A stretch of 49,440 bases of DNA from Acidobacteriota bacterium (GTDB lineage: Bacteria > Acidobacteriota > Blastocatellia > Pyrinomonadales > Pyrinomonadaceae): positions 1-49,440 of the forward strand of contig QHXG01000166.1 in NCBI GenBank assembly GCA_003222845.1, given 5' to 3'. How positions within the stretch are numbered: the stretch's first letter is position 1; each line of letters begins with the position of its first letter. The notes under the pieces are model-generated. The model did no database searches, was not told the origin of the DNA, and was given only the letters and a program-made list of their open reading frames with translations. Of this stretch, positions 1-49,440 are shown piece after piece. Made by a program: the position numbers and the translations under genes.

Positions 1-40
1 CCAAACGAGACACGGTCACAAACTGAAGTTTGTGCTACCT

Positions 41-742
41 TCATTCGATCTCGATCTTCTTTCCGCCGTGTCCATTGCGTTTGGCAATCGCGTGGAGCCG
101 CGCTCGCTCTTCATAGCCCTTGACAACACGCACCAACAAATCTCGCAAGCGATCGAGACGTTCTGATGTCGAGCGCAGCTCCAGCAAGTCCTGCTTCGTC
201 TCGGGTTCAATCTCCATCGCCGCGGCGACGAGGAATGAAAGCTTCTGCGCCTCCGTGTCGCTGATGTCAGGCAGGTTTCCGCGTTCGTCGTTGATCACGC
301 GAATCGCGTTGGCGACCCGCATAAACAAACCGGCAACCTCTCGCGACTTATTTGCCAGTTCTGACTCGTCTTCTTCGTCATCTTCGAAGTAGCTGGGACG
401 CACGACCAGATAGGAATCGCCGCGCTCGATATAGGCTTCCGCCTGATAACGAATGACTCCCACTGCCAGAATGTTAGAGCGGCCATCAGGCAAGGCCTGT
501 GTTTCGGCGACCTCGGCAACACAGCCTACGTGGCCAGCCGATGGCATGTCTTTCTCAGACGAACTGGAATCAAAGTAAGACAGGGCGAACAGATTATTGC
601 CGGCACGTACGTCGGCGAGCATCTGGCGATAACGGTCTTCAAAAATGTGCAGCGGCATCGGCATGCCGGGGAAGAGCACGACCGGCAGAGGAAACAGCGG
701 CAGCTCGCGAACGCCGCGTACTTTGTCTAGAGCTTCGCTCAT
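41..742 (-). CDS. stand-alone Lon N-terminal (LON substrate-binding) domain protein
   Basis: 233-aa ORF. 'LPLFPLPVVLFPGMPMPLHIFEDRYRQM' is the typical opening of the Lon N-domain. No AAA+ or protease part follows. Confidence 0.8.
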   Translation of the reverse strand: MSEALDKVRGVRELPLFPLPVVLFPGMPMPLHIFEDRYRQMLADVRAGNNLFALSYFDSSSSEKDMPSAGHVGCVAEVAETQALPDGRSNILAVGVIRYQAEAYIERGDSYLVVRPSYFEDDEEDESELANKSREVAGLFMRVANAIRVINDERGNLPDISDTEAQKLSFLVAAAMEIEPETKQDLLELRSTSERLDRLRDLLVRVVKGYEERARLHAIAKRNGHGGKKIEIE

Positions 743-898
743 CAGTACGGGTAATGCCTAAAGAAATACTGAATAGATTTATGACGGCGCTATTATCGCA
801 GACGACTTACCATAAGTCAGCAACGATTGCCGTCTTTGGTGTGATCGGCATCGTTGATTGAGGTGTGATAGTCTGATCGCGTTGCAGGAGGAGGACCG

Positions 899-1222
899 AT
901 GGTAGAGTTAGCTGAACGTGAATGCGTGCCATGTCGTGGCGGAGTGCCGCCCATGAAGGGCGAGGAAATAGAAAAGCTTTTGCCGCAGCTCGAAGGCTGG
1001 CAAGTGGTTGACGAACATCATTTGCAAAGGCTCTATCGCTTCAAAGATTTTCGCGAAAGTCTCGAATTCGTTAACCGCGTGGGCAATTTGGCAGAACAAC
1101 AGGGCCACCATCCTGACATCTGCTTTGGCTGGGGCAAAGTCGACGTGACGATCTGGACGCACAAGATCGACGGGCTCACCGAAAGCGATTTCGTGCTGGC
1201 GGCGAAAATCGATAAACTGTAA
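899..1222 (+). CDS. phhB: pterin-4a-carbinolamine dehydratase (PCD/DCoH)
   Basis: 107-aa ORF with the PCD core 'EQQGHHPDICFGWGKVDVTIWTH'. AGGAGGAGGA Shine-Dalgarno at 886-895. Confidence 0.85.
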   Translation: MVELAERECVPCRGGVPPMKGEEIEKLLPQLEGWQVVDEHHLQRLYRFKDFRESLEFVNRVGNLAEQQGHHPDICFGWGKVDVTIWTHKIDGLTESDFVLAAKIDKL

Positions 1223-1233
1223 GTACGGCCGTG

Positions 1234-1327
1234 TCAGAACCGCCTGCGGTAGCGGGCGGTTGATCCTTGACGGCGAGTCGGCTGTTGATGCTAAAGATCA
1301 ACCGCCCGCTACCGCAGGCGGTTCTGA
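1234..1327. repeat. REP-like perfect palindrome (32-bp arms, 30-nt loop)
   Basis: 1234-1265 'tcagaaccgcctgcggtagcgggcggttgatc' is the exact reverse complement of 1296-1327. Half-copies of the same arm occur at 21757-21776 and 42792-42816. Confidence 0.9.
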
Positions 1328-1411
1328 CCGGATGGCAAGGGCAACCGGCCTGAGTCGCAGCCGCATCGAAACCGCGGTTGGCGAGAGAGCCCAGAACTAA
1401 TTCCGATAGTA

Positions 1412-2416
1412 ATGATGAAAACACTTTCCTACCAGGCGCTGATTTTGTTTCTGTCGCTCTCGGCCGCAAACTTCGCCCAACAACCGAAGGCACAGAAGCC
1501 TGTCCAACCGGCTACCACCGAGCCGGGTCAGGAAAAGCCAGAGGTCATCAACGTACGCCGGGTTCGCTTGCCGATCACGGTGCTCGACAAGAGAGGCCAA
1601 TTCGTTTCCGGACTTGCTCAGAATGACTTCCAAATTCTCGAAGACAAAGTACCGCAGCAGATCGATTCCTTCACCAGTGAAGAAAACAATAATCTGCCGC
1701 TGTATGTAGCAGTGCTGATGGATACCTCGCCATCAACCGCCGGTAAGCTGAAGTTCGAGCAGGAGTCGGCGATGAACTTTATTCAAACGGTCGTGCGTCC
1801 GCGAAAGGACCGCGTACTCTTCGCCACCTTCGACGATCGGGTGACTCTACGGCAGGATTTTACCGACAGACTCGAGCTGTTGGATCGCGCTGTTTTCGCC
1901 ATCAAGAAAACCGGCGAAAAGACAGCGCTCTATGACGCCATCTGGCAATTCTGCGACGAAAAGATGCGCTCGGCGCAAGGCCGGCGGGCGCTGGTGGTAA
2001 TCACTGACGGCGAAGATACGTATAGCCGCGCGGATATCAACGACGCCATCGATATTGCGCAGCGCACAGAGACAACGCTCTTCGCGATCTCGACAAAGGC
2101 TGGACTGTCCAGCGCCGTGCCGGGCGTTGAATCAGGCCAGGTAAAAGACAGAGGCGACAAAGACCTGGACAGACTTTGTGAAGAAACCGGCGGCATGGCT
2201 TTCTTCACCGGCGACATGCTGTCACTCGAGCGCTCGTTTTCAAAGATCGCGAAAGAGCTTCGCTCGCAGTATTTGATTACTTATCGGCCTACGAACGATC
2301 GTTACGACGGAAGCTATCGGCGCGTCGACGTCAAGCTGAGCAACGGTCACGAGAATCTTAAGTTGAGAACCAAACGGGGATACAAAGCCGTCGCGGACAG
2401 CGTGATGCCTAAGTAA
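1412..2416 (+). CDS. secreted VWA domain protein (acidobacterial VWFA-related type)
   Basis: 334 aa with a signal peptide. It has an N-terminal 'VRLPITVLDKRGQFVSGL..DFQILEDKVPQQI' module and then a VWA MIDAS 'VLMDTSPS'. The C-terminal 'YRR..V' tail is shared with the next gene. Confidence 0.8.
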   Translation: MMKTLSYQALILFLSLSAANFAQQPKAQKPVQPATTEPGQEKPEVINVRRVRLPITVLDKRGQFVSGLAQNDFQILEDKVPQQIDSFTSEENNNLPLYVAVLMDTSPSTAGKLKFEQESAMNFIQTVVRPRKDRVLFATFDDRVTLRQDFTDRLELLDRAVFAIKKTGEKTALYDAIWQFCDEKMRSAQGRRALVVITDGEDTYSRADINDAIDIAQRTETTLFAISTKAGLSSAVPGVESGQVKDRGDKDLDRLCEETGGMAFFTGDMLSLERSFSKIAKELRSQYLITYRPTNDRYDGSYRRVDVKLSNGHENLKLRTKRGYKAVADSVMPK

Positions 2417-2427
2417 CCGAAGACAGG

Positions 2428-3570
2428 ATGACACCTTTTGGACGATATTTGTTGTTCTGCGCTTCGCTGATCGTTGCGGCGATCCTGCCGGGCTTTACTT
2501 ATCACACTGTCGCGCAGAATCCGGCGCAAAACAACAGTCGACCCCGTCGCGCCGAGGATGCACCGCAAAGCGCTCCTACGCCTCCCAAGAAGGAAGATGA
2601 GATCACCCTTCCGTCCGACGACGTGTTGAAGGTGGAAACCAATCTCACCAATGTTCTCTTTACTGCTTCCGACAAGCAGAAACGATTCATCAGCACGCTC
2701 AGGCGCGAGGATGTACGCGTGCTTGAAGACGGAGTACCGCAACAAATTTTCACTTTTCAACCGAACAGCGATCTGCCTCTGTCACTGGCAATTCTGATCG
2801 ATTGTAGTGGCTCTGAGGAACGCACCCTGCCGGAAGAAAAGGGAGCCGCGCGAACATTTCTCGAATCTGTCTTGCGTGCCGACAAAGACGAAGCCGCGAT
2901 AGTTTCCTTCACTGGCGAGGTCACACTCGAACAAGGGCTTACCGGCAATATTGCGCGCTTGCGTAGGGCGATAGATCAGGTTGAGTTTGTACCACCGTCA
3001 GGTTATATCGGCGGCGGTGTGGTGGTCGGGGGCACGCCTCCGATCTCCGGCACGCAGCAAACCCTGGCTGGTTCGACGGCGATCTGGGATGCAATCTGGG
3101 CGACATCGAACGAGCTGCTCTCAGAATCTGCCGAGCACACGCGTCGAGCGATCATCCTGCTGACTGACGGCGAAGACACCATCAGCCAGGTGCGCATGCA
3201 GGATGCAGTCAATCGGGCGGTGAAGGTCGATGCCTTGATTTACGCGATCGGCATTGGCGATCGTTATCAGTTTGGAATTAACGAAGGCGCTTTAAAGAAG
3301 ATCACCGAAAATACCGGAGGGCGAGCATATTTTCCGCGCAATGAACGTGATCTGCGCGACGCCTTCGCCCAGATTCAGAGAGACCTAAGAGAGCAATACC
3401 TGGTCGCGTATTCGCCTTCGAATAAAACTCGCGACGGGTCTTATCGTCGTATCACGATCGAAATCGTCAACCCCGAACTCCGCAAGGAAGGCTTCCGGCT
3501 GAATTACCGGCCCGGCTACTTCGCGAAGACTCCAGGATCCACGACCCCCACAAACGCCAAAAAACCTTAG
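2428..3570 (+). CDS. secreted VWA domain protein (paralog of 1412-2416)
   Basis: 380 aa with the same architecture: 'DVRVLEDGVPQQI', MIDAS 'ILIDCSGS', 'LLTDGEDT', 'GSYRRITIE'. It starts 12 nt after the upstream paralog. Confidence 0.8.
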   Translation: MTPFGRYLLFCASLIVAAILPGFTYHTVAQNPAQNNSRPRRAEDAPQSAPTPPKKEDEITLPSDDVLKVETNLTNVLFTASDKQKRFISTLRREDVRVLEDGVPQQIFTFQPNSDLPLSLAILIDCSGSEERTLPEEKGAARTFLESVLRADKDEAAIVSFTGEVTLEQGLTGNIARLRRAIDQVEFVPPSGYIGGGVVVGGTPPISGTQQTLAGSTAIWDAIWATSNELLSESAEHTRRAIILLTDGEDTISQVRMQDAVNRAVKVDALIYAIGIGDRYQFGINEGALKKITENTGGRAYFPRNERDLRDAFAQIQRDLREQYLVAYSPSNKTRDGSYRRITIEIVNPELRKEGFRLNYRPGYFAKTPGSTTPTNAKKP

Positions 3571-3782
3571 ATTTCACGGGTTCTAAAGCAAGTGACAACC
3601 GCTTTTTATCTTCATCTTTGATCGAAAGGGCCGGTTGATTCGCGTAAACCCCAGCTGCCCGCGGGCGAACTCGATTTGGTCGCAGCGATAATCGGAAAAC
3701 CTTTTGATTTTGATCAAGTGACCGGCACGATTGCCCGAGTTTGTGGTGGTGAAGCTTTGAGCATCTGACGGTAAGCGTTTGT

Positions 3783-5186
3783 TCAGGAGCGCCTCTCGAT
3801 CCTAACTTGAATCCCTTCCTTGGGCCGCAGCGACATCGCCGGTAGGATCGACACCGGATGATCCCGAACAAGTTCAAGGCGAAACTTCTGCCCCATGGTC
3901 GCCAGCACCAGAATAATTTCCATCATCGCGAACGAAGCCCCGATGCAAGCCCTCGGGCCGTGGCCGAAAGGAAAGTACGCGTACTTTGGCAAGCGCCCGA
4001 TGAATTCATCAGTCCATCGCTCCGGCTTGAATTCCAAAGGCTCGTCGTAGAAGCGCGGATCGCGCTGCGTGGCCCACTGAAACATGAATACCTGCGTTCC
4101 TTTGGGTATGCGATAGCCGCCGATCTCGCAATCATCAATCGCCTCGCGACCGAGACCGTAGGCGGGCGGATAGAGCCGCAACGATTCTTTCGCGATTTGT
4201 TCGGTATAGCGTAGCCGGGGAAGATCGGTCATTTCGGGTTTGCGATCGCCCAGCACCTCATCCAACTCCGCGTGAAATTTCTCTTCCGCTTCGCGATGTT
4301 TGCCGATTAGATACCACGCCCACGCCAACGTTAGCGCGGTCGTTTCGTGGCCCGCAAGAAACAATGTAATCACTTCGTCGCGTAGTTGGCGATCGCTCAT
4401 CTGACTGCCGTCTTCGTCGTGCGCCGCCAGCAGCATTGAAAGCAAGTCGCCCTCGTCTCTTTCGGTCGCTCTTCGGTCCGCGATGATGCGATAGACGATT
4501 TTGTCTATTTTCGCGGCCAAGGCGTGGAAACGGAAATGATAGGGCGTCGGCAGACGATTGTTCAGAATCCATTTCAAAGTTGCCTGCGACGCGAATGGCT
4601 TCACCAGTTCTTTGAGAGTTGTACCGACCTCATCCACATCGTTCGACACATCGGCGCTGAACAGACAACGGACGACGATTTCCAGCGTAAGCCGCATCAT
4701 GTCTCGATGAATGTCGCGCGTTTCGCCTTCTCGCCATGATGAAATCAGTCGCTGGGTATACTCGACCATGGTACTCGCGTACGTCGCGATTCGGTCGCGA
4801 TGGAAAGCGGGCTGCGACAGACGGCGCTGGCGCTTCCACTCTTCGCCCTGGCTCGTCACCAAACCGTTGCCGACCAATCGTTGAAAGAAATTAGAGCGCA
4901 GCGACATTGACTTGATGAAGTTCTTCGAATTCGTGGAGAGCACGTACTCGATGTCGTTGGGATGATAAAGAAAAAGCGCGGGCACGTAGAGAAAACGCAT
5001 CCACACCACATCGCCATGGTCGCGCGCGCAGCGCTCGATGAAACCGAGCGAGTCGCGATTGAACTCGCGCATGACGCCCATGATCGGCGAGCCCTTCGGG
5101 CCGGGGGGACGCGAGGATCTCACGGTTCTTGTAGGACGTTTAATCAGAGTCGCATTCATTTGATTTTCGCTCAGTCGGAGCGACAT
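3783..5186 (-). CDS. cytochrome P450
   Basis: 467 aa. Heme-thiolate loop 'FPFGHGPRACIGASFA' (FxxGxRxCxG), I-helix 'LAGHETT', and ExxR 'ESLR'. Confidence 0.9.
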   Translation of the reverse strand: MSLRLSENQMNATLIKRPTRTVRSSRPPGPKGSPIMGVMREFNRDSLGFIERCARDHGDVVWMRFLYVPALFLYHPNDIEYVLSTNSKNFIKSMSLRSNFFQRLVGNGLVTSQGEEWKRQRRLSQPAFHRDRIATYASTMVEYTQRLISSWREGETRDIHRDMMRLTLEIVVRCLFSADVSNDVDEVGTTLKELVKPFASQATLKWILNNRLPTPYHFRFHALAAKIDKIVYRIIADRRATERDEGDLLSMLLAAHDEDGSQMSDRQLRDEVITLFLAGHETTALTLAWAWYLIGKHREAEEKFHAELDEVLGDRKPEMTDLPRLRYTEQIAKESLRLYPPAYGLGREAIDDCEIGGYRIPKGTQVFMFQWATQRDPRFYDEPLEFKPERWTDEFIGRLPKYAYFPFGHGPRACIGASFAMMEIILVLATMGQKFRLELVRDHPVSILPAMSLRPKEGIQVRIERRS

Positions 5187-5230
5187 GTTTATATTCGGCC
5201 CCTAGTGGGGCCACCCAATTGGAGTGTCGC

Positions 5231-5554
5231 TCACGGATTCTTTGGCGTCACCGAAAGCGCAGGCGCCCGGCGTGGTGCGCTCGAATGCCAATGCACAATG
5301 CGCCAGCCGCCGTTGCGTTTTTCGAGAATTGCCGTGCCAAGTCCGCCGCCATCAACGTGTCGAGTCTTGCCGTTGTCCATAAAATCAGCGGCAATTGTGT
5401 ATTTCAGGGTCGCCCATGCTGTATTACCGGCAAGATGAATCTTTATATCGCTGAATTCGTATTTCGTGTTCTTCATCTCGCCCATTTCAGGAACGAGATG
5501 ATGTTCGCGATAGTCCGCCCAGCCATAATTAGCGTGGCCGCTCTCAAAGATCAT
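5231..5554 (-). CDS. NTF2-like (SnoaL/DUF4440-type) protein
   Basis: 107 aa. 'GNTAWATLKY...GGLGTAILEKRNGGWRIVHWHSS' is typical of the DUF4440/SnoaL-like fold. A signal-peptide-like 20-codon ORF with a good SD sits upstream in another frame (see findings). Confidence 0.6.
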   Translation of the reverse strand: MIFESGHANYGWADYREHHLVPEMGEMKNTKYEFSDIKIHLAGNTAWATLKYTIAADFMDNGKTRHVDGGGLGTAILEKRNGGWRIVHWHSSAPRRAPALSVTPKNP

Positions 5555-5641
5555 TAGCGACTTACCAGCAGAGCGACTAAGGCGAAAGTACCTTTGAAAT
5601 GTTTTTTTCGTTTCACATGGTTTCCCTCCTGTGAACTGTGC

Positions 5642-6070
5642 CTACTTTCGTTCCCAAGAAAGCAGCGCCACTCCACTGATCGTTAATAAGGTGCCGGCGA
5701 TTTTCATCCAACTCATGCTTTCACTTAAGAAGAGCCAGGAAAGGAAAAGCACCAGCAGGACATAGCTGGTAGAAATCCCAGTAGCCATTCCGACCGGAAG
5801 CTTCGACAGCGACAGCACAAAACAAATAGAGCCAAGCGCCATTAATAGTCCGATCGGTGCTCCTAACGGCAAAGCTTTGGTTGGAACGGTGAGACTGCCT
5901 TGTTTGATCCACAGGGCCGGTATCGCGGTGACTGCCATGCCGATCGCCATCAGAAAGTTCACTTGATACGGGTTCAACTGTTTCATGCTGAACTTCTCGA
6001 GAAATGAGGCGACGCCGACCATTACGATGTAGCCAGCCAGAAAGCCAAACCCAGACAGTGATGTATTCAT
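5642..6070 (-). CDS. small EamA/DMT-type membrane transporter (single EamA domain)
   Basis: 142 aa with 4-5 hydrophobic helices and an EamA-like pattern ending 'TLLTISGVALLSW'. Confidence 0.55.
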   Translation of the reverse strand: MNTSLSGFGFLAGYIVMVGVASFLEKFSMKQLNPYQVNFLMAIGMAVTAIPALWIKQGSLTVPTKALPLGAPIGLLMALGSICFVLSLSKLPVGMATGISTSYVLLVLFLSWLFLSESMSWMKIAGTLLTISGVALLSWERK

Positions 6071-6098
6071 CGTGTCCTTCCTTTCGCAAACTGTTGCG

Positions 6099-8042
6099 TC
6101 ATGGCTTCGAAGGCATCTTCTCTTCGTTTGATTTCATGTTCCCGTGCATTCCGTGCATCTTTCCCATCTCCATCTTGCGGGGACGGATTCGGAAAAACAG
6201 ACGCCACGAAACAGGATGGTTGCCGTAGAACTGATCGAGCACGGGAGGCTTTGAATAGAACGTGAGATCGCTTCCGAAGCCCATCGAGAGTCTGTCCGAC
6301 TTCCAAATGTCTCGGACGCCGCCGAAGGTATAAGCGCCGATGCGAAAGCTGGGATGGTCCTGCTTTATTCCCAGCTTGGCGCGCTCTGCCGGACGCAATA
6401 GATCGTCTTTGTCCACCAGTTCCAGCCGTGTGTACAGATAATTCCTGTCGAGGAAATTGACTGTGGACTCGGCTGTATAGCCATTTAGGTTTCCAACCTT
6501 ATCCGGACTATTAAGATGGTTGCGGCCCCAGATGACGCTCGTGGCCCAGTTGCCTCGATTGAATGGCTTGTTGTAACTGATGGACGCCGTAGTGCGGCGC
6601 ACATCGCCGGACTCTAACGTCTCTGGATGTCTGAGAAATCCGTAGCTCACTTGCATTGACCAGTTATTGTTTGGCTCAAACGAGAATCGCGCCGCACGAG
6701 AGTTCCATGGATGGGCCTCGAAGTTGTAACGATTCTCGTCCGGCTCTCTGCCGTTGAAGATCGAGCCTTCCACCTTGAACCAGCGATAGGTGAAGCCCGT
6801 CGTGAAAACGCCAAAACTGATGTGAGTGGAATCCTGAAGGTGATGCGACAGCGCCGCCGATGGATTCTCCGAGGCCGAAGCGCGATGCATGAATGCAGTT
6901 GGCCCAAGCGCCGGCTCGCCCGGATAGCCAAGATAAGTGAACCAGGTTCCGCGTTCGCCCAGCGCGACCGTGTACTGCGCCGACAGCTCCATCCAAAGAT
7001 CGTGCGGGTGCTGGCGATCGACTAGCGGCTGGCCCTTGAAAGTCTCTCCGGTTTGGAAAAGTAACGGCGAGCCTCCGCGAGCAAAAGTAAACGGCTCAAA
7101 ACTAAACATGCCGCGCAATTGCAGGGTCCCGTTGCCGAGTTTGTGAAAGGCCATCGGCATAAACCAGTTGACTGATTCGAATTTCGTGGTTCCTCGTGGT
7201 CCCCCTTGTGAGTTGATGCCGATGACTGCATTGTAGTGAAGCATCAAGAGCCATTTGCCCGCGATTTTATCAACCATGTGCATAGGCGATGAGGTGGGCT
7301 GCCAGGAAGTCCCAGATCCCATCTGTCCAAGATTCATCACATTGGCTTCACTGGCCCCGACTCGCACGCCCATACCTTCGCCAGACATCACCATTAGCGG
7401 CCCCATGTTCATATTCATTCCGCCCATGTCCATGCCGGGCATTTGACCCATCGGACTTGCTGATGGACTCGCTCCGGGCATCGGCATATTCATTTCCATC
7501 TTCGGTTGCGGAGAAGCTTGTGGATTTGGGGATGCTGACGGCATTTGCATACCGGGCATGTTCATCTCCATCTTCTGCGGCGATGCTGATGGCGATGGAC
7601 TTGTCTGCGGCATATTCATTCCCGGCATGTTCATTTGTTGCGGCGAAGGCTTAGGCGTCGGTGACTTTTTAGTCGCTGGCATTTCCATTCCGGGCATCTT
7701 CATTCCCGGCATATTGCCCATTTGATGTTTCGTGGTTGGCTTTTTTCGCGTAGTCCGATTCTTTCGCCGGGTATGTTTGTGCATTCCAGACATATTCATT
7801 CCGGGCATGTTCATGCCAGGCATGTTGGCCATGTTGTGTTTCTTTTCCGGCTTTCCTTTTTTGGTCGCGGTTCTTTTCTTTCGGCTCTTGGGTTTGCTCT
7901 TGCTCATGTTCATTCCACGCATGTTCTGCATGCCTTGGCCTTGAGCGATAGTACTGTCAGTTGAAGTAAGTACTAAGCCGGAAAAAATTATTGCGCTTAA
8001 CCCAACTATACGGACGGAAGCGCCAAAACCTGACCTCTTCAT
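6099..8042 (-). CDS. Met-rich outer-membrane beta-barrel-like protein (CopB/PcoB-like in concept, family not recognised)
   Basis: 647 aa. After a signal peptide comes a ~200-aa low-complexity region with about 44 Met in MPGMNM/MEMNM repeats, interspersed with Lys/Arg and Ser/Pro tracts. A ~400-aa Gly/aromatic-rich domain follows, then a Met/His tail 'MEMGKMHGMHGNM'. AAGGGGG SD lies before the ATG. Confidence 0.7.
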   Translation of the reverse strand: MKRSGFGASVRIVGLSAIIFSGLVLTSTDSTIAQGQGMQNMRGMNMSKSKPKSRKKRTATKKGKPEKKHNMANMPGMNMPGMNMSGMHKHTRRKNRTTRKKPTTKHQMGNMPGMKMPGMEMPATKKSPTPKPSPQQMNMPGMNMPQTSPSPSASPQKMEMNMPGMQMPSASPNPQASPQPKMEMNMPMPGASPSASPMGQMPGMDMGGMNMNMGPLMVMSGEGMGVRVGASEANVMNLGQMGSGTSWQPTSSPMHMVDKIAGKWLLMLHYNAVIGINSQGGPRGTTKFESVNWFMPMAFHKLGNGTLQLRGMFSFEPFTFARGGSPLLFQTGETFKGQPLVDRQHPHDLWMELSAQYTVALGERGTWFTYLGYPGEPALGPTAFMHRASASENPSAALSHHLQDSTHISFGVFTTGFTYRWFKVEGSIFNGREPDENRYNFEAHPWNSRAARFSFEPNNNWSMQVSYGFLRHPETLESGDVRRTTASISYNKPFNRGNWATSVIWGRNHLNSPDKVGNLNGYTAESTVNFLDRNYLYTRLELVDKDDLLRPAERAKLGIKQDHPSFRIGAYTFGGVRDIWKSDRLSMGFGSDLTFYSKPPVLDQFYGNHPVSWRLFFRIRPRKMEMGKMHGMHGNMKSNEEKMPSKP

Positions 8043-8145
8043 AATTCCCCCTTTGAACCTCTTCGCATAAATAAAGAAAGCTGACGAGAACGCGCACGAA
8101 GGCGCGCGTCCGCGTAAATCAGTTAGCGACGTTCAAATTAGGGAA

Positions 8146-8682
8146 CTAAATTCTGAAGACGTTGATTAGAACGTAGCGGGGGAACGAATTGCCCGGTGGC
8201 CCGTGTTCCAACGGTGTAATGGGAACGAGAGCGGAAGGCGAAGCCATTGCAAAGTCTGCCGGCGGCGCGTTTGTCTCAACCAATCGCTTCGAAGGATCAA
8301 CTGCGACGACGGTCGCGGTTACTGATATTGGCTGTGAATGCATCAAGCAATGAGGACAAGCTTCACCAGGATGATCCAAGGCATCTGCGTCCGCATTCGA
8401 ATCATTCGCCCCGTCTGTCTGGGCAACGGGGGCATCCGTGTCTCCCTGGGCGTTGTCCATAGATTCCATTTGCATGTCCGGCATATCCATGCCACACGTT
8501 CCCGCGTGTGATTCCAGTGATATCGGCTGATGTGCGGAATGTTTGAAGCTGCGAACGTGATTCTGAGTGAAGTGGGGGCAAAAGGAGGCTAACAGCATGT
8601 TGCCCCACGCGCTGGAAAGCAACGCAATAACGATGATAAGGGTAAACAACACCCGCTTTCCCACCGTTGCCATTGTTCGCAT
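8146..8682 (-). CDS. N-terminally anchored Cys/His/Met-rich protein, putative metal-binding, no family recognised
   Basis: 178 aa with one N-terminal hydrophobic helix and the motifs 'CPHF', 'HAGTCGMDMPDMQMESM' and 'CPHCLMHS'. Same strand as the Met-rich barrel gene and directly upstream of it. Confidence 0.6.
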   Translation of the reverse strand: MRTMATVGKRVLFTLIIVIALLSSAWGNMLLASFCPHFTQNHVRSFKHSAHQPISLESHAGTCGMDMPDMQMESMDNAQGDTDAPVAQTDGANDSNADADALDHPGEACPHCLMHSQPISVTATVVAVDPSKRLVETNAPPADFAMASPSALVPITPLEHGPPGNSFPRYVLINVFRI

Positions 8683-8872
8683 GCTAAAGTTTAAGGTCGT
8701 GGACCTACTCTAACACGCAACAACTTAAGCAACCAAGGACAGCGGGCCTGAAGACTTAACTCTTCTTCGCTGGCGCAGAATTGATTGACTCTCTCGCTCG
8801 CTACTTGCGAGCAAGGAAATCGCAGAAGCCACGGCGCGCAACGGTTTGGTCTGACGCGGGCTCGTCGAATGG

Positions 8873-9061
8873 CTACATTTTCATCTTTTTCTTACAGCAG
8901 GTCGCGTTTTTCTTTTTGCAACAGGCCTTACTATGGTTCTTCCCACAGCACGACTTCGCTTTTCCCGCGGCCGCCGGAGTATTGGCCAGGGCTACGGAGG
9001 AAGCTGCCATTAGCGCCGCCGCGCAGACAAGGCTCATTGCAACTGCTTTGATTTTTCTCAT
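8873..9061 (-). CDS. exported Cys-doublet/Lys-rich mini-protein (metallothionein-like)
   Basis: The start is moved to the second ATG (9059-9061), because AGGAG lies 9 nt upstream of it while the first ATG abuts the SD. The 62-aa product has signal peptide 'MRKIKAVAMSLVCAAALMAASSVALA' and then '..KSCCGKNHSKACCKKKNATCCKKKMKM'. Confidence 0.65.
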   Translation of the reverse strand: MRKIKAVAMSLVCAAALMAASSVALANTPAAAGKAKSCCGKNHSKACCKKKNATCCKKKMKM

Positions 9062-9228
9062 TTCGCGCATCTCCTAGTAAAAACTTGGTGAAAAACAGTT
9101 CGGAAGTGACAGTGAAACCCGCGACAGCTGGTTGTCTTGCGACTCCTCATGAACCGTCCTGTTCACTGACATTGGCGGGAGTCTACCGCGAGGCGGTTCG
9201 GATGTCGAGGTTTTTTTGGTCTGCTGGA

Positions 9229-9258
9229 GGTGATCTAAATCACACAAATTAGATCACC
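9229..9258. promoter_or_regulatory. 10-bp perfect inverted repeat GGTGATCTAA-N10-TTAGATCACC between the two CC-peptide genes (operator or hairpin candidate)
   Basis: 9229-9238 is the reverse complement of 9249-9258. There is no U-tract on the minus-strand side, so it is not a canonical terminator. Confidence 0.35.
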
Positions 9259-9311
9259 AACGTTGGACCAGTGTGGCAATCATACACTAGCTTTGCCTGA
9301 CTACCGGCTAA

Positions 9312-9539
9312 CTACTGCTTCGGCATCGGGCACGACTTTCCGCAGCAACACTCGCCCTTCGCTTTGTCCTTGCAGCAGGCGTGGTTTTTCTTCTTGCAGC
9401 AAGTCATCCGTTTTTTGCAACAGCCCTTCATCGCGCAACACGACTTGGCGTAAACCAGATTCGTACCGAAGGTCGCAGACGCGGCCATCAACGTCGCGAC
9501 GCAGGCAAGACTGAGTGCAACTGCTTTGACTCTTCTCAT
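9312..9539 (-). CDS. exported Cys-doublet/Lys-rich mini-protein (paralog of 8873-9061)
   Basis: 75 aa with AGGAGA SD. Signal peptide 'MRRVKAVALSLACVATLMAASATF..' is homologous to the paralog. The mature part is 'KSCCAMKGCCKKRMTCCKKKNHACCKDKAKGECCCGKSCPMPKQ' (12 Cys, 12 Lys, no aromatics). Confidence 0.7.
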   Translation of the reverse strand: MRRVKAVALSLACVATLMAASATFGTNLVYAKSCCAMKGCCKKRMTCCKKKNHACCKDKAKGECCCGKSCPMPKQ

Positions 9540-9555
9540 TTCAGGTCTCCTGTGG

Positions 9556-9578
9556 TGAGTTGCAGAAATAGCAACTCA
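9556..9578. promoter_or_regulatory. 8-bp perfect inverted repeat TGAGTTGC-N7-GCAACTCA abutting the SD of the CC-peptide gene
   Basis: 9556-9563 is the reverse complement of 9571-9578. It lies within about 20 nt upstream of the AGGAGA SD on the minus strand. Confidence 0.35.
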
Positions 9579-9732
9579 GGAAATAGGTTGTTTCAAAGCC
9601 GGCTAACCGAAATATCGAACCGGAGTCTAACTCGAAGCGGTGATTTTGTCGAGAAATTTCTGGAGGTTTATGCCAATGTTTTGTTTGGTGTTGAAGCAAT
9701 TTGAGACTCTGTTCCCCATACGCTGTCGCAAC

Positions 9733-10470
9733 TCAGCCTGACAATTTCTTCACGCGCGGCGGTTCGTATTGCTCGCCGTATTCCGGGTACTCGATCGTTT
9801 TGATCGATCCGGGCCGCGTGTCGTCGGTAAGAAGTTCCAGCGCGTCGCGCAAGACTTGCTTCTGCAATTCGCGCATGCCGGGGCGGCCCAAGCTGTTTCC
9901 CACCTTGAAGCCTTTGGGATAGAGAGCGCGCGGCGGTCGCATCTGCGCCGAGACTTCCGGGCTGACCGTAATCAGCACCGTCGGGATGCCTTTCATTTCA
10001 ATTTCGCGTTGGACCGCCACGACCGTGCGGTGACAGACGTTCGGTCAACCACCCGTGAGCACGACCGCATCGGCGCGCGAGGTTTTGTCGATATCGTTGG
10101 CAATTTCGCGCGCCGTGCCTTCATACATGGCTTTCAATTGCATCGTGTAGCCCATATAGCCGATGTGCTTTTTTGCGATGCCACCGATGAAACCTTCCGC
10201 TTCCAAATCGCGCAGCACATCGATGGGAAATACGACGTTGATGTCCTGATCGGCGTCGGTGTGATCGTAGTGGTGATGCGTCACCATCAACTGTGATGAA
10301 TCAACATCGGGCAAGATTTCCCGATACGTCAGGTCGCCAAGTTCGTCGGCAATATTGAAGGGCTCTTGATCTTTTAAATGAACTCCCCCGGCAGTCACGA
10401 TCGCAAGCGTGCTCTTCGATAGCTCACGCTCAAATGGCGTGAAGGGAACGCATTTTCTCGAGATGGTCAT
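9733..10470 (-). CDS. GrdB-family (glycine/sarcosine/betaine/D-proline reductase selenoprotein B-like) selenoprotein with in-frame UGA
   Basis: Track ORFs 10045-10470 and 9733-10020 are in the same frame, separated only by TGA (10045-10047) and 8 sense codons. The read-through gives '..AVVLTGG-U-PNVCHRTVVAVQREIEMKGIPTVLITVS..MRPPRALY..GRP', 245 aa, matching my recollection of short GrdB-like proteins with U/C before 'PN.C'. A GC stem-loop candidate ACCGC-N9-GCGGU lies at 10013-10031. Confidence 0.75.
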
Positions 10471-10550
10471 AGCCAGATGTCAGAACTTAAGTTAGCAAAT
10501 CTGGACCGAGTTACAAAGTCGCCTTTACTGGGCAAATCCGTTCTCATTAA

Positions 10551-10678
10551 CACCTCGCTTCAGCGAGGTGACTCGAGACGGCGGATTGTACGTTAGCCGT
10601 TTCAACGGCTTATTCGAAACCGTTGAAACGGTTTTCCGGTGCTTGCGGCCCGACGAACACCTCGCTGAAAGCCAGGTG
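10551..10678. repeat. REP-like cluster of four short hairpins with TTCA/TGAA loops
   Basis: CACCTCGC-ttca-GCGAGGTG (10551-10570), AGCCGT-ttca-ACGGCT (10595-10610), AAACCGT-tgaa-ACGGTTT (10617-10634) and CACCT-N11-AGGTG (10658-10678). Confidence 0.8.
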
Positions 10679-10712
10679 TGAATGATATGGGCACCAATTC
10701 GCAAACAAAAAT

Positions 10713-10768
10713 GCCAGATGCGGGATTCTGCTCTCCGACATCTGACATCTGATCTCTGATCCTCTGGC
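10713..10768. repeat. heptamer-periodic low-complexity hairpin element abutting the peroxiredoxin stop
   Basis: ACATCTG|ACATCTG|ATCTCTG|ATCCTCTGG at 10738-10767. The upstream complement GCCAGATG (10713-10720) can pair with CATCTG or TCTGGC. Confidence 0.6.
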
Positions 10769-11233
10769 TTACAGCTTCCTCAAGACTTCAAACAAATCTT
10801 CATTGTCCGGCTGATCCGAAATGTTGTGGATGTCTTTGTAGGCGAGCTTGCCTTCCTTATCCACAATGAACAGCGCGCGTTCGGAGATTCCATCGTTAGC
10901 GCGGTAAGCGCCGTAAGCTTTAGCGACTTCGCCTTTGGGATGAAAGTCGCTTAGCAGGTCATAGGAAAGCCCGCCGAGACTCTTGGCCCACGCGCTGTTG
11001 CACGGGACGCTGTCAACTGAAATGCCCAGGACCTGAGCATCATAGCCCTTGAAGCGTTCGAGGTCAGCCTCGTACGCGGGCATCTGCGCCGTTCAAACCG
11101 GTGTCCAGGCCAACGGATAAAACGCCAGCACCACATTTTTCTGGCCTCGGAAATCCGAGAGCTTCACCTTCTTACCTTTTTCGAGATTACTCCCGAGTTC
11201 AAAGTCCGGAGCCACGTCTCCAACTTCAGGCAT
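10769..11233 (-). CDS. peroxiredoxin (AhpC/TSA/BCP-type) with selenocysteine at the peroxidatic position
   Basis: The track shows only the C-terminal 104 aa. Extending in frame across TGA (11093-11095) to ATG 11231-11233 gives '[13 protein letters not shown]...[40 protein letters not shown]', the canonical PxxxTxxC motif with U for C. Hairpin CGUACGAGG-cuga-CCUCGAACG lies at 11055-11076, 16 nt 3' of the UGA. Confidence 0.8.
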
Positions 11234-11370
11234 GTGATAGAAATTCCTCCTCCTGGAAGATCGAATCAGAGCTTATTGTCTTGCTTGATGAAGTTAAGAT
11301 TAACTTTTTTCGCATGATCGTTCAAGCACAGTTAAGAAATATGTGCAAGTTTGAGGTGGACTCCTACCAT

Positions 11371-11853
11371 TCAGAGGCGTTCGGGCGAAGAAAGCCGCCG
11401 AGATTTTCTCCGTCGCCAACCTTCGCGACATCGAGTGACGTGCTGTGGATGTTGAATCTCGGTAACATACGTTAATGCCTTTGTTAGGTTTTCATAACGG
11501 GAGGCGATTTGTTGCGGTGTGATTTTTGTCAGATCAGGAGCGAGATGTTCCCTTACGAACTCTAGACGATCTTTCCATTTATCAAGTAGTCCCACCTCTC
11601 GAAGCTCGTTGTGAATGTCCTCGAGTCGCTCCAAGATCGGATTAGTAAGTGGAGGCAAAATCGAATTAGTAATAACGTGAATATGATCAGGCATGATGAC
11701 ATAGGCATACAAGGCGAACTGACCGGATCGTCTTGCTTCGTCGAGAGCTCGACAGGTAACCAGTTTGATTTCGTCGGTACGGAAAACTGGTAAACGATCT
11801 TTAGCCACTGACGTGAGATAGAAGCAAGGAGAGTCTCGGGAGATTACATGCAT
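11371..11853 (-). CDS. IS200/RayT-like Y1 (HUH) transposase N-terminal domain with atypical C-terminus, probably degenerate
   Basis: 160 aa. 'FYLTSVAKDRLPVF...YAYVIMPDHIHVI' is the HUH (HIH) motif of Y1 transposases and REP-associated tyrosine transposases. I see no recognisable catalytic-Tyr helix. The 3' end runs into a repeat copy (11374-11440). Confidence 0.6.
   Translation of the reverse strand: MHVISRDSPCFYLTSVAKDRLPVFRTDEIKLVTCRALDEARRSGQFALYAYVIMPDHIHVITNSILPPLTNPILERLEDIHNELREVGLLDKWKDRLEFVREHLAPDLTKITPQQIASRYENLTKALTYVTEIQHPQHVTRCREGWRRRKSRRLSSPERL
11374..11440. repeat. ~65-bp dispersed repeat, copy 1 (direct with 12101-12162)
   Basis: 'gaggcgttcgggcgaagaaagcc...tttctccgtcgccaaccttcgcgacatcgagtgac' aligns with 12101-12162 at roughly 75% identity with one 4-nt gap. 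Confidence 0.7.
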
Positions 11854-11887
11854 GAGGCGTAGCCTCAGAATATATTTAGATCTCGAC

Positions 11888-11931
11888 CGGAAAGGCAGAG
11901 CCTTTCCGCACTGTGCTGCGGCAGAGCCGCA
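11888..11931. repeat. pair of REP-type hairpins sharing a CAGAG loop
   Basis: CGGAAAGG-cagag-CCTTTCCG (11888-11908) and TGCGG-cagag-CCGCA (11917-11931), just upstream of the Y1 transposase-like gene. Confidence 0.7.
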
Positions 11932-12060
11932 ATTAGTGCCTTTATCCTTTCGATAGGTTCCTTATCTTGCATGACGGTCGACCAACCTCGATGACTTGGG
12001 AGTATAAGCGACAGGTGCTCCCGAAAACCAATTCTTACTGCCGCGTCGAAATCGGCTTCG

Positions 12061-12100
12061 GTTTTTTCGGCCGCGCGTGGGTTTTTTCGGCCGCGCGTGC
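12061..12100. repeat. 20-bp tandem duplication
   Basis: 'gttttttcggccgcgcgtgg' (12061-12080) is followed by 'gttttttcggccgcgcgtgc' (12081-12100), 19/20 identical. Confidence 0.9.
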
Positions 12101-12162
12101 GAAGCGTTCGATGCGCCGAAAGCCTCTTTCTCCTTCGCCAGCCTTTGCAAGATCGAGTGACC
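12101..12162. repeat. ~65-bp dispersed repeat, copy 2
   Basis: See 11374-11440. The two copies bracket the Y1 transposase-like gene. Confidence 0.7.
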
Positions 12163-12204
12163 TGCGAAGAAATTTTCAGTGATTGGCGTGGTGAGCCCGG
12201 CTTG

Positions 12205-12224
12205 CTGAATGAATACTCATTCAG
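12205..12224. promoter_or_regulatory. FadR(YsiA)-box-like operator palindrome upstream of the fad operon
   Basis: CTGAATGA-atac-TCATTCAG, a perfect 8-bp inverted repeat 16 nt before the fadN-like start. The TGAATGA..TCATTCA half-sites match my memory of the Bacillus TetR-type FadR box. Confidence 0.5.
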
Positions 12225-12239
12225 TATTATCTACCGGCC

Positions 12240-14651
12240 ATGATTCAGGTCAAAAAAGCTGCTGTCTTAGGCGCGGGCACCATGGGCGCGCAAATCGCCG
12301 CGCACCTGGCGAACGCTGGCGTGCCGACGCTGTTGCTCGACATCGTTCCACGAGAGAACGTGTTAGGGCCCGACGGGACGCCGACTATGGGATTGGAGTC
12401 GCTTGATCGCAACAAGATCGCGCGCGTCGGTTTTGAAGCCGCCAAGAAAGCTAAGCCCGCGGCGTTTTTTACTTCCGATCTTTCTTCGCTTATCACCACA
12501 GGAAATTTCGATGATGATCTGCCCAAACTCAAAGACTGCGACTTAATCATCGAAGCCGTCGTTGAGAATCTCGATATCAAGCGCAGCTTGTTTGAAAGAG
12601 TCGAGCAGTATCGGAAGCCAGGCTCGGTCATTGCTTCCAACACCAGCGGTATCCCGCTGCGCCAACTCGCTGAAGGCCGGTCGGAAGATTTTCGGGCGCA
12701 CTTCCTCGGCATGCACTTCTTCAATCCGCCGCGCTACATGCATCTGGTCGAACTGATTCGCACCGAGTGGACCAAGCCCGAAGTGTCGTGTTCGATGTTT
12801 GGGTTTCTCGACGAGCGATTAGGCAAAGGCGTAGTCGTCGCGAAGGATCGTCCAAACTTCATCGCGAATCGGATCGGCACGTTCGGCGCGCTCGTTACCA
12901 TGCGCACGATGCTCGACGACGGTTATTCGATCGAAGAAGTTGACAAGATCACCGGTCCGGCGGTCGGCCGTCCCAAGACGGCAACATTCCGCACCTTTGA
13001 TCTGGTCGGTCTCGATGTGTTCGCGCACGTGGTTAGGAACTTGCACGAAAATCTCCCTGACGATCCGGAGCGCGAGATGTTCGTTATGCCTGACTTCGTT
13101 ACGAAGATGATTGAGAAGGGCTGGCTCGGCAATAAGACGAAGGCAGGGTTCTATCAGCGGAAAAAGAGCGACGGCGACAAACGCGAGATTTGGACGCTGA
13201 ATTCGGCAACGCTCGATTACCGACCGTCGCAGAAGGTGAAGCTCCCGTCGCTCGAGATGGCCAAGAACATCGAGGACACGCGGGAGCGTCTGAAGACACT
13301 TGCGTGGTCCAAAGATCGGGTGGGCGCGTTTCTCTGGAAGACGCTTTCGCGCACGCTTTGCTACGCCGCTGATCGCATACCGGAAATCGCTGACACGGTC
13401 GTCGAAATCGATCGCGCGATGCGCTGGGGCTTCAATTGGGAGCTTGGACCATTCGAAGTTTGGGATGCAATCGGGGTTGAGAAATCAGTCGCGACATTGG
13501 AAGAAGAAGGCCGCAACATTCCCTCGAATGTGCGGAGCATGATTGACGCCGGCGTGAAGTCTTTCTACCGAAAGAAGGACGGCCAACACTTTTATTATGA
13601 CTTCGCTTCCGAAGAGTATCGGCCGCTCGCGGATCCGCCCGGAACGATCAATCTGAAGTCTCTGAAGGATCGAACGGGCGTTGTCAAGAAAAACTCGGGA
13701 GCTTCGTTAATCGATCTCGGTGACGGCGTCGCGGGTCTCGAGTTTCATTCGAAGATGAATTCGATTGGCGGCGACACGCTCGAGATGTTGAAAGTCGCGC
13801 TCAATGAAGTTGAGAAGAATTTCGTTGGTTTAGTTGTCGGCAATCAGGGCCAGAACTTCTCTGTCGGCGCGAACCTGATGTTGATGTTGATGGAAGCGCA
13901 GGACGAGAACTGGGAAGAGTTGGACATGATCGGGCGCTTTTTTCAGCAATCGGTAATGAGCCTGCGTTATTCGCCGAAGCCGGTGGTGGTCGCGCCGTTT
14001 CAGATGGTGTTTGGCGGCGGCTGTGAAATGGTTTTGCACGCGGATCGTGTACGCGCATCGGCAGAGACTTACATCGGCCTGGTCGAAGTCGGAGTCGGCA
14101 TCATTCCCGCCGGCTGCGGCACCAAAGAGATGCTGGTCCGCGCGCTCGATTCAATTCCCGCAGATATGAAAGAAGCCGATCCTTTTCCGTTCGTCAAACG
14201 CGCTTTTGAAACGATCGCGCTGGCAAAGGTCGCGACCTCCGCGGAAGAAGCGCGTGGTTTTGGTTTCCTTCGCGAGGAGGATTCAATTTCGATGAATCCG
14301 GATCGTTTGATTGCGGATGCGAAAAAGGAAGTGCTGGCCCTGGCAGCCAGCGGGTACGTGCAGCCACAACCGCGCACAGACATTCTGGCGTTGGGAAATC
14401 CAGCATTGGCGACTTTGAAGCTGGGGGTTCACTTGATGAAGCGCGCCGGATACATTTCGGATCACGATGCGTTGATTGGCGAGAAGCTGGCGCGGATTTT
14501 GACGGGCGGCGATCTGAATCATGCGACGCGAGTATCTGAACAGTACCTGCTCGACCTGGAACGCGAAGCTTTTCTTTCCCTGATCGGCACGCGCAAGACT
14601 CAGGAGCGCATCGCGCATATGCTGAAGACGGGGAAGCCGCTAAGAAATTGA
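12240..14651 (+). CDS. fadN: bifunctional 3-hydroxyacyl-CoA dehydrogenase / enoyl-CoA hydratase (FadN-type, HADH N-terminal)
   Basis: 803 aa. It has the Rossmann 'AAVLGAGTMGAQIAAHLA' and 'GMHFFNPPRYMHLVE' of the HADH domain. The C-terminal crotonase-like half contains 'FSVGANL...FGGGCEM'. Confidence 0.85.
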   Translation: MIQVKKAAVLGAGTMGAQIAAHLANAGVPTLLLDIVPRENVLGPDGTPTMGLESLDRNKIARVGFEAAKKAKPAAFFTSDLSSLITTGNFDDDLPKLKDCDLIIEAVVENLDIKRSLFERVEQYRKPGSVIASNTSGIPLRQLAEGRSEDFRAHFLGMHFFNPPRYMHLVELIRTEWTKPEVSCSMFGFLDERLGKGVVVAKDRPNFIANRIGTFGALVTMRTMLDDGYSIEEVDKITGPAVGRPKTATFRTFDLVGLDVFAHVVRNLHENLPDDPEREMFVMPDFVTKMIEKGWLGNKTKAGFYQRKKSDGDKREIWTLNSATLDYRPSQKVKLPSLEMAKNIEDTRERLKTLAWSKDRVGAFLWKTLSRTLCYAADRIPEIADTVVEIDRAMRWGFNWELGPFEVWDAIGVEKSVATLEEEGRNIPSNVRSMIDAGVKSFYRKKDGQHFYYDFASEEYRPLADPPGTINLKSLKDRTGVVKKNSGASLIDLGDGVAGLEFHSKMNSIGGDTLEMLKVALNEVEKNFVGLVVGNQGQNFSVGANLMLMLMEAQDENWEELDMIGRFFQQSVMSLRYSPKPVVVAPFQMVFGGGCEMVLHADRVRASAETYIGLVEVGVGIIPAGCGTKEMLVRALDSIPADMKEADPFPFVKRAFETIALAKVATSAEEARGFGFLREEDSISMNPDRLIADAKKEVLALAASGYVQPQPRTDILALGNPALATLKLGVHLMKRAGYISDHDALIGEKLARILTGGDLNHATRVSEQYLLDLEREAFLSLIGTRKTQERIAHMLKTGKPLRN

Positions 14652-14658
14652 TTTGCAC

Positions 14659-14741
14659 GATTCGTTTAGAGGCGGGCTAACGCCCGGCGCGTCGTAAAAA
14701 CGATTGAAGATAGCGGGCAGTAGCCCGCCTCTAAACGAATC
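14659..14741. repeat. 20-bp perfect-stem palindrome between fadN and the thiolase gene
   Basis: 14659-14678 'gattcgtttagaggcgggct' is the reverse complement of 14722-14741. The 43-nt loop contains sub-hairpins GGGC-taac-GCCC and GCGGGC-agta-GCCCGC. Confidence 0.85.
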
Positions 14742-14759
14742 TCGATTGGAGTTATTATC

Positions 14760-15923
14760 ATGAAAGAAGCAGTAATCGTATCGGCAGTTCGCACGGCGGT
14801 CGGCAAAGCGCCGAAGGGAACTCTGCGTGACACGCGGCCCGACGACCTGGGCGCAGCTGTGATCAAAGAGGCCATCGCGCGCGTTCCTGGTCTGGAAGCG
14901 TCGGCGATTGACGACGTAATCATGGGTTGCGCGATGCCCGAAGCCGAGCAAGGGATGAACGTCGCGCGAGCGGCGGCGATTCGCGCGGGCTTGCCAGTTG
15001 AGACCAGCGCGATGACGATCAATCGGTTTTGAACAATCGCGATGGCCAGCGATCGCATTCGCACCAACGGGGCAGAGGTGATTATTGCCGGCGGACTGGA
15101 ATCGATGTCGATGATTCCGATGGGCGGGCACATCATTCGGCCGAATCCGTATCTGGTCGAACATTATCCTGATTTTTATCTCAGCATGGGCCTGGCGACG
15201 GAGAACGTCGCGCGGAAATACGAAGTCTCCCGTGAAGAACAGGATGAGTTTGCGCTGCGTTCGCACAGCCGGGCGGTCGCAGCCCTTGAGGCGGATAGAT
15301 TCAGAGATGAAACTGTTTCTTTGACGGTCACGGTCGAAGAACTGGACGCTAAAGGCAAGAAGCAGCATCGTGAAATAACCTTCGATAAAGACGAAGGCCC
15401 GCGGCGCGACACTTCAGCCGAAGCTCTCGCGAAATTGAAACCTGCCTTTCAGATCAAAGGAACGATCACGGCCGGAAATTCTTCGCAGATGTCGGATGGC
15501 GCGGCGGCGGCGATCGTGATATCGGAAAATCGCGCCAAAGAGTTAGGCGCCCAGCCGATTGCCAGACTTGTCGCTTACGCAACTGCCGGATGTCCTCCTG
15601 AAGAAATGGGGATTGGGCCGGTCCTCGCGATTCCGAAGGCTTTGAAGCTTGCTGGGCTAACATTAGATCAGATCGATCTGATCGAATTGAACGAAGCCTT
15701 TGCGGCGCAGTCGCTGGCGGTAATCAAGATGCTCGAGCTTAACCCTGATAAGGTCAACGTCAATGGCGGTGCGATTGCCCTCGGTCATCCGCTCGGCTGC
15801 ACGGGAGCAAAGTTGACCGCATCGATCCTGCGCGAGCTTAAACGCCGCAACGGTCGTTACGGAATGGTGACGATGTGCGTGGGCGGCGGCATGGGCGCGG
15901 CCGGAATCTTTGAGTTGATGTAA
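14760..15923 (+). pseudogene. fadA: acetyl-CoA C-acyltransferase (thiolase, FadA-type) interrupted by in-frame TGA at the catalytic Cys codon
   Basis: Track ORFs 14760-15032 and 15042-15923 are in the same frame. The junction reads '[40 protein letters not shown]'. Canonical thiolases have 'NR.C.SGL..I..A...I' here, so the Cys codon is TGA and the next 5 residues (xSGLx) are absent. The C-terminal 'GHPLGCTGA' and 'CVGGGMG' motifs are intact. Confidence 0.6.
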
Positions 15924-15973
15924 TGCAAACTGGCGGTTAGCGCGATCGCAGCCTACAGGCTGCGCTACAAATC

Positions 15974-16507
15974 ATGACCGCGACTGAAGTCTTCGAATCG
16001 GTGACGAACGGCGGCAGCAGCGACTTCGCTCTGCTGGTTTCCATATTGAATCATCACGGGCGGTGGTGTCTGATTGGCGGACTGGCGGTCAATTGTTATG
16101 TCGAGCCGGTTTTCACGCTCGATGCCGATGTCGTCGTTGTTTTGGATGAGTTGAGTGCAATCGAGAAGGAGTTGACCGCGGCAGGTTTCTCGGTAAAGGA
16201 ATTTCCGCATTCGCTAAATGCGAGCGTGCCTGGAAGTCAACTTAGAATTCAGCTCACGACTGATCCACGTTATCAAGAGTTCTTGAACGGCACAGCGATA
16301 AGAGAGGTCCTCGGTGAACCGGTACCGATAGCATCACTGGCCGATGTAATCCGTGGAAAGATTTGGGCCTGGAGTGATGAAAAGCGCCGGCCGACAAAAC
16401 GAAAAAAGGATGAACTTGACCTGATGCGAATCCTTGAAGCGTATCCAGGAACGCGCAAGTTAATGCCGCGAGAGATTGTCGAACAAGTGCCGGAATCGGA
16501 CATGTAG
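15974..16507 (+). CDS. small nucleotidyltransferase-fold protein (minimal NTase-like)
   Basis: 177 aa. 'CLIGGLAVNCYVEPVFTLDADVVVV' resembles the GG..(n)..D.D signature of minimal nucleotidyltransferases (MNT / AbiEii-like). It is inserted between the thiolase and acyl-CoA dehydrogenase genes. Confidence 0.45.
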   Translation: MTATEVFESVTNGGSSDFALLVSILNHHGRWCLIGGLAVNCYVEPVFTLDADVVVVLDELSAIEKELTAAGFSVKEFPHSLNASVPGSQLRIQLTTDPRYQEFLNGTAIREVLGEPVPIASLADVIRGKIWAWSDEKRRPTKRKKDELDLMRILEAYPGTRKLMPREIVEQVPESDM

Positions 16508-16540
16508 GGGCGGTGCGCCCTTACTAGAGGGGAAACAAAT

Positions 16541-18328
16541 ATGGCAGCCGTAATCGAACAAAAGGAAATCGTCAAAGGTGGAAGCTTTCTGATTGAAGAG
16601 CGGACTCCCGCCGAGATTTTCACGCCCGAAGACTTCAATGAAGAACATCGCATGATCGCAGAAACTACGCGCCAATTCATGGACGCAGAAGTTGTACCGC
16701 GCATCGATGAGCTTGAAAACAAGGATTGGAAGTTGGCACGCGAGCTGGTGAAAAAAGGCGCTGAACTGGGGCTGGTGGGTGCAAACATTCCGGAGGAGTA
16801 TGACGGTCTCGGACTCGATCAAACCAGCGGCGCATTGATCGCTGAGAACCTGGGGCGGTCGGCGTCGTTTGCAACCACGCTCGGCGCGCAAAGCGGCATC
16901 GGTTTGATGCCAATAGTTTATTTTGGGACCGAAGCAGCGAAGAAAAAATATCTGCCGCAGATCGCGGCGGGTGATTTGATCACGGCTTACGCATTAACTG
17001 AGGCGGGCTCGGGCTCAGATGCGATGGCCGCAAAGGCGACGGCCAAGCTCAGTGACGATGGCAAGGAATACGTTCTCAATGGCGAGAAAATGTTCATTAC
17101 CAACGGTGGCTTTGCTGACATTTATATCGTGTTTGCGAAAGTAGATGGCGACAAGTTCACAGCATTCATTGTCGAGCGACAGGAAGGCTGTCAGCCCGGT
17201 GCGGAAGAACATAAGATGGGAATCAAAGGATCAAGCACGACGCCCTTGATTCTAGCTGATGCGAAAGCGCCAGTTGAGAATCTGCTGGGCGAAGTCGGCA
17301 AGGGCCATAAGATCGCCTTCAATATTCTCAACATCGGCCGATTCAAGTTGGGTGCGATGTGTCTCGGGGGCATGAAGGTCGCTCTTACATATTCAGTGCG
17401 GTACGCCAATGAGCGGCAGCAGTTCGGCAAATCGATCTCTGCGTTCGGCGCCATCAAATCAAAGCTTGGAGAGATGGCGATTCGCACCTGGATCGGTGAG
17501 GCGATGATCTATCGCACGCTGGGATTGATTGAGGCTGGTCTCGCAGCCGTCGGCGATTCGAAGGACATGGACGCGCGGCTCAAAGCCATTGAAGAGTATG
17601 CCGCCGAATGTTCGATCATCAAGGTGGCGTTGTCCGAATACTGCGATTACATCACTGACGAGATGGTCCAGATTTACGGCGGCTACGGATATTCGGCGGA
17701 TTATCCCGCCGAGCGTGCTTATCGCGACACGCGCATCAATCGCATTTTTGAAGGCACGAACGAAATCAATCGCATGTTGATTCCCGGTCGCTTGATGAAA
17801 GCGGCGATGAGCGGGCGACTGGCGCTCCTGCCTGCGGCGCAGGCATTGATGGACGAAATTCTTTCTCCCTCGATGGCATCGTTTGACACGGACGAGAGCT
17901 TGCTCGCCACCGAGCAGAAACTGGCCCAAAACGCGAAGAAAGTTGCACTAATGACGCTTGGCACGGCAGCCCAGAAGTATATGATGGGCCTCGCCGAACA
18001 GCAGGAAATTCTTATGGGTGTCGCCGACATCATCATGGATGCCTACGCGATGGAATCGGCGATCCTGCGGACGTTGAAGTTGGCCAGGGCTCAAGGTGAA
18101 GACTCTGCGGCGCGTTACATCGACATGACGCGCGTCTTTTGCAACGACGCTGTTGAGCGGATCGAGATGCACGCAAAGAACACGCTTGCAGCCATGGCGG
18201 AAGGCGATGAGCTGCGCACCCTGTTGGCAGCGCTCCGGCGATTTACGAAGATGACGCCAACCAATACGGTGGCCCTGCGACAGCGGATTGCGGGTGCGAT
18301 GATTGAGGCGAATCGGTATGTGTATTGA
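16541..18328 (+). CDS. fadE: long-form acyl-CoA dehydrogenase (FadE-type, ~595 aa)
   Basis: 595 aa with 'YALTEAGSGSD', 'KMFITNGGFADI' and 'QIYGGYGYSADYPAERAYRDTRINRIFEGTNEI'. Confidence 0.9.
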   Translation: MAAVIEQKEIVKGGSFLIEERTPAEIFTPEDFNEEHRMIAETTRQFMDAEVVPRIDELENKDWKLARELVKKGAELGLVGANIPEEYDGLGLDQTSGALIAENLGRSASFATTLGAQSGIGLMPIVYFGTEAAKKKYLPQIAAGDLITAYALTEAGSGSDAMAAKATAKLSDDGKEYVLNGEKMFITNGGFADIYIVFAKVDGDKFTAFIVERQEGCQPGAEEHKMGIKGSSTTPLILADAKAPVENLLGEVGKGHKIAFNILNIGRFKLGAMCLGGMKVALTYSVRYANERQQFGKSISAFGAIKSKLGEMAIRTWIGEAMIYRTLGLIEAGLAAVGDSKDMDARLKAIEEYAAECSIIKVALSEYCDYITDEMVQIYGGYGYSADYPAERAYRDTRINRIFEGTNEINRMLIPGRLMKAAMSGRLALLPAAQALMDEILSPSMASFDTDESLLATEQKLAQNAKKVALMTLGTAAQKYMMGLAEQQEILMGVADIIMDAYAMESAILRTLKLARAQGEDSAARYIDMTRVFCNDAVERIEMHAKNTLAAMAEGDELRTLLAALRRFTKMTPTNTVALRQRIAGAMIEANRYVY

Positions 18329-18330
18329 AA

Positions 18331-18482
18331 CATTGCCGATTGCCAATTGCCGATTTCCAATTTGAGGGCTCACGGTCATTTGCTTTCGGTCTTGGTTTTT
18401 TTAGCTGACAAACTCGTGAGCATTAGGCAAGACTGGGAAAACACGAGGTTAATCGGCAATCTGCAATCGAAAATCGGCAATG
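18331..18482. repeat. heptamer-periodic inverted-repeat element spanning the MBL gene start
   Basis: The left arm is TTGCCGA|TTGCCAA|TTGCCGA|TTTCCAA (18333-18360). The right arm is AATCGGC|AATCTGC|AATCGAA|AATCGGC|AATG (18451-18482). Nested complementary words pair 18331-18341 with 18472-18482 and 18345-18354 with 18451-18460. The right arm includes ATG 18480. Confidence 0.65.
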
Positions 18483-19433
18483 AAGATCATCCCCATCACC
18501 CTTCCCACGCCCTTCTACATCGGCCCCGTCAACGTCTACCTCATCAAAGAAGATCCCATTACCCTGATCGACACAGGACCCAAGACTAAAGAAACCGTCG
18601 ACGTTCTGCGCGCAGGACTGCAGAATGCCGGGATTTCAATTTCGGACATTCGGCGCATCGTGCTTACGCACGCGCATGAAGATCATTGCGGCTTGGCGCG
18701 GGCCGTGCGCGATGAGGCGAAGGAGGCCCGAGTTTTCGTGCACGGTTGGGAGACCGGTCATCGTGCAGGTCGATTGGAATATGAAGAGCACCGCCAGTTG
18801 CTTTTGCGCGCCGGCGTGCCGCGCGACGAGGTTGAAGCGATGCGGAAACTCTATGACAACTTTCGCCAATACGCGGACGCTCTCGACGACGAACACTGCA
18901 CTGAACTGATTGACCAAGCCGAATTGGAGTTTGAATCAGGCGTCTTGCAGGTCATTCATACACCAGGACACACGCCCGGCTCGTGCTCTTTCGTGCGCCA
19001 TGCGGATCGCACGGTCATCGCAGGTGATTGTGTGCTCAAGCGCATCACGCCGAATCCGATCCTTTCGGCGGATCCCGTCGATCCCTCTCGGCGTTTCAAG
19101 TCGCTACCCGAGTATCTGGTAAGTTTGGCCCGCGTGCGGAGCCTGGCACCGACGCTCGTGTTTGGTGGACATGGTGAGCCGGTTCGTGACTTTGAAGAAC
19201 TCTTCACGCGCTACTTGCGCTCTATGCGCGAGCGCCAGGCTCAAATACTTAGGCTTCTTCCTGACAACGGTGGCACCGCCTGGGAGGTTTCGCGCGCGCT
19301 GTTTCCCGACACTGACGACGTACATCGGTTCCTCGCTGTCTCCGAATCCGTCGCGCATTTGGACTACCTGCATCTGGAAAACAAGCTGGCGCTGGAAATG
19401 AACGACGGTCGCGAGATTTACCGGCTAATGTGA
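18480..19433 (+). CDS. MBL-fold metallo-hydrolase
   Basis: 317 aa with 'LTHAHEDHCG' (HxHxDH) and 'HTPGHTPGS'. Confidence 0.85.
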   Translation: MKIIPITLPTPFYIGPVNVYLIKEDPITLIDTGPKTKETVDVLRAGLQNAGISISDIRRIVLTHAHEDHCGLARAVRDEAKEARVFVHGWETGHRAGRLEYEEHRQLLLRAGVPRDEVEAMRKLYDNFRQYADALDDEHCTELIDQAELEFESGVLQVIHTPGHTPGSCSFVRHADRTVIAGDCVLKRITPNPILSADPVDPSRRFKSLPEYLVSLARVRSLAPTLVFGGHGEPVRDFEELFTRYLRSMRERQAQILRLLPDNGGTAWEVSRALFPDTDDVHRFLAVSESVAHLDYLHLENKLALEMNDGREIYRLM

Positions 19434-19467
19434 CAAACTCCGACCAGTTTGATATCGTGCCTGCGCG

Positions 19468-19938
19468 ATGTACCGAGTCTTTTTAAGTTACAACACACCG
19501 GATGAAATGACCGTGGTCTGGCGGTTGCAGACATTGGCTGCGGCATCTGGCTTGCACTTGGACGTTTTGAATGATCGCCAACGATCAGATCCTGCCAAGG
19601 TAACCAAGACAATCGATGATGCTGATTCTGTGATTGTGTTCCTGACTCAGCAACCAACCTCGCAAGTAAAAAGAGAGCTTTCATACGCACTGAAGCGAGA
19701 CAAGCCAGTGATTCCAATTGTTGAGATCGGGACAACGACGTCGCAGATCAAGCCTTTACTCCAGCACTCTGGAATTCCGGTTTTTGAACTCGACCCTCGT
19801 AATCCGGGACGGATGGAGAGCAGCCTTGCCGGATATCTGCAAAAACAAAAATACGATAAAGATACGAAGAATGCTCTATTGGCTTTGGCAGGTGCCTTTG
19901 TTGGTCTGTTCCTGTTAGATAAGCTCGCTGAGAGCTAA
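19468..19938 (+). CDS. TIR-like domain protein with C-terminal transmembrane helix
   Basis: 156 aa. 'YRVFLSYNTPDE', 'ADSVIVFLTQQPTSQVKRELSYALKRDKPVIPIV' follows the bacterial TIR_2 pattern (FLSY start, S..V..EL helix with a candidate catalytic Glu, IPI strand). The C-terminal 'ALLALAGAFVGLFLL' is hydrophobic. Confidence 0.6.
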   Translation: MYRVFLSYNTPDEMTVVWRLQTLAAASGLHLDVLNDRQRSDPAKVTKTIDDADSVIVFLTQQPTSQVKRELSYALKRDKPVIPIVEIGTTTSQIKPLLQHSGIPVFELDPRNPGRMESSLAGYLQKQKYDKDTKNALLALAGAFVGLFLLDKLAES

Positions 19939-20496
19939 ATGCCACGCTCCCGCTTCGAAAAATCCGAAGTAGTAATCGATTCATCATGCCTTCGATGCAT
20001 GCTAGTCCTGAATCGAGTATTCCCACAGTATAGGCTTTTCAATGCACTGGCTCTCAGATATTACGTTGTGCACATTCCTCAGCATGTTTGGAACGAGGTT
20101 GGCCGAAAGGGACACACGCGAGGCCCACTGAAGCGACTCGTTCAAAGGCACCAGATCTTTCAAAGATGTGACGTCGGAAGTCAACACCGCGCGAAACTTC
20201 TTTACGACCGCCAAACAAACCCGCGGGCTCCTATTCATCGAGGTGAAGCTGAGACGATCATCCAAGCTCAAGAGCTCGGAATCTCCGAGGTCTTGATGGA
20301 TGAGCGCAAGGGTACAAAGATCGCTCTAGCGCATAGTCTTAATCCTCGAGGAATCGTCGGCCTCATCAGGGAGTTCACGTTGAATGGTGTCATTCCCGAG
20401 GCCCGACCTCTCTTTGAAGAGTGCAAACGAAATCGCTTCTGGCTCGATGATGAATTAATAGAAAGCGTACTGAAGGAAACGGGCGAGTCTCCATAG
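19939..20496 (+). CDS. PIN-like nuclease domain protein (DUF3368 type)
   Basis: 185 aa. 'VVIDSSCL', 'GEAETIIQAQELGISEVLMDERKGTKIA', 'GIVGLI' match the DUF3368 PIN-like pattern. The ATG directly follows the TIR gene's TAA (TAAATG). Confidence 0.65.
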   Translation: MPRSRFEKSEVVIDSSCLRCMLVLNRVFPQYRLFNALALRYYVVHIPQHVWNEVGRKGHTRGPLKRLVQRHQIFQRCDVGSQHRAKLLYDRQTNPRAPIHRGEAETIIQAQELGISEVLMDERKGTKIALAHSLNPRGIVGLIREFTLNGVIPEARPLFEECKRNRFWLDDELIESVLKETGESP

Positions 20497-20615
20497 TCTT
20501 TTGCGGTCATTCGCAGGTCGCACACCTGTGACTTTGATTTCAACCCAAAACAATTTGGAACCGAGTTAAGTTATTCGGCGTGAAGAGTCTAAAATCTTTC
20601 CGGAGGACTCCGTAT

Positions 20616-21641
20616 ATGACTCGTAACAAACTGACTTTGATCGTCGGACTCATCCTGGGCGCCGCACTGCTTGCCGGCACCGTCGTGTATGCCCAGCCCT
20701 TCGATTCCCCATTCGTTGAAGCTCAAGATCCCGGCTCTAACGCACAAACCTTTGCTTTCTTTTTCGACGGCGCGTTCCTGGGGGTGGCCGGCGAGGACAT
20801 CACGAAAGAAAACATGTCTCGGTATGGACTGCGAGAAGTCCGCGGCGTGGGTGTGACGCAGGTCATCAAAGACAGTCCGGCGGAAAAAGCGGGTTTAAAA
20901 AAGGATGACGTGATTCTTCGCTTTGACGGCGAATCGGTGACCAGCGTGCGTAAGTTGACGCGTCTGGTTAGTGAAACCGCAGCCGATCAGACGGTGCGGC
21001 TTACGATTAGCCGCGGTGGGGCCGAGCAGGAACTCAGCGTGACGCTCTCCAAGCGCAACATGGGTAACCTACTTGGGCCCCAAATCCGAGACGACGTGTT
21101 CCGTGGGATTGAACGGAATTTTCCGCGAATCGAATCGGGCAACGGAGATTTTATTTTCTCATTTGGAGGCAACCGTCGTATCGGGGTCAGCACGCAGGGG
21201 CTGACAAAACAGCTCGCGGACTATTTTGGCGTCAAAGATGGCGGCCTGCTGATCACTTCGGTTACCGAGAACAGTCCGGCGGCGAAAGCCGGGCTGAAAG
21301 CCGGCGATGTAATCACAACCGCCGATGGTGAGAAGGTGACCTCATCGGGAGATCTTACTCGCGCGATTAACAAGAAAGATGACGGCGCTGTGACGCTGAC
21401 CGTCGTCCGTGATCACGGTACCCGAACGGTGACCGTAACTCCTGAGAAGAATCCTGACCGCCTCATCCGTCCCGGCACAATCGGTACGCGGCGGGTTGTG
21501 ATTCCTTCGATTGAAATACCGGCGATCCCAGAAATGAACATTCAAATTCCCCGTATTGTCATTCCGGCCACACCGAAGATTGACGTAACGGTGCCGAGCA
21601 GAGCGCCGCGTCCAGGCCGCGCACGAGTAATAATCATCTAG
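20616..21641 (+). CDS. secreted or anchored tandem-PDZ protein
   Basis: The start is moved to ATG 20616, 8 nt after GGAGGA at 20602-20607. There is a signal anchor 'LTLIVGLILGAALLAGTVVYA'. The two PDZ units are 'GVGVTQVIKDSPAEKAGLKKDDVILRFDG' and 'GLLITSVTENSPAAKAGLKAGDVITTADG'. Confidence 0.8.
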   Translation: MTRNKLTLIVGLILGAALLAGTVVYAQPFDSPFVEAQDPGSNAQTFAFFFDGAFLGVAGEDITKENMSRYGLREVRGVGVTQVIKDSPAEKAGLKKDDVILRFDGESVTSVRKLTRLVSETAADQTVRLTISRGGAEQELSVTLSKRNMGNLLGPQIRDDVFRGIERNFPRIESGNGDFIFSFGGNRRIGVSTQGLTKQLADYFGVKDGGLLITSVTENSPAAKAGLKAGDVITTADGEKVTSSGDLTRAINKKDDGAVTLTVVRDHGTRTVTVTPEKNPDRLIRPGTIGTRRVVIPSIEIPAIPEMNIQIPRIVIPATPKIDVTVPSRAPRPGRARVIII

Positions 21642-21667
21642 TTGGGTGAAGACTCCGGCTACAGGTG

Positions 21668-21734
21668 TTAGAGTACCAACTTCAGTTGGGTCTTTCATTG
21701 GCAAGACAAAGCCCGACTGAAGTCGGTACTCTAA
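21668..21734. repeat. imperfect 27-bp-arm palindrome with TTCA/TGAA sub-hairpins
   Basis: 'ttagagtaccaacttcagttgggtcttt' pairs with 'aaagcccgactgaagtcggtactctaa' with 2-3 mismatches. A half-copy of the 1234-1327 arm follows at 21757-21776. Confidence 0.75.
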
Positions 21735-21795
21735 ACGCCGTTTGCCAGAGGCCGGTCGCTACCGCTCGCGGTTCTGTAACGGGCCGCGTATAATT

Positions 21796-21823
21796 CGCCT
21801 CCACGCTGAGCGTAGCGGAGGCG
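21796..21823 (+). promoter_or_regulatory. hairpin sequestering the egtD-like Shine-Dalgarno
   Basis: CGCCTCC (21796-21802) pairs with GGAGGCG (21817-23), with inner ACGC-tga-GCGT. GGAGG at 21817-21821 is the only SD, 9 nt before the TTG start at 21831. Confidence 0.35.
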
Positions 21824-21830
21824 GAATCGG

Positions 21831-22835
21831 TTGGCGCAATCAAAACCAGAACAGTCGCGTTTGATTATTCACGATCTCGCGCGGCGCAACGGGCGCACTG
21901 AGTTTGCCAGAGACGTCCGAAGCGGACTCTCATCTTATCCGAAGCAACTTTTCCCAAAGTATCTTTACGATGAGCTTGGCTCGCGTTTGTTTGAAGCGAT
22001 CTGTGAGGTTGACGAGTACTACCTTACTCGGGCGGAAGACAAAATCCTGACGAGCTACGCAGACGAAATCGTGCGCGCCATCCCCAACTGCAAAACGTTG
22101 ATCGAGCTCGGGAGTGGCAGCGCGCAGAAAACGCGTAAGATCATCGAAGCGCTGATTCGAGGCTGCGGCGAATTGCTTTTCATTCCGGTTGACATCTCGG
22201 CCACGGCCCTCGAAAAGAGTTCGCATGCGCTGCTGGATTCGTACCCGAATTTGAAAATCAACGCCTATGCAGCCGACTACTTTGAGGCTCTGGAAGCCTT
22301 GCCCCCACTCGGCCCCGATCCGGCGCTGGTACTGTTTCTTGGATCGAACATCGGCAACTTCGAGCCGGACGAAGCAGTTGATTTTCTAAGTGCTATTCGC
22401 CGCGTGCTTCGCCGGCAGGATGCTTTGCTCCTGGGCGCAGACCTGAAGAAGGACGCGCGGACGCTGGAAGCGGCTTATGACGACTCGCTGGGAGTAACGC
22501 GCGCCTTCATCGTCAACGAGTTGGAGCGCATCAATCGTGAACTGGATGCCAACTTTGATCTGTGGGCCTTTGGTCTCAGATCGCTTTACAACGAATCAGC
22601 CGGGCGCGTTGAAGTCTATCTTGAGAGTTTGCGCTCGCAAGATATCAACATTCGCGGGTTGGATATGTCCATCAGCTTCGACGCCGGCGAAAGAATCCAC
22701 ATGGAAAACTCTTATAAGTTTGACTTGAACGGCCTTAAACTACTCGGGCGGCGAAGTGGATTCGATTTGGAACGCACTTGGCTGGATGAAGAAAAACTAT
22801 TCAGCAGTAATCTCTTTCGCGTCCCGGAAGCTTGA
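21831..22835 (+). CDS. egtD: L-histidine N-alpha-methyltransferase (EgtD/EanA family)
   Basis: 334 aa. 'DVRSGLSSYPKQLFPKYLYDELGSRLFEAICEVDEYYLTRAE', 'ELGSGSAQKTR', 'FIPVDIS' and 'LFLGSNIGNF' are EgtD hallmarks. Confidence 0.8.
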   Translation: MAQSKPEQSRLIIHDLARRNGRTEFARDVRSGLSSYPKQLFPKYLYDELGSRLFEAICEVDEYYLTRAEDKILTSYADEIVRAIPNCKTLIELGSGSAQKTRKIIEALIRGCGELLFIPVDISATALEKSSHALLDSYPNLKINAYAADYFEALEALPPLGPDPALVLFLGSNIGNFEPDEAVDFLSAIRRVLRRQDALLLGADLKKDARTLEAAYDDSLGVTRAFIVNELERINRELDANFDLWAFGLRSLYNESAGRVEVYLESLRSQDINIRGLDMSISFDAGERIHMENSYKFDLNGLKLLGRRSGFDLERTWLDEEKLFSSNLFRVPEA

Positions 22836-22838
22836 CGC

Positions 22839-24260
22839 TCAACGCGCGTTAGCAGCGCTACGCCCAGGCTCGGCGTCGGCCTGCTCCTTCTTTTCCGGCA
22901 ACTCCAGACGCACGCGCAGCAAGCGCCTGCGTTCCACCTTTTCAACTCTAAATCGCAAGCCATCGTGTTCGATGATCTCACCGGGCTGGAGCACATGTCC
23001 GGCTGCCGTCATGAGGAATCCGCCGATGGTCGTATAGGCGTCGGATTCAGGGAGCGCAGTCTTTAGACGCCGATTTAGATCGCGTACGGCGAGTGCTCCG
23101 TCAAGCAAATAAGTACGCGGCTCAATCTCGGTAATCTGCTCGTTCACCTCTTCGTCATGTTCGTCTGAAATCTCGCCCACAATCTCTTCCAGCAAATCTT
23201 CGAGCGTGATAATGCCTTCGACCCCGCCATGTTCGTCGACGACAAATCCGAAATGCGTTTTCTTCCTTTGCATCTGACGCAAAACGTCTTCGAGCCGCGC
23301 CGTATCGACGACATACATCGGCGGCTGAAGAATGTATTCGAGGCGAAACTCCTCCGGCCGCAAAAGATAAGGCATCAAGTCTTTGCTGTGAATGAAGCCA
23401 ATCACATCATCCAGCGACCCGCGATACACCGGCAGACGCGAATAACGATTTTGCTCAAATGCGTTCTTGATATCTTCCAGCGAGCAATCGGCCGAGATCG
23501 CCGCAATGGCCGGACGTGGAACCATTGCTTCGCGCACCAGCGTATCTGAGAACTCGAAAACGCGATGGATCAGCCGTCGTTCTTCCGCGCGCAGGTGGCC
23601 GCTCTCGCGCGAGATGTCGATTAATTGACGCAGCTCAGCTTCGCTGTACACGGCCGTGTGTTGCAGCGACGCCTTCAAACCAAGCAGACGGCCCAGCGTC
23701 GCCCCGGTGCGGTTGAAGATCCAAAGCGGAGCGCGAAAGACTTTAGTGAACAACTCCAATGGCCGCGCGACGAACAAGGCCAGTCCTTCGGCGCGCTCGA
23801 GCGCAAACATCTTCGGCATCAACTCGCCCAGCACGATATGCAGGAAAGTGATGGCCGCAAACGCGACTATGATTGCGAATGCGTGAGCGACGTATCCTGC
23901 CCTACCTTCGGAAGCGATGCCCGAGGCGATCGGTTGCAGAAGCGAAGCAACGGCCGGTTCGCCAATCCAGCCGAGCGCAAGGGATGCGATTGTGATTCCA
24001 AGTTGCGTCGCAGAGATGAACAATGTGGGATTGCCAGTCAAGCGCAGTGCGGCCCGGGCGCGCCGGCTTCCGGCCGCGGCCCGAGCTTCGAGACGCGTGC
24101 GCCGCACGGAAACCAAGGCGAACTCGGCGCCTACAAAGAACCCGTTGGCGGCGACAAAGAAAAGCACTCCCAGGAGCTTGCCCGCGACTTTGATTAGAGT
24201 AGTTGGAAACGGGGAGCCGCCAGCCAGGTAGGCGAAATAATAACTAGCAGGATCGTCCAT
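22839..24260 (-). CDS. CNNM/HlyC-CorC family transporter (DUF21 + CBS pair + CorC_HlyC)
   Basis: 473 aa with 4 N-terminal TM helices, CBS-pair region 'VREAMVPR...', and C-terminal 'GGFLMTAAGHVLQPGEIIEHDGLRFRVEKVERRRL'. Confidence 0.85.
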   Translation of the reverse strand: MDDPASYYFAYLAGGSPFPTTLIKVAGKLLGVLFFVAANGFFVGAEFALVSVRRTRLEARAAAGSRRARAALRLTGNPTLFISATQLGITIASLALGWIGEPAVASLLQPIASGIASEGRAGYVAHAFAIIVAFAAITFLHIVLGELMPKMFALERAEGLALFVARPLELFTKVFRAPLWIFNRTGATLGRLLGLKASLQHTAVYSEAELRQLIDISRESGHLRAEERRLIHRVFEFSDTLVREAMVPRPAIAAISADCSLEDIKNAFEQNRYSRLPVYRGSLDDVIGFIHSKDLMPYLLRPEEFRLEYILQPPMYVVDTARLEDVLRQMQRKKTHFGFVVDEHGGVEGIITLEDLLEEIVGEISDEHDEEVNEQITEIEPRTYLLDGALAVRDLNRRLKTALPESDAYTTIGGFLMTAAGHVLQPGEIIEHDGLRFRVEKVERRRLLRVRLELPEKKEQADAEPGRSAANAR

Positions 24261-24362
24261 CGTGTTCCGTTAGCAGGAGAGGTTCGGAAATCATCCTATC
24301 ATGAGGCTGGTCGTAATTCAGTAAGCCTCATTCTAAACGGAAAGGGTGCGCAGAAGATGTTT

Positions 24363-24412
24363 TCAAATGACTAAATGAAAAACGTCAAAAGATAAATGGA
24401 AAATGATCAGTG
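24363..24412. repeat. 7-8-nt periodic A-rich element downstream of carD (copy A of a 27-bp repeat)
   Basis: 24363-24389 'tcaaatgactaaatgaaaaacgtcaaa' matches the reverse complement of 25164-25190 at 24/27 positions. Confidence 0.75.
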
Positions 24413-24955
24413 ACTACCCGCTGCCACAGCTACGCGAGTCTTGGCCACTTCCCGGTGATCGTGTCGAGCACAAGCGTCTTCGAGGGCTTGATCGACCCGG
24501 GGCTCGATCCGGCATTCCGGTTGCCGACAAACCGCGGCCAGCTCTGAAATGACCAGGTATCGTGAACGCTCGAGCATGCGCTGCTCACGGAACGAGAGGG
24601 GTTTGATATGACTGAGATAGTTAAGATGCTTGAGCACCTCGGCAACTTCAAAGATATCGCCCGTGCGCATCTTCTCGGAAAAATCCTTGAAACGATCCTT
24701 CCAGTCGTTGAGGGGCGTCGCAAAATCAGTGGCGAGAGCTTTGAACAGAATGTCGCACTCGCCGGAAGAGATCGGACGACGCAGGCCGACCTCGGCAGCA
24801 TTGGACACCGGTACCAGGACCAGCGAATTCGTCGCTGCCAGCCTGAGCGTGTAGAAAGGGAGCGCTACCGCCCCGATCTGTTTCTGCTCGATTTGTTCGA
24901 TTACGCCGATACCGTGATTGGGATAAACAACTTTCTGGCCGACCTTGAAGCCCAC
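24407..24955 (-). CDS. carD: CarD/CdnL family transcriptional regulator
   Basis: 'FKVGQKVVYPNHGIGVIEQI...YTLRL' is the CarD_TRCF RNAP-interacting domain. The start is moved to GTG 24953-24955, preceded by GGAGGTGA with 7-nt spacing. The track's TTG at 25075 has no SD. Confidence 0.8.
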   Translation of the reverse strand: MGFKVGQKVVYPNHGIGVIEQIEQKQIGAVALPFYTLRLAATNSLVLVPVSNAAEVGLRRPISSGECDILFKALATDFATPLNDWKDRFKDFSEKMRTGDIFEVAEVLKHLNYLSHIKPLSFREQRMLERSRYLVISELAAVCRQPECRIEPRVDQALEDACARHDHREVAKTRVAVAAGSH

Positions 24956-25150
24956 CTTATCACCTCCGAAGAATCTTACAAGCACCAGGCAAGTCGCATT
25001 GCGCGGCTCATTGACAAAACTCTTTTCGCGAGATTGCTGTTCGGGATTGTCCTTGAACTGGTCTGAGTCTAGCAAGCCCTCTGGCTAAGCGTCAAGCGTT
25101 GCGAGAGCTAATTCTGCGGCCGGCAAAGGCTGGGCCAGAAGGCTAATTAT

Positions 25151-25307
25151 TTGACATTTGACATTTGACATTTTTCATTTGGTCATTTGGGATATCCATC
25201 TCGTTTAGAAATGGGGGACTTCTCTCGATGCGCGGACCGGACAAATGCGCTAGTTAAACTGAGGTTTTTCCTAAATGGCAAATAAAAAATGTCAAATGCC
25301 AAATAAA
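25151..25307. repeat. heptamer-periodic inverted-repeat element (copies B and C) between the Tim44-like gene stop and carD
   Basis: The left arm is TTGACAT x3 | TTTTCAT | TTGGTCAT (25151-25190). The right arm is TAAATGG|CAAATAA|AAAATGT|CAAATGC|CAAATAA (25272-25306). The arms are about 22/27 complementary. Confidence 0.7.
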
Positions 25308-25313
25308 TCCTTT

Positions 25314-26915
25314 CTACCCAGCATAGCTTTCGTCCTGTTCGATCTTTGAAAGCACCCAGTCGAATTCGCCCGACGTGATCTTGCCACCGCAGAACTCGCA
25401 AATTCCGGAGGCATTCACTTTCAACGGCGCGCCGCAGTTTGGACAATTTAGATCGGCACGCGCCGGGCCGGGCTTGGCTTTGGTCGAGCGAATGAAGGTC
25501 CAGTACTCGCTCCACCGACGCACGTCCTTATTCGATCCGCCCACAACCCTTCCATTATTGTCTACCGTGTAATCGTAACCTTGCGCAAAGATACGCAGCG
25601 TGATCGAATCATAGAATGAATCTACTTTGATCTTCACCGGCTGCATCGCAGTGATTTGACATTGATCGAGAGCGTTGCGGAGCCCCTGCGCCCTATATGC
25701 TTCGATCCAGAAACGATGCATTTGAAAGATGTTATCGGTTTCATGCGGCCGCGCGCGTTCCCAATTCAAAGACGACCACGCTTCCTGTAATTCGTTGAAG
25801 ATTAGCCGGGCGCGCGCCTGAAAATCGGCCCAGGAAAACTCCGGATGGTTCTGTTCAAAAGCCGCGCGCACCGCCGGGAAGTTGGGCTGCGCGACCGTGG
25901 GATAATCGGTTCCCACTTCCGGCACATCGGAAGTCAGCAATGGCCCTTTCGCTTCACGCGAGAGCGTGGTTAGCTCGCGGACGTACCATTGAAATTCGCC
26001 GCTATCGATCTTCGTCCCGCAGAAGGCACAGGCGCCCGCTGTGTCTTTCTGCAAAGGAGCTCCGCAGCGTGGACAATGCAACGCCGTTGCTTGCTCTGGC
26101 GTGGGCGAAAGCACGTCGCGCTTTCGTTCCAATTCCCAGCGCTCACGCACGTAGTAACTCATCTCGCCGCGCGGGTCGCCTTCGCGCGGCGTAAACTCTG
26201 TGTAGTTGGCCTCGAATTCGATGCTGATGCAGACCGTCGGACTTGCCAGGCCGCGCACGTCCGCAACCTGCATCGCTCCCACGATGACTCCCTGTACTGC
26301 TTTCAGGTTTGACGAATTGAGTTGCAACAACGACGCACGCACCTGTTCGCTCAAATAAGGAGACAGGAGATCGAGCGCTTTCGGGCCCTGCCCACGGGCT
26401 TCGTGAGCGCGACCATATAGCGCATAACAAAAATCTGTGAAGATGATTTCCGAGAAGTTGGGATCAAAGCGTCGTAGTTGATTGAACTCGCGCTGGAAAC
26501 CCTGCTGTCGTGCGGGAGCCGCAGCCGCGCCTGAGACCCCCAGAATGGACGACGAAGTAGCGGCGATGGCTTTTTTTGATGGCCGCGTGAACCAATAGAT
26601 CACAAGTCCGATAACAATGATGTCGACCGGAATCCCGATCACCGGATGTTCGATCGTCAGCCAAAGCAGGAACCTAATCAGCAGATAAATGAGCGCGCCG
26701 GCTCCACCGCCGCCCCCACCGTGACCTCCGCCGCCTCCGTATGATTGGCCGCCACCGACGCGAGCAAAAACATCCGCTGCCAAAGCGGCGGTAAGGAAAG
26801 CCACACCGCCAATCGCCACGGCCTTTCTTAAGTTGGAAAGCGTTCGTTGATTCATCTCGAATGCGGTTACATTCCCCGCCGTGGCTTTAGGCGGGCGTTG
26901 GCAGCGCTGAGTCAA
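25314..26915 (-). CDS. membrane protein with Gly-rich segment and two Tim44-like/NTF2-like modules, each ending in a zinc ribbon
   Basis: 533 aa (start uncertain: TTG 26915 or ATG 26855). It has a TM helix, 'GGGQSYGGGGGHGGGGGGAG' and a second TM. The internal duplication ends in 'CPRCGAPLQKDTAGACAFCGTKIDSGEFQWYV' and 'CPNCGAPLKVNASGICEFCGGKITSGEFDWVL'. Confidence 0.6.
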   Translation of the reverse strand: MTQRCQRPPKATAGNVTAFEMNQRTLSNLRKAVAIGGVAFLTAALAADVFARVGGGQSYGGGGGHGGGGGGAGALIYLLIRFLLWLTIEHPVIGIPVDIIVIGLVIYWFTRPSKKAIAATSSSILGVSGAAAAPARQQGFQREFNQLRRFDPNFSEIIFTDFCYALYGRAHEARGQGPKALDLLSPYLSEQVRASLLQLNSSNLKAVQGVIVGAMQVADVRGLASPTVCISIEFEANYTEFTPREGDPRGEMSYYVRERWELERKRDVLSPTPEQATALHCPRCGAPLQKDTAGACAFCGTKIDSGEFQWYVRELTTLSREAKGPLLTSDVPEVGTDYPTVAQPNFPAVRAAFEQNHPEFSWADFQARARLIFNELQEAWSSLNWERARPHETDNIFQMHRFWIEAYRAQGLRNALDQCQITAMQPVKIKVDSFYDSITLRIFAQGYDYTVDNNGRVVGGSNKDVRRWSEYWTFIRSTKAKPGPARADLNCPNCGAPLKVNASGICEFCGGKITSGEFDWVLSKIEQDESYAG

Positions 26916-26933
26916 ACTAAAATCTATCGGACA

Positions 26934-27563
26934 TCATTTCAGTTCAATGCGCGGACCATCAGCTAACTCATTAGGGTTCTCGCCGGTTGGCGGCAGATGC
27001 TCAGCGAGCACGCGTCCCAAATCGTGCACGGCTTTCACGAGCTTTTCAGGTTCAGGGTCGTGCGCCACTTGCTTTAGCTCAAAGATCGTATGGTTCCATT
27101 TCAGAGGCGGCACGGCTTTTAATATTCCACGATCTGCAATTACTTCGAGGCGTCGCTCGAGCAGCGACAAATAAATCAGCACGCCGTTTTCTGCATGCGT
27201 GTTGGCAATGCCCGCTTCGTAGAACATTGCCGCAGCGCCATTGCGAGCAGCCTGGGCCCGAAACTTTTTCGCCGTCAGGAGGCGCCGAATCATGTCGCTG
27301 CGCGAAGAGAGAAAAGCACCGGTGACGAACAGCAGGACCACATCAATCGGAACCCAATAGGTATGAAACTCAAAAGGCGAGAACAGAACAAAGATTAACC
27401 CAATAAGGGCAAGGATCGCTCCGCACAGATAGTCGGCATGCCGATAATTTCCCGAGCGACCGCGCACTACAATCACAATTTCGGCGTCAGTGTCTTTCTC
27501 AATGTCGCGGACGGCTCTGGCCAGCAGGTCGCTTGAGGCCTGATCAAATTTAGCGCGTTTCAT
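26934..27563 (-). CDS. TPM-domain-like membrane protein
   Basis: 209 aa with 'IEKDTDAEIVIVVRGRSGNY', two TM helices and a C-terminal soluble part. The assignment to the TPM (TLP18.3/Psb32/MOLO-1) fold is tentative. Confidence 0.45.
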   Translation of the reverse strand: MKRAKFDQASSDLLARAVRDIEKDTDAEIVIVVRGRSGNYRHADYLCGAILALIGLIFVLFSPFEFHTYWVPIDVVLLFVTGAFLSSRSDMIRRLLTAKKFRAQAARNGAAAMFYEAGIANTHAENGVLIYLSLLERRLEVIADRGILKAVPPLKWNHTIFELKQVAHDPEPEKLVKAVHDLGRVLAEHLPPTGENPNELADGPRIELK

Positions 27564-27658
27564 GACTTAAGGAAGTAAGTCTAGCAAGTTTTGTCGGACA
27601 TGCGAACGGCCCAGCAAGGTTACTGGGCCGCGATCGTCTGCATGCTCCAAAGCGCCGG

Positions 27659-28006
27659 TTATTTGAAACTGCTTAAGGCCTCAGTTTCGTCGTCATAAAC
27701 GTCAAACACCGTCAGCAGTTTCGTGATCACGAGCAAGTCCTGGACTTTGTCGGTCAGGTGCATCAGCTTGAGTTGGCCGCCGCCGCGACCCACGGTCGTG
27801 TAGTTGGCAATCAATTCACCGATGCCGCTCGAATCGATGTACTTCACCCCAGCCAAATTCAAAAGGATCTTCTGATTGCCGCCGGCAACCAGACTTCGGA
27901 TCGCGCCGCGCAGGGCGGTGGCGCTGTCGCCCATGCGAACATCGCCATCGAGATCCACAATGGCGACATCGCCCGCCTGTCTCTCTTTTATGTTTAGTTG
28001 AGCCAT
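27659..28006 (-). CDS. STAS-domain anti-sigma factor antagonist (RsbV/SpoIIAA-like)
   Basis: 115 aa. '[20 protein letters not shown]' carries the conserved phospho-Ser context (DSSG). Confidence 0.85.
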   Translation of the reverse strand: MAQLNIKERQAGDVAIVDLDGDVRMGDSATALRGAIRSLVAGGNQKILLNLAGVKYIDSSGIGELIANYTTVGRGGGQLKLMHLTDKVQDLLVITKLLTVFDVYDDETEALSSFK

Positions 28007-28070
28007 AACTGAAAACCTCCGAGAAAAACTCTGCCAAGATTGAATTCAAACTTCTGCTGCTCCGACACAT

Positions 28071-28418
28071 CTACTTGAAGCTGCTGAGCGCCTCGGCTTC
28101 GCTATCGTACGCGTCGAAGACAGTCAATAGCTTCGTGATCGTCAAGAGGTCTTGCAGCTTCTGGGTCAGGCTGAGGAGTTTGAGTTGTCCGCCCTCCTTA
28201 TTAATCGCCGTGTAGCTCGAGACCAACTCGCCAATGCCGCTGGAATCAATGTAGCCAACGCCTGCCAAATTCAGCAGAAGTTTCTTCTTTCCTTCTTCCA
28301 GCAAGCGGCGGACAGCGCTACGCAACGCGACGCTGCCTTCGCCAATTGTGATCCGGCCATCCATGTCGAGAACCGTCACGTCGCCGGCCTGTCGCTCGCG
28401 GATATTTAGTTCTGCCAT
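28071..28418 (-). CDS. STAS-domain anti-sigma factor antagonist (tandem paralog)
   Basis: 115 aa, roughly two-thirds identical by eye to 27659-28006. '[20 protein letters not shown]'. Confidence 0.85.
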
Positions 28419-28479
28419 GATTCTCTTCTTCTCCTCTTTCGGGTATGAGATCTGGAATTTTGAATCTTAAATCCCTTTT

Positions 28480-28552
28480 GGTCTTTGTGCTTTGTTCTTT
28501 GTACTTAGTTCTTGTTTCCACCTAAGCACAAAGTACTAAGCACAAAGAACAT
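28480..28552. repeat. heptamer-periodic hairpin element inside the rsbW-rsbV intercistronic gap
   Basis: CTTTGTG|CTTTGTT|CTTTGTA|CTTAGTT|CTTGTTT faces CTAAGCA|CAAAGTA|CTAAGCA|CAAAGAA. Nested complementary words include tctttgtgctt/aagcacaaaga. Confidence 0.7.
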
Positions 28553-28559
28553 CCTGAGT

Positions 28560-28973
28560 TCAGAACCGTTTGACCATATGCAACATGGTGCCGCCTTCAG
28601 GCCTAGATGACCATCGCACCTCGTCCATAAAATTGCGTATCAAAAAAATCCCACGGCCTGATGTCTTCAAGAGATTCGCCGGTGCGGTCGGATCAGGCAC
28701 GCTTGCCGGATCGAATCCTTCGCCCTGGTCTTTTACGTCAATTTCAAGCGCCCGGCCCGCGCAATTAAAACTTACTTCAATTGACTTCGTGTCGTCCTCG
28801 TTATTGGCATGCACGATCGCGTTGGTCACCGCTTCGCGCACGGCGATGTCGATGCCAAAGGCGGCTTCGTCTCCGACGCCGCAGTTCTGTGCAAAGCTCG
28901 CCACGGCGGCAGCAGCCTCGGCAACCGCCTCGATGTGGCTGGGCAAAACGAGTCGAGTCGTTTGGTCGGTCAC
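28560..28973 (-). CDS. anti-sigma regulatory factor, Ser/Thr kinase (RsbW/SpoIIAB-like, HATPase_c_2)
   Basis: 137 aa with 'REAVTNAIVHAN' (N-box) and 'DQGEGFD...SGRGIFLIRNFMDEV' (G-boxes). Confidence 0.85.
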   Translation of the reverse strand: MTDQTTRLVLPSHIEAVAEAAAAVASFAQNCGVGDEAAFGIDIAVREAVTNAIVHANNEDDTKSIEVSFNCAGRALEIDVKDQGEGFDPASVPDPTAPANLLKTSGRGIFLIRNFMDEVRWSSRPEGGTMLHMVKRF

Positions 28974-29093
28974 AAAAGCCGCGGTCTCTTTCGCCGGGAA
29001 TCGCTTCTAACTGCTGCAAGTAATAACTGACGGAAGACGGACGTGTAACATGCTCGCTGGCTGTGTGTCAAGAAAGTCAGTTAAGATTCTTTC

Positions 29094-30416
29094 GTGATCA
29101 TGCAACCGGCAAAGAGAATCCGCGGGCGTCTAACGGTTCCCGGAGACAAATCCATTTCTCACCGGGCGGCGATGATTGCGGCGATGGCGGAAGGCAGCTC
29201 CCGGATTACGAACTTTTCTACGAGTGTCGACTGCGCGGCAACCTTGGCTTGTCTGGAACAACTCGGAGTCTCGATCGAGCGTGACGGTGGGGACCTTTTG
29301 ATTCATGGCGTTGGGTTGAATGGCCTGAGGGCGCCGGCTGCGCCACTTGATTGCCGGAACAGTGGTACGACGATGCGTCTGCTTGCCGGAATCCTCGCTG
29401 GACAGAATTTTAAGACCGAACTTACGGGGGACGAGTCCCTGCGTTCGCGTCCGATGCAGCGAATCATCGAGCCACTCGAGATGATGGGCGCGCGTATTTC
29501 GTCGCACGAAGGACGTGCGCCGCTGGCGATCGAAGGACGCAGGCGGCTTCACGCAATAACTTATAAGCTGCTGGTGGCGAGCGCCCAGGTAAAGTCGTGC
29601 GTGCTGTTAGCTGGACTCAACGCCGAGGCGCAAACGGAGGTTATCGAGAACGAGCCGACCCGAGATCACACCGAACGAATGCTGCGTTGGTTCGATGTTC
29701 CGATCGAGACCGGCAAGGCTGAACGCGAAGGCAAAGCCGCGCATTTTGCTGCGGTCTCTGGCCCTGCGCGCTTCGTGGCCCGTGAGGTGTCGATTCCTGG
29801 CGACATTTCTTCCGCCGCCTATTTCATCGCCGCTGCAGCCTTGATGCCCAATTCTTCAATTGAGATTGATAATGTCGGCCTGAACCCTACTCGCACGTCT
29901 TTCCTGAATCAGCTACGCGCGCTTGGCTTTGAAGCTCGCGTCACCGAAGCTCGCGAACAAAGCAATGAACCCGTCGGCCTGGTGGGCGTTCATGGTGCAG
30001 AAGAACCGCGGCTGCCGGCAGACCTTCAGCAACCGTTCTTGATTGATGGTTTAGCGATCGCCCAGTTGATTGACGAACTGCCCTTGCTCGCCGTGGTTGG
30101 TTCGCAGATCGAGGGCGGCCTTGAGATTCGCGACGCGGCCGAGCTGCGCGTCAAGGAATCTGATCGCATTGCGACCACGGCGGACGGTCTTAGGGCGATG
30201 GGCGTGGAAGTCGAGGAATTCGACGACGGCCTGCGCGTCGCCGGTCCCGCTCGATTGCGCGGAGCAGAAATCGATTCGCGTGGCGATCACCGGATCGCCA
30301 TGGCGTTCAGCGTCGCCGGATTGATCGCTGAAGGAAGAACGGAAATCAAGGATGCTGATTGCGTTGCCGTCTCTTTTCCGGAATTTTTCGGCCTGCTCGA
30401 TTCCGTGATTGAGTAG
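29094..30416 (+). CDS. aroA: 3-phosphoshikimate 1-carboxyvinyltransferase (EPSP synthase)
   Basis: 440 aa with 'VPGDKSISHRAAM', 'NSGTTMRLLAGIL', 'LRVKESDRI' and 'DHRIAMAF'. Confidence 0.9.
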   Translation: MIMQPAKRIRGRLTVPGDKSISHRAAMIAAMAEGSSRITNFSTSVDCAATLACLEQLGVSIERDGGDLLIHGVGLNGLRAPAAPLDCRNSGTTMRLLAGILAGQNFKTELTGDESLRSRPMQRIIEPLEMMGARISSHEGRAPLAIEGRRRLHAITYKLLVASAQVKSCVLLAGLNAEAQTEVIENEPTRDHTERMLRWFDVPIETGKAEREGKAAHFAAVSGPARFVAREVSIPGDISSAAYFIAAAALMPNSSIEIDNVGLNPTRTSFLNQLRALGFEARVTEAREQSNEPVGLVGVHGAEEPRLPADLQQPFLIDGLAIAQLIDELPLLAVVGSQIEGGLEIRDAAELRVKESDRIATTADGLRAMGVEVEEFDDGLRVAGPARLRGAEIDSRGDHRIAMAFSVAGLIAEGRTEIKDADCVAVSFPEFFGLLDSVIE

Positions 30417-30449
30417 CGCAAGCTGACAGCTTGCGCCACATGCCGTGCA

Positions 30450-30959
30450 ATGAAAGATCATCGCATCGTGATCGTTGGTTTCATGGGTTGCGGCAAGACT
30501 ACAGTCGGCCGCGCCCTGGCCCAGCGGCTGGGCTGTGAAATGGTCGATCTGGATTCTTTCATCTCCGAACGCCAAGGGCGCTCGGCGGCAGAAATTATTC
30601 AGCAGGACGGAGAGCCCTGTTTTCGTGAAATTGAAACTCTCGCCTTACGAGATGTCTTGCAGAAACCCGACGTGCGTGTCATCGCGATGGGTGGCGGAAC
30701 GTGGACTATTCCCGCGAACCGTACGCTCATAGCCCTTAATGATGTTTTGTGCTTTTGGCTTGACGCGTCATTCGAACTCTGCTGGCAGCGGATCACCTCG
30801 AGCAGTAGTACGCCGCGGCCGCTCGCTCCCGACCTCGACAGTTCGCATCGGCTGTACGAGTCTCGCCGCGCAAGTTATAACCTGGCCACTGTTCGGATCC
30901 CTGTGCACGACTTTGACAGCGCCGAAACACTTGCGGAAAGAATCTTGGCACAATCTTGA
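30450..30959 (+). CDS. aroK: shikimate kinase
   Basis: 169 aa with P-loop 'GFMGCGKTTVGRALA', 'DLD' and 'FRE.E'. It lies directly after aroA. Confidence 0.85.
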   Translation: MKDHRIVIVGFMGCGKTTVGRALAQRLGCEMVDLDSFISERQGRSAAEIIQQDGEPCFREIETLALRDVLQKPDVRVIAMGGGTWTIPANRTLIALNDVLCFWLDASFELCWQRITSSSSTPRPLAPDLDSSHRLYESRRASYNLATVRIPVHDFDSAETLAERILAQS

Positions 30960-31014
30960 CCGGCTTTTCCGAGCAAAGCTCGCCGGGCGCTTCAGGTTGT
31001 CCTAAAATCAACTC

Positions 31015-32520
31015 GTGACAAAGACTTCGACTGCATTAGACAAACGTAAAGCGCTAGCCGATGAAGATCGCTGGAAACAACTCGCGCGATTGCATAGCGA
31101 CGGCTACTACATTTTGAGAACCGAAGACACCGGCGATGTGCCGGTGCGTTTATTTCTAACCTCTTCTCTTCTCGAGTCAGCAGAAGACATTCTCTATAGA
31201 CAGATCGTCAACGCGACTCGCTTTCCAGGCGTGAAGATGGTCGTGATTACGCCTGACGTCCATTATGGCTATGGTGTTCCCGTCGGTTGCGTCATGATCA
31301 CTGATTACGAAAACGGAGCGATCGCGATGGGACCGGTCGGTTACGATATAGGGTGTGGAATGATCAGCGCAAAGTCCGACGTGCCCGCCAACAAGGCCAC
31401 CCCGGATAAACGCCTCGAGTTCAATCAAGGTGTGATGCAACGAATCGAGATGGGCGCCGGCGGCAAGAGTCATCGAATGCGCAACCTCTCACAGACGGAG
31501 TTCTACAATCTAGTGCGCGGCGGTGCGGCTTATTACATCGAGCAATACGGCGCCACGATCGATCGCAGCCGCGCTGAGCGCCAGCGCATCCCGGTCGATG
31601 AAGGTTGGGAAGTGCCTTGGGGTGGAAAAGGCAAACCCGAACGAGGCATGCAACAGTTGGGCAGTCTTGGCGGTGGAAATCACTTCATTGAATTGCAGCG
31701 CGCTGCCGAGACCGAAACGCTATTCGTGCAAGTGCACACCGGCAGTCGCGGGTTTGGCCACGGCATGGCCACAAACTATTTCGAGTTGGCGCGCGCCGAA
31801 AGGCCTGACGAAATAATGCAACTTGATCTCGGCTATTTCACGCCGGACTCGAAACATTATCGCGACTATCTCAATGCCGTCGCCGCCGGCGGCAACTACG
31901 CGATTCTCAATCGTCTGATCCTTTTCGAACAAGTCGCCGAAGAGTTTCGCGAAACCTTCGATGCTGAGCTGGAACTAATTTATGAGCTCAGCCACAACCT
32001 GGTACAGAAAGAATGGCATCCGGACTTTGGCGACGTGTGGGTGCACCGCAAAGGCGCGACGCGCGCGTTTCCCGCGGGCTATCCGTTGCTGCGCGGCACG
32101 ATGTGGGAAGACACGGGCCATCCGGTTTTGATTCCCGGCAGCAACAAAGATTTCAGTTACGTCCTCCGGCCACTGCCCGGCGCGGTGAAGAGCGGCTTCT
32201 CAGTCAATCACGGCGCAGGCCGCCGCATGTCGCGCGGGCAAGCCGCAAAGACTTTGTCGCAGAGAAAGATCGATGAAGAATACGCCGCCGCTGGAATCCT
32301 GGTCAACGTCGACGGCCACGTGCCGATTGACGAATCGGCGCCCTGCTACAAGCCCGCCGAAGAAGTGGTGCAGTGCGTCGTCGATGCTGGTCTCGCCAAG
32401 ATCGAATTCACTTTGTCGCCGCTGAGTTCGCTGAAGGGAACCGAAGAAGGGCGCTTCTGGCGAAAACGAAAAAAGAAGGCGCGCAGAAGAGCAAAGGGAA
32501 GATCAAACGAACACTACTAG
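31015..32520 (+). CDS. rtcB: RtcB-family RNA 3'-phosphate ligase
   Basis: 501 aa with 'PDVHYGYGVPVGCV', 'GYDIGCGM', 'GGGNHFIELQ' and 'HNLV', plus a polybasic C-terminal tail 'RKRKKKARRRAKGR'. Confidence 0.85.
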   Translation: MTKTSTALDKRKALADEDRWKQLARLHSDGYYILRTEDTGDVPVRLFLTSSLLESAEDILYRQIVNATRFPGVKMVVITPDVHYGYGVPVGCVMITDYENGAIAMGPVGYDIGCGMISAKSDVPANKATPDKRLEFNQGVMQRIEMGAGGKSHRMRNLSQTEFYNLVRGGAAYYIEQYGATIDRSRAERQRIPVDEGWEVPWGGKGKPERGMQQLGSLGGGNHFIELQRAAETETLFVQVHTGSRGFGHGMATNYFELARAERPDEIMQLDLGYFTPDSKHYRDYLNAVAAGGNYAILNRLILFEQVAEEFRETFDAELELIYELSHNLVQKEWHPDFGDVWVHRKGATRAFPAGYPLLRGTMWEDTGHPVLIPGSNKDFSYVLRPLPGAVKSGFSVNHGAGRRMSRGQAAKTLSQRKIDEEYAAAGILVNVDGHVPIDESAPCYKPAEEVVQCVVDAGLAKIEFTLSPLSSLKGTEEGRFWRKRKKKARRRAKGRSNEHY

Positions 32521-32569
32521 CCCCGGTTCCGCCACATCTGCGCCACGACCTCGCGGTTTGAACAAAAAG

Positions 32570-33778
32570 ATGAGCACTGCTCATTTCACGATTACGGCAC
32601 TCATCGTTCTGCTCTTAATCGCTTCGGCAGTGGCCATGGCCACGAAATGGGTGCCCGTGCCATACACCGTCGCTCTGGTCATAGTCGGCCTGGCTATCAG
32701 TCCATTTAGTTTTCGGCCGGCGGTGCACATTTCGCCGGATTTGATTTGGCTAATCTTCCTGCCTCCGCTGCTCTTTGAAGCGTCGTGGAATCTGAAGCTG
32801 GATAGTTTGCGCGCCAACCTGATTCCGATTCTGTCGCTCGCCTTTGTCGGCGTCGGGCTCTCTTTCGGAATTATCGGATTGATCCTGCACTACGCCGCCG
32901 GCCTGGGCTGGTCATCCTCGTTGCTTTTCGGCGCGCTGATTTCAGCCACCGATCCGGTTTCTGTCCTGGCGCTCTTCAAGAAACTGGGCGCGCCGCTGCG
33001 CCTCACTATCATTGTGGAAGCTGAAAGTCTCTTTAACGATGGCGCCGCGGCGGTGGTCTTCCGCATTCTCCTCGGCATCGTGATCGGAGCCGCAACCTTC
33101 AACTCCAAGGTACCTCTGGCGGTAAGCTCTGTGGCTTGGTTTCTTCTGGCTACGATTGGCGGTGTTCTTGTCGGCGCCCTGATTGGCTTTGCCGCTTCCG
33201 CGCTCACCGGCAGGTTTGACGATCATCTTTTGGAGGTGACGTTGACTACGATCTCCGCCTACGGAACATTCATCGTGGCCGACGCGCTTTACGTCTCTCC
33301 GGTGATTGCGGTGGTCGTAGTCGGCATCGTCATCGGCAACTACGGGCGCCGCAGAAAAATGTCGCCTAATACGCAAGTCGCGGTTGATTCTTTTTGGGAA
33401 TACGCCGCCTTCGTCGCCAACTCGCTGGTCTTTCTCTTGATCGGTCTGGAGATACCGCTCGCGTTGTTACTTCAGCATTGGCTGCTGATTCTTTGGGCAA
33501 TTCTGGCGATGACGGTCGCCAGGGCGATGAGCGTCTATGGACTCTTTCCCATCATCCATCGCTTTACTGAGCGCGTTGCCGGCCGTTGGCAACACATAAT
33601 CTTCTGGGGCGGCTTGCGTGGGTCGCTTTCGATAGCTTTGGCGCTGAGCTTGCCGGCAACTGTTCCCGGCCGAGTAGAACTTGTGGCCATGACCTTTGGC
33701 GCCGTCACTTTTAGCTTGCTCCTTCAAGGACTGACGATTTCCCCTTTGATGAACCGTCTGAGAATAGAACGACGATGA
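32570..33778 (+). CDS. CPA1-family cation:proton (Na+/H+) antiporter, NhaP-type
   Basis: About 402 aa from ATG 32570 (the track's TTG is at 32558). It has 10-12 TM helices and 'GALISATDPVSV', 'ESLFNDGAA' motifs. Confidence 0.8.
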   Translation: MSTAHFTITALIVLLLIASAVAMATKWVPVPYTVALVIVGLAISPFSFRPAVHISPDLIWLIFLPPLLFEASWNLKLDSLRANLIPILSLAFVGVGLSFGIIGLILHYAAGLGWSSSLLFGALISATDPVSVLALFKKLGAPLRLTIIVEAESLFNDGAAAVVFRILLGIVIGAATFNSKVPLAVSSVAWFLLATIGGVLVGALIGFAASALTGRFDDHLLEVTLTTISAYGTFIVADALYVSPVIAVVVVGIVIGNYGRRRKMSPNTQVAVDSFWEYAAFVANSLVFLLIGLEIPLALLLQHWLLILWAILAMTVARAMSVYGLFPIIHRFTERVAGRWQHIIFWGGLRGSLSIALALSLPATVPGRVELVAMTFGAVTFSLLLQGLTISPLMNRLRIERR

Positions 33779-34015
33779 TGTGAGTCGGGCGCGAAAAGCT
33801 CGGCTTCACTATTTCCACGACTACTTTCACCACGTCGCGTGGCAACATCCGTGTCCATCTCCCGGATGATATGGCCGCGGGCGATACGAATGGTTCAATG
33901 ACCTCTGGATGCGCTTTCGTAATGGTGTCCCGCCGCCCAAGTAAGGCGCTTCAGTAAGACCCTTTCGCGACGGTTTATCCTTCACTCCGCGTTCCTTTTC
34001 CTTTAATCTCCCAGT

Positions 34016-35332
34016 GTGGACAAATTTCGCATTCGCGGCGGCAATCCAATCAAAGGTCGCGTGTCGATCAGCGGCGCTAAGAACTCAGCTTTGCCTTGCA
34101 TGGCCGCGGCGATTCTAACTTCCGAGACCATCACTCTCCATAACATGCCTTACGTGCGTGACATCATCACGATGCGGCGATTGTTGGAAGACATCGGCGC
34201 AACGGTGCTGACGCCCGAGTTGCGGACGCACAAGATTTCCGCGGCGCAGGTGGAGTTGATGGCTGCTCCCTACGAACTAGTGAAGACAATGCGCGCGTCG
34301 GTGTTGGCGCTCGGTCCTTTGCTGGCTCGATTTGGCAAAGCGCGGGTTTCGCTACCGGGAGGTTGCGCTATCGGAGCCAGGCCAATCGACCTGCATCTCG
34401 CGAGTTTGGCCAAACTCGGCGCGGAAGTTTTTCTTGAAGCGGGCGATGTCGTGGCGCGCGTTCCGAGAGATGGATTGATTGGCGCGGAAATCCATTTCGA
34501 CAAAGTCTCGGTGACTGGCACGGAGAACTTGATGATGGCGGCGACCCTTGCGCGCGGCAAAACGACGATTCACAATGCCGCGCGCGAACCCGAAATCGCC
34601 GACCTCGCTGAACTCTTGAACAAGATGGGTGCGCGCGTTCGTGGCGCCGGCACCGCCACAATTCAAGTCGAAGGCGTCGCCGCGCTTGGCAGCGCGGAAC
34701 ATTCCATTATTCCCGATCGCATCGAGACTGGGACTTTCATCGCGGCCGGGGCCATTACTAACGGCGAGTTGGAAATCAAAGACTGCCGGCCCGAACATCT
34801 GTCGGCAGTAATCAGCAAGTTACGCGAAGTGGGCGTCGAGATTGAGGAAGTCAACCAAAGCACTCTATACGTGCGCTGTTCTGAGCGTGGATTGAAAGCC
34901 TCTGATCTGGGCACCGAGCCCTATCCCGGTTTTCCCACGGACATGCAAGCGCAATTTATGACGCTGATGACTCAAGCGCAGGGACGTTCGATAATCACGG
35001 AAACTATTTTCGAGAATCGTTTCATGCACGCCTCAGAACTTCAGCGCATGGGCGCCCGAATTCAGATTAGCCGCGACCAGGCGATTGTTGACGGACCAGA
35101 CAAATTAATTGGCGCACGCGTGCAGGCTTCCGATTTGCGCGCTTCGGCATCGCTGGTCCTGGCCGGGTTGATTGCCAAAGGCGAAACTCAAATCGACCGC
35201 GTATATCACATCGATCGCGGATACGAAAAGATTGAAGCCAAACTGAAAGAAGTCGGCGCCGACATCGACCGCGTGCGCGAATCAGTCACGGCGCCGCTCG
35301 CGCCCGTCGGCCTGGATGCGGTGGTCGCGTGA
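34016..35332 (+). CDS. murA: UDP-N-acetylglucosamine 1-carboxyvinyltransferase
   Basis: 438 aa with 'ISGAKNSALP', 'LPGGCAIGARPIDLH' (catalytic Cys loop) and 'FPTDMQAQ'. Confidence 0.9.
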   Translation: MDKFRIRGGNPIKGRVSISGAKNSALPCMAAAILTSETITLHNMPYVRDIITMRRLLEDIGATVLTPELRTHKISAAQVELMAAPYELVKTMRASVLALGPLLARFGKARVSLPGGCAIGARPIDLHLASLAKLGAEVFLEAGDVVARVPRDGLIGAEIHFDKVSVTGTENLMMAATLARGKTTIHNAAREPEIADLAELLNKMGARVRGAGTATIQVEGVAALGSAEHSIIPDRIETGTFIAAGAITNGELEIKDCRPEHLSAVISKLREVGVEIEEVNQSTLYVRCSERGLKASDLGTEPYPGFPTDMQAQFMTLMTQAQGRSIITETIFENRFMHASELQRMGARIQISRDQAIVDGPDKLIGARVQASDLRASASLVLAGLIAKGETQIDRVYHIDRGYEKIEAKLKEVGADIDRVRESVTAPLAPVGLDAVVA

Positions 35333-35402
35333 CGTGAGTAAGACACCACCGGGTGTGATAACATCGGGCCCAGTTAACCTAACAGGATCAAGCGGAGATT
35401 CA

Positions 35403-35963
35403 ATGTCAGCGCAACTCGAAAAGTGGCATTTCAACGTTGAGCAGTATTACCGCCTGGCGGAAGTAGGAGTGCTAAAGCCAGACGACCGCGTCGAGCTGAT
35501 CGAAGGAGAGATCGTCAAGATGAGTCCGATTGGCAGCCCTCACGCAGCGTGTGTAACTCGAACAAACCGTTTATTCCAAAACACCTTTGCGCAACGAGCC
35601 GTGATTTGGGTGCAGAATCCCGTCAGGCTCAGCGATTTCTCGGAACCTGTGCCGGATGTAGCGCTGCTCAAGCCTCGTGACGACTTCTACGCGGAGCATC
35701 TCCCAACAGGCGAAGATGTTTTACTGATTATCGAAGTGTCTGACTCTACGATCCTGTCCGATCGCAATGTGAAGATGCCGTTGTATGCGCGCGCCGGAAT
35801 TCCTGAAGCGTGGCTGGTAAATTTACCCAAGAAGATGATCGAGGTCTATTACGACGTGACAGATGGCCGCTACCGGAAATGTTTGAAGTTCAAGCGCGGA
35901 GAAGTCCTGGTTTCACCGACTGTTCCCGCTCTTTCATTGAAAGTTAGCGAGATTATCGGCTAG
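35403..35963 (+). CDS. Uma2-family (DUF820) PD-(D/E)xK endonuclease-like protein
   Basis: The start is moved to ATG 35403, because the track ORF overlaps murA. 'VELIEGEIVKMSPIGSPH', 'PDVALL' and 'LIIEVSDST' are typical Uma2 motifs. Confidence 0.75.
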   Translation: MSAQLEKWHFNVEQYYRLAEVGVLKPDDRVELIEGEIVKMSPIGSPHAACVTRTNRLFQNTFAQRAVIWVQNPVRLSDFSEPVPDVALLKPRDDFYAEHLPTGEDVLLIIEVSDSTILSDRNVKMPLYARAGIPEAWLVNLPKKMIEVYYDVTDGRYRKCLKFKRGEVLVSPTVPALSLKVSEIIG

Positions 35964-35978
35964 TCTGACATCGAAAAC

Positions 35979-36332
35979 ATGAGCGAACAAGATTGCCTTT
36001 TCTGCAAAATCATCAACGGCAACGCTGCGGCCGACGTGGTTTATCAGGACAACCGCTGCGTCGTCATTCGCGATATTAATCCGCAAGCCCCGACGCACGT
36101 GCTGGTCATTCCGCGCGAACACATTGAATCTCTCGATGATGCTTCGCAGAAAGACGAGACTCTGCTTGGTCACCTGCTACGAATCTCCGCGCGCGTCGCG
36201 AATGAGCATGGACTGAGTGATAGCGGCGGTTATCGCGCCGTAATCAACACGGGACGCGGCGCGGGACAATCAGTGTTTCATCTTCACGTTCACGTGCTCG
36301 GCGGCCGCGAGATGACCTGGCCCCCAGGCTGA
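35979..36332 (+). CDS. HIT-family (HinT-like) nucleotide hydrolase
   Basis: 117 aa with 'CLFCKII' and the histidine triad 'HLHVHVLGG'. Confidence 0.9.
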   Translation: MSEQDCLFCKIINGNAAADVVYQDNRCVVIRDINPQAPTHVLVIPREHIESLDDASQKDETLLGHLLRISARVANEHGLSDSGGYRAVINTGRGAGQSVFHLHVHVLGGREMTWPPG

Positions 36333-36336
36333 CCTT

Positions 36337-36465
36337 GTGGAGTGCGCCGGCAGAGCGGAGCGGCGACGGCGCTTTGGGCGTTCGATAGAGGCACTTCAGC
36401 TAATTTAGAAAGAGTATCGATAATCCAAAGCGCCGTTGCCGCTCCGCTCTGCCGGCGCACTCCAC
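36337..36465. repeat. REP-like palindrome with 41-bp arms (1 mismatch), 47-nt loop
   Basis: 36337-36377 'gtggagtgcgccggcagagcggagcggcgacggcgctttgg' pairs with 36425-36465. It fills the gap between the convergent HIT and DprA-like genes and explains spurious ORF 36342-36698. Confidence 0.9.
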
Positions 36466-36472
36466 ACACTTC

Positions 36473-37421
36473 TCATGCCGGAAGCAACTCGGGCTGTTTC
36501 ATTCGCAGGTCCGCTCGCGCCTTCATCCATTCAACAACATCTTCCATGCCGCCAAGCTCAACGTCTGAGATCGGCAACGCGCCCTTGTTGACAAGTTCTT
36601 TATTCCCAGGCGCAACGCTGGCATCCGATCGAACAAAGACGGGACACCAATCCGCCTTCAGCGCTTCAACGGCTCCCGCCCACGTTCCGCCTTTTTGATA
36701 ATCGCTCGAAACGATGACTGCAAAATCCGCTGCGCCATAGATGATTTTGTTTCGGCCCATTGCCGCGCCCACAGAAAAACCATTGTCGGGACGGTAGGGC
36801 GTCAGCAAGACTAGCCGGCCATCTGCTACCAGCTCACGAACATCAGGTTGTCGGATTGACTTCGAAAGACTGTCGGCCAGGACACCGGCGGCATGACCGC
36901 CGGAATCCAACCCAGCCTGCATCGAAACGCGATCAGTGCCGCGCGCGCCTCCGGAAACAACTGTGACTGAAGCTCGCGCGCATATCGCTCCCAAGTGCCG
37001 CGCAAAGGCTGCGCCTGATTCTTCGAGATTGCGAGAGCCCACCACTGCGATCATTGACTGATGAAAAATCGTCAGTTCTCCAGCGCCAAACAATACCGGC
37101 GGCGCCTGATGCTTGAGGGTCTTTCGAATGCGCGCCGGATAAGCGTCGTCTACGCGCGTCACACACCAGATGCCAATGTTGGCCAGGTTCTCCAACTCAA
37201 GCGCGATAGTTCCTCCCCGCGCGAGCAATCGAACAATCCGCTCCGCCTCGGAAAGTACAAGGCCCAGTTCTTTTGCCAGCTCTTGAGCTGCTACGCCCAG
37301 CAATGCGGAACTCTTTCAAAGTAAGCGGCGCGTCGTTGTGCTCTTCGCCCCATCCGAGTTGCGAACACAACATGACCATCGTCATGCCGTCTTCGTTCAA
37401 TAGTTCGCGTGCGTCATTCAT
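36473..37421 (-). pseudogene. DprA/Smf-like (SLOG Rossmann) protein, PsyrA/ShosA-like, with an apparent 1-nt frameshift near codon 39
   Basis: The DprA core is 'VVGSRNLEESG...VVSGGARGTDRVSMQAGLDSGGHAAGVLADSL'. ATG 37419-37421 overlaps the upstream stop (ATGA) and opens 'MNDARELLNEDGMTMVMLCSQLG..APLTLKEF'. That frame turns to junk at about 37305-37315, where the long ORF continues in the +1 frame after a TGA at 37316-37318. Confidence 0.6.
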
Positions 37422-39529
37422 GAGTCACCCGGTGTCGCCTTTGCCAACGCGAAAGGAAACACTGGCCCGCTGCCCTTGATGCGCAGCAATGCGCCCACCA
37501 TTGTCAACGTCCAACCTGAATCGATCACGTCATCAACCAGAATGACAGGCGCCGTCAGAATATCACGCTCGATGGAAAATGCTTCAAGCAGATTGCGTGC
37601 CTGCTGCGCGCTGTTTTCCATCCGTTTCTGCGGTTCAGTTTCGCGGATCTTTTCGACTGCGGGCCGAAACGAAAAGTTGAGTCGCCGCGCCAACCGGTGT
37701 GCAAAATCTCCGACCAGCAATGGATTTCGTTTTGATGGAACACAAGTGATCCATTCCGGCGCAGGTTGTGGCTGCCAGCGATCGCGAATCATCTTTGCCG
37801 CTGCCTCGACTAACTGATCGCTGAAGTGCCGCGCCTCGTACTTGCCTTCCGCCACTACACGACCCCAGCCAGCATCGCCGTAGATGCACAACGCTCGACC
37901 TTCTTCCGGTCGCAGATGATCGGGAATAGTTGTCTTGGCTTTTCCCTCTCTTGACAGTGCTATGGCTTCGGGCATTGCCTTCTGTATCTGCATCAGCGTG
38001 GCGCCTGGCCATTGTTTGCGCGGCTCGATGATTACAGTATCTCCGCGCAAAAACTCTATAGCGCCGCGAATCAGGTCAGCAGGCGCCGATTGCCGCTTCG
38101 TGCGGCCGGTGCAGTTCATACATTTGCCGCAGCGAGCAGGCTCAAGATCGTCAAGAGAGCGCGCCAGAAACTCCATCAGACAACCGGAATGATCGACGTA
38201 ACGTTTAATTTGTTCCAGCTCTGCCCGCCGATTCGCTGTCACTTGCTCTGAGTGCAACAAGTCCGGCGTCCACGCGTTCGGCGTGCGCACATAAATGGTC
38301 TTGTCCTTCGTGACTGCGCCATCGACCTCTAAGAGCTTCAGCGCTTTCTCAATTACTCCTCTTCGATAATTCAATCGCCCCATAATTTCATTGATGCTCG
38401 CGCCGGCGCCGCGCTCAAGTTCTCGCAACACTTGCAGCATCGTTTCTGCGGGCGGAAAGGCCGAGCGGATGAAATAGTCCTGAATCTCGTCATCCTCGTG
38501 ACCGTTCAGAAGAATGCCGTACGCCTCGTCCACCGCGCGACCGGCGCGGCCCACTTGCTGATAGTACGCAATGACTGATCCGGGCCTTTGAAAGTGAATG
38601 ACAAAACCGAGGTCAGGTTTGTCAAAGCCCATTCCCAATGCGACCGTTGCCACGAGCGCCTTGCACTCGTTAGCCAACAACATTCGCTCTGATTCCTCTT
38701 TATCTTCACTCTCGACATCTGAATGATATTCACGCGCCACGATACCATTTTGCTGGAGCCAGGCGGCTACGCGGCGCGTGTCTGAAATCGTCAGGCAGTA
38801 GATGATGCCCGAGCCGGGAAGTTTGGGAACAAAGTGGGCCAACCAAGCCAATCGTTCGCTCTGGTCGCTTAGCTTGATGCTGAAAAGCTTCAATGAAGCG
38901 CGTATTAGCGGCCCGCGTTGCACTTGCAGGTTGCGTATCTGCGCGACGACATCCTGCACCACACGATTATTGGCAGTCGCAGTAGTGCATATGACCGGCA
39001 CGCTCGGTGGCAGCCGCTCGAGCACTCGGACGATTCGCCGGTAGTCGGGTCTGAAGTCGTGTCCCCAATCTGATATGCAATGGGCCTCATCGACGATGAA
39101 TAAGCCAATGCTTTTCTGAAAGCGCTGCAGCACGTGGCGAATGAATTCCGGATTCGCTAAGCGCTCAGGCGAAATGAGCATGATGTCGCACTCGTTTCGC
39201 GTAAGCACGGACTGTGCTGCTTCCCATTCGTCGCGGTTTTCACTGTGAATCGTGACGGGGCGCAAGCCGATGTTTCGCGCGGCCTCGATTTGGTTTCGCA
39301 TTAACGCCAGCAGCGGACTGATCAGCAAGGCCGGGCCCGAGCCGCCGTCCCGGAGGATCTTCGTAGCGATAAAATAAACGATGCTCTTGCCCCAACCAGT
39401 GCGCTGCACGACTAAGACACGTTGCTTGCGCATGGCAGCCGCTTCGATGGCTTCCCATTGACCATCGCGAAACGACTTGTCCGCGCCGAGCATTTGGCGT
39501 AGTAGCGATTCGGCTTCCGTTCTGTTCAT
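37418..39529 (-). CDS. RecQ-family DNA helicase fused to a C-terminal ComF/PRTase (phosphoribosyltransferase) domain
   Basis: 703 aa. Helicase motifs are 'VVQRTGWGKS', 'FIVDEAHCISDWGHDFRPDY', 'TATA', 'VALGMGFDKPD' and 'QQVGRAGR', with a Zn cluster 'CGKCMNC'. The C-terminal 'PVILVDDVIDSGWTL' is the PRPP-binding loop. Confidence 0.85.
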   Translation of the reverse strand: MNRTEAESLLRQMLGADKSFRDGQWEAIEAAAMRKQRVLVVQRTGWGKSIVYFIATKILRDGGSGPALLISPLLALMRNQIEAARNIGLRPVTIHSENRDEWEAAQSVLTRNECDIMLISPERLANPEFIRHVLQRFQKSIGLFIVDEAHCISDWGHDFRPDYRRIVRVLERLPPSVPVICTTATANNRVVQDVVAQIRNLQVQRGPLIRASLKLFSIKLSDQSERLAWLAHFVPKLPGSGIIYCLTISDTRRVAAWLQQNGIVAREYHSDVESEDKEESERMLLANECKALVATVALGMGFDKPDLGFVIHFQRPGSVIAYYQQVGRAGRAVDEAYGILLNGHEDDEIQDYFIRSAFPPAETMLQVLRELERGAGASINEIMGRLNYRRGVIEKALKLLEVDGAVTKDKTIYVRTPNAWTPDLLHSEQVTANRRAELEQIKRYVDHSGCLMEFLARSLDDLEPARCGKCMNCTGRTKRQSAPADLIRGAIEFLRGDTVIIEPRKQWPGATLMQIQKAMPEAIALSREGKAKTTIPDHLRPEEGRALCIYGDAGWGRVVAEGKYEARHFSDQLVEAAAKMIRDRWQPQPAPEWITCVPSKRNPLLVGDFAHRLARRLNFSFRPAVEKIRETEPQKRMENSAQQARNLLEAFSIERDILTAPVILVDDVIDSGWTLTMVGALLRIKGSGPVFPFALAKATPGDS

Positions 39530-39670
39530 GTAAGTCGTTCCGTAATGAAGAGAGTCTGGGGACTCGTGTTACCACCAAATAGTCAAAGTGTCGAGGAAAA
39601 ATGAGAGAGAATAAGTTAACTCCCTCTCCCTTGGAAGATGGCCTGGGCTTTGCACCAGTAATAGCTAGGA

Positions 39671-39843
39671 AACTCCGCTGGAGTTAAATGTCTATAGATT
39701 CTAACGTCCCGAGGTTCTCAGAACTCCTTTAGGAGTTCAATGAGGGTCGTGGCTCAAAGATGCTTCGTCGCATTGCACTCCTAAAGGAGTGCGAGACCAA
39801 GTCTCATTGATCCTGCTATAAACATTCAACCACTACGTGGTTG
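39671..39843. repeat. array of four short hairpins (xACTCC-N3/4-GGAGTx type) spaced ~50 nt apart
   Basis: AACTCC-gct-GGAGTT (39671-85), GAACTCC-ttta-GGAGTTC (39721-38), GCACTCC-taaa-GGAGTGC (39775-92) and CAACCAC-tac-GTGGTTG (39827-43). Confidence 0.75.
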
Positions 39844-39882
39844 TTATCAGAACCTGCTCCACAAGGGAGAGATCATCAAACA

Positions 39883-39911
39883 AAGCGCGCGCCGATTTCT
39901 CAGCGCGCGCT
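39883..39911 (-). terminator. rho-independent terminator of the HtrA-like gene
   Basis: The minus-strand RNA forms AGCGCGCGC-N10-GCGCGCGCU followed by UUGUUUGAUGA. It lies 25 nt after the stop at 39936-39938. Confidence 0.65.
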
Positions 39912-39935
39912 CTTTGCTTCCAACTGCATTAAGAA

Positions 39936-41099
39936 CTATTCCCGAACGCTGCGGCGGCGATCTGTAGGTTCGGTCAATCGCACCGGCACGGTCAGGTGCC
40001 GTCCGTTGCGGACAACTTCGACGTTCACCGTGTCGCCGACTTGATGTTTGTCGAGAACTTTGAAGAGGTCGTCATTATTCTTGACCTTCTCGCCCTCGAT
40101 GCCCACGATGATGTCACCAAATTCAATATCGCCCTCTTCCGTTTGTACGGTGCCGCGCAAACCGGCATTAGCGGCGCCGCCACCAGGCTGCACTTGCAGA
40201 ATCAGCACGCCATCGGAGACGGGCATGCGAACCTGATTTGCCAGCGGCGCGACATCGCGCGGGATAATGCCAAGCTTGGGCCGGCGCACTTCGCCACTGC
40301 GAATCAGTTGAGGAATGATGCGTTTAGCAATGCTCACCGGAATCGCGAATCCGACTCCAGCAGACGCGCCGGATGGTGAAAGGATTTGCGAGTTTATGCC
40401 GATCATGCGACCGTGAGAATCCAGCAGCGGACCGCCCGAATTTCCAGGATTGATTGAGGCGTCCGTTTGGATTGCGCCTTCGATCTGACGATTATTTTGC
40501 GCCCGAATCGGTCGTTCCAGGCCGCTGATGACTCCCGTTGTCAAAGTGCGATCGAGTCCAAATGGATTGCCGATCGCCAGCACCTTCTGGCCTACATTAA
40601 GTCTGTCCGAGTCGCCCATCGGAACAATCGTAAGCGCTTCCTTGGGCGCTTCCGACAGACGAATAACTGCCAAATCAGTATCAGCATCGACCCCAACTAC
40701 TCGGGCAGCATATTTCTTCTCGCCGCCGAGACTCACACTCAGTTTCTGCACGTTCTCGAGGCAATGAGCATTAGTGACAATGTCGCCTTGCTCATCGATG
40801 ATCGAACCCGAGCAGGTGCCTTCCTGAGGCTCAACCATCAACCCGAAGAATCCCCGCACCATTGCCGTGGCACTAATATTAACGACACCGGGCGAAATCG
40901 ATTTATAAACCTCGATGTTGTTCTGCTCGTCCGTGCCCATCGACGGCTCGGTGATGTTCGACGGAGTAGAAGTCGAGAACGCCGAACTCAGAGGTTGCAG
41001 GCGTTCCCACAGTTGCTGAACTGCCATGACGCTGCCCACGGCAAATAACGCAGAAGCCAGGGCGATAACCAGAATTTGGCGTCCGGTAATTTTGTACAT
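39936..41099 (-). CDS. S1C (HtrA/DegP-like) serine protease with one PDZ domain
   Basis: 387 aa with a signal anchor, 'TNAHC', 'DLAV' and 'GNSGGPLLDSHGRMIGINS' (the catalytic triad contexts), plus C-terminal PDZ 'GVLILQVQPGGGAANAGLRG'. Confidence 0.9.
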   Translation of the reverse strand: MYKITGRQILVIALASALFAVGSVMAVQQLWERLQPLSSAFSTSTPSNITEPSMGTDEQNNIEVYKSISPGVVNISATAMVRGFFGLMVEPQEGTCSGSIIDEQGDIVTNAHCLENVQKLSVSLGGEKKYAARVVGVDADTDLAVIRLSEAPKEALTIVPMGDSDRLNVGQKVLAIGNPFGLDRTLTTGVISGLERPIRAQNNRQIEGAIQTDASINPGNSGGPLLDSHGRMIGINSQILSPSGASAGVGFAIPVSIAKRIIPQLIRSGEVRRPKLGIIPRDVAPLANQVRMPVSDGVLILQVQPGGGAANAGLRGTVQTEEGDIEFGDIIVGIEGEKVKNNDDLFKVLDKHQVGDTVNVEVVRNGRHLTVPVRLTEPTDRRRSVRE

Positions 41100-41296
41100 A
41101 AAGCTTTCGTTCTCCTTTAGATACTTAACTTCCTCGAATCGCGTTGCTTAAGATGCACCAGCCTTAGTTTACGGTTGCGCAGCCGGCAATTGCAAAACGC
41201 GCGAACTGTGACACAGGTTCCCGGAAACTGGGAAGATCTAATAGGTAGAAACCCGACTGTCGGGGAGGGTGCAGAAAAACTGGGTTGGACAGATTC

Positions 41297-41665
41297 TCAG
41301 GAGAACAGGGTAAGCAAGGCGTAGGGCAGATTGGTCATGTAGTTAACAGCGGCTAATGGCTGCGACCAGCCGAGCGCGGACATCCCCGTGGCTGCATGCA
41401 CCAGCATCAGGGCAGCATAAATCGTGAGCACCAGGCGCATGCCGCGGCGTGCGAGCGGCATATGCGAGCAACGATAAAGTGTATAAGCGGCAAAAGCGCC
41501 GACCAATAATTTCACCAACATGAACGGGGCATCGCCAACTTTTAGCAACTGTCCCATCAAGCCATTTCCTTCGGTCGCGATATTTGAATGAACCCAGAGA
41601 AGCGTGAGTTGCGCATCGAGCCAATTCAGCACAAAGAGCAGAAGGCTTTTTGCCAGAGCGCCCAT
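41297..41665 (-). CDS. small 4-TM membrane protein (DUF5658-like)
   Basis: 122 aa. 'LNWLDAQLTLLWV...EGNGLMG' resembles DUF5658. The assignment is from memory only. Confidence 0.45.
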   Translation of the reverse strand: MGALAKSLLLFVLNWLDAQLTLLWVHSNIATEGNGLMGQLLKVGDAPFMLVKLLVGAFAAYTLYRCSHMPLARRGMRLVLTIYAALMLVHAATGMSALGWSQPLAAVNYMTNLPYALLTLFS

Positions 41666-41951
41666 TTTTTAGGAGTAATGCTCTCCTTCCTCAAAAATTG
41701 TCGAACGTCTGCCTTTCCGAACTGCGAAACCTCCGAGCCGTTTAGCTCTGAGGTTCCGCCGTCCGTACGGGAAGAAACGAGACTCGCTTCGTGCTACCCG
41801 AAGTAAAGTTTCAATGGCGATTGTCTTCCGAACATGTAGTCACAAGTTGTTAACTTGATCTGTATACATGCGGAAATTATCCAATTCGCGCCGCAGTTTT
41901 TCCGATTCGATATAAAGCGTAATATAAGATGAGCGCACTAGCAAGAACCCG

Positions 41952-42809
41952 ATGACGATCTCGATTACCAATGCAATCTCTTTAGGGGCCCAACTCCTGG
42001 GGGTCGCCGGCGTTGACCAAGCGCGCATGGAAGCCGGTTCGCTGCTGGCCCATGTGCTGAGTCGCGACCGCACATTCATCATCGCGCACGCAGAGGATGC
42101 GCTGACCGATGAACAGATGGTGCTGTTTCGAAGATTCGTTGGACGGCGAGCGCAGGGCGAGCCTTTGCAGTACATCACCGGACGTCAGGGGTTTTTCACC
42201 CTCGAGTTTGAAGTTACGCCTGACGTGCTGATTCCGCGACCGGAAACCGAAATCATCGTTGAGACAGCCTGGGAACTATTGCGAGACCAGGCGCAGCCAT
42301 TCGTCGCTGACATCGGCACCGGCTCGGGCTGCATCGTGATTTCATTGCTTAACGAATTGCCGAACGCGCACGCCGTCGCAGCCGACACCTCTCCGGCAGC
42401 TCTGCGAGTTGCACGACAGAATGCCGAACGTCACGGCGTCGCCGATCGGCTGACGTTGCTGGAGTCAGATTGTTTTTCGGCGCTGCAGCCGGTCGGTCAA
42501 TTCAGCTTGATTGCGTCCAACCCACCATACGTCTCAGATAACGAAATCGACGCGATGCAGCGCGAAGTACTTTACGAACCGCGCGCGGCGCTTTTTGCAG
42601 GTCCGGACGGACTGGCAGTTATTCGGCGGCTGCTGCGTGATGCGCCCCTATTTCTGCAACGAGACGGCTATCTGGTTCTAGAGATCGGATTCGGGCAGAG
42701 TGAAGCCGTGAAGAAATTGATTGATCGAAATGCTTGGAAACTAGTTGAAATCCGCGAGGATCTCCAAGGCATACCCCGCACGGTCGTGTTACAGAACCGC
42801 GAGCGGTAG
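41952..42809 (+). CDS. prmC: release-factor glutamine N5-methyltransferase
   Basis: 285 aa with 'GEPLQYITG', 'DIGTGSGCI' and 'IASNPPYV' (NPPY). The last codons overlap a REP half-copy (42792-42816). Confidence 0.85.
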   Translation: MTISITNAISLGAQLLGVAGVDQARMEAGSLLAHVLSRDRTFIIAHAEDALTDEQMVLFRRFVGRRAQGEPLQYITGRQGFFTLEFEVTPDVLIPRPETEIIVETAWELLRDQAQPFVADIGTGSGCIVISLLNELPNAHAVAADTSPAALRVARQNAERHGVADRLTLLESDCFSALQPVGQFSLIASNPPYVSDNEIDAMQREVLYEPRAALFAGPDGLAVIRRLLRDAPLFLQRDGYLVLEIGFGQSEAVKKLIDRNAWKLVEIREDLQGIPRTVVLQNRER

Positions 42810-42930
42810 CGACCGGTTCACATAGGAGCCGCAACCAGCCGACCACTTTTCGGCGTTCTCATTTACGCCCGCAGTTAGCTCTCTCACCTGTGGCGATGAT
42901 ATCCTTTGCCCTCCCCGGATCGAGTCAGGA

Positions 42931-44199
42931 ATGCTAGCGCAGTTCAAACATCTACGGCGTGTTGTCATCACTGGCATGGGTTGTGTCACGCCGATCGGGA
43001 TTGGAAGGGAAGCGTTTTGGTCGGCATTGCAACGCGGCGAAAGCGGCGTGCGACGGATCGAGTCGTTCGACGTTTCGAATTCGCCGGTGAAGATCGCTGC
43101 CTACGTGCGCGATTTCGATTGGCAGTCACAACTTGGTCCGAAAGATCGCAAACATGTGCCGCGCACAGTTCCGCTGGCTCTCGCGGCGGCGCGTGAAGCG
43201 TTTCAGGATGCAGGTATCGCTCCTACCGATCTGTCTCTGGAGGAACGACAGCAAATCGGCGTGGTGCTGGGAACAGGTGGGGGCGGGCTGCCATTCGTCG
43301 AGGATCATTACGCAATCTGGTATCAAGGCGGTTCGCATTCCAAGGCCAGTGTTTACATCATTCCCGCAGCGACCCACGGCACTCTATCAAGCGAGCTTTC
43401 GATGGCTTTTGGATTGCGCGGTCTCTCACACGTGATCTCGACCGGATGCACGAGTTCAACTGATGCCATTCATTATGCGGCTGAACACGTCGCGCTGGGC
43501 CGACAGGAGGTAATGATCGCAGGCGGGGTTGATGCGCCGCTGGCGCCGGGGATTCTCGCGGGATTCAATCTTCTGACCGTGCTCACCACCGACTGGAATG
43601 ATGAGCCGCATCGCGCTTCGCGCCCATTTACTCGTAATCGGTCGGGCATGGTGCTCGGCGAAGGCTCATGGATTTATGTGCTCGAAGAATTTGAACGCGC
43701 GAAGCACCGCGGCGCCAAAATATATGCGGAGATCATCGGTTACGGTTCGACGTGCGACGCTTATCATCGGGTGCGCTTACAGGAGGGCGGCGACGAACCA
43801 GCGCGCGCAATGACTCTGGCGATGAATGACGCCGGCATTGATCCAAGCGAAATCGATTACGTGAATCTGCACGGCACCTCGACGGTTCTCAATGACCGCA
43901 TCGAGACGAATGCGCTGAAGATCGCGCTCAACTGCGATTCCCACCGCATTCCCATGTCGGCAACCAAGTCACAGGTCGGTCATCCGCAGGGCGCAAGTGG
44001 AGCGGCGGGTTTGGCCGCCGCTTTGTGCGCCATGCAGACGGGAGTAATTCCGCCAACGATCAATCTCGACGAGCCCGACCCCGATTGCGATCTCGATTAC
44101 GTTCCCATCGAAGCCCGTGATGCGAAGGTGCGCACAGCCTTGTGCAACTGCATCGGCTTTGGATCGAAGAACAGCGCGCTGGTGGTCCGACGAGTGTGA
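42931..44199 (+). CDS. beta-ketoacyl-ACP synthase II-like condensing enzyme (KAS, Cys-His-His)
   Basis: 422 aa with 'VVITGMGCVTPIG', active-site 'STGCTSSTDAI', 'DAYH', 'NLHGTST' and 'KSQVGHPQGASG'. No ACP gene is adjacent. Confidence 0.8.
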   Translation: MLAQFKHLRRVVITGMGCVTPIGIGREAFWSALQRGESGVRRIESFDVSNSPVKIAAYVRDFDWQSQLGPKDRKHVPRTVPLALAAAREAFQDAGIAPTDLSLEERQQIGVVLGTGGGGLPFVEDHYAIWYQGGSHSKASVYIIPAATHGTLSSELSMAFGLRGLSHVISTGCTSSTDAIHYAAEHVALGRQEVMIAGGVDAPLAPGILAGFNLLTVLTTDWNDEPHRASRPFTRNRSGMVLGEGSWIYVLEEFERAKHRGAKIYAEIIGYGSTCDAYHRVRLQEGGDEPARAMTLAMNDAGIDPSEIDYVNLHGTSTVLNDRIETNALKIALNCDSHRIPMSATKSQVGHPQGASGAAGLAAALCAMQTGVIPPTINLDEPDPDCDLDYVPIEARDAKVRTALCNCIGFGSKNSALVVRRV

Positions 44200-44208
44200 A
44201 GATATGTC

Positions 44209-44298
44209 CGCAGATTACGCAGATTTCACCGATTGGCGTAAGAGATAAAGCCCATTAACATCGCTTAAATTTTTATCAGTTAATCTGTGTAATCAGCG
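44209..44298. repeat. inverted repeat with ~9-nt periodic arms between the KAS and methyltransferase genes
   Basis: 'cgcagattacgcagatt' (44209-25) pairs with 'aatctgtgtaatcagcg' (44282-98), 15/17 complementary. Confidence 0.6.
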
Positions 44299-44313
44299 AA
44301 ATCGGCGGATATC

Positions 44314-44961
44314 ATGCTGGAAAAGTTCCGTCAACGCAGTTACGAACTCGAACATCTCGACAAGGGCGATTACACGCCGGAAGAATACGAAGGCTGCATA
44401 GTCGAGTTGCAGTGGGTAAATGAATGGCTGGGCGATGCGAGCGCGCTGCGTCATTCACTGCTGAAAGAGATTGCCCGTGCGAAATTGAAATCATTTTCAG
44501 TTCTTGACGTCGGCGCTGGATCGGGCGAGCTGTTGCGGGTTGCGGCGAAGTGGGCGCGGGAAACGGATCGCAAAGCATCATTGGTCGGTCTGGAGTTGAA
44601 TGCGCGATCCGCGAAGTCGATTATCGAAGAGTCTCGCGAGTTTCCTGAAATCGCTTCAGTGCAGGCAGACGGCTTCGCGATTCCCTTTTCACCCGAGGCG
44701 TTTGATTATGTGATTCAGTCGCTGACGCTGCACCATTTTGATGATGAAGGCGCGGTTAGGATTCTGCGCGAAATGAATCGGGTGGCGAAGCGTGGCCTCT
44801 TCGTAATCGATCTGCATCGTAACCCGATCGCATATTTTCTCTATACGACGGTCGGTCATCTGTTTTTGCACAATCGGCTGATACGTGAAGACGGCGCGTT
44901 GTCGATTCTGCGGAGCTTCAAGCCGGATGATGGAAGAGATTGGATGGAAGGCAAATCTTGA
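44314..44961 (+). CDS. class I SAM-dependent methyltransferase
   Basis: 215 aa with motif I 'VLDVGAGSGEL', plus 'LTLHHF' and 'GLFVIDLHR'. Confidence 0.8.
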   Translation: MLEKFRQRSYELEHLDKGDYTPEEYEGCIVELQWVNEWLGDASALRHSLLKEIARAKLKSFSVLDVGAGSGELLRVAAKWARETDRKASLVGLELNARSAKSIIEESREFPEIASVQADGFAIPFSPEAFDYVIQSLTLHHFDDEGAVRILREMNRVAKRGLFVIDLHRNPIAYFLYTTVGHLFLHNRLIREDGALSILRSFKPDDGRDWMEGKS

Positions 44962-45055
44962 TTGGGTCAAAGTTGAGAAACATTTTCCCTCGCGTTTGGT
45001 GCTAAGTGCTGGTAATGCAGGCTCACAATAAGGCTTCTAGTGGAACGTTCGTATT

Positions 45056-45212
45056 CCCTCTCCCAAAGAGAGAGGGCCGGGGTGAGGGCTTAGCGAGCGA
45101 GCATTGAAACAAATTTCCTTTGCCTGTCTAAACTTAGTCAGGCGAAGGAAGGAGACTAAAAAGGTTGGGTTTCGCTAAGCCCTCACCCTTACCCTCTCCC
45201 AAAGAGAGAGGG
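45056..45212. repeat. composite REP-like palindrome ending 12 nt before the next start codon
   Basis: The self-palindromic unit 'ccctctcccaaagagagaggg' occurs at 45056-76 and 45192-212. Inner 16-bp perfect arms 'ggtgagggcttagcga' (45081-96) pair with 'tcgctaagccctcacc' (45172-87). Confidence 0.85.
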
Positions 45213-45223
45213 GACATTGCAAC

Positions 45224-46417
45224 ATGAGCGCCTCATTCGATTATGACGTAATCATTGCCGGTGGCGGACCGGCGGGTTCCAGCGCGGCGATTCATCTGGC
45301 GACGCGCGGCGCGCGCGTGTTGTTGGCAGAGCAAAAGAAATTTCCGCGCGCGAAGCTTTGCGGTGAATTCATCTCGCCGGAATGCGCGCTTCACTTTGAG
45401 AGACTAGGGATCGTCGATCAGATCTTTTCGGCGCGGCCAGCTCGCTTGACCGAAACAGTTTTCTATTCCCGCCGCGGCAAAAGCGTTAGCGTGCCGAGCG
45501 CGTGGTTCGGAGCCAACGGGGTCGCGCTTGGGCTCAGTCGCGCTGAAATGGATGCACGTCTGCTGCGTCGTGCCGGCGATGCCGGTGCGCATGTCCTCGA
45601 AGACGCGCAAGTAACCAATTTACTATTCGATGACGCAGCGGTTAGGGGGGTCGTCGTGAAGCAAGGTGGGCGCGAATCCCGCTATCACGCGCCCGTAACG
45701 CTCGATGCAACGGGACGTACTCGAGCGCTGGCGCGGCGTGCAGAGCGTAACGGAACGAAACTTCATCGCGCGCCATTAGTCGCCTTCAAAGCTCATTTTG
45801 CTGATACGACCGTCGCGGCTGGCGCCTGCGAGATCTATTTTTATCGTGGCGGTTACGGTGGGTTGAGCAGCATCGAAAACGGCCTTAGCAATCTATGTTT
45901 CATCGCTTCGGCTCGAGACGTGCGCGCCTGTGGCGCCGACGCTGAACGAGTAGTGCGCGAAGTCGTTTGCCAAAACCAGCGCGCCGCCAAAACGCTGCGA
46001 AACGCGAAGGCCCAAACTCCGTGGCTGGCGGTCACCCTCGAGAAATTCGGCCGGCATAAGCTGTCGCCGGCAAAGGGATTGCTCACGATCGGAGATGCTG
46101 CTTCATTCATCGACCCATTCACCGGCAGCGGAATGCTGATGGCTCTGGAGAGCGGTGAGTTGGCGGCGAATGTCATTTCCAATCATTTAAGCGGATCGGT
46201 GAAAGATATCGATGAACTCAGCGCGAAGTATAAAGCTGCGTATAAACAAAGGTTTGATTCACGACTAAGAGTCTGTTCGCTAATGCGGCGGGCTGCTTTC
46301 ACTCCCGGGATCGCGGCGATCGCGATTCGTGTGTTTGGACTGAGCGACCATGTTCGTCACGTCATCGCCCGCGGAACTAGACGCCCGTCCAAAGCAAATG
46401 TGGCTTCATTAGATTAA
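45224..46417 (+). CDS. FAD-dependent oxidoreductase, geranylgeranyl-reductase/halogenase-like family
   Basis: 397 aa with dinucleotide fold 'YDVIIAGGGPAGSSAAIHLA' and 'LTIGDAASFIDPFTGSGM'. Confidence 0.8.
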   Translation: MSASFDYDVIIAGGGPAGSSAAIHLATRGARVLLAEQKKFPRAKLCGEFISPECALHFERLGIVDQIFSARPARLTETVFYSRRGKSVSVPSAWFGANGVALGLSRAEMDARLLRRAGDAGAHVLEDAQVTNLLFDDAAVRGVVVKQGGRESRYHAPVTLDATGRTRALARRAERNGTKLHRAPLVAFKAHFADTTVAAGACEIYFYRGGYGGLSSIENGLSNLCFIASARDVRACGADAERVVREVVCQNQRAAKTLRNAKAQTPWLAVTLEKFGRHKLSPAKGLLTIGDAASFIDPFTGSGMLMALESGELAANVISNHLSGSVKDIDELSAKYKAAYKQRFDSRLRVCSLMRRAAFTPGIAAIAIRVFGLSDHVRHVIARGTRRPSKANVASLD

Positions 46418-46656
46418 CCGGCAAAACGCTCGTTCCCTTAAGAAATCCTTGCCAAGCGGCGAGTTTTCCTGTAAAAACGGCGTGCGTTTGAATCTCGCAC
46501 ATCGCAGGATTCCTTTTTGATTGATTAGGCTGGCAACGCGATGAAAGCCGGCGCCTGGCAGCATTCATGTCTTCCCAAATTCACCGCGCGCGGGTCGCGC
46601 CGGAGATTCAACAGCGTTCAGAATTTCCAAATGTAATTCGGAGAGGAGAAACGACA

Positions 46657-49440
46657 ATGGTGTTTTCCCCCAAGCAGTGGCTCAGAATATCAGCACGGAT
46701 CTTGTTAGTTGGCTTAGCGATATTCACGTTTGTTACCGCAGCGATGTCGCAAGCCCAATCGAACGCGGCAGATTTGCAGGGGGTCGTGCGCGATCCAAAG
46801 GGCGCAGTAGTAACTAATGCGACTGTCACGGCGCGAAATATAGCAACGAACGTGTCCCGCGAGGCGACGACTAATGACGACGGCTTTTACAAGATAGTCA
46901 ATCTCGCACCGGGTGATTACGAAATCACGGTTAGCGTCAGCGGTTACAAGACAGCGGTGATTCAAGCCGTTAATCTGACCGTCGGCCAAACTGCGAATCA
47001 GGATATCGCTTTGGAAGTCGGTGATATTACCGCCAGAGTGACGGTGACTACTGCTGCCCCGAACGTCGTCGAAACTACGAACACCGCGGTGTCTTCAACG
47101 ATCGATCGACAACGAATCGAGAATCTCCCGATTAACGAACGGAACTATCTTTCGTTTGCGTTAACTTCATCGATGGTCGGTCGTGACAACGGCAGACCGA
47201 TCGGACCGGCGCCGACTTCAGGCTTGAATTTCGGCGGCCAGCGCGGTCGTTCCAACCTGGTTCAGGTTGACGGCGCCGACAACACGGATAATTCAGTAAA
47301 CGCGGCGCGCTCTACGGTCAGTCAGGAAGCCGTGCAGGAGTTTCAGGTAGTCACCAACTCCTTTGCGCCTGAATTTGGCCGCTCATCGGGCGGAGTCGTG
47401 AATGTTGTGACCAAGAGCGGCACGAATGATTGGCGCGGCAACCTCTTTGGCTTCCTGCGCCACAAGAGTTTTCAGGCGCGCAACCCATTCGCGCCCATCA
47501 CTAAGCCGCCCTTTACGCGCGCGCAGTATGGCGCCACACTCGGCGGGCCATTGCTCAAGGATCGCACGTTCATCTTCGTCTCTTTTGAGCAACGTCAGCG
47601 TCATGAGTCCGGCTTTTTTACGAGCAACGTCTCTCAGGGTTTGACTGGGTCCGTGACGCTCCCACCTCTCGCTCCGGGCTTTCCGAGTCAGACGCTTAGA
47701 AATGTCACACCAGCCCAGGCAGCCTACATTAATGGTTTGCTGGCTAATTCGGCCACCGCACCACTCGGGATCGCCTATGCATACCTTGCTTCGGGCGGCG
47801 GAAGCACGGCGCTGACCGGGTTCAATCCTTTACTTGCAACCGGGGCGCCGTTTACGCCCGGTACTATTATTGGGAGCCGTTTTTTTCTTAGCGGCGCTCC
47901 GATTCCTTTGAGTACCGCAAACAGCCAAGGCCAATTGATCGCGTTTCGGCCCTTGCAATCGCTCCAAACAGTTTTTCCGGTTACTGACAAGACTACTTTC
48001 AATTCATTTCGTTTGGATCATTTGATCACGAAAGAACATCACCTCTCGTTTCGCTTTGGATATAACCCGAGCACGACGACGGGCATTCAGGTTGAATCGC
48101 AAAACCAATCGCTGGGCCAGAACGATGTTTCGCGGACGGGAATTCAAAAGCTGAAGGATTATGCGGCCGTGGCCACGCTGGCTTCGACGCTCTCCAGCAA
48201 GACGGTCAACGAATTGCGGTTCAACTTTGGCGAGCGCCGCGCCTTGTTCAAATCACAGAACGGTGACGCGGTGGCTTTCAATATCTCAGGAACGGCATTC
48301 ATCGGCCGCGAATTATTCTCGCCGGTAATTCGCACCGAAACTCGCTACGAATGGACCGATAACTTAAATATTCTGGTCGGGAATCACACCTTCAAGTTCG
48401 GAGGAGATTACGCTTCGGTAAATATTCCATCTGCTGTTTTTGAATTGAACTTTGCGGGCCTCTTCAATTTCGGCGGCTTGGGTGGCTGCACCTTGGTGGC
48501 GCAACTTTGTTCTCCTGGACTTCCCACGCCACCCGACTTTACGCCCGTCCAACAATACGGCCTTGGATTCCCGATTAACTTCATTCAGGGCTACGGTAAT
48601 CCAGTCAGCCGGATTAGCAACAAACCGATGGCCTGGTTCGCGCAGGACTCTTGGAAGATTCGGCGCAATGTGACCTTTAACTATGGAGTCCGCTATGACT
48701 ACGAGTTGACGCAGCAGGTTGCGCCGGTTGGTTTTCGCGATCCGTTGTCGGGCATCAACCTCTCCGCGAGCGACATATTGGCCGCACAGGATGCGGTCAA
48801 TGTGCAGCAGGGACTTCCGCGCGACAAGAACAACTTTGCGCCACGGCTAGGTCTCGCCTGGGATATTAAAGGCGACGCGAAAACCGTCGTGCGCGCAGCC
48901 GCGGGAATGTTCTACGATCACCCGCTGTTGGCGATTGCCTTTAACTCAGATATCGCCGATGCGGCGCAACAACAACAGGGCATTCTCACCCCGGGCAGTC
49001 CTGATCCGCGATCTTTGGTGAATGCCGTGCAAGTCTTTCAGGGTACGGTGGTCGTATGCAATTTCGCGGGCGCGATTCCCGGTGTTAATTGCACGCCGGG
49101 AGTTGCTCCGACCGCGCAATATCAGACCGGGCGACAGCGCTTCAATGACCAGACGTTTCCAGGATTTGGTCCGGTACTGCCATTCACTGTACCAGTCAAC
49201 AAAGACTTCAAATACGCCTACGCCAATCAGGCCAATTTGACGATCGAGCGGCAGTTAACCAAGGACATGTCGATCTCGGCCGGTTATCTTTTTGTCGGCG
49301 CGCATCATCTGCCACATCCCCTCGACGTCAATGCGCCGCGAACAGATTTGCAGATCCAGAACTTTCAACGGTACGCGAACCGCCTGCCCACGACCACGAC
49401 GGAAGCCCTGCTTGTCGGCGGCACTTGCCCCGGACCGACT
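46657..49440 (+). CDS. TonB-dependent receptor with N-terminal carboxypeptidase-regulatory-like domain (5' partial, runs off the window)
   Basis: This gene is not in the ORF track because it has no stop within the window. ATG 46657 follows GGAGAGGAG, and the frame is open for 928 codons to 49440. It has a signal peptide, 'LQGVVRDPKGAVVTNATVTARN..DGFYKIVNLAPGDYEITV' (CarboxypepD_reg), and a plug 'NLPINERNYLSF..GGQRGRSN..VDGADN'. Confidence 0.85.
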   Translation, partial: MVFSPKQWLRISARILLVGLAIFTFVTAAMSQAQSNAADLQGVVRDPKGAVVTNATVTARNIATNVSREATTNDDGFYKIVNLAPGDYEITVSVSGYKTAVIQAVNLTVGQTANQDIALEVGDITARVTVTTAAPNVVETTNTAVSSTIDRQRIENLPINERNYLSFALTSSMVGRDNGRPIGPAPTSGLNFGGQRGRSNLVQVDGADNTDNSVNAARSTVSQEAVQEFQVVTNSFAPEFGRSSGGVVNVVTKSGTNDWRGNLFGFLRHKSFQARNPFAPITKPPFTRAQYGATLGGPLLKDRTFIFVSFEQRQRHESGFFTSNVSQGLTGSVTLPPLAPGFPSQTLRNVTPAQAAYINGLLANSATAPLGIAYAYLASGGGSTALTGFNPLLATGAPFTPGTIIGSRFFLSGAPIPLSTANSQGQLIAFRPLQSLQTVFPVTDKTTFNSFRLDHLITKEHHLSFRFGYNPSTTTGIQVESQNQSLGQNDVSRTGIQKLKDYAAVATLASTLSSKTVNELRFNFGERRALFKSQNGDAVAFNISGTAFIGRELFSPVIRTETRYEWTDNLNILVGNHTFKFGGDYASVNIPSAVFELNFAGLFNFGGLGGCTLVAQLCSPGLPTPPDFTPVQQYGLGFPINFIQGYGNPVSRISNKPMAWFAQDSWKIRRNVTFNYGVRYDYELTQQVAPVGFRDPLSGINLSASDILAAQDAVNVQQGLPRDKNNFAPRLGLAWDIKGDAKTVVRAAAGMFYDHPLLAIAFNSDIADAAQQQQGILTPGSPDPRSLVNAVQVFQGTVVVCNFAGAIPGVNCTPGVAPTAQYQTGRQRFNDQTFPGFGPVLPFTVPVNKDFKYAYANQANLTIERQLTKDMSISAGYLFVGAHHLPHPLDVNAPRTDLQIQNFQRYANRLPTTTTEALLVGGTCPGPT

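What the first reader, a model, noticed from the sequence alone, without database searches (positions are those of the whole stretch)
6099..9578. Candidate undescribed envelope soft-metal module: Met-rich barrel, Cys/His/Met anchor protein and two exported metallothionein-like peptides
Seen: four consecutive minus-strand genes run from 9539 down to 6099. (i) Two paralogous pre-peptides have mature parts built of CC doublets in a Lys-rich, aromatic-free context. (ii) A 178-aa anchored protein carries CPHF, HAGTCGMDMPDMQMESM and CPHCLMH motifs. (iii) A 647-aa exported protein has about 44 Met in (MPGMNM)-type repeats, a ~400-aa barrel-like domain and a Met/His tail. Established: MxM/MxxM tracts bind Cu(I)/Ag(I) in CopA/PcoA, CopB/PcoB, CusF/CusB and Ctr1. 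Cys/Lys-rich aromatic-free peptides are the metallothionein signature. Inference: together they look like an envelope sequestration or transit route for thiophilic metals. It does not match the cop/pco/cus/czc/mer layouts. The window contains no P1B-ATPase, multicopper oxidase, RND pump, CusF/CopC/MerP, or MerR/CsoR/two-component regulator.
Basis: partly seen in the sequence, partly recalled or inferred. Interest (0 to 1): 0.8.

Follow-up and report, generated by a model that had tools for sequence, protein, structure and literature searches.

The report
Unannotated copper-linked outer-membrane gene module
Four adjacent genes in a soil Acidobacteriota genome encode a methionine-rich outer-membrane pore, a Cys/His/Met partner protein and two exported cysteine-rich peptides; none belongs to a described family, and in related genomes they sit next to copper/silver efflux genes, so this is probably an undescribed way of handling copper in the cell envelope.

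Summary
In detail: all four minus-strand genes exist as described. None hits Pfam, NCBIfam or PDB sequences. The 647-aa protein has a signal peptide, a 196-residue disordered region (40 Met, no aromatics or Cys), a roughly 390-residue core and a Met/His tail. AlphaFold2 models the core with high confidence (pLDDT 90) as a 16–18-strand porin-like barrel. The core family is large (3,211 clusters at 50% identity). Six His are nearly invariant and lie in long loops.

Co-occurrence holds. In about 65 of 68 informative Blastocatellia loci, an analogous Cys/His partner gene lies directly upstream of the barrel. Exported CC-peptides (904 clusters) accompany nearly all "type-2" loci and a minority of "type-1" loci. 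The same three parts recur on Sphingobium plasmids beside a CueR-like regulator.

The link to Cu/Ag rests on context: CPC-type P1B-1 ATPases in 34 of 70 loci, Cus-type RND pumps, YtkA, YHS, Csp, DUF305 and TlpA-like reductases, plus a SCO1–barrel fusion. The barrel is not a CopB/PcoB member (PcoB has 12 strands; no profile hit; no multicopper oxidase nearby).

Best reading: a Cu(I)/Ag(I) buffering and outer-membrane transit module that resembles Pco/Sil in logic but is built from non-homologous parts. Transport direction, metal identity and metal binding are untested.

The parts
9312..9539 (-). Exported CC-peptide A (75-aa precursor). It has a Sec-type signal peptide and a predicted 44-aa mature peptide, KSCCAMKGCCKKRMTCCKKKNHACCKDKAKGECCCGKSCPMPKQ.
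   Evidence: ORF. Composition 12 Cys and 12 Lys. AGGAG lies 8 nt upstream. Orthologues occur in other type-1 loci (58% identity to L003-5, E 4e-16; L012, L013, L033 and L061 peptides). The family has 904 clusters, with no Pfam hit and no names.
8873..9070 (-). Exported CC-peptide B (65-aa ORF; the probable start is the second ATG at 9061). The predicted 36-aa mature peptide has 3 CC doublets. It is a shorter paralogue of peptide A.
   Evidence: 51% identity to peptide A. The signal-peptide DNA is 80% identical over 65 nt (D2).
9624..9652 (-). Promoter-like element TCGACA-N17-TAGACT upstream of peptide A. It is part of the duplicated unit.
   Evidence: The 42-nt direct repeat D4 (9622-9663 / 9178-9219) is 71% identical. 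This is a consensus match only; function was not shown.
9180..9208 (-). Second copy of the same promoter-like element, upstream of peptide B.
9229..9258 (-). Perfect 10-bp stem-loop between the two peptide genes. It has no U-tract. It may be a transcript-end hairpin or a protein-binding palindrome.
   Evidence: dG -13.8 kcal/mol, z -3.06.
8146..8682 (-). Type-1 partner protein (178 aa). It has an N-terminal signal or anchor, FCP(H/R), a Met-rich patch, CxHCxxHS, and a conserved C-terminus EHGPPG..PR(H/Y)VLINVFRI.
   Evidence: Invariant residues C35, P36, H59, C109, H111, C112 and S116 across 14 orthologues. Found directly upstream of the barrel in 43 loci by HMM. 107 clusters, no Pfam hit.
7941..8042 (-). 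Signal peptide of the barrel protein (residues 1-34, ...TIAQ|GQG).
   Evidence: Read from the sequence. GGGGGA-type Shine-Dalgarno sequence 5 nt upstream.
7353..7940 (-). Met-rich intrinsically disordered region (residues 35-230): 40 Met, 29 Pro, 21 Lys, with no aromatic residues and no Cys.
   Evidence: Low pLDDT at the start of the model. Conserved in kind but not in sequence across Blastocatellia homologues (consensus).
6183..7352 (-). Porin-like outer-membrane beta-barrel core (residues 231-620, 16-18 strands). The loop motifs PLLFQTGET, DRQHPHD, GEPALGP, FMHRxSAxENP, HHLQDSTH and FNGREPDENRY are conserved.
   Evidence: AF2 pLDDT 89.8. Foldseek matches OmpF/Omp32/OmpK at E about 5e-10. Family size. 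Q344, H345, H347, D348, H386, R387, H400, H401, D404 and H407 are conserved in at least 94 of 104 diverse sequences.
6102..6182 (-). Met/His-rich C-terminal tail (residues 621-647, RKMEMGKMHGMHGNM...).
   Evidence: Across the family, C-terminal tails are 18.9% Met+His against 6.7% in the core.
5231..5554 (-). Remnant of a SnoaL_3/DUF4440-like gene. It is a conserved neighbour of the module but here lacks about 70 N-terminal residues. Its role is unknown.
   Evidence: Pfam SnoaL_3 E 1.1e-11. 80% identical to the L003 orthologue, which has a signal peptide. A homologue lies within 10 kb in 26 of 85 loci and also near the distant homologue P0176.

Best explanation
This is a cell-envelope module for monovalent soft metals, most probably Cu(I) and perhaps Ag(I).

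Shown:
- The 647-aa protein is an exported protein. Its C-terminal 390 residues model as a porin-sized outer-membrane beta-barrel.
- Its N-terminal 196 residues are a Met-rich disordered region and its C-terminus is a Met/His tail.
- The barrel gene is almost always preceded by a small Cys/His/Met protein gene, and often by genes for Sec-exported Cys/Lys-rich peptides.
- In relatives the module lies beside Cu+/Ag+ export machinery.

Inferred mechanism:
1. Cu(I) that P1B-1 ATPases pump into the periplasm, or that leaks in from outside, is captured by the thiolate-rich peptides. They would act as a periplasmic buffer, functionally like a metallothionein or like PcoE/SilE.
2. The Met-rich tails of the barrel also capture the metal. 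Both tails should face the periplasm, because N-terminal fusions in relatives are periplasmic domains such as SCO1 and cytochrome c.
3. The 178-aa partner uses its N-proximal Cys-Pro, CxHC and Met patch as a chaperone. It may dock to the barrel through its conserved C-terminal strand.
4. The metal then passes through a constriction lined by six near-invariant His plus Asp/Gln/Arg. These residues lie in the long loops that, by porin topology, fold into the lumen. The metal leaves the cell this way.
5. TlpA-like or glutaredoxin-MauE thiol reductases encoded nearby in relatives would keep the periplasmic cysteines reduced.
For: Fold and family:
- AF2 model pLDDT 89.8, pTM 0.88. Porins are the top PDB matches.
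- 3,211 family clusters, with six His and their partner residues nearly invariant at about 40% identity.
- Short turns alternate with long conserved loops.

Metal-binding composition:
-. Family tails are 12-19% Met+His against 6.7% in the core.

Domain fusions at the barrel N-terminus:
- SCO1/SenC, E 1.8e-30.
- Cytochrome c.
- Domains with 16-17 Cys.

Gene linkage:
- A partner gene lies upstream in about 65 of 68 loci.
- CC-peptides lie adjacent in nearly all type-2 loci.
- The same three parts occur in two Sphingobium plasmids downstream of a divergent MerR regulator with a C-x7-C-PII loop.

Metal context:
- A P1B ATPase lies within 10 kb in 49 of 85 loci by tblastn.
- 34 of 40 complete ATPases carry CPC/YN/MxxSS. 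8 of 70 loci have one directly downstream on the same strand.
- RND pumps with VDAGIVVTEN occur with CzcB/CusB adaptors and YtkA.
- YHS; Csp, DUF305 and a BlaI-like repressor; a copper ATPase plus a DUF326 copper-binding protein on a Pontibacter plasmid.
- TlpA-like genes in 34 of 85 loci.

Precedent:
- The Met/His-rich N-terminal tail of PcoB is needed for Cu resistance (PMC12509749).
Against: - Everything functional is inferred from sequence, context and a predicted structure. Nothing measures metal binding, induction or transport.
- This window itself contains no metal sensor, ATPase or RND pump.
- The CC-peptides are missing from most type-1 loci.
- The two partner types, and the Sphingobium version, show no detectable homology to each other. 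'Same role' therefore rests on position and motif architecture.
- Some distant barrel homologues lie in contexts with no obvious metal link.
- The periplasm is oxidising, so CC doublets could form disulfides rather than bind metal.
- The positions of the His residues inside the lumen are deduced from strand and loop parity, not from coordinates.
- The direction of transport is unknown. The PcoB structure paper itself argues for uptake (PMC9210255).
Confidence: 0.6

Rival explanations
1. This is a copper acquisition and supply route rather than a detoxification route. The barrel would import Cu across the outer membrane. The Met tails, partner protein and thiolate peptides would hold it in the periplasm and pass it to Sco-type chaperones for cuproenzyme assembly (cytochrome oxidase CuA, NosZ).
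For: - A SCO1/SenC domain is fused to the barrel N-terminus in one homologue.
- TlpA-like thiol reductases occur in 34 of 85 loci. From established knowledge, TlpA reduces ScoI and CoxB during CuA assembly in Bradyrhizobium.
- A cytochrome c fusion and a neighbouring cytochrome c gene exist.
- The PcoB structure paper concluded that PcoB facilitates Cu uptake (PMC9210255).
- Some P1B ATPases supply cuproenzymes.
Against: - Cus-type RND efflux pumps, Csp/DUF326 storage proteins, DUF305 and a CueR-like activator are hallmarks of excess-copper responses.
- No cytochrome oxidase or nos genes were seen next to the module in the loci that had Pfam annotation.
- Very Met-rich and Cys-rich high-capacity binders suit buffering an excess better than trace supply.
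Confidence: 0.2
2. The barrel is an outer-membrane metalloenzyme or redox module rather than a passive channel. Its invariant His/Asp/Ser/Arg cluster would hold a catalytic metal centre, for example to oxidise Cu(I), reduce Cu(II) or pass electrons. The partner and peptides would be its substrates or maturation factors.
For: - Core conservation is unusually high for a porin: 73-88% identity within Blastocatellia. Nine residues, including S427 and R452, are invariant at about 40% identity.
- Cytochrome c is fused to or encoded next to some homologues, and a cytochrome b gene lies downstream of P0176.
- There is a weak MtrB/PioB similarity in one member (E 0.07).
- Six conserved His could hold more than one copper.
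Against: - There is no similarity to any known outer-membrane enzyme. Foldseek top hits are diffusion porins.
- The cytochrome fusions are rare among the 104 representatives examined.
- The weak MtrB hit is far below threshold.
- Met-rich tails are typical of Cu(I) trafficking proteins, not of enzymes.
Confidence: 0.1
3. The module handles a different thiophilic metal, such as Cd(II), Zn(II) or Hg(II), or a metalloid. The copper genes nearby would only reflect general metal-resistance islands.
For: - Cys/Lys-rich peptides resemble Cd/Zn metallothioneins.
- The RND adaptor genes hit CzcB-named Pfam models.
- Metal islands commonly mix specificities.
Against: - The neighbouring ATPases have the Cu+/Ag+ P1B-1 signature, not the Zn/Cd/Pb one.
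- The RND TMH-IV motif is Cus-like, not DFG..DGA.
- The Sphingobium regulator has a CueR-type C-x7-C loop and no extra Cys of the ZntR/MerR type.
- MxM/MxxM tracts, YHS, YtkA, Csp, DUF305 and SCO1 are all copper-associated.
- No mer genes were seen.
Confidence: 0.07
4. The four genes are not one system. The barrel would be a general or nutrient porin with a low-complexity tail. The CC-peptides would be unrelated secreted peptides, such as disulfide-rich toxins, bacteriocin or RiPP precursors, or structural peptides.
For: - The peptides have their own promoter-like elements and a hairpin between them.
- They are absent from most type-1 loci.
- The barrel fold is that of general porins.
- Some distant homologues lie in non-metal contexts.
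Against: - Partner-barrel adjacency holds in about 65 of 68 loci.
- The peptide gene sits between partner and barrel in nearly all type-2 loci and in Sphingobium.
- No RiPP maturase, MNIO enzyme or immunity genes are in the window.
- Enrichment of Cu genes is far above the roughly 1% expected for a 20-kb neighbourhood (my own estimate).
Confidence: 0.03

Closest known systems
PcoB/CopB outer-membrane copper protein (Pfam PF05275; E. coli PcoB structure 7PGE; Caulobacter PcoB)
   Same: Both are outer-membrane beta-barrels preceded by a poorly conserved, disordered, Met/His-rich periplasmic N-terminal region. In PcoB that region is required for Cu resistance (PMC12509749). Both are encoded in copper-resistance neighbourhoods.
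   Different: There is no sequence relationship: no CopB Pfam hit for the window protein or 10 distant relatives, and no profile hit to PDB sequences including 7PGE at E<=10. PcoB has 12 strands and about 220 barrel residues (PMC9210255). Here the core has about 390 residues and 16-18 strands, is porin-like, and has a His-rich loop cluster and an extra C-terminal Met/His tail. No multicopper oxidase partner occurs in any of 85 loci.
PcoE/SilE periplasmic metal sponges and CusF/CopC chaperones
   Same: These are small Sec-exported periplasmic proteins that buffer or shuttle Cu(I)/Ag(I) next to efflux machinery. That is the role proposed for the CC-peptides and the 178-aa partner.
   Different: From established knowledge, PcoE/SilE and CusF use Met/His (and Trp) ligands and have no Cys clusters. 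The peptides here are 17-27% Cys in CC doublets and show no similarity to any Pfam or NCBIfam model.
Bufferins (BufA1/DUF2282, BufA2): Sec-exported Cys-containing RiPP copper chelators (PMC11626156)
   Same: Both are ribosomal peptides with Sec signal peptides and essential Cys, exported to the periplasm, and protective or proposed to be protective under copper stress.
   Different: Bufferin Cys residues are converted to thiooxazoles by an MNIO (DUF692) enzyme with a DUF2063 partner encoded in the same operon. No such genes are in the window or in the Pfam-annotated related loci. No bufferin model hits the peptides. The CC doublet/Lys pattern is also different.
Bacterial metallothioneins (SmtA/BmtA, MymT, PmtA) and Csp copper-storage proteins
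   Same: Both have a Cys-rich, aromatic-poor composition suited to metal-thiolate clusters. A Csp/DUF326 gene is a neighbour of distant barrel homologues.
   Different: From established knowledge, known bacterial metallothioneins are cytoplasmic and lack signal peptides, apart from a report of PmtA at the cell surface (PMC11237414). Csp proteins are four-helix bundles. The peptides here have Sec signals, are 36-44 residues when mature, are very Lys-rich, and have no Pfam metallothionein match.
General diffusion porins (OmpF, OmpC, Omp32, OmpK36) and OccD/OprD channels
   Same: These are the best structural matches to the predicted core (Foldseek E 5e-10 to 6e-8, TM 0.5-0.67). Like them, the core has short turns on one side and long loops on the other, some with helices, that could fold into the lumen.
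   Different: Sequence identity is only 8-12% and no porin Pfam family matches. Loop motifs are far more conserved than in porins. The core is flanked by metal-binding tails and linked to copper genes.

Membership tests
CopB/PcoB (PF05275) | Significant match to the CopB family profile or to PcoB sequence | tested here: not met
   No Pfam hit at E<=1 for the 647-aa protein or for 10 distant homologues. The family profile A2 against all PDB sequences, which include 7PGE, gave no hit at E<=10.
CopB/PcoB (PF05275) | 12-stranded barrel of about 220 residues (7PGE) | tested here: not met
   The AF2 model has about 18-19 DSSP strands over about 370 residues. Top Foldseek hits are 16-18-strand porins. 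PcoB has 12 strands (PMC9210255).
CopB/PcoB (PF05275) | Disordered Met/His-rich N-terminal region | tested here: met
   Residues 35-230 have 40 Met and 4 His in 196 residues and no aromatics. That end of the model has low pLDDT.
CopB/PcoB (PF05275) | Operon partner multicopper oxidase (PcoA/CopA) | tested here: not met
   No ORF with the HCHxxxHxxxxM multicopper-oxidase motif in any of 85 related loci. None in the window.
General porins (Porin_1/Porin_4/OprD families) | Match to a porin sequence family | tested here: not met
   No Pfam or NCBIfam hit.
General porins (Porin_1/Porin_4/OprD families) | 16-18-strand transmembrane beta-barrel fold | tested here: met
   Foldseek probability 1.00, E 5e-10, TM (target-normalised) 0.57-0.67 to OmpF, Omp32 and OmpK, on a model with pLDDT 89.8. 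This is a predicted structure, not an experimental one.
General porins (Porin_1/Porin_4/OprD families) | Trimeric assembly and non-specific solute diffusion | not testable with these tools
   Needs biochemistry or a multimer prediction.
Bacterial metallothionein (SmtA/BmtA PF02069 and relatives) | Match to a metallothionein family profile | tested here: not met
   No Pfam or NCBIfam hit at E<=1 for either peptide or for type-2 peptides.
Bacterial metallothionein (SmtA/BmtA PF02069 and relatives) | Small, Cys-rich, aromatic-poor polypeptide | tested here: met
   Mature peptides are 17% and 27% Cys with no aromatic residues.
Bacterial metallothionein (SmtA/BmtA PF02069 and relatives) | Metal-thiolate cluster formation | not testable with these tools
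   Needs metal titration with native MS or ICP-MS on reduced peptide.
Bufferins (BufA1/BufA2 RiPP metallophores) | Match to DUF2282/BufA models | tested here: not met
   No Pfam or NCBIfam hit.
Bufferins (BufA1/BufA2 RiPP metallophores) | Sec signal peptide on a Cys-containing precursor | tested here: met
   The N-termini MRRVKAVALSLACVATLMAASATFGTNLVYA|K and MRKIKAVAMSLVCAAALMAASSVALA|N were read from the sequence. No signal-peptide predictor was available.
Bufferins (BufA1/BufA2 RiPP metallophores) | Adjacent MNIO (DUF692) and DUF2063 maturation genes | tested here: not met
   None among Pfam hits of the window's ORFs or of called genes in L001-L005. This was not checked systematically in all 85 loci.
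   No Pfam hit except RecG_wedge at E 0.096, which is noise. None for an orthologue, a type-2 protein or the Sphingobium version.

The most novel reading that the evidence does not exclude
Unmodified, ribosomally made, Sec-exported metallothionein-like peptides act as periplasmic Cu(I)-thiolate carriers. They hand the metal, via a small Cys/His partner protein, to a previously unrecognised His-lined outer-membrane channel family. This would be a thiolate-based envelope route for copper that is non-homologous to Pco, Cus, Cop and bufferin systems. It is present in thousands of soil Acidobacteriota and, in reduced form, in Alphaproteobacteria, Bacteroidota and probably Gemmatimonadota.
Probability: 0.3. 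Interest if true: 0.8.

Novelty: new variant of a known kind. Interest (0 to 1): 0.68.

Why it matters
How copper crosses the outer membrane is one of the least-settled steps of bacterial copper homeostasis. PcoB/CopB and OprC/NosA are the only described dedicated barrels, and even the direction of transport through PcoB is disputed.

This work points to a large, unannotated barrel family: 3,211 clusters at 50% identity, more than 8,000 close homologues in soil metagenomes and 431 loci in species-representative genomes. It has a near-invariant His cluster, metal-binding tails and tight linkage to Cu+/Ag+ exporters. It also points to a family of about 900 clusters of exported Cys-rich peptides that would be the first unmodified periplasmic metallothionein-like buffers.

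Blastocatellia are abundant in dry and oligotrophic soils, so the module may matter for copper tolerance of soil communities under agricultural Cu inputs.

Homologous operons on plasmids of cultivable Sphingobium and Pontibacter make the hypothesis directly testable by genetics.

Tried and rejected
- **First structure prediction.** The run with 26 close homologues gave a poor model (pLDDT 52.8). It was replaced by a run with 104 diverse representatives.
- **PDB sequence searches.** Neither the single protein nor the family profile found anything.
- **Homology between partner types.** Type-1 and type-2 partner proteins showed no similarity by hhalign (probability 4.5%). Neither did type-1 and the Sphingobium protein. 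I therefore call them analogous, not homologous.
- **Rfam.** The whole window at gathering thresholds gave nothing, and the module region at E<=1 gave only two sub-threshold chance hits. There is no known riboswitch or SECIS model here.
- **Promoter scan.** It found just two sites against 3.0 expected by chance, so the count means nothing. Only their duplication with the peptide genes is notable.
- **RND motif scripts.** My first two regular expressions for the RND TMH-IV motif found nothing. A looser one worked.
- **CC-peptide screen.** Two hits (L064 and L082, minus strand) were spurious Arg/Cys-rich ORFs and were discarded.
- **Literature.** Searches for this module, for exported bacterial metallothioneins and for the accession numbers of cultured homologues found no description.
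- **Lipoprotein reading of peptide A.** I considered it because of 'SLAC'. I rejected it because that Cys is not conserved in orthologues, whereas AxA-type cleavage sites are.

Full report
**1. What is in the sequence**

The two peptides are paralogues (51% identity). They lie in a tandem duplication with a spacing of about 444-478 nt. The duplicated unit includes the signal-peptide coding DNA (80% identity over 65 nt) and a promoter-like TCGACA-N17-TAGACT element. A stable hairpin without a U-tract separates the two genes.

After the predicted signal peptides, the mature parts are 44 residues (12 Cys, 12 Lys) and 36 residues (6 Cys, 11 Lys), with no aromatic residue. An AGGAG directly abuts the first ATG of the 65-aa ORF, so that gene probably starts at the second ATG (9061).

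The 178-aa protein carries the quoted motifs FCPHF, HAGTCGMDMPDMQMESM and CPHCLMHSQ.

The 647-aa protein consists of:
- a signal peptide (residues 1-34);
- a 196-residue region with 40 Met, 29 Pro, 21 Lys and no aromatic or Cys residue;
- a core of about 390 residues;
- a 27-residue tail with 6 Met and 2 His.

Pfam scans of the window's large ORFs found fatty-acid oxidation, shikimate, helicase, protease and toxin-antitoxin genes. They found no P1B-ATPase, RND pump, multicopper oxidase or metal regulator.

**2. None of the four proteins belongs to a described family**

Pfam and NCBIfam gave no hit at E<=1 for any of them. The barrel domain, alone or as a family profile, matches no PDB sequence.

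**3. The 647-aa protein is a porin-like outer-membrane barrel of a large unannotated family**

The C-terminal 443 residues have more than 8,000 close homologues (73-99% identity) in Blastocatellia and Pyrinomonadaceae metagenome-assembled genomes. All are labelled 'hypothetical'.

An exhaustive HMMER scan of 1.84 billion cluster representatives found 3,211 clusters at E<=1e-3 and 727 at E<=1e-30. Ten distant members also lack Pfam hits, apart from one cytochrome c fusion.

A first AlphaFold2 run with close homologues was poor (pLDDT 52.8). With 104 diverse representatives the model reached pLDDT 89.8 and pTM 0.88. It is all-beta, with 18-19 DSSP strands. Foldseek against the PDB returns 16-stranded general porins (BpsOmp38, Omp32, OmpF, OmpK; E about 5e-10, TM 0.5-0.67, about 10% identity) and 18-stranded OccD channels.

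The connections alternate between short (2-5 residues) and long. By the usual outer-membrane protein rule, the short ones are periplasmic turns and the long ones are outer loops.

All the strongly conserved motifs fall in the long loops or in an extra hairpin: PLLFQTGET, DRQHPHD, GEPALGP, FMHRxSAxENP, HHLQDSTH and FNGREPDENRY. In porins, such loops fold into the lumen.

Across 104 sequences that are only about 40% identical, Q344, H345 and H407 are invariant. H347, D348, H386, R387, H400, H401 and D404 are present in 94-103 of 104. I could not read model coordinates, so the lumen location of this His cluster is an inference.

**4. The wider family carries metal-binding tails and tell-tale fusions**

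In the 103 representatives, Met+His makes up 11.9% of the N-terminal regions and 18.9% of the C-terminal tails, against 6.7% of the core.

Some members replace the Met-rich region with another module:
- a SCO1/SenC copper-chaperone domain (P0181, E 1.8e-30);
- a cytochrome c domain (P0232);
- a duplicated domain with 16-17 Cys (P0128, P0189, P0270, P0156).

These are periplasmic modules, so the barrel's N-terminus should face the periplasm. They also link the family to copper and redox chemistry.

**5. The co-occurrence test**

A scan of one genome per GTDB species found 431 loci. The best 80 were fetched and all are Blastocatellia or Pyrinomonadaceae. Five more loci came from exact-protein look-ups.

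An HMM built from the 178-aa protein finds an orthologue directly upstream of the barrel in 43 loci. I call this type 1. Its conserved features are (A)AAFCP(R/H), a Met-rich patch, CxHCxxHS and a C-terminal EHGPPG..PR(H/Y)VLINVFRI.

Most other loci have a different upstream pair, which I call type 2:
- a protein of about 170 aa with a lipobox-like W-AGAGC, HDCC, M-DCPL and a C-terminal LPNRGHTYLRCCVFLI;
- then an exported peptide of 87-170 aa built from CCAMxSCCCKGDSCxMK and CCCCGGDSCDMKMK repeats;
- then the barrel.

Of 68 loci with at least 1.5 kb upstream, about 65 have one or the other partner. The exceptions are L014, L019 and L071.

The two partner types are not detectably homologous (hhalign probability 4.5%).

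CC-peptides are present in nearly all type-2 loci but in only about 8 type-1 loci (L003-5/L012, L013, L033, L041, L061). Those in L012, L013, L033 and L061 are clear orthologues of the window's 75-aa peptide and share the ending CCCKGDSCPMPNKK.

The peptide family has 904 clusters, all unnamed. The type-1 partner family has 107 clusters. One carries a generic JGI label, 'uncharacterized protein involved in copper resistance'.

**6. The module recurs outside Acidobacteriota**

A tblastn search of PLSDB plasmids found three barrel homologues (42-48% identity).

In Sphingobium baderi and Sphingobium sp. YBL2 the gene order is as follows:
- a divergent MerR-family regulator;
- a glutaredoxin-MauE fusion;
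- a 112-114-aa protein with an N-terminal hydrophobic segment, HCPGM or HCADM, FCGLC or ACALC, and HGPAPPPPRIA;
- a 64-74-aa exported peptide (AGCCADAPCCKEGTDPCKDGKSCC, or DCCKGMECCKNDAECCKDGKGDCCKD);
- the barrel;
- DUF305.

The regulator ends in C-x7-C-PII. From my own knowledge, this matches the CueR-type monovalent-metal loop.

In Pontibacter akesuensis the order is a copper P-type ATPase, a Met-rich lipoprotein, the barrel and a DUF326 four-helix-bundle copper-binding protein.

A distant homologue from metagenomes follows CusB-CusA and precedes a YHS protein. Another lies among Csp, a BlaI/BlaR-like pair, cytochrome b, DUF305, SnoaL_3 and a P-type ATPase. Two other distant homologues lie in contexts with no obvious metal link.

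**7. Which metal**

- Within 10 kb of the barrel, 49 of 85 loci have a P1B-ATPase by tblastn.
- Of 40 such ORFs, 34 have CPC, N..YN..P and MxxSS. From my own knowledge of the Argüello classification, this is the Cu+/Ag+ P1B-1 signature. The rest are truncated.
- Among 70 non-redundant loci with downstream sequence, 34 have such an ATPase and 8 have it directly after the barrel on the same strand.
- RND pumps occur in 23 loci with OEP, CzcB/CusB-type adaptors and YtkA. All have the TMH-IV motif AIGVLVDAGIVVTEN. From my own knowledge, this resembles CusA rather than the Czc or AcrB types.
- TlpA-like thiol-disulfide oxidoreductases occur in 34 of 85 loci.
- No multicopper oxidase motif occurs in any locus.

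By my own rough estimate, a random 20-kb neighbourhood would contain a P1B-ATPase about 1% of the time.

**8. Interpretation**

The best-supported reading is a Cu(I)/Ag(I) envelope module, in three parts:
- exported thiolate-rich peptides buffer periplasmic metal;
- a small Cys/His/Met partner and the barrel's Met-rich tails collect the metal;
- a His-lined porin-like barrel passes it across the outer membrane.

The logic parallels Pco/Sil: PcoB with its Met/His tail (PMC12509749, PMC9210255), the PcoE/SilE sponges, and the PcoC/CusF chaperones. Every part here is non-homologous to those, and the buffering chemistry is thiolate-based rather than Met/His-based.

Bufferins (PMC11626156) are the only described Sec-exported Cys peptides for copper. 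They require MNIO maturases, which are absent here.

Rival readings cannot be excluded from sequence. They are copper supply to cuproenzymes (supported by the Sco fusion and TlpA), an outer-membrane redox enzyme (cytochrome fusions and very high conservation), another thiophilic metal, or unrelated genes. Their weights are given in the Rival explanations section.

**9. Limits**

There are no experimental data. The window itself lacks any metal sensor or pump. The peptides are optional in type-1 loci. The partner types are only analogous. Signal-peptide cleavage, and whether the 178-aa protein stays anchored, were judged by eye. The CusA, P1B-1 and CueR signatures are applied from my own recall of the literature, not from a curated tool.

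**10. Verdict**

The module is a new variant of a known kind: an envelope copper-resistance system built from undescribed families.

It is of solid interest to specialists in metal homeostasis, for three reasons. It offers a candidate answer to how copper crosses the outer membrane in a dominant soil phylum. It predicts a new class of exported metallothionein-like peptides. It has cultivable, plasmid-borne counterparts for testing.

Noticed in passing
window 9733..10470 (-), in-frame TGA at 10045-10047: A PrdB/GrdB-like reductase gene directly upstream of the module is split by an in-frame TGA (codon 142, context LTGG-U-PNVCH). Both halves hit TIGR04483 PrdB, so it is probably a selenocysteine protein in an aerobic-soil Acidobacteriota lineage. 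Homologues lie within 10 kb of the barrel in 6 of 85 loci.
   Followed up: partly
window 10769..11233 (-), in-frame TGA at 11093-11095: The adjacent AhpC/TSA peroxiredoxin gene has an in-frame TGA exactly where the peroxidatic Cys should be (AWTPV-U-TAQ). This makes a second probable selenoprotein next to the first. Homologues are near the barrel in 7 of 85 loci, and four loci have both. No SECIS model matched in Rfam.
   Followed up: partly
window 5231..5554 (-) and 5642..6070 (-): The SnoaL_3/DUF4440-like gene downstream of the module lacks about 70 N-terminal residues, including the signal peptide of its 177-aa orthologue in L003. A half-size EamA/DMT transporter gene (142 aa) sits where the orthologous loci have other genes, which suggests a local rearrangement. 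SnoaL_3 homologues accompany the barrel in 26 of 85 loci and near one distant homologue. Their role is unknown.
   Followed up: partly
L031 13370..13627 (+); L094 8268..8723 (+); L092 316..807 (+): Other exported, extremely Met-rich small proteins or lipoproteins lie near barrel homologues. Examples are ...NMNMKNMNRKDMKNMKMGNMNMGKKKP, and the Pontibacter 151-aa lipoprotein with 21% Met+His. They may be Met-based counterparts of the CC-peptides.
   Followed up: no
P0128, P0189, P0270, P0156 (barrel homologues): A duplicated domain of about 100 residues with 8 conserved Cys per copy (GRYSCC..C..C....C.C......GKGVCG.C..GW..G.G) is fused to the barrel N-terminus in several lineages. It has no Pfam match and may be an undescribed periplasmic metal-binding domain.
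   Followed up: no
window 11371..11853 (-), 15974..16507 (+), 19468..19938 (+): The module is flanked within 10 kb by a weak IS200-like Y1 transposase hit, an AbiEii-like nucleotidyltransferase toxin and a TIR-domain protein. A Y1_Tnp gene also lies near the module in L003-L005. This hints at mobility of the region.
   Followed up: no
L006/L044, L022/L031, L024/L041, L045/L060, L011/L061: Several single MAGs carry two barrel loci, sometimes of different module type. The family is therefore multi-copy within genomes.
   Followed up: no

Follow-up and report, generated by a model that had tools for sequence, protein, structure and literature searches.

Putatively exported cysteine-cluster peptides and their gene cassette in soil Acidobacteriota

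Free thiols are considered to fare badly in the bacterial periplasm. Metallothioneins carry CC doublets, as in the mammalian stretch KKSCCSCC, and to our knowledge the known bacterial metallothioneins are cytoplasmic proteins without signal peptides; the SmtA/BmtA type folds like a zinc finger, with Cys and His. Csp1 is a folded, Tat-exported four-helix bundle (~120 aa) with numerous Cys thiolates. SilE and PcoE, two disordered metal sponges of the periplasm, rely on Met and His instead of Cys. The motifs of SilE have been described (PMC11904771). Bufferins and oxazolins leave the cytoplasm via Sec and protect against copper by chelating it in the periplasm through their Cys residues (PMC11626156, PMC12452194). 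Small exported Cys-bearing proteins of the CutF/CruR/CopL type (DUF2946) are encoded upstream of copper-homeostasis genes (PMC9973294, PMC9426467). In the outer-membrane copper channel PcoB, a disordered His/Met-rich N-terminus, which is poorly conserved, is needed for copper resistance (PMC12509749).

Here, we describe two small genes, A and B, in a contig of a bacterium of the Pyrinomonadaceae (the window, i.e. the whole stretch of 49,440 nucleotides that was analysed). As judged from synteny and a motif scan, the encoded peptides belong to an unannotated family found in soil Pyrinomonadaceae/Blastocatellia (Acidobacteriota), within which they are a Lys-rich, lineage-specific form. The cassette in the window has the order A, B, a gene for a 178-aa protein and a gene for a predicted barrel protein, with the following features:

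9624–9652, minus strand: promoter-like site of A (TCGACA-17 nt-TAGACT), with a ~80-nt leader downstream
9557–9577, minus strand: leader hairpin of A (7-bp stem, 7-nt loop; fold z = −2.0)
9312–9539, minus strand: gene of peptide A (75 aa, 12 Cys)
9229–9258, strand not assigned: inverted repeat with perfect 10-nt arms (GGTGATCTAA / TTAGATCACC) and a 10-nt loop
9180–9208, minus strand: promoter-like site of B (TCGACA-17 nt-TAGACT), with a ~115-nt leader downstream
8873–9061, minus strand: gene of peptide B (62 aa, 6 Cys)
8146–8682, minus strand: gene of the putatively exported 178-aa Cys/His/Met protein ('type I'), based on an alignment of its family
8043–8148, minus strand: predicted intergenic helix that would sequester a Shine–Dalgarno (SD) sequence (fold z = −3.66)
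6099–8042, minus strand: gene of the putative porin-like barrel protein (647 aa), based on sequence and a structural model

Genes A and B, their products and their leaders

A preliminary description of this DNA had proposed two paralogous small genes, each with its own SD sequence, and both were confirmed on the minus strand. Paralogy was supported by a 65-nt direct repeat with 80% identity in the signal-peptide regions, a 42-nt direct repeat with 71% identity in the promoter regions and a protein alignment. The SD sequence AGGAGA was located at 9546–9551 for A and at 9070–9075 for B. The ORF of gene B as listed spanned 8873–9070, with AGGAGA abutting its first ATG and lying 8 nt before the second. 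Since this spacing fits the second ATG and all B homologues (P0003–P0007) begin with MRK(I/V)KAV, the start was placed at 9061.

Both are real coding genes under purifying selection (dN/dS 0.06–0.39), and their coding sequence was conserved in relatives, one of the points on which the preliminary description had made its proposal depend. For gene A (homologues P0001 and P0002), dN/dS was 0.18 in its own frame and 0.12 over the mature part; all Cys were conserved among the homologues, and one Lys was changed to Arg via AAA to CGG. For gene B, dN/dS ranged from 0.06 to 0.39 (four loci). The plus-strand ORFs overlapping A (9381–9704) and B (8781–9077) were rejected as genes, with a dN/dS >1 measured for the 9381–9704 frame. 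Because A and B were the sole ORFs with at least three CC doublets in the whole 49-kb window, their Cys clustering is not a product of chance. The exact sequence of A was carried by 24 metagenome contigs.

Peptide A consists of a signal peptide (MRRVKAVALSLACVATLMAASATFGTNLVYA) and a 44-aa mature part ending in the family signature CCCGKSCPM, and peptide B of a signal peptide (MRKIKAVAMSLVCAAALMAASSVALA) and a 36-aa mature part. The residue counts reported earlier were reproduced: mature A (after VYA) contained 12 Cys, 12 Lys and no Phe, Tyr or Trp, and mature B contained 6 Cys. The Cys of mature B formed three CC pairs (CC-x7-CC-x6-CC), and this part also had 11 Lys. The net charge of each mature peptide was +11, and the C-termini were SCPMPKQ (A) and CCKKKMKM (B). 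By inspection, the Sec-type signal peptides claimed for both had a canonical n-h-c architecture, with MRR or MRK in the n-region, an h-region of ~17 residues and AXA-type cleavage sites (VYA↓K in A, ALA↓N in B). A and B are most likely exported via Sec. A lipoprotein reading was rejected: the conserved Cys13 is embedded in the h-region, with hydrophobic residues continuing past it; in B and in one 'C-type' peptide (L009) it is preceded by Val at −1, and the GDSC-type relatives have no Cys at this position.

Two sigma-70-like sites only, one each for A and B, were detected within 7900–9800. The promoter hexamers of A were conserved in loci L001 and L002, and for B, L003 and L005 retained an equivalent upstream site (TGGACA-17 nt-TAGACT). 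The leader hairpin of A sits 5 nt upstream of the SD sequence, and a flanking CCU could pair with the AGG of the latter in the predicted fold; in L001, the stem was kept and the loop altered. The inverted repeat at 9229–9258 was located between the stop codon of A and the −35 hexamer of B, with nine of ten stem positions kept in L001 and half of the repeat deleted in L002. A role as an operator or as a hairpin at the end of a transcript is conceivable. A reading as a canonical intrinsic terminator was rejected because no T-run follows the repeat. Rfam and tRNA scans of the window gave no match, and the conserved leaders therefore do not belong to any known riboswitch. Two perfect palindromes had previously been reported as features of the peptide genes. 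The one at 9229–9258 (10-nt arms) was indeed perfect, whereas the one at 9556–9578 is really the 7-bp stem with a 7-nt loop at 9557–9577, and a better explanation is that the latter is a hairpin in the A leader and the former an element immediately ahead of the B −35 hexamer.

The peptide family and its genomic context

Neither the full-length nor the mature forms of A and B gave a family match in Pfam, NCBIfam or the PDB sequences, and in Pfam and NCBIfam there was none even at E = 10, in agreement with the earlier view that the peptides fit no known metallothionein or Csp. Weak matches of the peptides to NICE-1, SO_0444 and phospholipase A2 were rejected as compositional. The homologue search that had been suggested recovered conserved close relatives but no wider family by sequence or profile (protein sets of 5.8 billion and 1.84 billion sequences): word-indexed searches with A and B returned close relatives only (at least 77% identity), and a profile of A and B returned only two already known clusters from 1.84 billion representative proteins. 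The family is revealed only by synteny together with a motif scan. One member, the four-repeat peptide of L104, had been missed by the gene caller, which called a 46-aa antisense ORF instead. In a literature search, no paper was found for the motif strings or for 'periplasmic metallothionein'.

The family unit is CC(CC)-x0-4-SC-x-M, which occurs in one to four or more copies and takes the form CCCGKSCPM in A; this unit, instead of the CC-x5-7-CC/Lys spacing proposed earlier as the hallmark, is the family-defining feature. Among 13,134 six-frame segments, the motif CC.{0,4}[SE]C.[MIL] matched 34 small ORFs with a signal peptide and a Cys cluster and two other segments. A small ORF of this kind was present upstream of the barrel gene in 28 of the 67 related loci with enough upstream sequence. 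The family members were 84–160 aa long and contained 7–20 Cys, in odd and even totals. Of the features by which we propose to define the family, a signal peptide with at least one CC(CC)-x0-4-[SE]C-x-[MIL] unit was found in A, whereas B is without an SC-x-M unit and was included solely as the paralogue of A. The position upstream of the barrel gene, on the same strand and with an exported Cys protein ending in VFRI or VFLI, was as in the proposed family.

Peptide A matched a 96-aa C-type peptide of L023 (BLASTP E = 8e-9), and pairwise BLASTP between the Lys-rich/C-type and the Asp-rich GDSC-type peptides reached only E = 0.038; these two groups appear to be joined by motif, architecture and position. 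Most relatives were rich in Asp, His and Met and not cationic, and the Lys-rich CC type is derived and specific to its lineage. The copy number of the Cys unit varied widely, and the C-terminal tails were not conserved across the family. The variable unit number and the odd and even Cys totals are hard to reconcile with a disulfide scaffold of fixed form or with a role in arrest. The peptides are dispensable, since their genes were missing from many loci with the same barrel gene, gene A was degraded in L003 and L005, and gene B was absent from L001.

The 647-aa protein comprised a signal peptide, ~230 aa of disordered Met-rich repeats (MNMPGM repeats and Lys/Pro-rich stretches) and a predicted barrel of 413 aa. 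It had no match in Pfam or the PDB sequences, and every one of its at least 8000 homologues was named 'hypothetical'. An AlphaFold2 model of the barrel was all-beta with ~20 strands (pLDDT 55), and its Foldseek matches were mostly outer-membrane beta-barrel proteins, chiefly porins. The protein is predicted to be a porin-like outer-membrane beta-barrel.

The 178-aa protein contained FCPH, a Met-rich stretch, P-x-E-x-C-x-HC-x-x-HS, EHGPPG and a C-terminal RYVLINVFRI, in this order. DUF2946 was matched by three of 11 members of its family (best E = 1.6e-4; E = 2.3 for the copy in the window). Its gene is a candidate for a distant CutF/DUF2946-like metal-sensing upstream ORF, with a feature set that agrees with the criteria for CutF-like proteins (PMC9973294). 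From the stop codon of this gene onward, UAGUUCCCUAAUUUGAAC was predicted to pair with GUUCAAAGGGGGAAUU, the ribosome-binding site of the barrel gene. This arrangement of stop codon and SD sequence was found in ten of ten related loci despite different flanking sequences, with a mean duplex energy of −15.9 kcal/mol compared to −8.9 kcal/mol for shuffles. Conservation was scored by these direct duplex energies; RNAalifold did not recover the long-range helix in the intergenic regions between the type I and barrel genes because the alignment was poor. The type II ORFs of relatives carried a conserved UAG-A(G/A)(A/U)CUGCCUG right at the stop codon, complementary to the peptide SD sequence ACAGGAGA, and this complementarity was seen in most of ~24 loci. 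The C-termini of type I and type II ORFs were strongly conserved, with an anti-Shine–Dalgarno sequence directly 3′ of the stop codons; in a profile–profile comparison, the two types matched weakly and over the C-terminal 14 residues only.

YHS/HMBD P1B-ATPases adjoined the cassette in three related loci (L015, L102 and L104), the last of which also encoded the four-repeat Cys peptide. Other neighbours of the barrel gene in these loci encoded PCYCGC, DUF305, cytochrome c and a cupredoxin/thioredoxin protein. Domain scans of 30 ORFs found no ATPase or multicopper oxidase in the window itself. The genomic context is metal-related, and copper is the probable metal because of these neighbours in related loci.

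Proposed function and alternative explanations

We infer export, metal binding, the identity of the metal and a physiological role for A and B, as well as intrinsic disorder. That they are unmodified periplasmic thiolate peptides which buffer or hand over Cu(I) has, in our judgement, about an even chance of being correct. Cleavage of the signal peptides would leave peptides of 36–44 residues in the periplasm, where vicinal thiolates, aided by Met and His, would capture a thiophilic metal, most likely Cu(I). The peptides would then be a high-capacity buffer or a hand-over partner of the co-encoded Met-tailed barrel, and Lys would, much as it does in metallothioneins, offset the negative charge of the metal–thiolate clusters. 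For most relatives, we propose that the upstream CutF-like ORF gates translation of the peptide via the anti-Shine–Dalgarno sequence right behind its own stop codon; in the window, A and B would be driven by their own promoters instead. The varying copy number of the Cys unit suggests a capacity-like evolution. Since the periplasm is oxidising, many of the vicinal Cys might be oxidised. Only tentatively do we put forward the fuller picture, in which unmodified poly-Cys peptides would be true periplasmic metallothioneins whose runs of two to five adjacent Cys bind soft metals such as Cu(I), with gating by CutF-like arrest ORFs and a Met-tailed porin as partner.

The Sec signal, the Cys motif, the small size and the same-strand position upstream of metal-related genes are features of A and B that are shared with CutF-like proteins (PMC9973294, PMC9426467). 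The two could be cis-acting metal-sensing leader peptides of the CutF/CruR/CopL type, in which co-translational export and metal binding of the nascent chain set downstream expression and the released peptide is functionless. Right behind the C-type stop codon, L003 and L023 have sequence able to pair with the barrel gene at its ribosome-binding site or start region, and the C-terminus of A, like that of the C-type peptides, is SCPMP-x-K, a brief basic tail that contains Pro. Such a role is nevertheless unlikely: DUF2946 was not matched by A or B even at E = 10, the last 15 residues contain no PP or RAPP, the tails of the family are highly variable, and A is followed by the promoter of B and not by a regulated gene. 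The stop codon of B lies 190 nt from the next start and has no adjacent anti-Shine–Dalgarno sequence. Furthermore, type I/II ORFs already fill the sensor role, the peptide gene is itself the regulated gene at loci with type II ORFs, and 6–20 Cys in a variable number of repeats exceed the needs of a sensor.

In bufferins and oxazolins, a Sec signal goes together with Cys motifs that recur along the chain (6 or 12 Cys in Buf2, EGKCG repeats in oxazolins) and with chelation of periplasmic copper; Buf1 belongs to DUF2282. Some of their precursor genes are solitary, apart from the biosynthetic cluster (PMC11626156, PMC12452194). If the Cys of A and B were modified before Sec export (e.g. to thiooxazoles) by an enzyme encoded elsewhere, the peptides would be RiPP precursors of this kind; B has 6 and A has 12 Cys, and a cytochrome P450 gene is located nearby (3783–5186). 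We consider this quite unlikely, as neither MNIO/DUF692 nor DUF2063 was detected among the 30 ORFs scanned in the window or in the precomputed Pfam annotation of L003, L015, L100, L102 and L104, the peptides had no match to DUF2282 or any other Pfam or NCBIfam family, and they carry two to five adjacent Cys compared to the isolated Cys of known MNIO substrates. A P450-made RiPP was rejected: the P450 gene is not conserved beside the cassette elsewhere, and the peptides are devoid of the aromatic residues used in P450 cross-linking. It seems very improbable that A and B have another exported role, as cationic antimicrobial or envelope-binding peptides or as a periplasmic thiol redox buffer. Their charge and their composition, which is like that of cationic Cys-rich peptides, would fit, as would the genes of a selenocysteine peroxiredoxin and a GrdB-like selenoprotein just upstream, which are syntenic in relatives. 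However, the predominance of Asp/His/Met-rich members means that cationic charge is not a conserved property of the family, the selenoprotein pair also adjoins cassettes without A/B-type peptides, no dedicated exporter or immunity gene is present, and in a diderm a Sec signal alone reaches the periplasm only.

Comparison with known systems

The 'new class' of the preliminary description overlooks bufferins, oxazolins and the Tat-exported Csp1, owing to which exported copper binders that work through thiols are not new as a concept. Like A and B, bufferins and oxazolins are small, carry a Sec signal, are periplasmic and have conserved or repeated Cys motifs in variable number. Unlike in A and B, their Cys are converted to thiooxazole by an adjacent MNIO (DUF692) with a DUF2063 partner, neither of which was detected among the scanned ORFs of the window or in the five annotated related loci. 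A and B had no DUF2282 match and no EGKCG motif, the family motif being runs of adjacent Cys with SC-x-M, and the operon partners, here a CutF-like ORF and the gene of a predicted outer-membrane barrel with a Met-rich tail, are different as well. With Csp1 and SilE/PcoE, the peptides share the proposed role of exported high-capacity Cu(I)/Ag(I) binders; they have no sequence match to them, and mature A and B have only 36–44 aa.

A and B differ from CutF/CruR/CopL proteins in having neither the DUF2946 signature nor a C-terminal Pro-rich/RAPP arrest motif. The role of these proteins would fit the neighbouring 178-aa gene and, in relatives, the type II ORF by which the peptide gene would be gated. 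In CutF/CruR, a stem-loop in a short intergenic region covers the downstream ribosome-binding site and can be opened by a ribosome that reaches the end of the ORF. It has no counterpart at A, behind which come hairpins and then the promoter of B, or at B, and it is present for the C-type peptide of L003. The 647-aa protein resembles PcoB/CopB in its predicted outer-membrane beta-barrel behind a disordered Met-rich N-terminal domain. It differs from them in the lack of a Pfam CopB match, in a larger predicted barrel with a general-porin likeness in Foldseek and in a gene that is not adjacent to a multicopper oxidase gene.

If our reading is true, the peptides mark a whole uncharacterised cassette, a three-part module for metal handling in the envelope that joins a Cys peptide to a CutF-like gate and a porin with a Met-rich tail. 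This module has no Pfam or NCBIfam family and no name in the sources beyond 'hypothetical protein'. Its barrel family is without any annotation, although public metagenomes and MAGs from soil contain at least 8000 homologues. The likeness of A and B to metallothioneins (SmtA/BmtA, MymT and eukaryotic metallothioneins) lies in their small size, very high Cys and Lys content, lack of aromatic residues and CC doublets, whereas a signal peptide, the absence of a Pfam or NCBIfam match, the motif and the genomic context set them apart. The metal–thiolate cluster chemistry would be expected to be alike, and as metal-binding peptides A and B would be the first described ribosomal, enzyme-independent, thiolate-rich metal buffers of the bacterial periplasm.

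Paired Cys-rich peptide genes and their surroundings

The preliminary description had reported two small exported Cys-rich peptides encoded between 8873 and 9539. Both ORFs were present as described, on the minus strand; the observation was confirmed as a whole, and its interpretation was supported in part. The genes and their downstream neighbours were as follows:

9312–9539, minus strand: gene A, 75 aa, canonical signal peptide ending VYA
8873–9061, minus strand: gene B, 62 aa, mature part with 6 Cys and 11 Lys
8146–8682, minus strand: 178-aa protein gene (type I ORF), downstream of B, exported by predicted signal
6099–8042, minus strand: 647-aa protein gene (barrel gene), signal peptide, about 230 Met-rich disordered residues (MNMPGM-type repeats) and a 413-aa domain

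Mature A (44 residues after VYA) contained 12 Cys and 12 Lys and lacked aromatic residues. The B ORF was listed as 8873–9070, but its Shine–Dalgarno sequence (SD; AGGAGA) directly adjoins the first ATG and is 8 nt upstream of the second, and every B homologue begins with MRK(I/V)KAV; the start was therefore placed at the second ATG (9061). The claim of export stands, given the predicted Sec-type signal peptides on A and B. Paralogy was upheld by the protein alignment and by nucleotide repeats covering the signal-peptide regions (65 nt, 80% identical) and the promoter regions (42 nt, 71% identical). No other ORF in the 49-kb window had three or more CC doublets.

A and B are real genes. Between the window and the related locus L001, the dN/dS of A was 0.18 when read in the annotated frame (0.12 for the mature part), and the frames of long plus-strand ORFs across the A region gave values >1. 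All Cys of A were invariant, and one Lys was replaced by Arg via AAA→CGG. For B, dN/dS was 0.06–0.39 (four loci). The claimed conservation was borne out. Several metagenome collections contained an identical A protein, on 24 contigs in all and each time unnamed. The peptide genes turned over fast among loci: L001 had A and lacked B, a deletion of about 140 bp in L002 (around 480–520) took out the B promoter and half of the palindrome that lies at 9229–9258 in the window, and degraded copies were found in three further loci:

L003 10214–10519, L004 7999–8133, L005 1601–1783: frameshifted or truncated A-type copies

A consensus scan of 7900–9800 returned two sigma-70-like sites and no others. 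Each reads TCGACA-17 nt-TAGACT on the minus strand; one precedes A and the other B, and both were kept in relatives. Two perfect palindromes had been reported. The one at 9229–9258 was perfect (10-nt arms), and the second (9557–9577) was a 7-bp leader hairpin. An imperfect 16-bp palindrome, TCCAGAAATTTCTCGA (9649–9664), overlapped the −35 hexamer of the A promoter; it was kept in L002 and, but for a single mismatch, in L001, and may serve as an operator.

Further upstream, a GrdB-like gene (PF07355, C-terminal part; 9733–10470, minus strand) contained an in-frame TGA (10045–10047; VVLTGG-U-PNVCH) and is a probable selenoprotein gene. It is broken up by gene callers into pieces of 141 aa and 81–88 aa, and it was syntenic in L003–L006 and L104. 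A peroxiredoxin (AhpC/TSA) gene (10769–11233, minus strand), two called genes in relatives, had an in-frame TGA (11093–11095) at the peroxidatic position and probably encodes a selenocysteine peroxiredoxin. Just upstream of this pair, 11371–11853 (minus strand) weakly matched an IS200-like Y1 transposase (E 4e-4). The gene at 21831–22835 (plus strand) strongly matched Methyltransf_33 (histidine-specific SAM methyltransferase, EgtD-like; E 1e-103), which suggests ergothioneine-type thiol biosynthesis in the organism.

The Cys-peptide family

Pfam, NCBIfam and PDB gave zero matches for A and B, and neither the two word-indexed searches nor an exhaustive profile search brought up any but close relatives. 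The family was found by fetching loci via the large downstream gene and scanning their six-frame translations. Its members begin with a signal peptide of Sec type, whose usual ending is ...G[LF]AQ; they have 84–160 aa in total and 7–20 Cys in runs of 2–5. They share the repeated unit CC(CC)-x0-4-SC-x-M (e.g. CCCCGGDSCDMK), and MKHD-type Met/His/Asp/Lys spacers often come after it. A scan of 13,134 six-frame segments with this motif picked up 34 family-type ORFs and only two unrelated segments.

The C-terminal part of A bears the unit as CCCGKSCPM, and A is clearly homologous to the C-type peptides (95–98 aa, e.g. EACCDMxxCCKDxxMSCCKKK...NAHACCKGK...CCCKGDSCPMPNKK; BLASTP E=8e-9), with whose genes it shares an identical ribosome-binding site (ACAGGAGAC). 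B carries the CC-Lys part only, without the SC-x-M unit. The pairwise score between C-type and Asp-rich GDSC-type peptides was not significant (E=0.038); motif, architecture and position suggest that the two belong together.

A Cys peptide was present in 28 of the 67 loci with enough upstream sequence, and in none whose barrel protein was only 45–55% identical. The source organisms were Pyrinomonadaceae/Blastocatellia, and the family is common in the sampled loci of these groups and directly testable. Named members were all "hypothetical protein", and the databases searched had no annotation for the family, for its signature or for the three-part cassette. In L104 (7560–7982) the public gene caller passed over a four-repeat Cys peptide in favour of an antisense ORF of 46 aa, which goes some way to account for protein-database searches overlooking the family.

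Barrel gene, upstream ORFs and the role of the peptides

Homologues of the 413-aa domain in metagenomes and MAGs numbered at least 8000, every one labelled "hypothetical", and the domain belongs to no Pfam family. Its AlphaFold2 model was all-beta (modest confidence, pLDDT 55), and most of the Foldseek matches were outer-membrane beta-barrel proteins, above all porins (TM-scores mostly 0.24–0.45). The 647-aa protein is predicted to be a porin-like outer-membrane barrel. The proposed metal context held, as copper-type genes flank or follow the barrel gene in three relatives: cytochrome c, PCYCGC, DUF305 and a YHS/HMBD P-type ATPase in L015, an HMBD ATPase in L102, and a thioredoxin/cupredoxin protein with a YHS/HMBD ATPase in L104. 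A distant barrel homologue (42% identity) occurred in another phylum, in a Fimbriimonadaceae MAG (L014 3–1052), downstream of one protein with CC/CCC and HGPPG motifs and another that looked YHS/TRASH-type by eye. Such a cassette arrangement may not be confined to Acidobacteriota.

The 178-aa family conserves FCPH, CC, a Met-rich stretch, P-x-E-x-C-x-HC-x-x-HS and, strongly, the C-terminus EH-x-PPG...RHVLISVFRI (EHGPPG...VFRI in the window). DUF2946 matched 3 of 11 members (best E 1.6e-4; window copy only E 2.3). This domain marks the copper-sensing upstream ORFs CutF/CruR, which are typified by a signal peptide, a Cys motif and a Pro motif at the C-terminus, and are followed by a stem-loop shielding the next ribosome-binding site (PMC9973294, PMC9426467). 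The 178-aa gene looks like such an ORF. Starting at its stop codon, UAGUUCCCUAAUUUGAAC pairs with the barrel-gene ribosome-binding site GUUCAAAGGGGGAAUU (fold z = −3.66) and would sequester it (8043–8682 region). This anti-SD arrangement followed the 178-aa-type ORF in 10/10 related loci with flanks differing between lineages, at a mean duplex energy of −15.9 kcal/mol vs −8.9 for shuffles.

Most related loci ran from a CutF-like ORF of a second family (type II) through the Cys peptide to the barrel gene. The type II family (W-x-AGAGC...SHDCC...CPL...LPNRGHTYLRCCVFLI) had no Pfam match:

L003 11085–11195; also L005, L022, L023, L033, L046, L053, L060, L104 and others: type II ORFs ending LPNRGHTYLRCCVFLI

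Directly 3' of the type II stop codon, UAG-A(G/A)(A/U)CUGCCUG (UAG-AGAUCUGCCUG) was conserved, and in most of about 24 loci this element was complementary to the peptide-gene SD ACAGGAGA. The complementarity argues that the peptide gene is the gated output of the CutF-like ORF in most related loci, and not the gate. Less probably, the peptides are sensor leader peptides: in L003 and L023, the sequence after the stop codon of the C-type peptide pairs with the barrel-gene ribosome-binding site, and in some loci the two are translationally coupled. In the window, however, A has a promoter to itself and that of B comes next, which rules out A as a leader for a downstream gene. Across the family, repeat number varies, Cys totals may be odd or even and C-termini are not conserved, all of which favours a capacity-type binder over a leader peptide. 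We give about even chances to the reading that the family comprises effectors that would bind Cu(I) or another soft metal in the periplasm, with the CutF-like gate and the Met-tailed porin as their partners. The thiolate clusters themselves we infer from composition and context.

Comparison with known systems

As predicted for the 647-aa protein, PcoB is a barrel with a disordered N-terminus, in PcoB His/Met-rich and required for copper resistance (PMC12509749); the 647-aa protein is not a Pfam CopB member. The preliminary description compared the peptides with SmtA, MymT and Csp and left out bufferins and oxazolins, which are functionally the nearest analogues. These Sec-exported Cys-motif peptides chelate periplasmic copper, and what defines them is that their Cys are modified by an MNIO/DUF692 enzyme encoded next to them, partnered by DUF2063 (PMC11626156, PMC12452194). 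A and B are likewise Cys-rich with a Sec-type signal peptide. The concept has precedents, and "new class" stays a tentative label. Neither MNIO/DUF692 nor DUF2063 was found among 30 ORFs of the window or in the annotated surroundings of five related loci, and A and B had no DUF2282 match; an enzyme encoded elsewhere in the genome could still modify them. Metallothioneins share the Cys/Lys composition of A and B, but the known bacterial ones are cytoplasmic, and A and B gave no HMM match. In Cox17, MerT/MerF and ArsD, vicinal Cys pairs coordinate Cu(I), Hg(II) and As(III), which is a lead for A and B.

Follow-up and report, generated by a model that had tools for sequence, protein, structure and literature searches.

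A tail-anchored TIR-like protein coupled to a predicted PIN nuclease: apparently an undescribed toxin-antitoxin-like or anti-phage gene pair in Acidobacteriota

Bacterial, plant and animal immunity all rely centrally on TIR-domain enzymes, and among toxins the PIN/VapC proteins form a very large family. Canonical DUF3368 genes, which encode the toxins of the UPF0175 (COG2886)-DUF3368/COG2405 type II toxin-antitoxin (TA) systems, sit behind a UPF0175 gene with a 4-nt overlap (PMC5499597). UPF0175 was likewise found upstream of canonical DUF3368 relatives in the genomes examined here, again with a 4-nt overlap. The PADLOC candidate defense system PDC-S70 is defined as a single PIN nuclease gene, and one representative reduced the plating of phages T7, T4 and T5 by 100- to 1000-fold in E. 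coli B (bioRxiv 10.1101/2024.09.26.614923). For TIR enzymes, the closest comparisons are Thoeris and the NADases AbTir, SARM1 and SPARTA TIR-APAZ. An E208A mutant of AbTir shows NAD+ loss far below that of the wild type, and the Trp of its WxxxE motif matters for both the NADase rate and the cyclic product. TIR domains are also able to remove nicotinamide from NAD-capped RNAs (PMC10937652).

The gene pair described below combines a TIR-like protein (A) with a DUF3368/PIN-like protein (B). From its sequence, it seems to be an undescribed TA-like or anti-phage module with a predicted function. A preliminary description of this DNA had matched the combination to no named system. This stands for the pair, of which no description was found in the literature searched, but not for B alone, which matches PDC-S70.

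The cassette and its genomic setting

The window (the whole 49,440-nucleotide stretch of a soil Acidobacterium contig that was analyzed) contains a two-gene A-B cassette flanked by an MBL-fold hydrolase gene and a PDZ protein gene, both of which had been recognized from the outset. The cassette occupies positions 19434..20545 of the forward strand, with approximate limits set by the stop codon of the MBL hydrolase gene and the conserved region upstream of the PDZ gene. Gene A (19468..19938, forward strand) is a 156-aa open reading frame with the N-terminus MYRVFLSY and encodes a predicted tail-anchored TIR-like protein. Gene B (19939..20496, forward strand) is a 185-aa open reading frame with the N-terminus MPRSRFEKSEVVIDSS and encodes a DUF3368/COG2405 PIN-like putative nuclease of the PADLOC PDC-S70 type. 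Both frames lie where the preliminary description had placed them, with the stop of A directly abutting the start of B, and all motifs that it cited were recovered ('VFLSY', 'SVIVFLTQQPTSQVKRELSYAL' and 'PVIPIV' in A; 'VVIDSS', 'GEAETI' and 'LMDERKG' in B). The TAA|ATG junction (19936..19941, forward strand; letters GAG AGC TAA ATG) is a site of putative translational coupling, and a purine-rich GAGAG lies 4-8 nt 5' of it.

At ∼40 related loci the MBL gene is followed directly by the PDZ gene and neither A nor B is present. GC content is 47-51% within the cassette versus ∼55-58% in its flanks, and the right flank, from ∼20547, can be aligned to one of the empty sites (L029). The ∼40 empty sites thus identify the cassette as an insertion of ∼1.1 kb with lower GC, and its accessory status is shown by this presence/absence polymorphism. 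Target-site duplications and terminal inverted repeats were looked for around the cassette and none was found. No integrase or transposase adjoins the pair in the window or at most other loci; an rve-family integrase lies 3 kb away at L108 only. A plasmid search returned no match to A and only remote DUF3368 matches to B, no PHROG family corresponded to the pair, and a pattern scan of IMG/VR viral contigs found no relatives of it. The neighbors are housekeeping genes in all contexts. No defense island surrounds the pair at the examined loci, as had been noted for the window, and another TA pair lies 3 kb from the module in L112-115 only.

A consensus scan located a promoter-like element, GTGACA-N17-TATCGT with a TG-extended -10 (19430..19458, forward strand), that ends 9 nt before the ATG of A. 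An element resembling (G/A)TGACA-N17-TAT(C/G/T)(G/T)T precedes A in three further contexts, and Terriglobia-type loci carry TA(A/C/G)(A/G)AT ending 7-10 nt before the A ATG. Note that the excess of promoter-like elements is statistically weak (8/13 A contexts versus 8/28 background ORFs, p ∼0.05). The same kind of scan placed a terminator-like hairpin with a T-rich tail at 20511..20541 (forward strand), 15 nt past the B stop codon. The hairpin is well positioned and, by itself, non-significant (1 found versus 1.7 expected by chance).

Protein A, protein B and their relatives

By sequence A is TIR-like and a member of the TIR_2 family, and its modeled fold is compatible with a TIR domain. The TIR pattern reported for it is borne out by a score of 33.6 bits against Pfam TIR_2 (PF13676; gathering cut-off 28, E 6e-8), a family also matched by all 29 aligned homologues (best E 1.7e-10). 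Searched against 1.8 billion library proteins, the profile built from alignment A1 reaches bona fide tail-anchored proteins of the TIR_2/ThsB type at ∼1e-11. Scores of the window protein against ThsB are weak (PADLOC ThsB, E 0.0039; Pfam ThsB_TIR, E 0.21); ThsB_TIR is matched by 11 of the 29 relatives, with a best value of 1.1e-6, and the deep-branch A gave no PADLOC match. Homologues of A fell into 179 + 717 clusters. Judging from co-matches to Pfam PF15891 and PF05014, from JGI names and from the MilB, BcmB and DNPH1 fold matches given below, the family borders on the nucleoside 2-deoxyribosyltransferases.

The AlphaFold2 (AF2) model of A (pLDDT 85, pTM 0.82) has five beta-strands alternating with helices and a long C-terminal helix, such that a TIR-like fold and a transmembrane helix cover the whole protein. 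A betaA motif, 'VF(L/I)S(Y/H)', is shared with AbTir, SARM1 and SPARTA TIR-APAZ, and the modeled five-stranded flavodoxin-like fold is compatible with theirs. Foldseek matches of the model (E 7e-5 to 5e-3, query-normalized TM 0.45-0.59) include the TIR domains of SPARTA, RPS4, SARM1, TcpB and BtTir. However, WrbA and other flavodoxins and the CMP/dNMP N-glycosidases MilB, BcmB and DNPH1 match as well or better, and structural similarity to the TIR NADases is weak (query-normalized TM 0.45-0.57). A Foldseek comparison, which had been proposed as a check of the TIR fold, is in keeping with a TIR-compatible topology but cannot tell TIR from nucleoside N-glycosidase/2-deoxyribosyltransferase folds for A. 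The A1 profile found nothing significant among solved structures, the best real match being TIR-1 at E 0.56.

The putative catalytic glutamate, Glu70 (codon GAG at 19675..19677, forward strand), is more strictly conserved than any other residue of the A family, being invariant in 303/303 relatives across three sets (108/108, 114/114 and 81/81). This residue is the Glu of 'KRELSY', whose position had been singled out for checking. By means of a bridging relative, P0408, which the alignment of A to AbTir required, it aligns with the Glu of the AbTir WxxxE motif ('WTNYE'; catalytic E208). It also falls in the alphaC-helix column of the 'VHKEL' Glu of C. elegans TIR-1, in a non-significant match. 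The WxxxE Trp, in contrast to the TIR NADases, is absent: at position -4 the window protein carries Gln ('SQVKRE') and its relatives carry Ser, Ala or Pro, and remote canonical relatives retain 'SxWVNQE'. Any NADase activity of A is putative. Strict invariance of Glu70 would be unneeded by a purely binding antitoxin and points to an enzymatic role for A. Away from the putative active site, both main branches (Blastocatellia-type and Terriglobia-type) preserve the alphaA motif WRLQTLAA without change, which suggests a further conserved surface of the kind expected of a partner-binding face.

The hydrophobic C-terminal helix of A, recognized earlier, is predicted from conserved hydropathy and position to be a tail anchor (ALLALAGAFVGLFLL, residues 136-150; 19873..19917, forward strand) and is preceded by a Lys-rich stretch. 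The 19-residue stretch of highest hydrophobicity (mean Kyte-Doolittle value 1.76) lies 2-3 residues from the C-terminus in 115 of 118 homologues, and those deep-branch sequences that were examined carry no charge over 19 residues of the anchor. Alignment A1 shows no variation at helix residues A139, A141, G142, L147, L149 and L150, and the anchor contains a small-residue motif, AG-xxx-G.

Searches of Pfam, NCBIfam and PADLOC detected no HTH, RHH, AbrB or Phd domain in A, and UPF0175 (PF03683) gave no match. That A might be a disguised UPF0175 protein was ruled out (hhalign of A1 against a UPF0175 protein, probability 0.7%). With neither a DNA-binding domain nor similarity to UPF0175, classical type II autoregulation by A is unlikely. 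A was said earlier to occupy the position of the usual antitoxin. The comparison with canonical DUF3368 genes agrees, and at the level of sequence it is shown that A replaces UPF0175 in the upstream slot.

Protein B is a predicted nuclease whose PIN domain has intact catalytic residues, and it is most likely an RNase toxin. The DUF3368/PIN-like assignment made at the start was supported by a score of 31.3 bits against Pfam DUF3368 (PF11848; cut-off 27.3) and by an AF2 model (pLDDT 91) with a PIN/VapC fold, for which Foldseek returned the Rrp44 PIN domain, VapC15/20/4 and PAE0151. The A2 profile, built for B, had no matches among solved structures. Conserved acidic residues of the PIN fold are located at the end of beta1, in an alpha-helix, at a helix N-terminus and following beta4. 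Residues E53, E103, E105 and D121 are invariant in alignment A2 and D14 is conserved in at least 90% of sequences; the acidic residues are lost only in an archaeal copy (L020), besides which Thr occupies the E53 column in L014. Canonical DUF3368 proteins have 153 aa, and B is 10-30 residues longer, with an N-terminal extension and internal insertions that are specific to its clade. Only PIN/DUF3368 was found in B in searches that covered SLOG, Macro, SAVED, CARF and other known nucleotide-sensor domains.

The PADLOC check that had been suggested gave PDC-S70 matches for B at 1.1e-21 and 1.2e-20, and for A only the ThsB match at E 0.004. All clade relatives of B also match the PDC-S70 HMMs (1e-15 to 1e-26). 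Whereas PDC-S70 is defined by one gene, the PIN protein here is obligately linked to a TIR-like membrane protein for which PADLOC offers no significant model, and the loci lie outside defense islands. PDC-S70 calls may thus need rereading, as PADLOC would report B as a single-gene system, yet in this clade it is half of a two-gene system.

Pairing, co-divergence and decay

Conservation of the two genes as neighbors, another check suggested at the outset, was evident in ∼37 loci, which represent at least 14 genomic contexts and in which A is followed immediately by B down to ∼35% identity. Those grounds for refutation in the preliminary description that can be computed were found not to apply. 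Measured in 15 pairs, the A/B junction always fell between -4 and +3 nt. Two apparent exceptions without a partner, L108 and L124, proved to be gene-calling misses (TTG and GTG starts). Across the ∼37 loci, pairing is shown to be obligate from both sides. A and B also co-diverge, with a Mantel r of 0.84 that was reached in 0/5000 permutations.

In the window, A and B share a reading frame and only TAA separates them, while elsewhere the two genes lie in different frames and have 1 or 4 nt in common. A tight junction combined with a variable relative frame indicates neither a split gene nor a readthrough product, and split, readthrough and fused genes were excluded on these grounds. B has decayed beside an intact A in two copies (truncated in L011, degenerate in L020), which fits B as the dispensable, harmful partner. 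In two long-read metagenome-assembled genomes (L021 and L022), A is apparently frameshifted and B is intact. These frameshifts may be sequencing errors; if real, they count against A being essential to neutralize B.

The pair resembles UPF0175-DUF3368 TA systems in the family, PIN fold and acidic residues of the toxin, in the upstream position of the partner gene with coupling by a 0-4 nt overlap, and in its occurrence as a solitary mobile bicistron in varied contexts. It differs in the greater length of B and in the partner, which here is TIR-like, 156 aa long and tail-anchored to the membrane, with no detected DNA-binding domain.

Proposed mechanism and alternatives

We consider it about an even bet (probability ∼0.5) that the pair is a horizontally acquired, self-contained module of the TA or abortive-infection type, in which A holds the PIN nuclease B at the membrane. 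A and B would be produced from one short transcript by translational coupling. The tail of A would anchor it in the cytoplasmic membrane, leaving the catalytic domain on the cytoplasmic side, and A would bind B approximately 1:1 at the inner membrane face, keeping it inactive; both the complex and the neutralization are inferred. Glu70-dependent N-glycosidase chemistry on NAD+ or another nucleotide could serve as a sensing or second-output step. Some trigger (infection by a phage, damage to the membrane or a disturbance of NAD+ are conceivable) would then free or activate B, which would cleave RNA and arrest growth, with RNA as its presumed target and defense as its presumed role. We count the antitoxin slot, obligate pairing, co-divergence, presence/absence polymorphism and intact PIN domain in favor of a TA-like module, and the promoter-like and terminator-like sites of the cassette in favor of a self-contained accessory one. 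The absence of the pair from defense islands, plasmids and viral contigs counts against the TA/abortive-infection reading, and Glu70 invariance is only loosely explained by a TA-like model.

A more specific and tentative proposal is that a TIR-family enzyme was recruited as the regulator (antitoxin or switch) of a PIN toxin, coupling NAD+, nucleotide or NAD-capped-RNA chemistry, or membrane status, to RNase release. If A controls B, it would stand for a new, enzymatic and membrane-anchored class of antitoxins or regulators that do not bind DNA, and TIR chemistry would be wired in a new way to an effector that has no known nucleotide-sensor domain. As far as the literature searched extends, a TIR-domain regulator would be a first among TA-like systems, here in one that is widespread in soil Acidobacteriota. 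The module may be one member of a larger unrecognized class in which a small tail-anchored TIR is joined to a variable partner (compare L120).

Thoeris also consists of two components and includes a small stand-alone bacterial TIR that keeps its catalytic Glu, and the remote tail-anchored relatives of A score clearly as ThsB-type TIRs. By analogy, A could be a membrane TIR sensor and synthase that converts NAD+ to a nucleotide signal upon infection, and B a PIN effector activated by that signal. Membership of TIR_2, the ThsB_TIR matches in 11/29 relatives and the invariance of Glu70, as expected of a signal-producing enzyme, are in keeping with this arrangement, and the clade-specific extra segments of B could form a ligand site. 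We nevertheless regard it as unlikely. The pair lacks a ThsA-type effector and any SLOG or Macro domain, the partner is a toxin-family PIN nuclease that contains no known nucleotide-sensor domain, and the closest relatives of B are toxins that need an antitoxin. Coupling at -4 to +3 nt implies stoichiometric production, more typical of complexes; to our knowledge, neither such tight coupling nor a C-terminal membrane anchor on the TIR itself is typical of Thoeris ThsB. Loss of the WxxxE Trp and the marginal PADLOC ThsB match of A (E 0.004) also argue against it.

The roles could instead be reversed, as in SPARTA, with B as a nucleic-acid sensor, whether cleaving or not, that clusters A, an NADase effector depleting NAD+. 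TIR NADases require oligomerization, and a tail anchor with an AG-xxx-G motif would favor two-dimensional clustering. SPARTA TIR-APAZ chains (8ifk, 8u72, 8qlp and 8spo) account for several of the better matches of A to TIR folds, Glu70 is the most conserved residue of the family, and the operon is arranged as for a heterodimer. These fold matches are weak, however (E 4e-4 to 5e-3, query-normalized TM 0.49-0.55), and N-glycosidases and flavodoxins match at least as well. APAZ and Argonaute are missing, as is the NADase-relevant Trp, and a pure sensor would not need the PIN catalytic residues that nearly all bacterial B proteins keep, which together make the SPARTA-like scheme quite improbable.

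We give still less credence to a type VII-like control or joint RNA activity, in which A as an N-glycosidase would have B itself, NAD-capped RNA or a nucleotide cofactor as its substrate, with TIR and PIN working one after the other on RNA at the membrane. Such a scheme would draw on Glu70 invariance, on the reported activity of TIR domains toward NAD-capped RNA (PMC10937652) and on the position of A at the TIR/nucleoside 2-deoxyribosyltransferase border, both partners then being RNA or nucleotide enzymes. It is supported by no direct evidence and would fit almost any of the sequence data obtained here. We are aware of no report that a TIR domain modifies a protein toxin, which further detracts from it.

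Least probable of all is a housekeeping pair, acting for example in membrane-associated RNA processing in Acidobacteriota and not in conflict, which would suit the constant housekeeping neighbors, the absence from plasmids and viral contigs and the stable inheritance at an Iso_dh-Ldh site across 48-68% identity, but which sits poorly with the MBL-PDZ presence/absence polymorphism, the at least 14 insertion contexts, the GC dip of the cassette, the scarcity of the pair in 185,579 species-representative genomes (16 loci only), the pseudogenized copies (L011 and L020) and a B family made up of TA toxins and defense candidates.

The size of the module, ∼1.1 kb, makes it easy to synthesize and test. 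Acidobacteriota are a dominant, poorly studied soil phylum, and among their uncultured soil members the module is common (∼900 clusters at 90% identity).

Gene pair and junction

Gene A (19468-19938, forward strand, ORF of 156 aa) and gene B (19939-20496, forward strand, ORF of 185 aa) abut in the window and carry every motif quoted for them in the preliminary description. Its reading of the junction, with A's TAA followed directly by B's ATG, was also correct: the sequence is ...GAG AGC TAA ATG..., with both genes in the same frame and one TAA between them. Pairing was surveyed in the window and at other genomic or metagenomic loci (L001-L007, L028, L108-L115 and, searched from B's side, L121-L124). 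B was located immediately 3' of A at all loci with downstream sequence, with few exceptions, and at 12 of 16 loci from species-representative genomes. It was likewise found in two remote clades (L116-L119), where A barely scores, or does not score, as TIR. L108 and L124 were discarded as exceptions, being gene-calling misses: public calls omitted B at L108 (5508-6005), which begins at a TTG right behind the stop codon of A, and A at L124 (3530-4000), which begins at a GTG. Automated surveys therefore under-count the pairing.

The junction ranged from -4 to +3 nt in 15/15 pairs with variable relative frame, and at most loci other than the window the genes are in different frames and share 1 or 4 nt. 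A split-gene reading was rejected on the basis of this tight junction with varying frame. Purine-rich A codons precede the B start, and the junction is a predicted site of translational coupling. Identities of A and B co-vary across loci (Mantel r 0.84; 0/5000 permutations as high).

Damaged copies were also recovered. At L011 (4006-4209) A is intact and B is cut to 67 aa. At L020 (3968-4903), from an archaeal Ca. Caldarchaeum MAG and the sole non-acidobacterial copy of the pair, A is intact with its Glu, and B is shortened to 141 aa and carries E53Q, E105H and D121N; this copy was either transferred horizontally and is now decaying, or entered the MAG through contamination during binning. Two long-read MAGs, L021 (3956-4978) and L022 (3983-4488), have an intact B and a frameshifted A, fused in frame to B in the former and split in two in the latter, which may be sequencing error. 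Note that the damage at L011, L021 and L022 fits real decay and sequencing error alike.

Protein A and protein B

The proposed TIR pattern of A was upheld by Pfam TIR_2 (33.6 bits over residues 4-86; gathering score 28), which matched 29/29 aligned members, 11 of which also matched ThsB_TIR. PADLOC returned for A only a marginal ThsB match (E 0.004), and NCBIfam searches of A and B gave no significant match. Clustering of A homologues gave 179 clusters for the Blastocatellia/Pyrinomonadaceae branch and 717 or more for the Terriglobia/Acidiferrales branch. A confident AlphaFold model (pLDDT 85, pTM 0.82), computed from an alignment of the family, has five beta-strands alternating with helices, then a long C-terminal helix (residues 131-155). 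This topology is compatible with a TIR fold. Foldseek matches in the PDB were all weak (E 7e-5 to 5e-3, query-normalised TM 0.45-0.59) and were shared among TIR domains (SPARTA TIR-APAZ, RPS4, SARM1, TcpB, BtTir), flavodoxin-like proteins and nucleoside/nucleotide N-glycosidases (MilB, BcmB, DNPH1). Many deep-branch members bear the JGI name “nucleoside 2-deoxyribosyltransferase” and co-match PF15891 or PF05014. By sequence the family lies inside TIR_2, and these names and the mixed fold matches put it near the border with N-glycosidase folds. Small tail-anchored TIR-like proteins (150-170 aa) are a broad class, with 1130 representatives at E <= 1e-3 in a search with the A profile, and most full-length members have a C-terminal anchor. 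Some giant proteins of 1000-2300 aa (P0302, P0314, P0324, P0330 and others) contain 3-7 tandem stretches matching this profile and are arrays of TIR-like repeats.

Glu70 is the key residue of A: it is invariant in 108/108 Blastocatellia-type and 114/114 Terriglobia-type sequences, and in 81/81 sequences of a far wider sample (representatives at 50% identity); nearly all other positions vary across the three sets. The profile segment “T-k-q-V-k-k-E-L-e-y-A-l...v-i-P-I-v” aligned, at a statistically non-significant level, with “edWVHKELKCAFEHQKNIIPIFD” of TIR-1, an NAD+ hydrolase of C. elegans. The profile also found a remote relative, P0408 (E 6e-11; TIR_2 58.9 bits), which matches A. baumannii AbTir (7uwg/8g83; E ~1e-3) with “SPWVNQEIG” over “KDWTNYELD”. 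By hmmalign, the Glu of “KRELSY” in the window (Glu70) shares the column of the P0408 Glu and, through it, that of the AbTir WxxxE Glu. In AbTir the catalytic residue is E208, within W204-xxx-E208, and NAD+ loss is far smaller in cells expressing E208A than in wild type (bioRxiv 10.1101/2023.05.19.541320); with W204A, activity falls and a different product is made (PMC10937652). The Trp is lost in family A, replaced by Gln, Ser or Ala. A is therefore predicted to share the catalytic Glu of TIR NADases, but it lacks their Trp.

A surface motif on helix alphaA, (V/I)WRLQTLAA, is invariant in A and suggests a protein-protein interface; its strong conservation looks family-specific, being weaker in broader relatives. 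The hydrophobic C-terminal helix noted earlier proved to be a conserved tail anchor: in 115/118 homologues the most hydrophobic 19-residue segment is 2-3 residues away from the C-terminus (mean Kyte-Doolittle 1.76), and the deep-branch anchors examined have 19 uncharged residues and values above 2.0. As A lacks a signal peptide and has Lys-rich sequence ahead of the helix, we infer a cytoplasmic orientation for its TIR-like domain.

B was confirmed as DUF3368/PIN-like (31.3 bits; gathering score 27.3), and its confident model (pLDDT 91) matches PIN domains (Rrp44 PIN, VapC15, VapC20, VapC4, PAE0151). Because the PIN-type acidic residues D14 (end of beta1), E53, E103/E105 (“RGEAE”) and D121 (“L-x-D-E”) are kept by almost every bacterial member (Thr stands in the E53 column in L014), B is most likely an active nuclease. 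A survey of the PIN superfamily lists its family, COG2405/DUF3368, as potential TA toxins, and gives COG2405 as the exclusive context of the small antitoxin UPF0175 (PMC5499597). In our own check, an 83-aa UPF0175 gene lay upstream of a DUF3368 gene of canonical type (153 aa) and overlapped it by 4 nt, in the slot held here by A, as had been proposed. A is not a disguised UPF0175 (no similarity; hhalign probability 0.7%). Two separate UPF0175-DUF3368 pairs were seen less than 3 kb apart at L024-L026 (2753-3462; ~5290-6180), where one source attributes the encoded protein to an Akkermansiaceae bacterium.

Insertion and genomic context

Empty sites were sought in metagenomic loci using the upstream MBL-fold hydrolase (MBL) as probe. 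In ~40 loci with MBL 60-79% identical, the PDZ-protein gene (PDZ) follows directly, with neither A nor B; in this search the pair was found only in L028, whose MBL is 100% identical to that of the window. Because L028, L001, L009 and L121-L124 keep the order MBL-A-B-PDZ against these empty sites, the insertion is common to one sub-lineage. The MBL gene (18480-19433) has homologues at L121-L124 with a faint Pfam Anti-Pycsar_Apyc1 match, probably generic MBL similarity with no functional link, since MBL-PDZ adjacency is kept without the cassette. GC content is 47-51% in the pair versus ~55-58% in the flanks.

The pair occupies at least 14 contexts, always among housekeeping genes: Iso_dh/Ldh, FG-GAP/ALAD, R3H/MnmE, HtrA/aldo-keto reductase, RNase E/beta-lactamase, RecA-transpeptidase/TPP-POR, ABC transporter/radical SAM, PTPS/CofH and others. 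As first described for the window, no defence island adjoins it in any context examined, nor does a recombinase. No target-site duplication or inverted repeat was found at the cassette, and no plasmid or viral carriage of the pair. Across the whole window (1-49440), no tRNA or tmRNA genes were detected and no Rfam family reached its gathering threshold. A pattern scan matched 16/185,579 species-representative genomes, 15 of them Acidobacteriota. Other TA genes were near in one context only, L112-L115 (1663-2201), with a DUF433 / PIN_10-DUF5615 pair 3 kb upstream and a faint Zeta_toxin-like ORF downstream.

Consensus scans placed a promoter-like GTGACA-N17-TATCGT ending 9 nt before A's ATG and a hairpin with T-run 15 nt after B. 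In other contexts, too, A is preceded by a comparable -35/-10 pair; at Terriglobia-type loci TA(A/C/G)(A/G)AT ends 7-10 nt 5' of the ATG, which hints at leaderless mRNA. Statistical support for this recurrence is marginal (p ~0.05). The cassette thus appears to bring its own expression signals.

Function of the pair

At the level of sequence, we regard as established a tail-anchored TIR-family protein with the catalytic Glu, joined to a predicted PIN nuclease with intact active-site residues, as well as obligate coupling, co-evolution, accessory distribution and replacement of UPF0175. With a probability of about one half, the pair is a TA-like or abortive-infection module, in which A would bind and restrain B at the membrane, its glycosidase chemistry would serve as sensor or second output, and a trigger would free B to cleave RNA. 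This model is favoured because slot and geometry are those of UPF0175-DUF3368 operons, coupling is stoichiometric, A has a non-catalytic invariant surface, and decay has removed B while A was kept. It accounts poorly for the fact that no residue is more conserved than Glu70, and three enzymatic rivals are retained for that reason. A Thoeris-like signalling pair, sharing a stand-alone TIR, is unlikely: there is no ThsA-type effector, B carries none of the known sensor domains, and its family consists of toxins needing an antitoxin. A SPARTA-like arrangement, in which B would be the sensor and A the NADase effector, is slightly less likely still given the weak fold evidence, the intact active site of B and the lost Trp of A. 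Type VII-like or RNA-directed chemistry, for example on NAD-capped RNA, would also employ Glu70 and is judged improbable. A housekeeping role, for all the housekeeping neighbours, is the hardest to credit, given presence/absence polymorphism and pseudogenised copies.

The preliminary description matched the combination to no named system. This held for the pair, as full-text searches gave no description of TIR with DUF3368/PIN or of TIR in the UPF0175 slot, but not for B alone, which PADLOC assigned strongly to its candidate defence family PDC-S70 (1.1e-21). That family shares the PIN domain but is defined as a single gene; one representative in E. coli B reduced plating ~100-fold for T7 and T4 and ~1000-fold for T5 (bioRxiv 10.1101/2024.09.26.614923). 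Besides PDC-S70, the known systems nearest to the pair are Thoeris, the TIR NADases and UPF0175-DUF3368 pairs, which share toxin family and geometry and differ in the partner. We rate the pair as a TA/defence bicistron with a partner type not previously described in the searched literature. The module is compact, widespread and open to direct tests, and it brings together TIR and PIN, two domain families that have been studied intensively, in an arrangement for which these searches gave no earlier description.

The most remote canonical tail-anchored TIR, at L120 (65-1414), has a neighbour other than B. An ORF of 284 aa with no Pfam or PADLOC match lies 15 nt upstream of this TIR_2 protein (58.9 bits; WxxxE intact; ThsB-type matches), and the two may form another two-gene system, distinct from A-B, with a tail-anchored TIR at its core.
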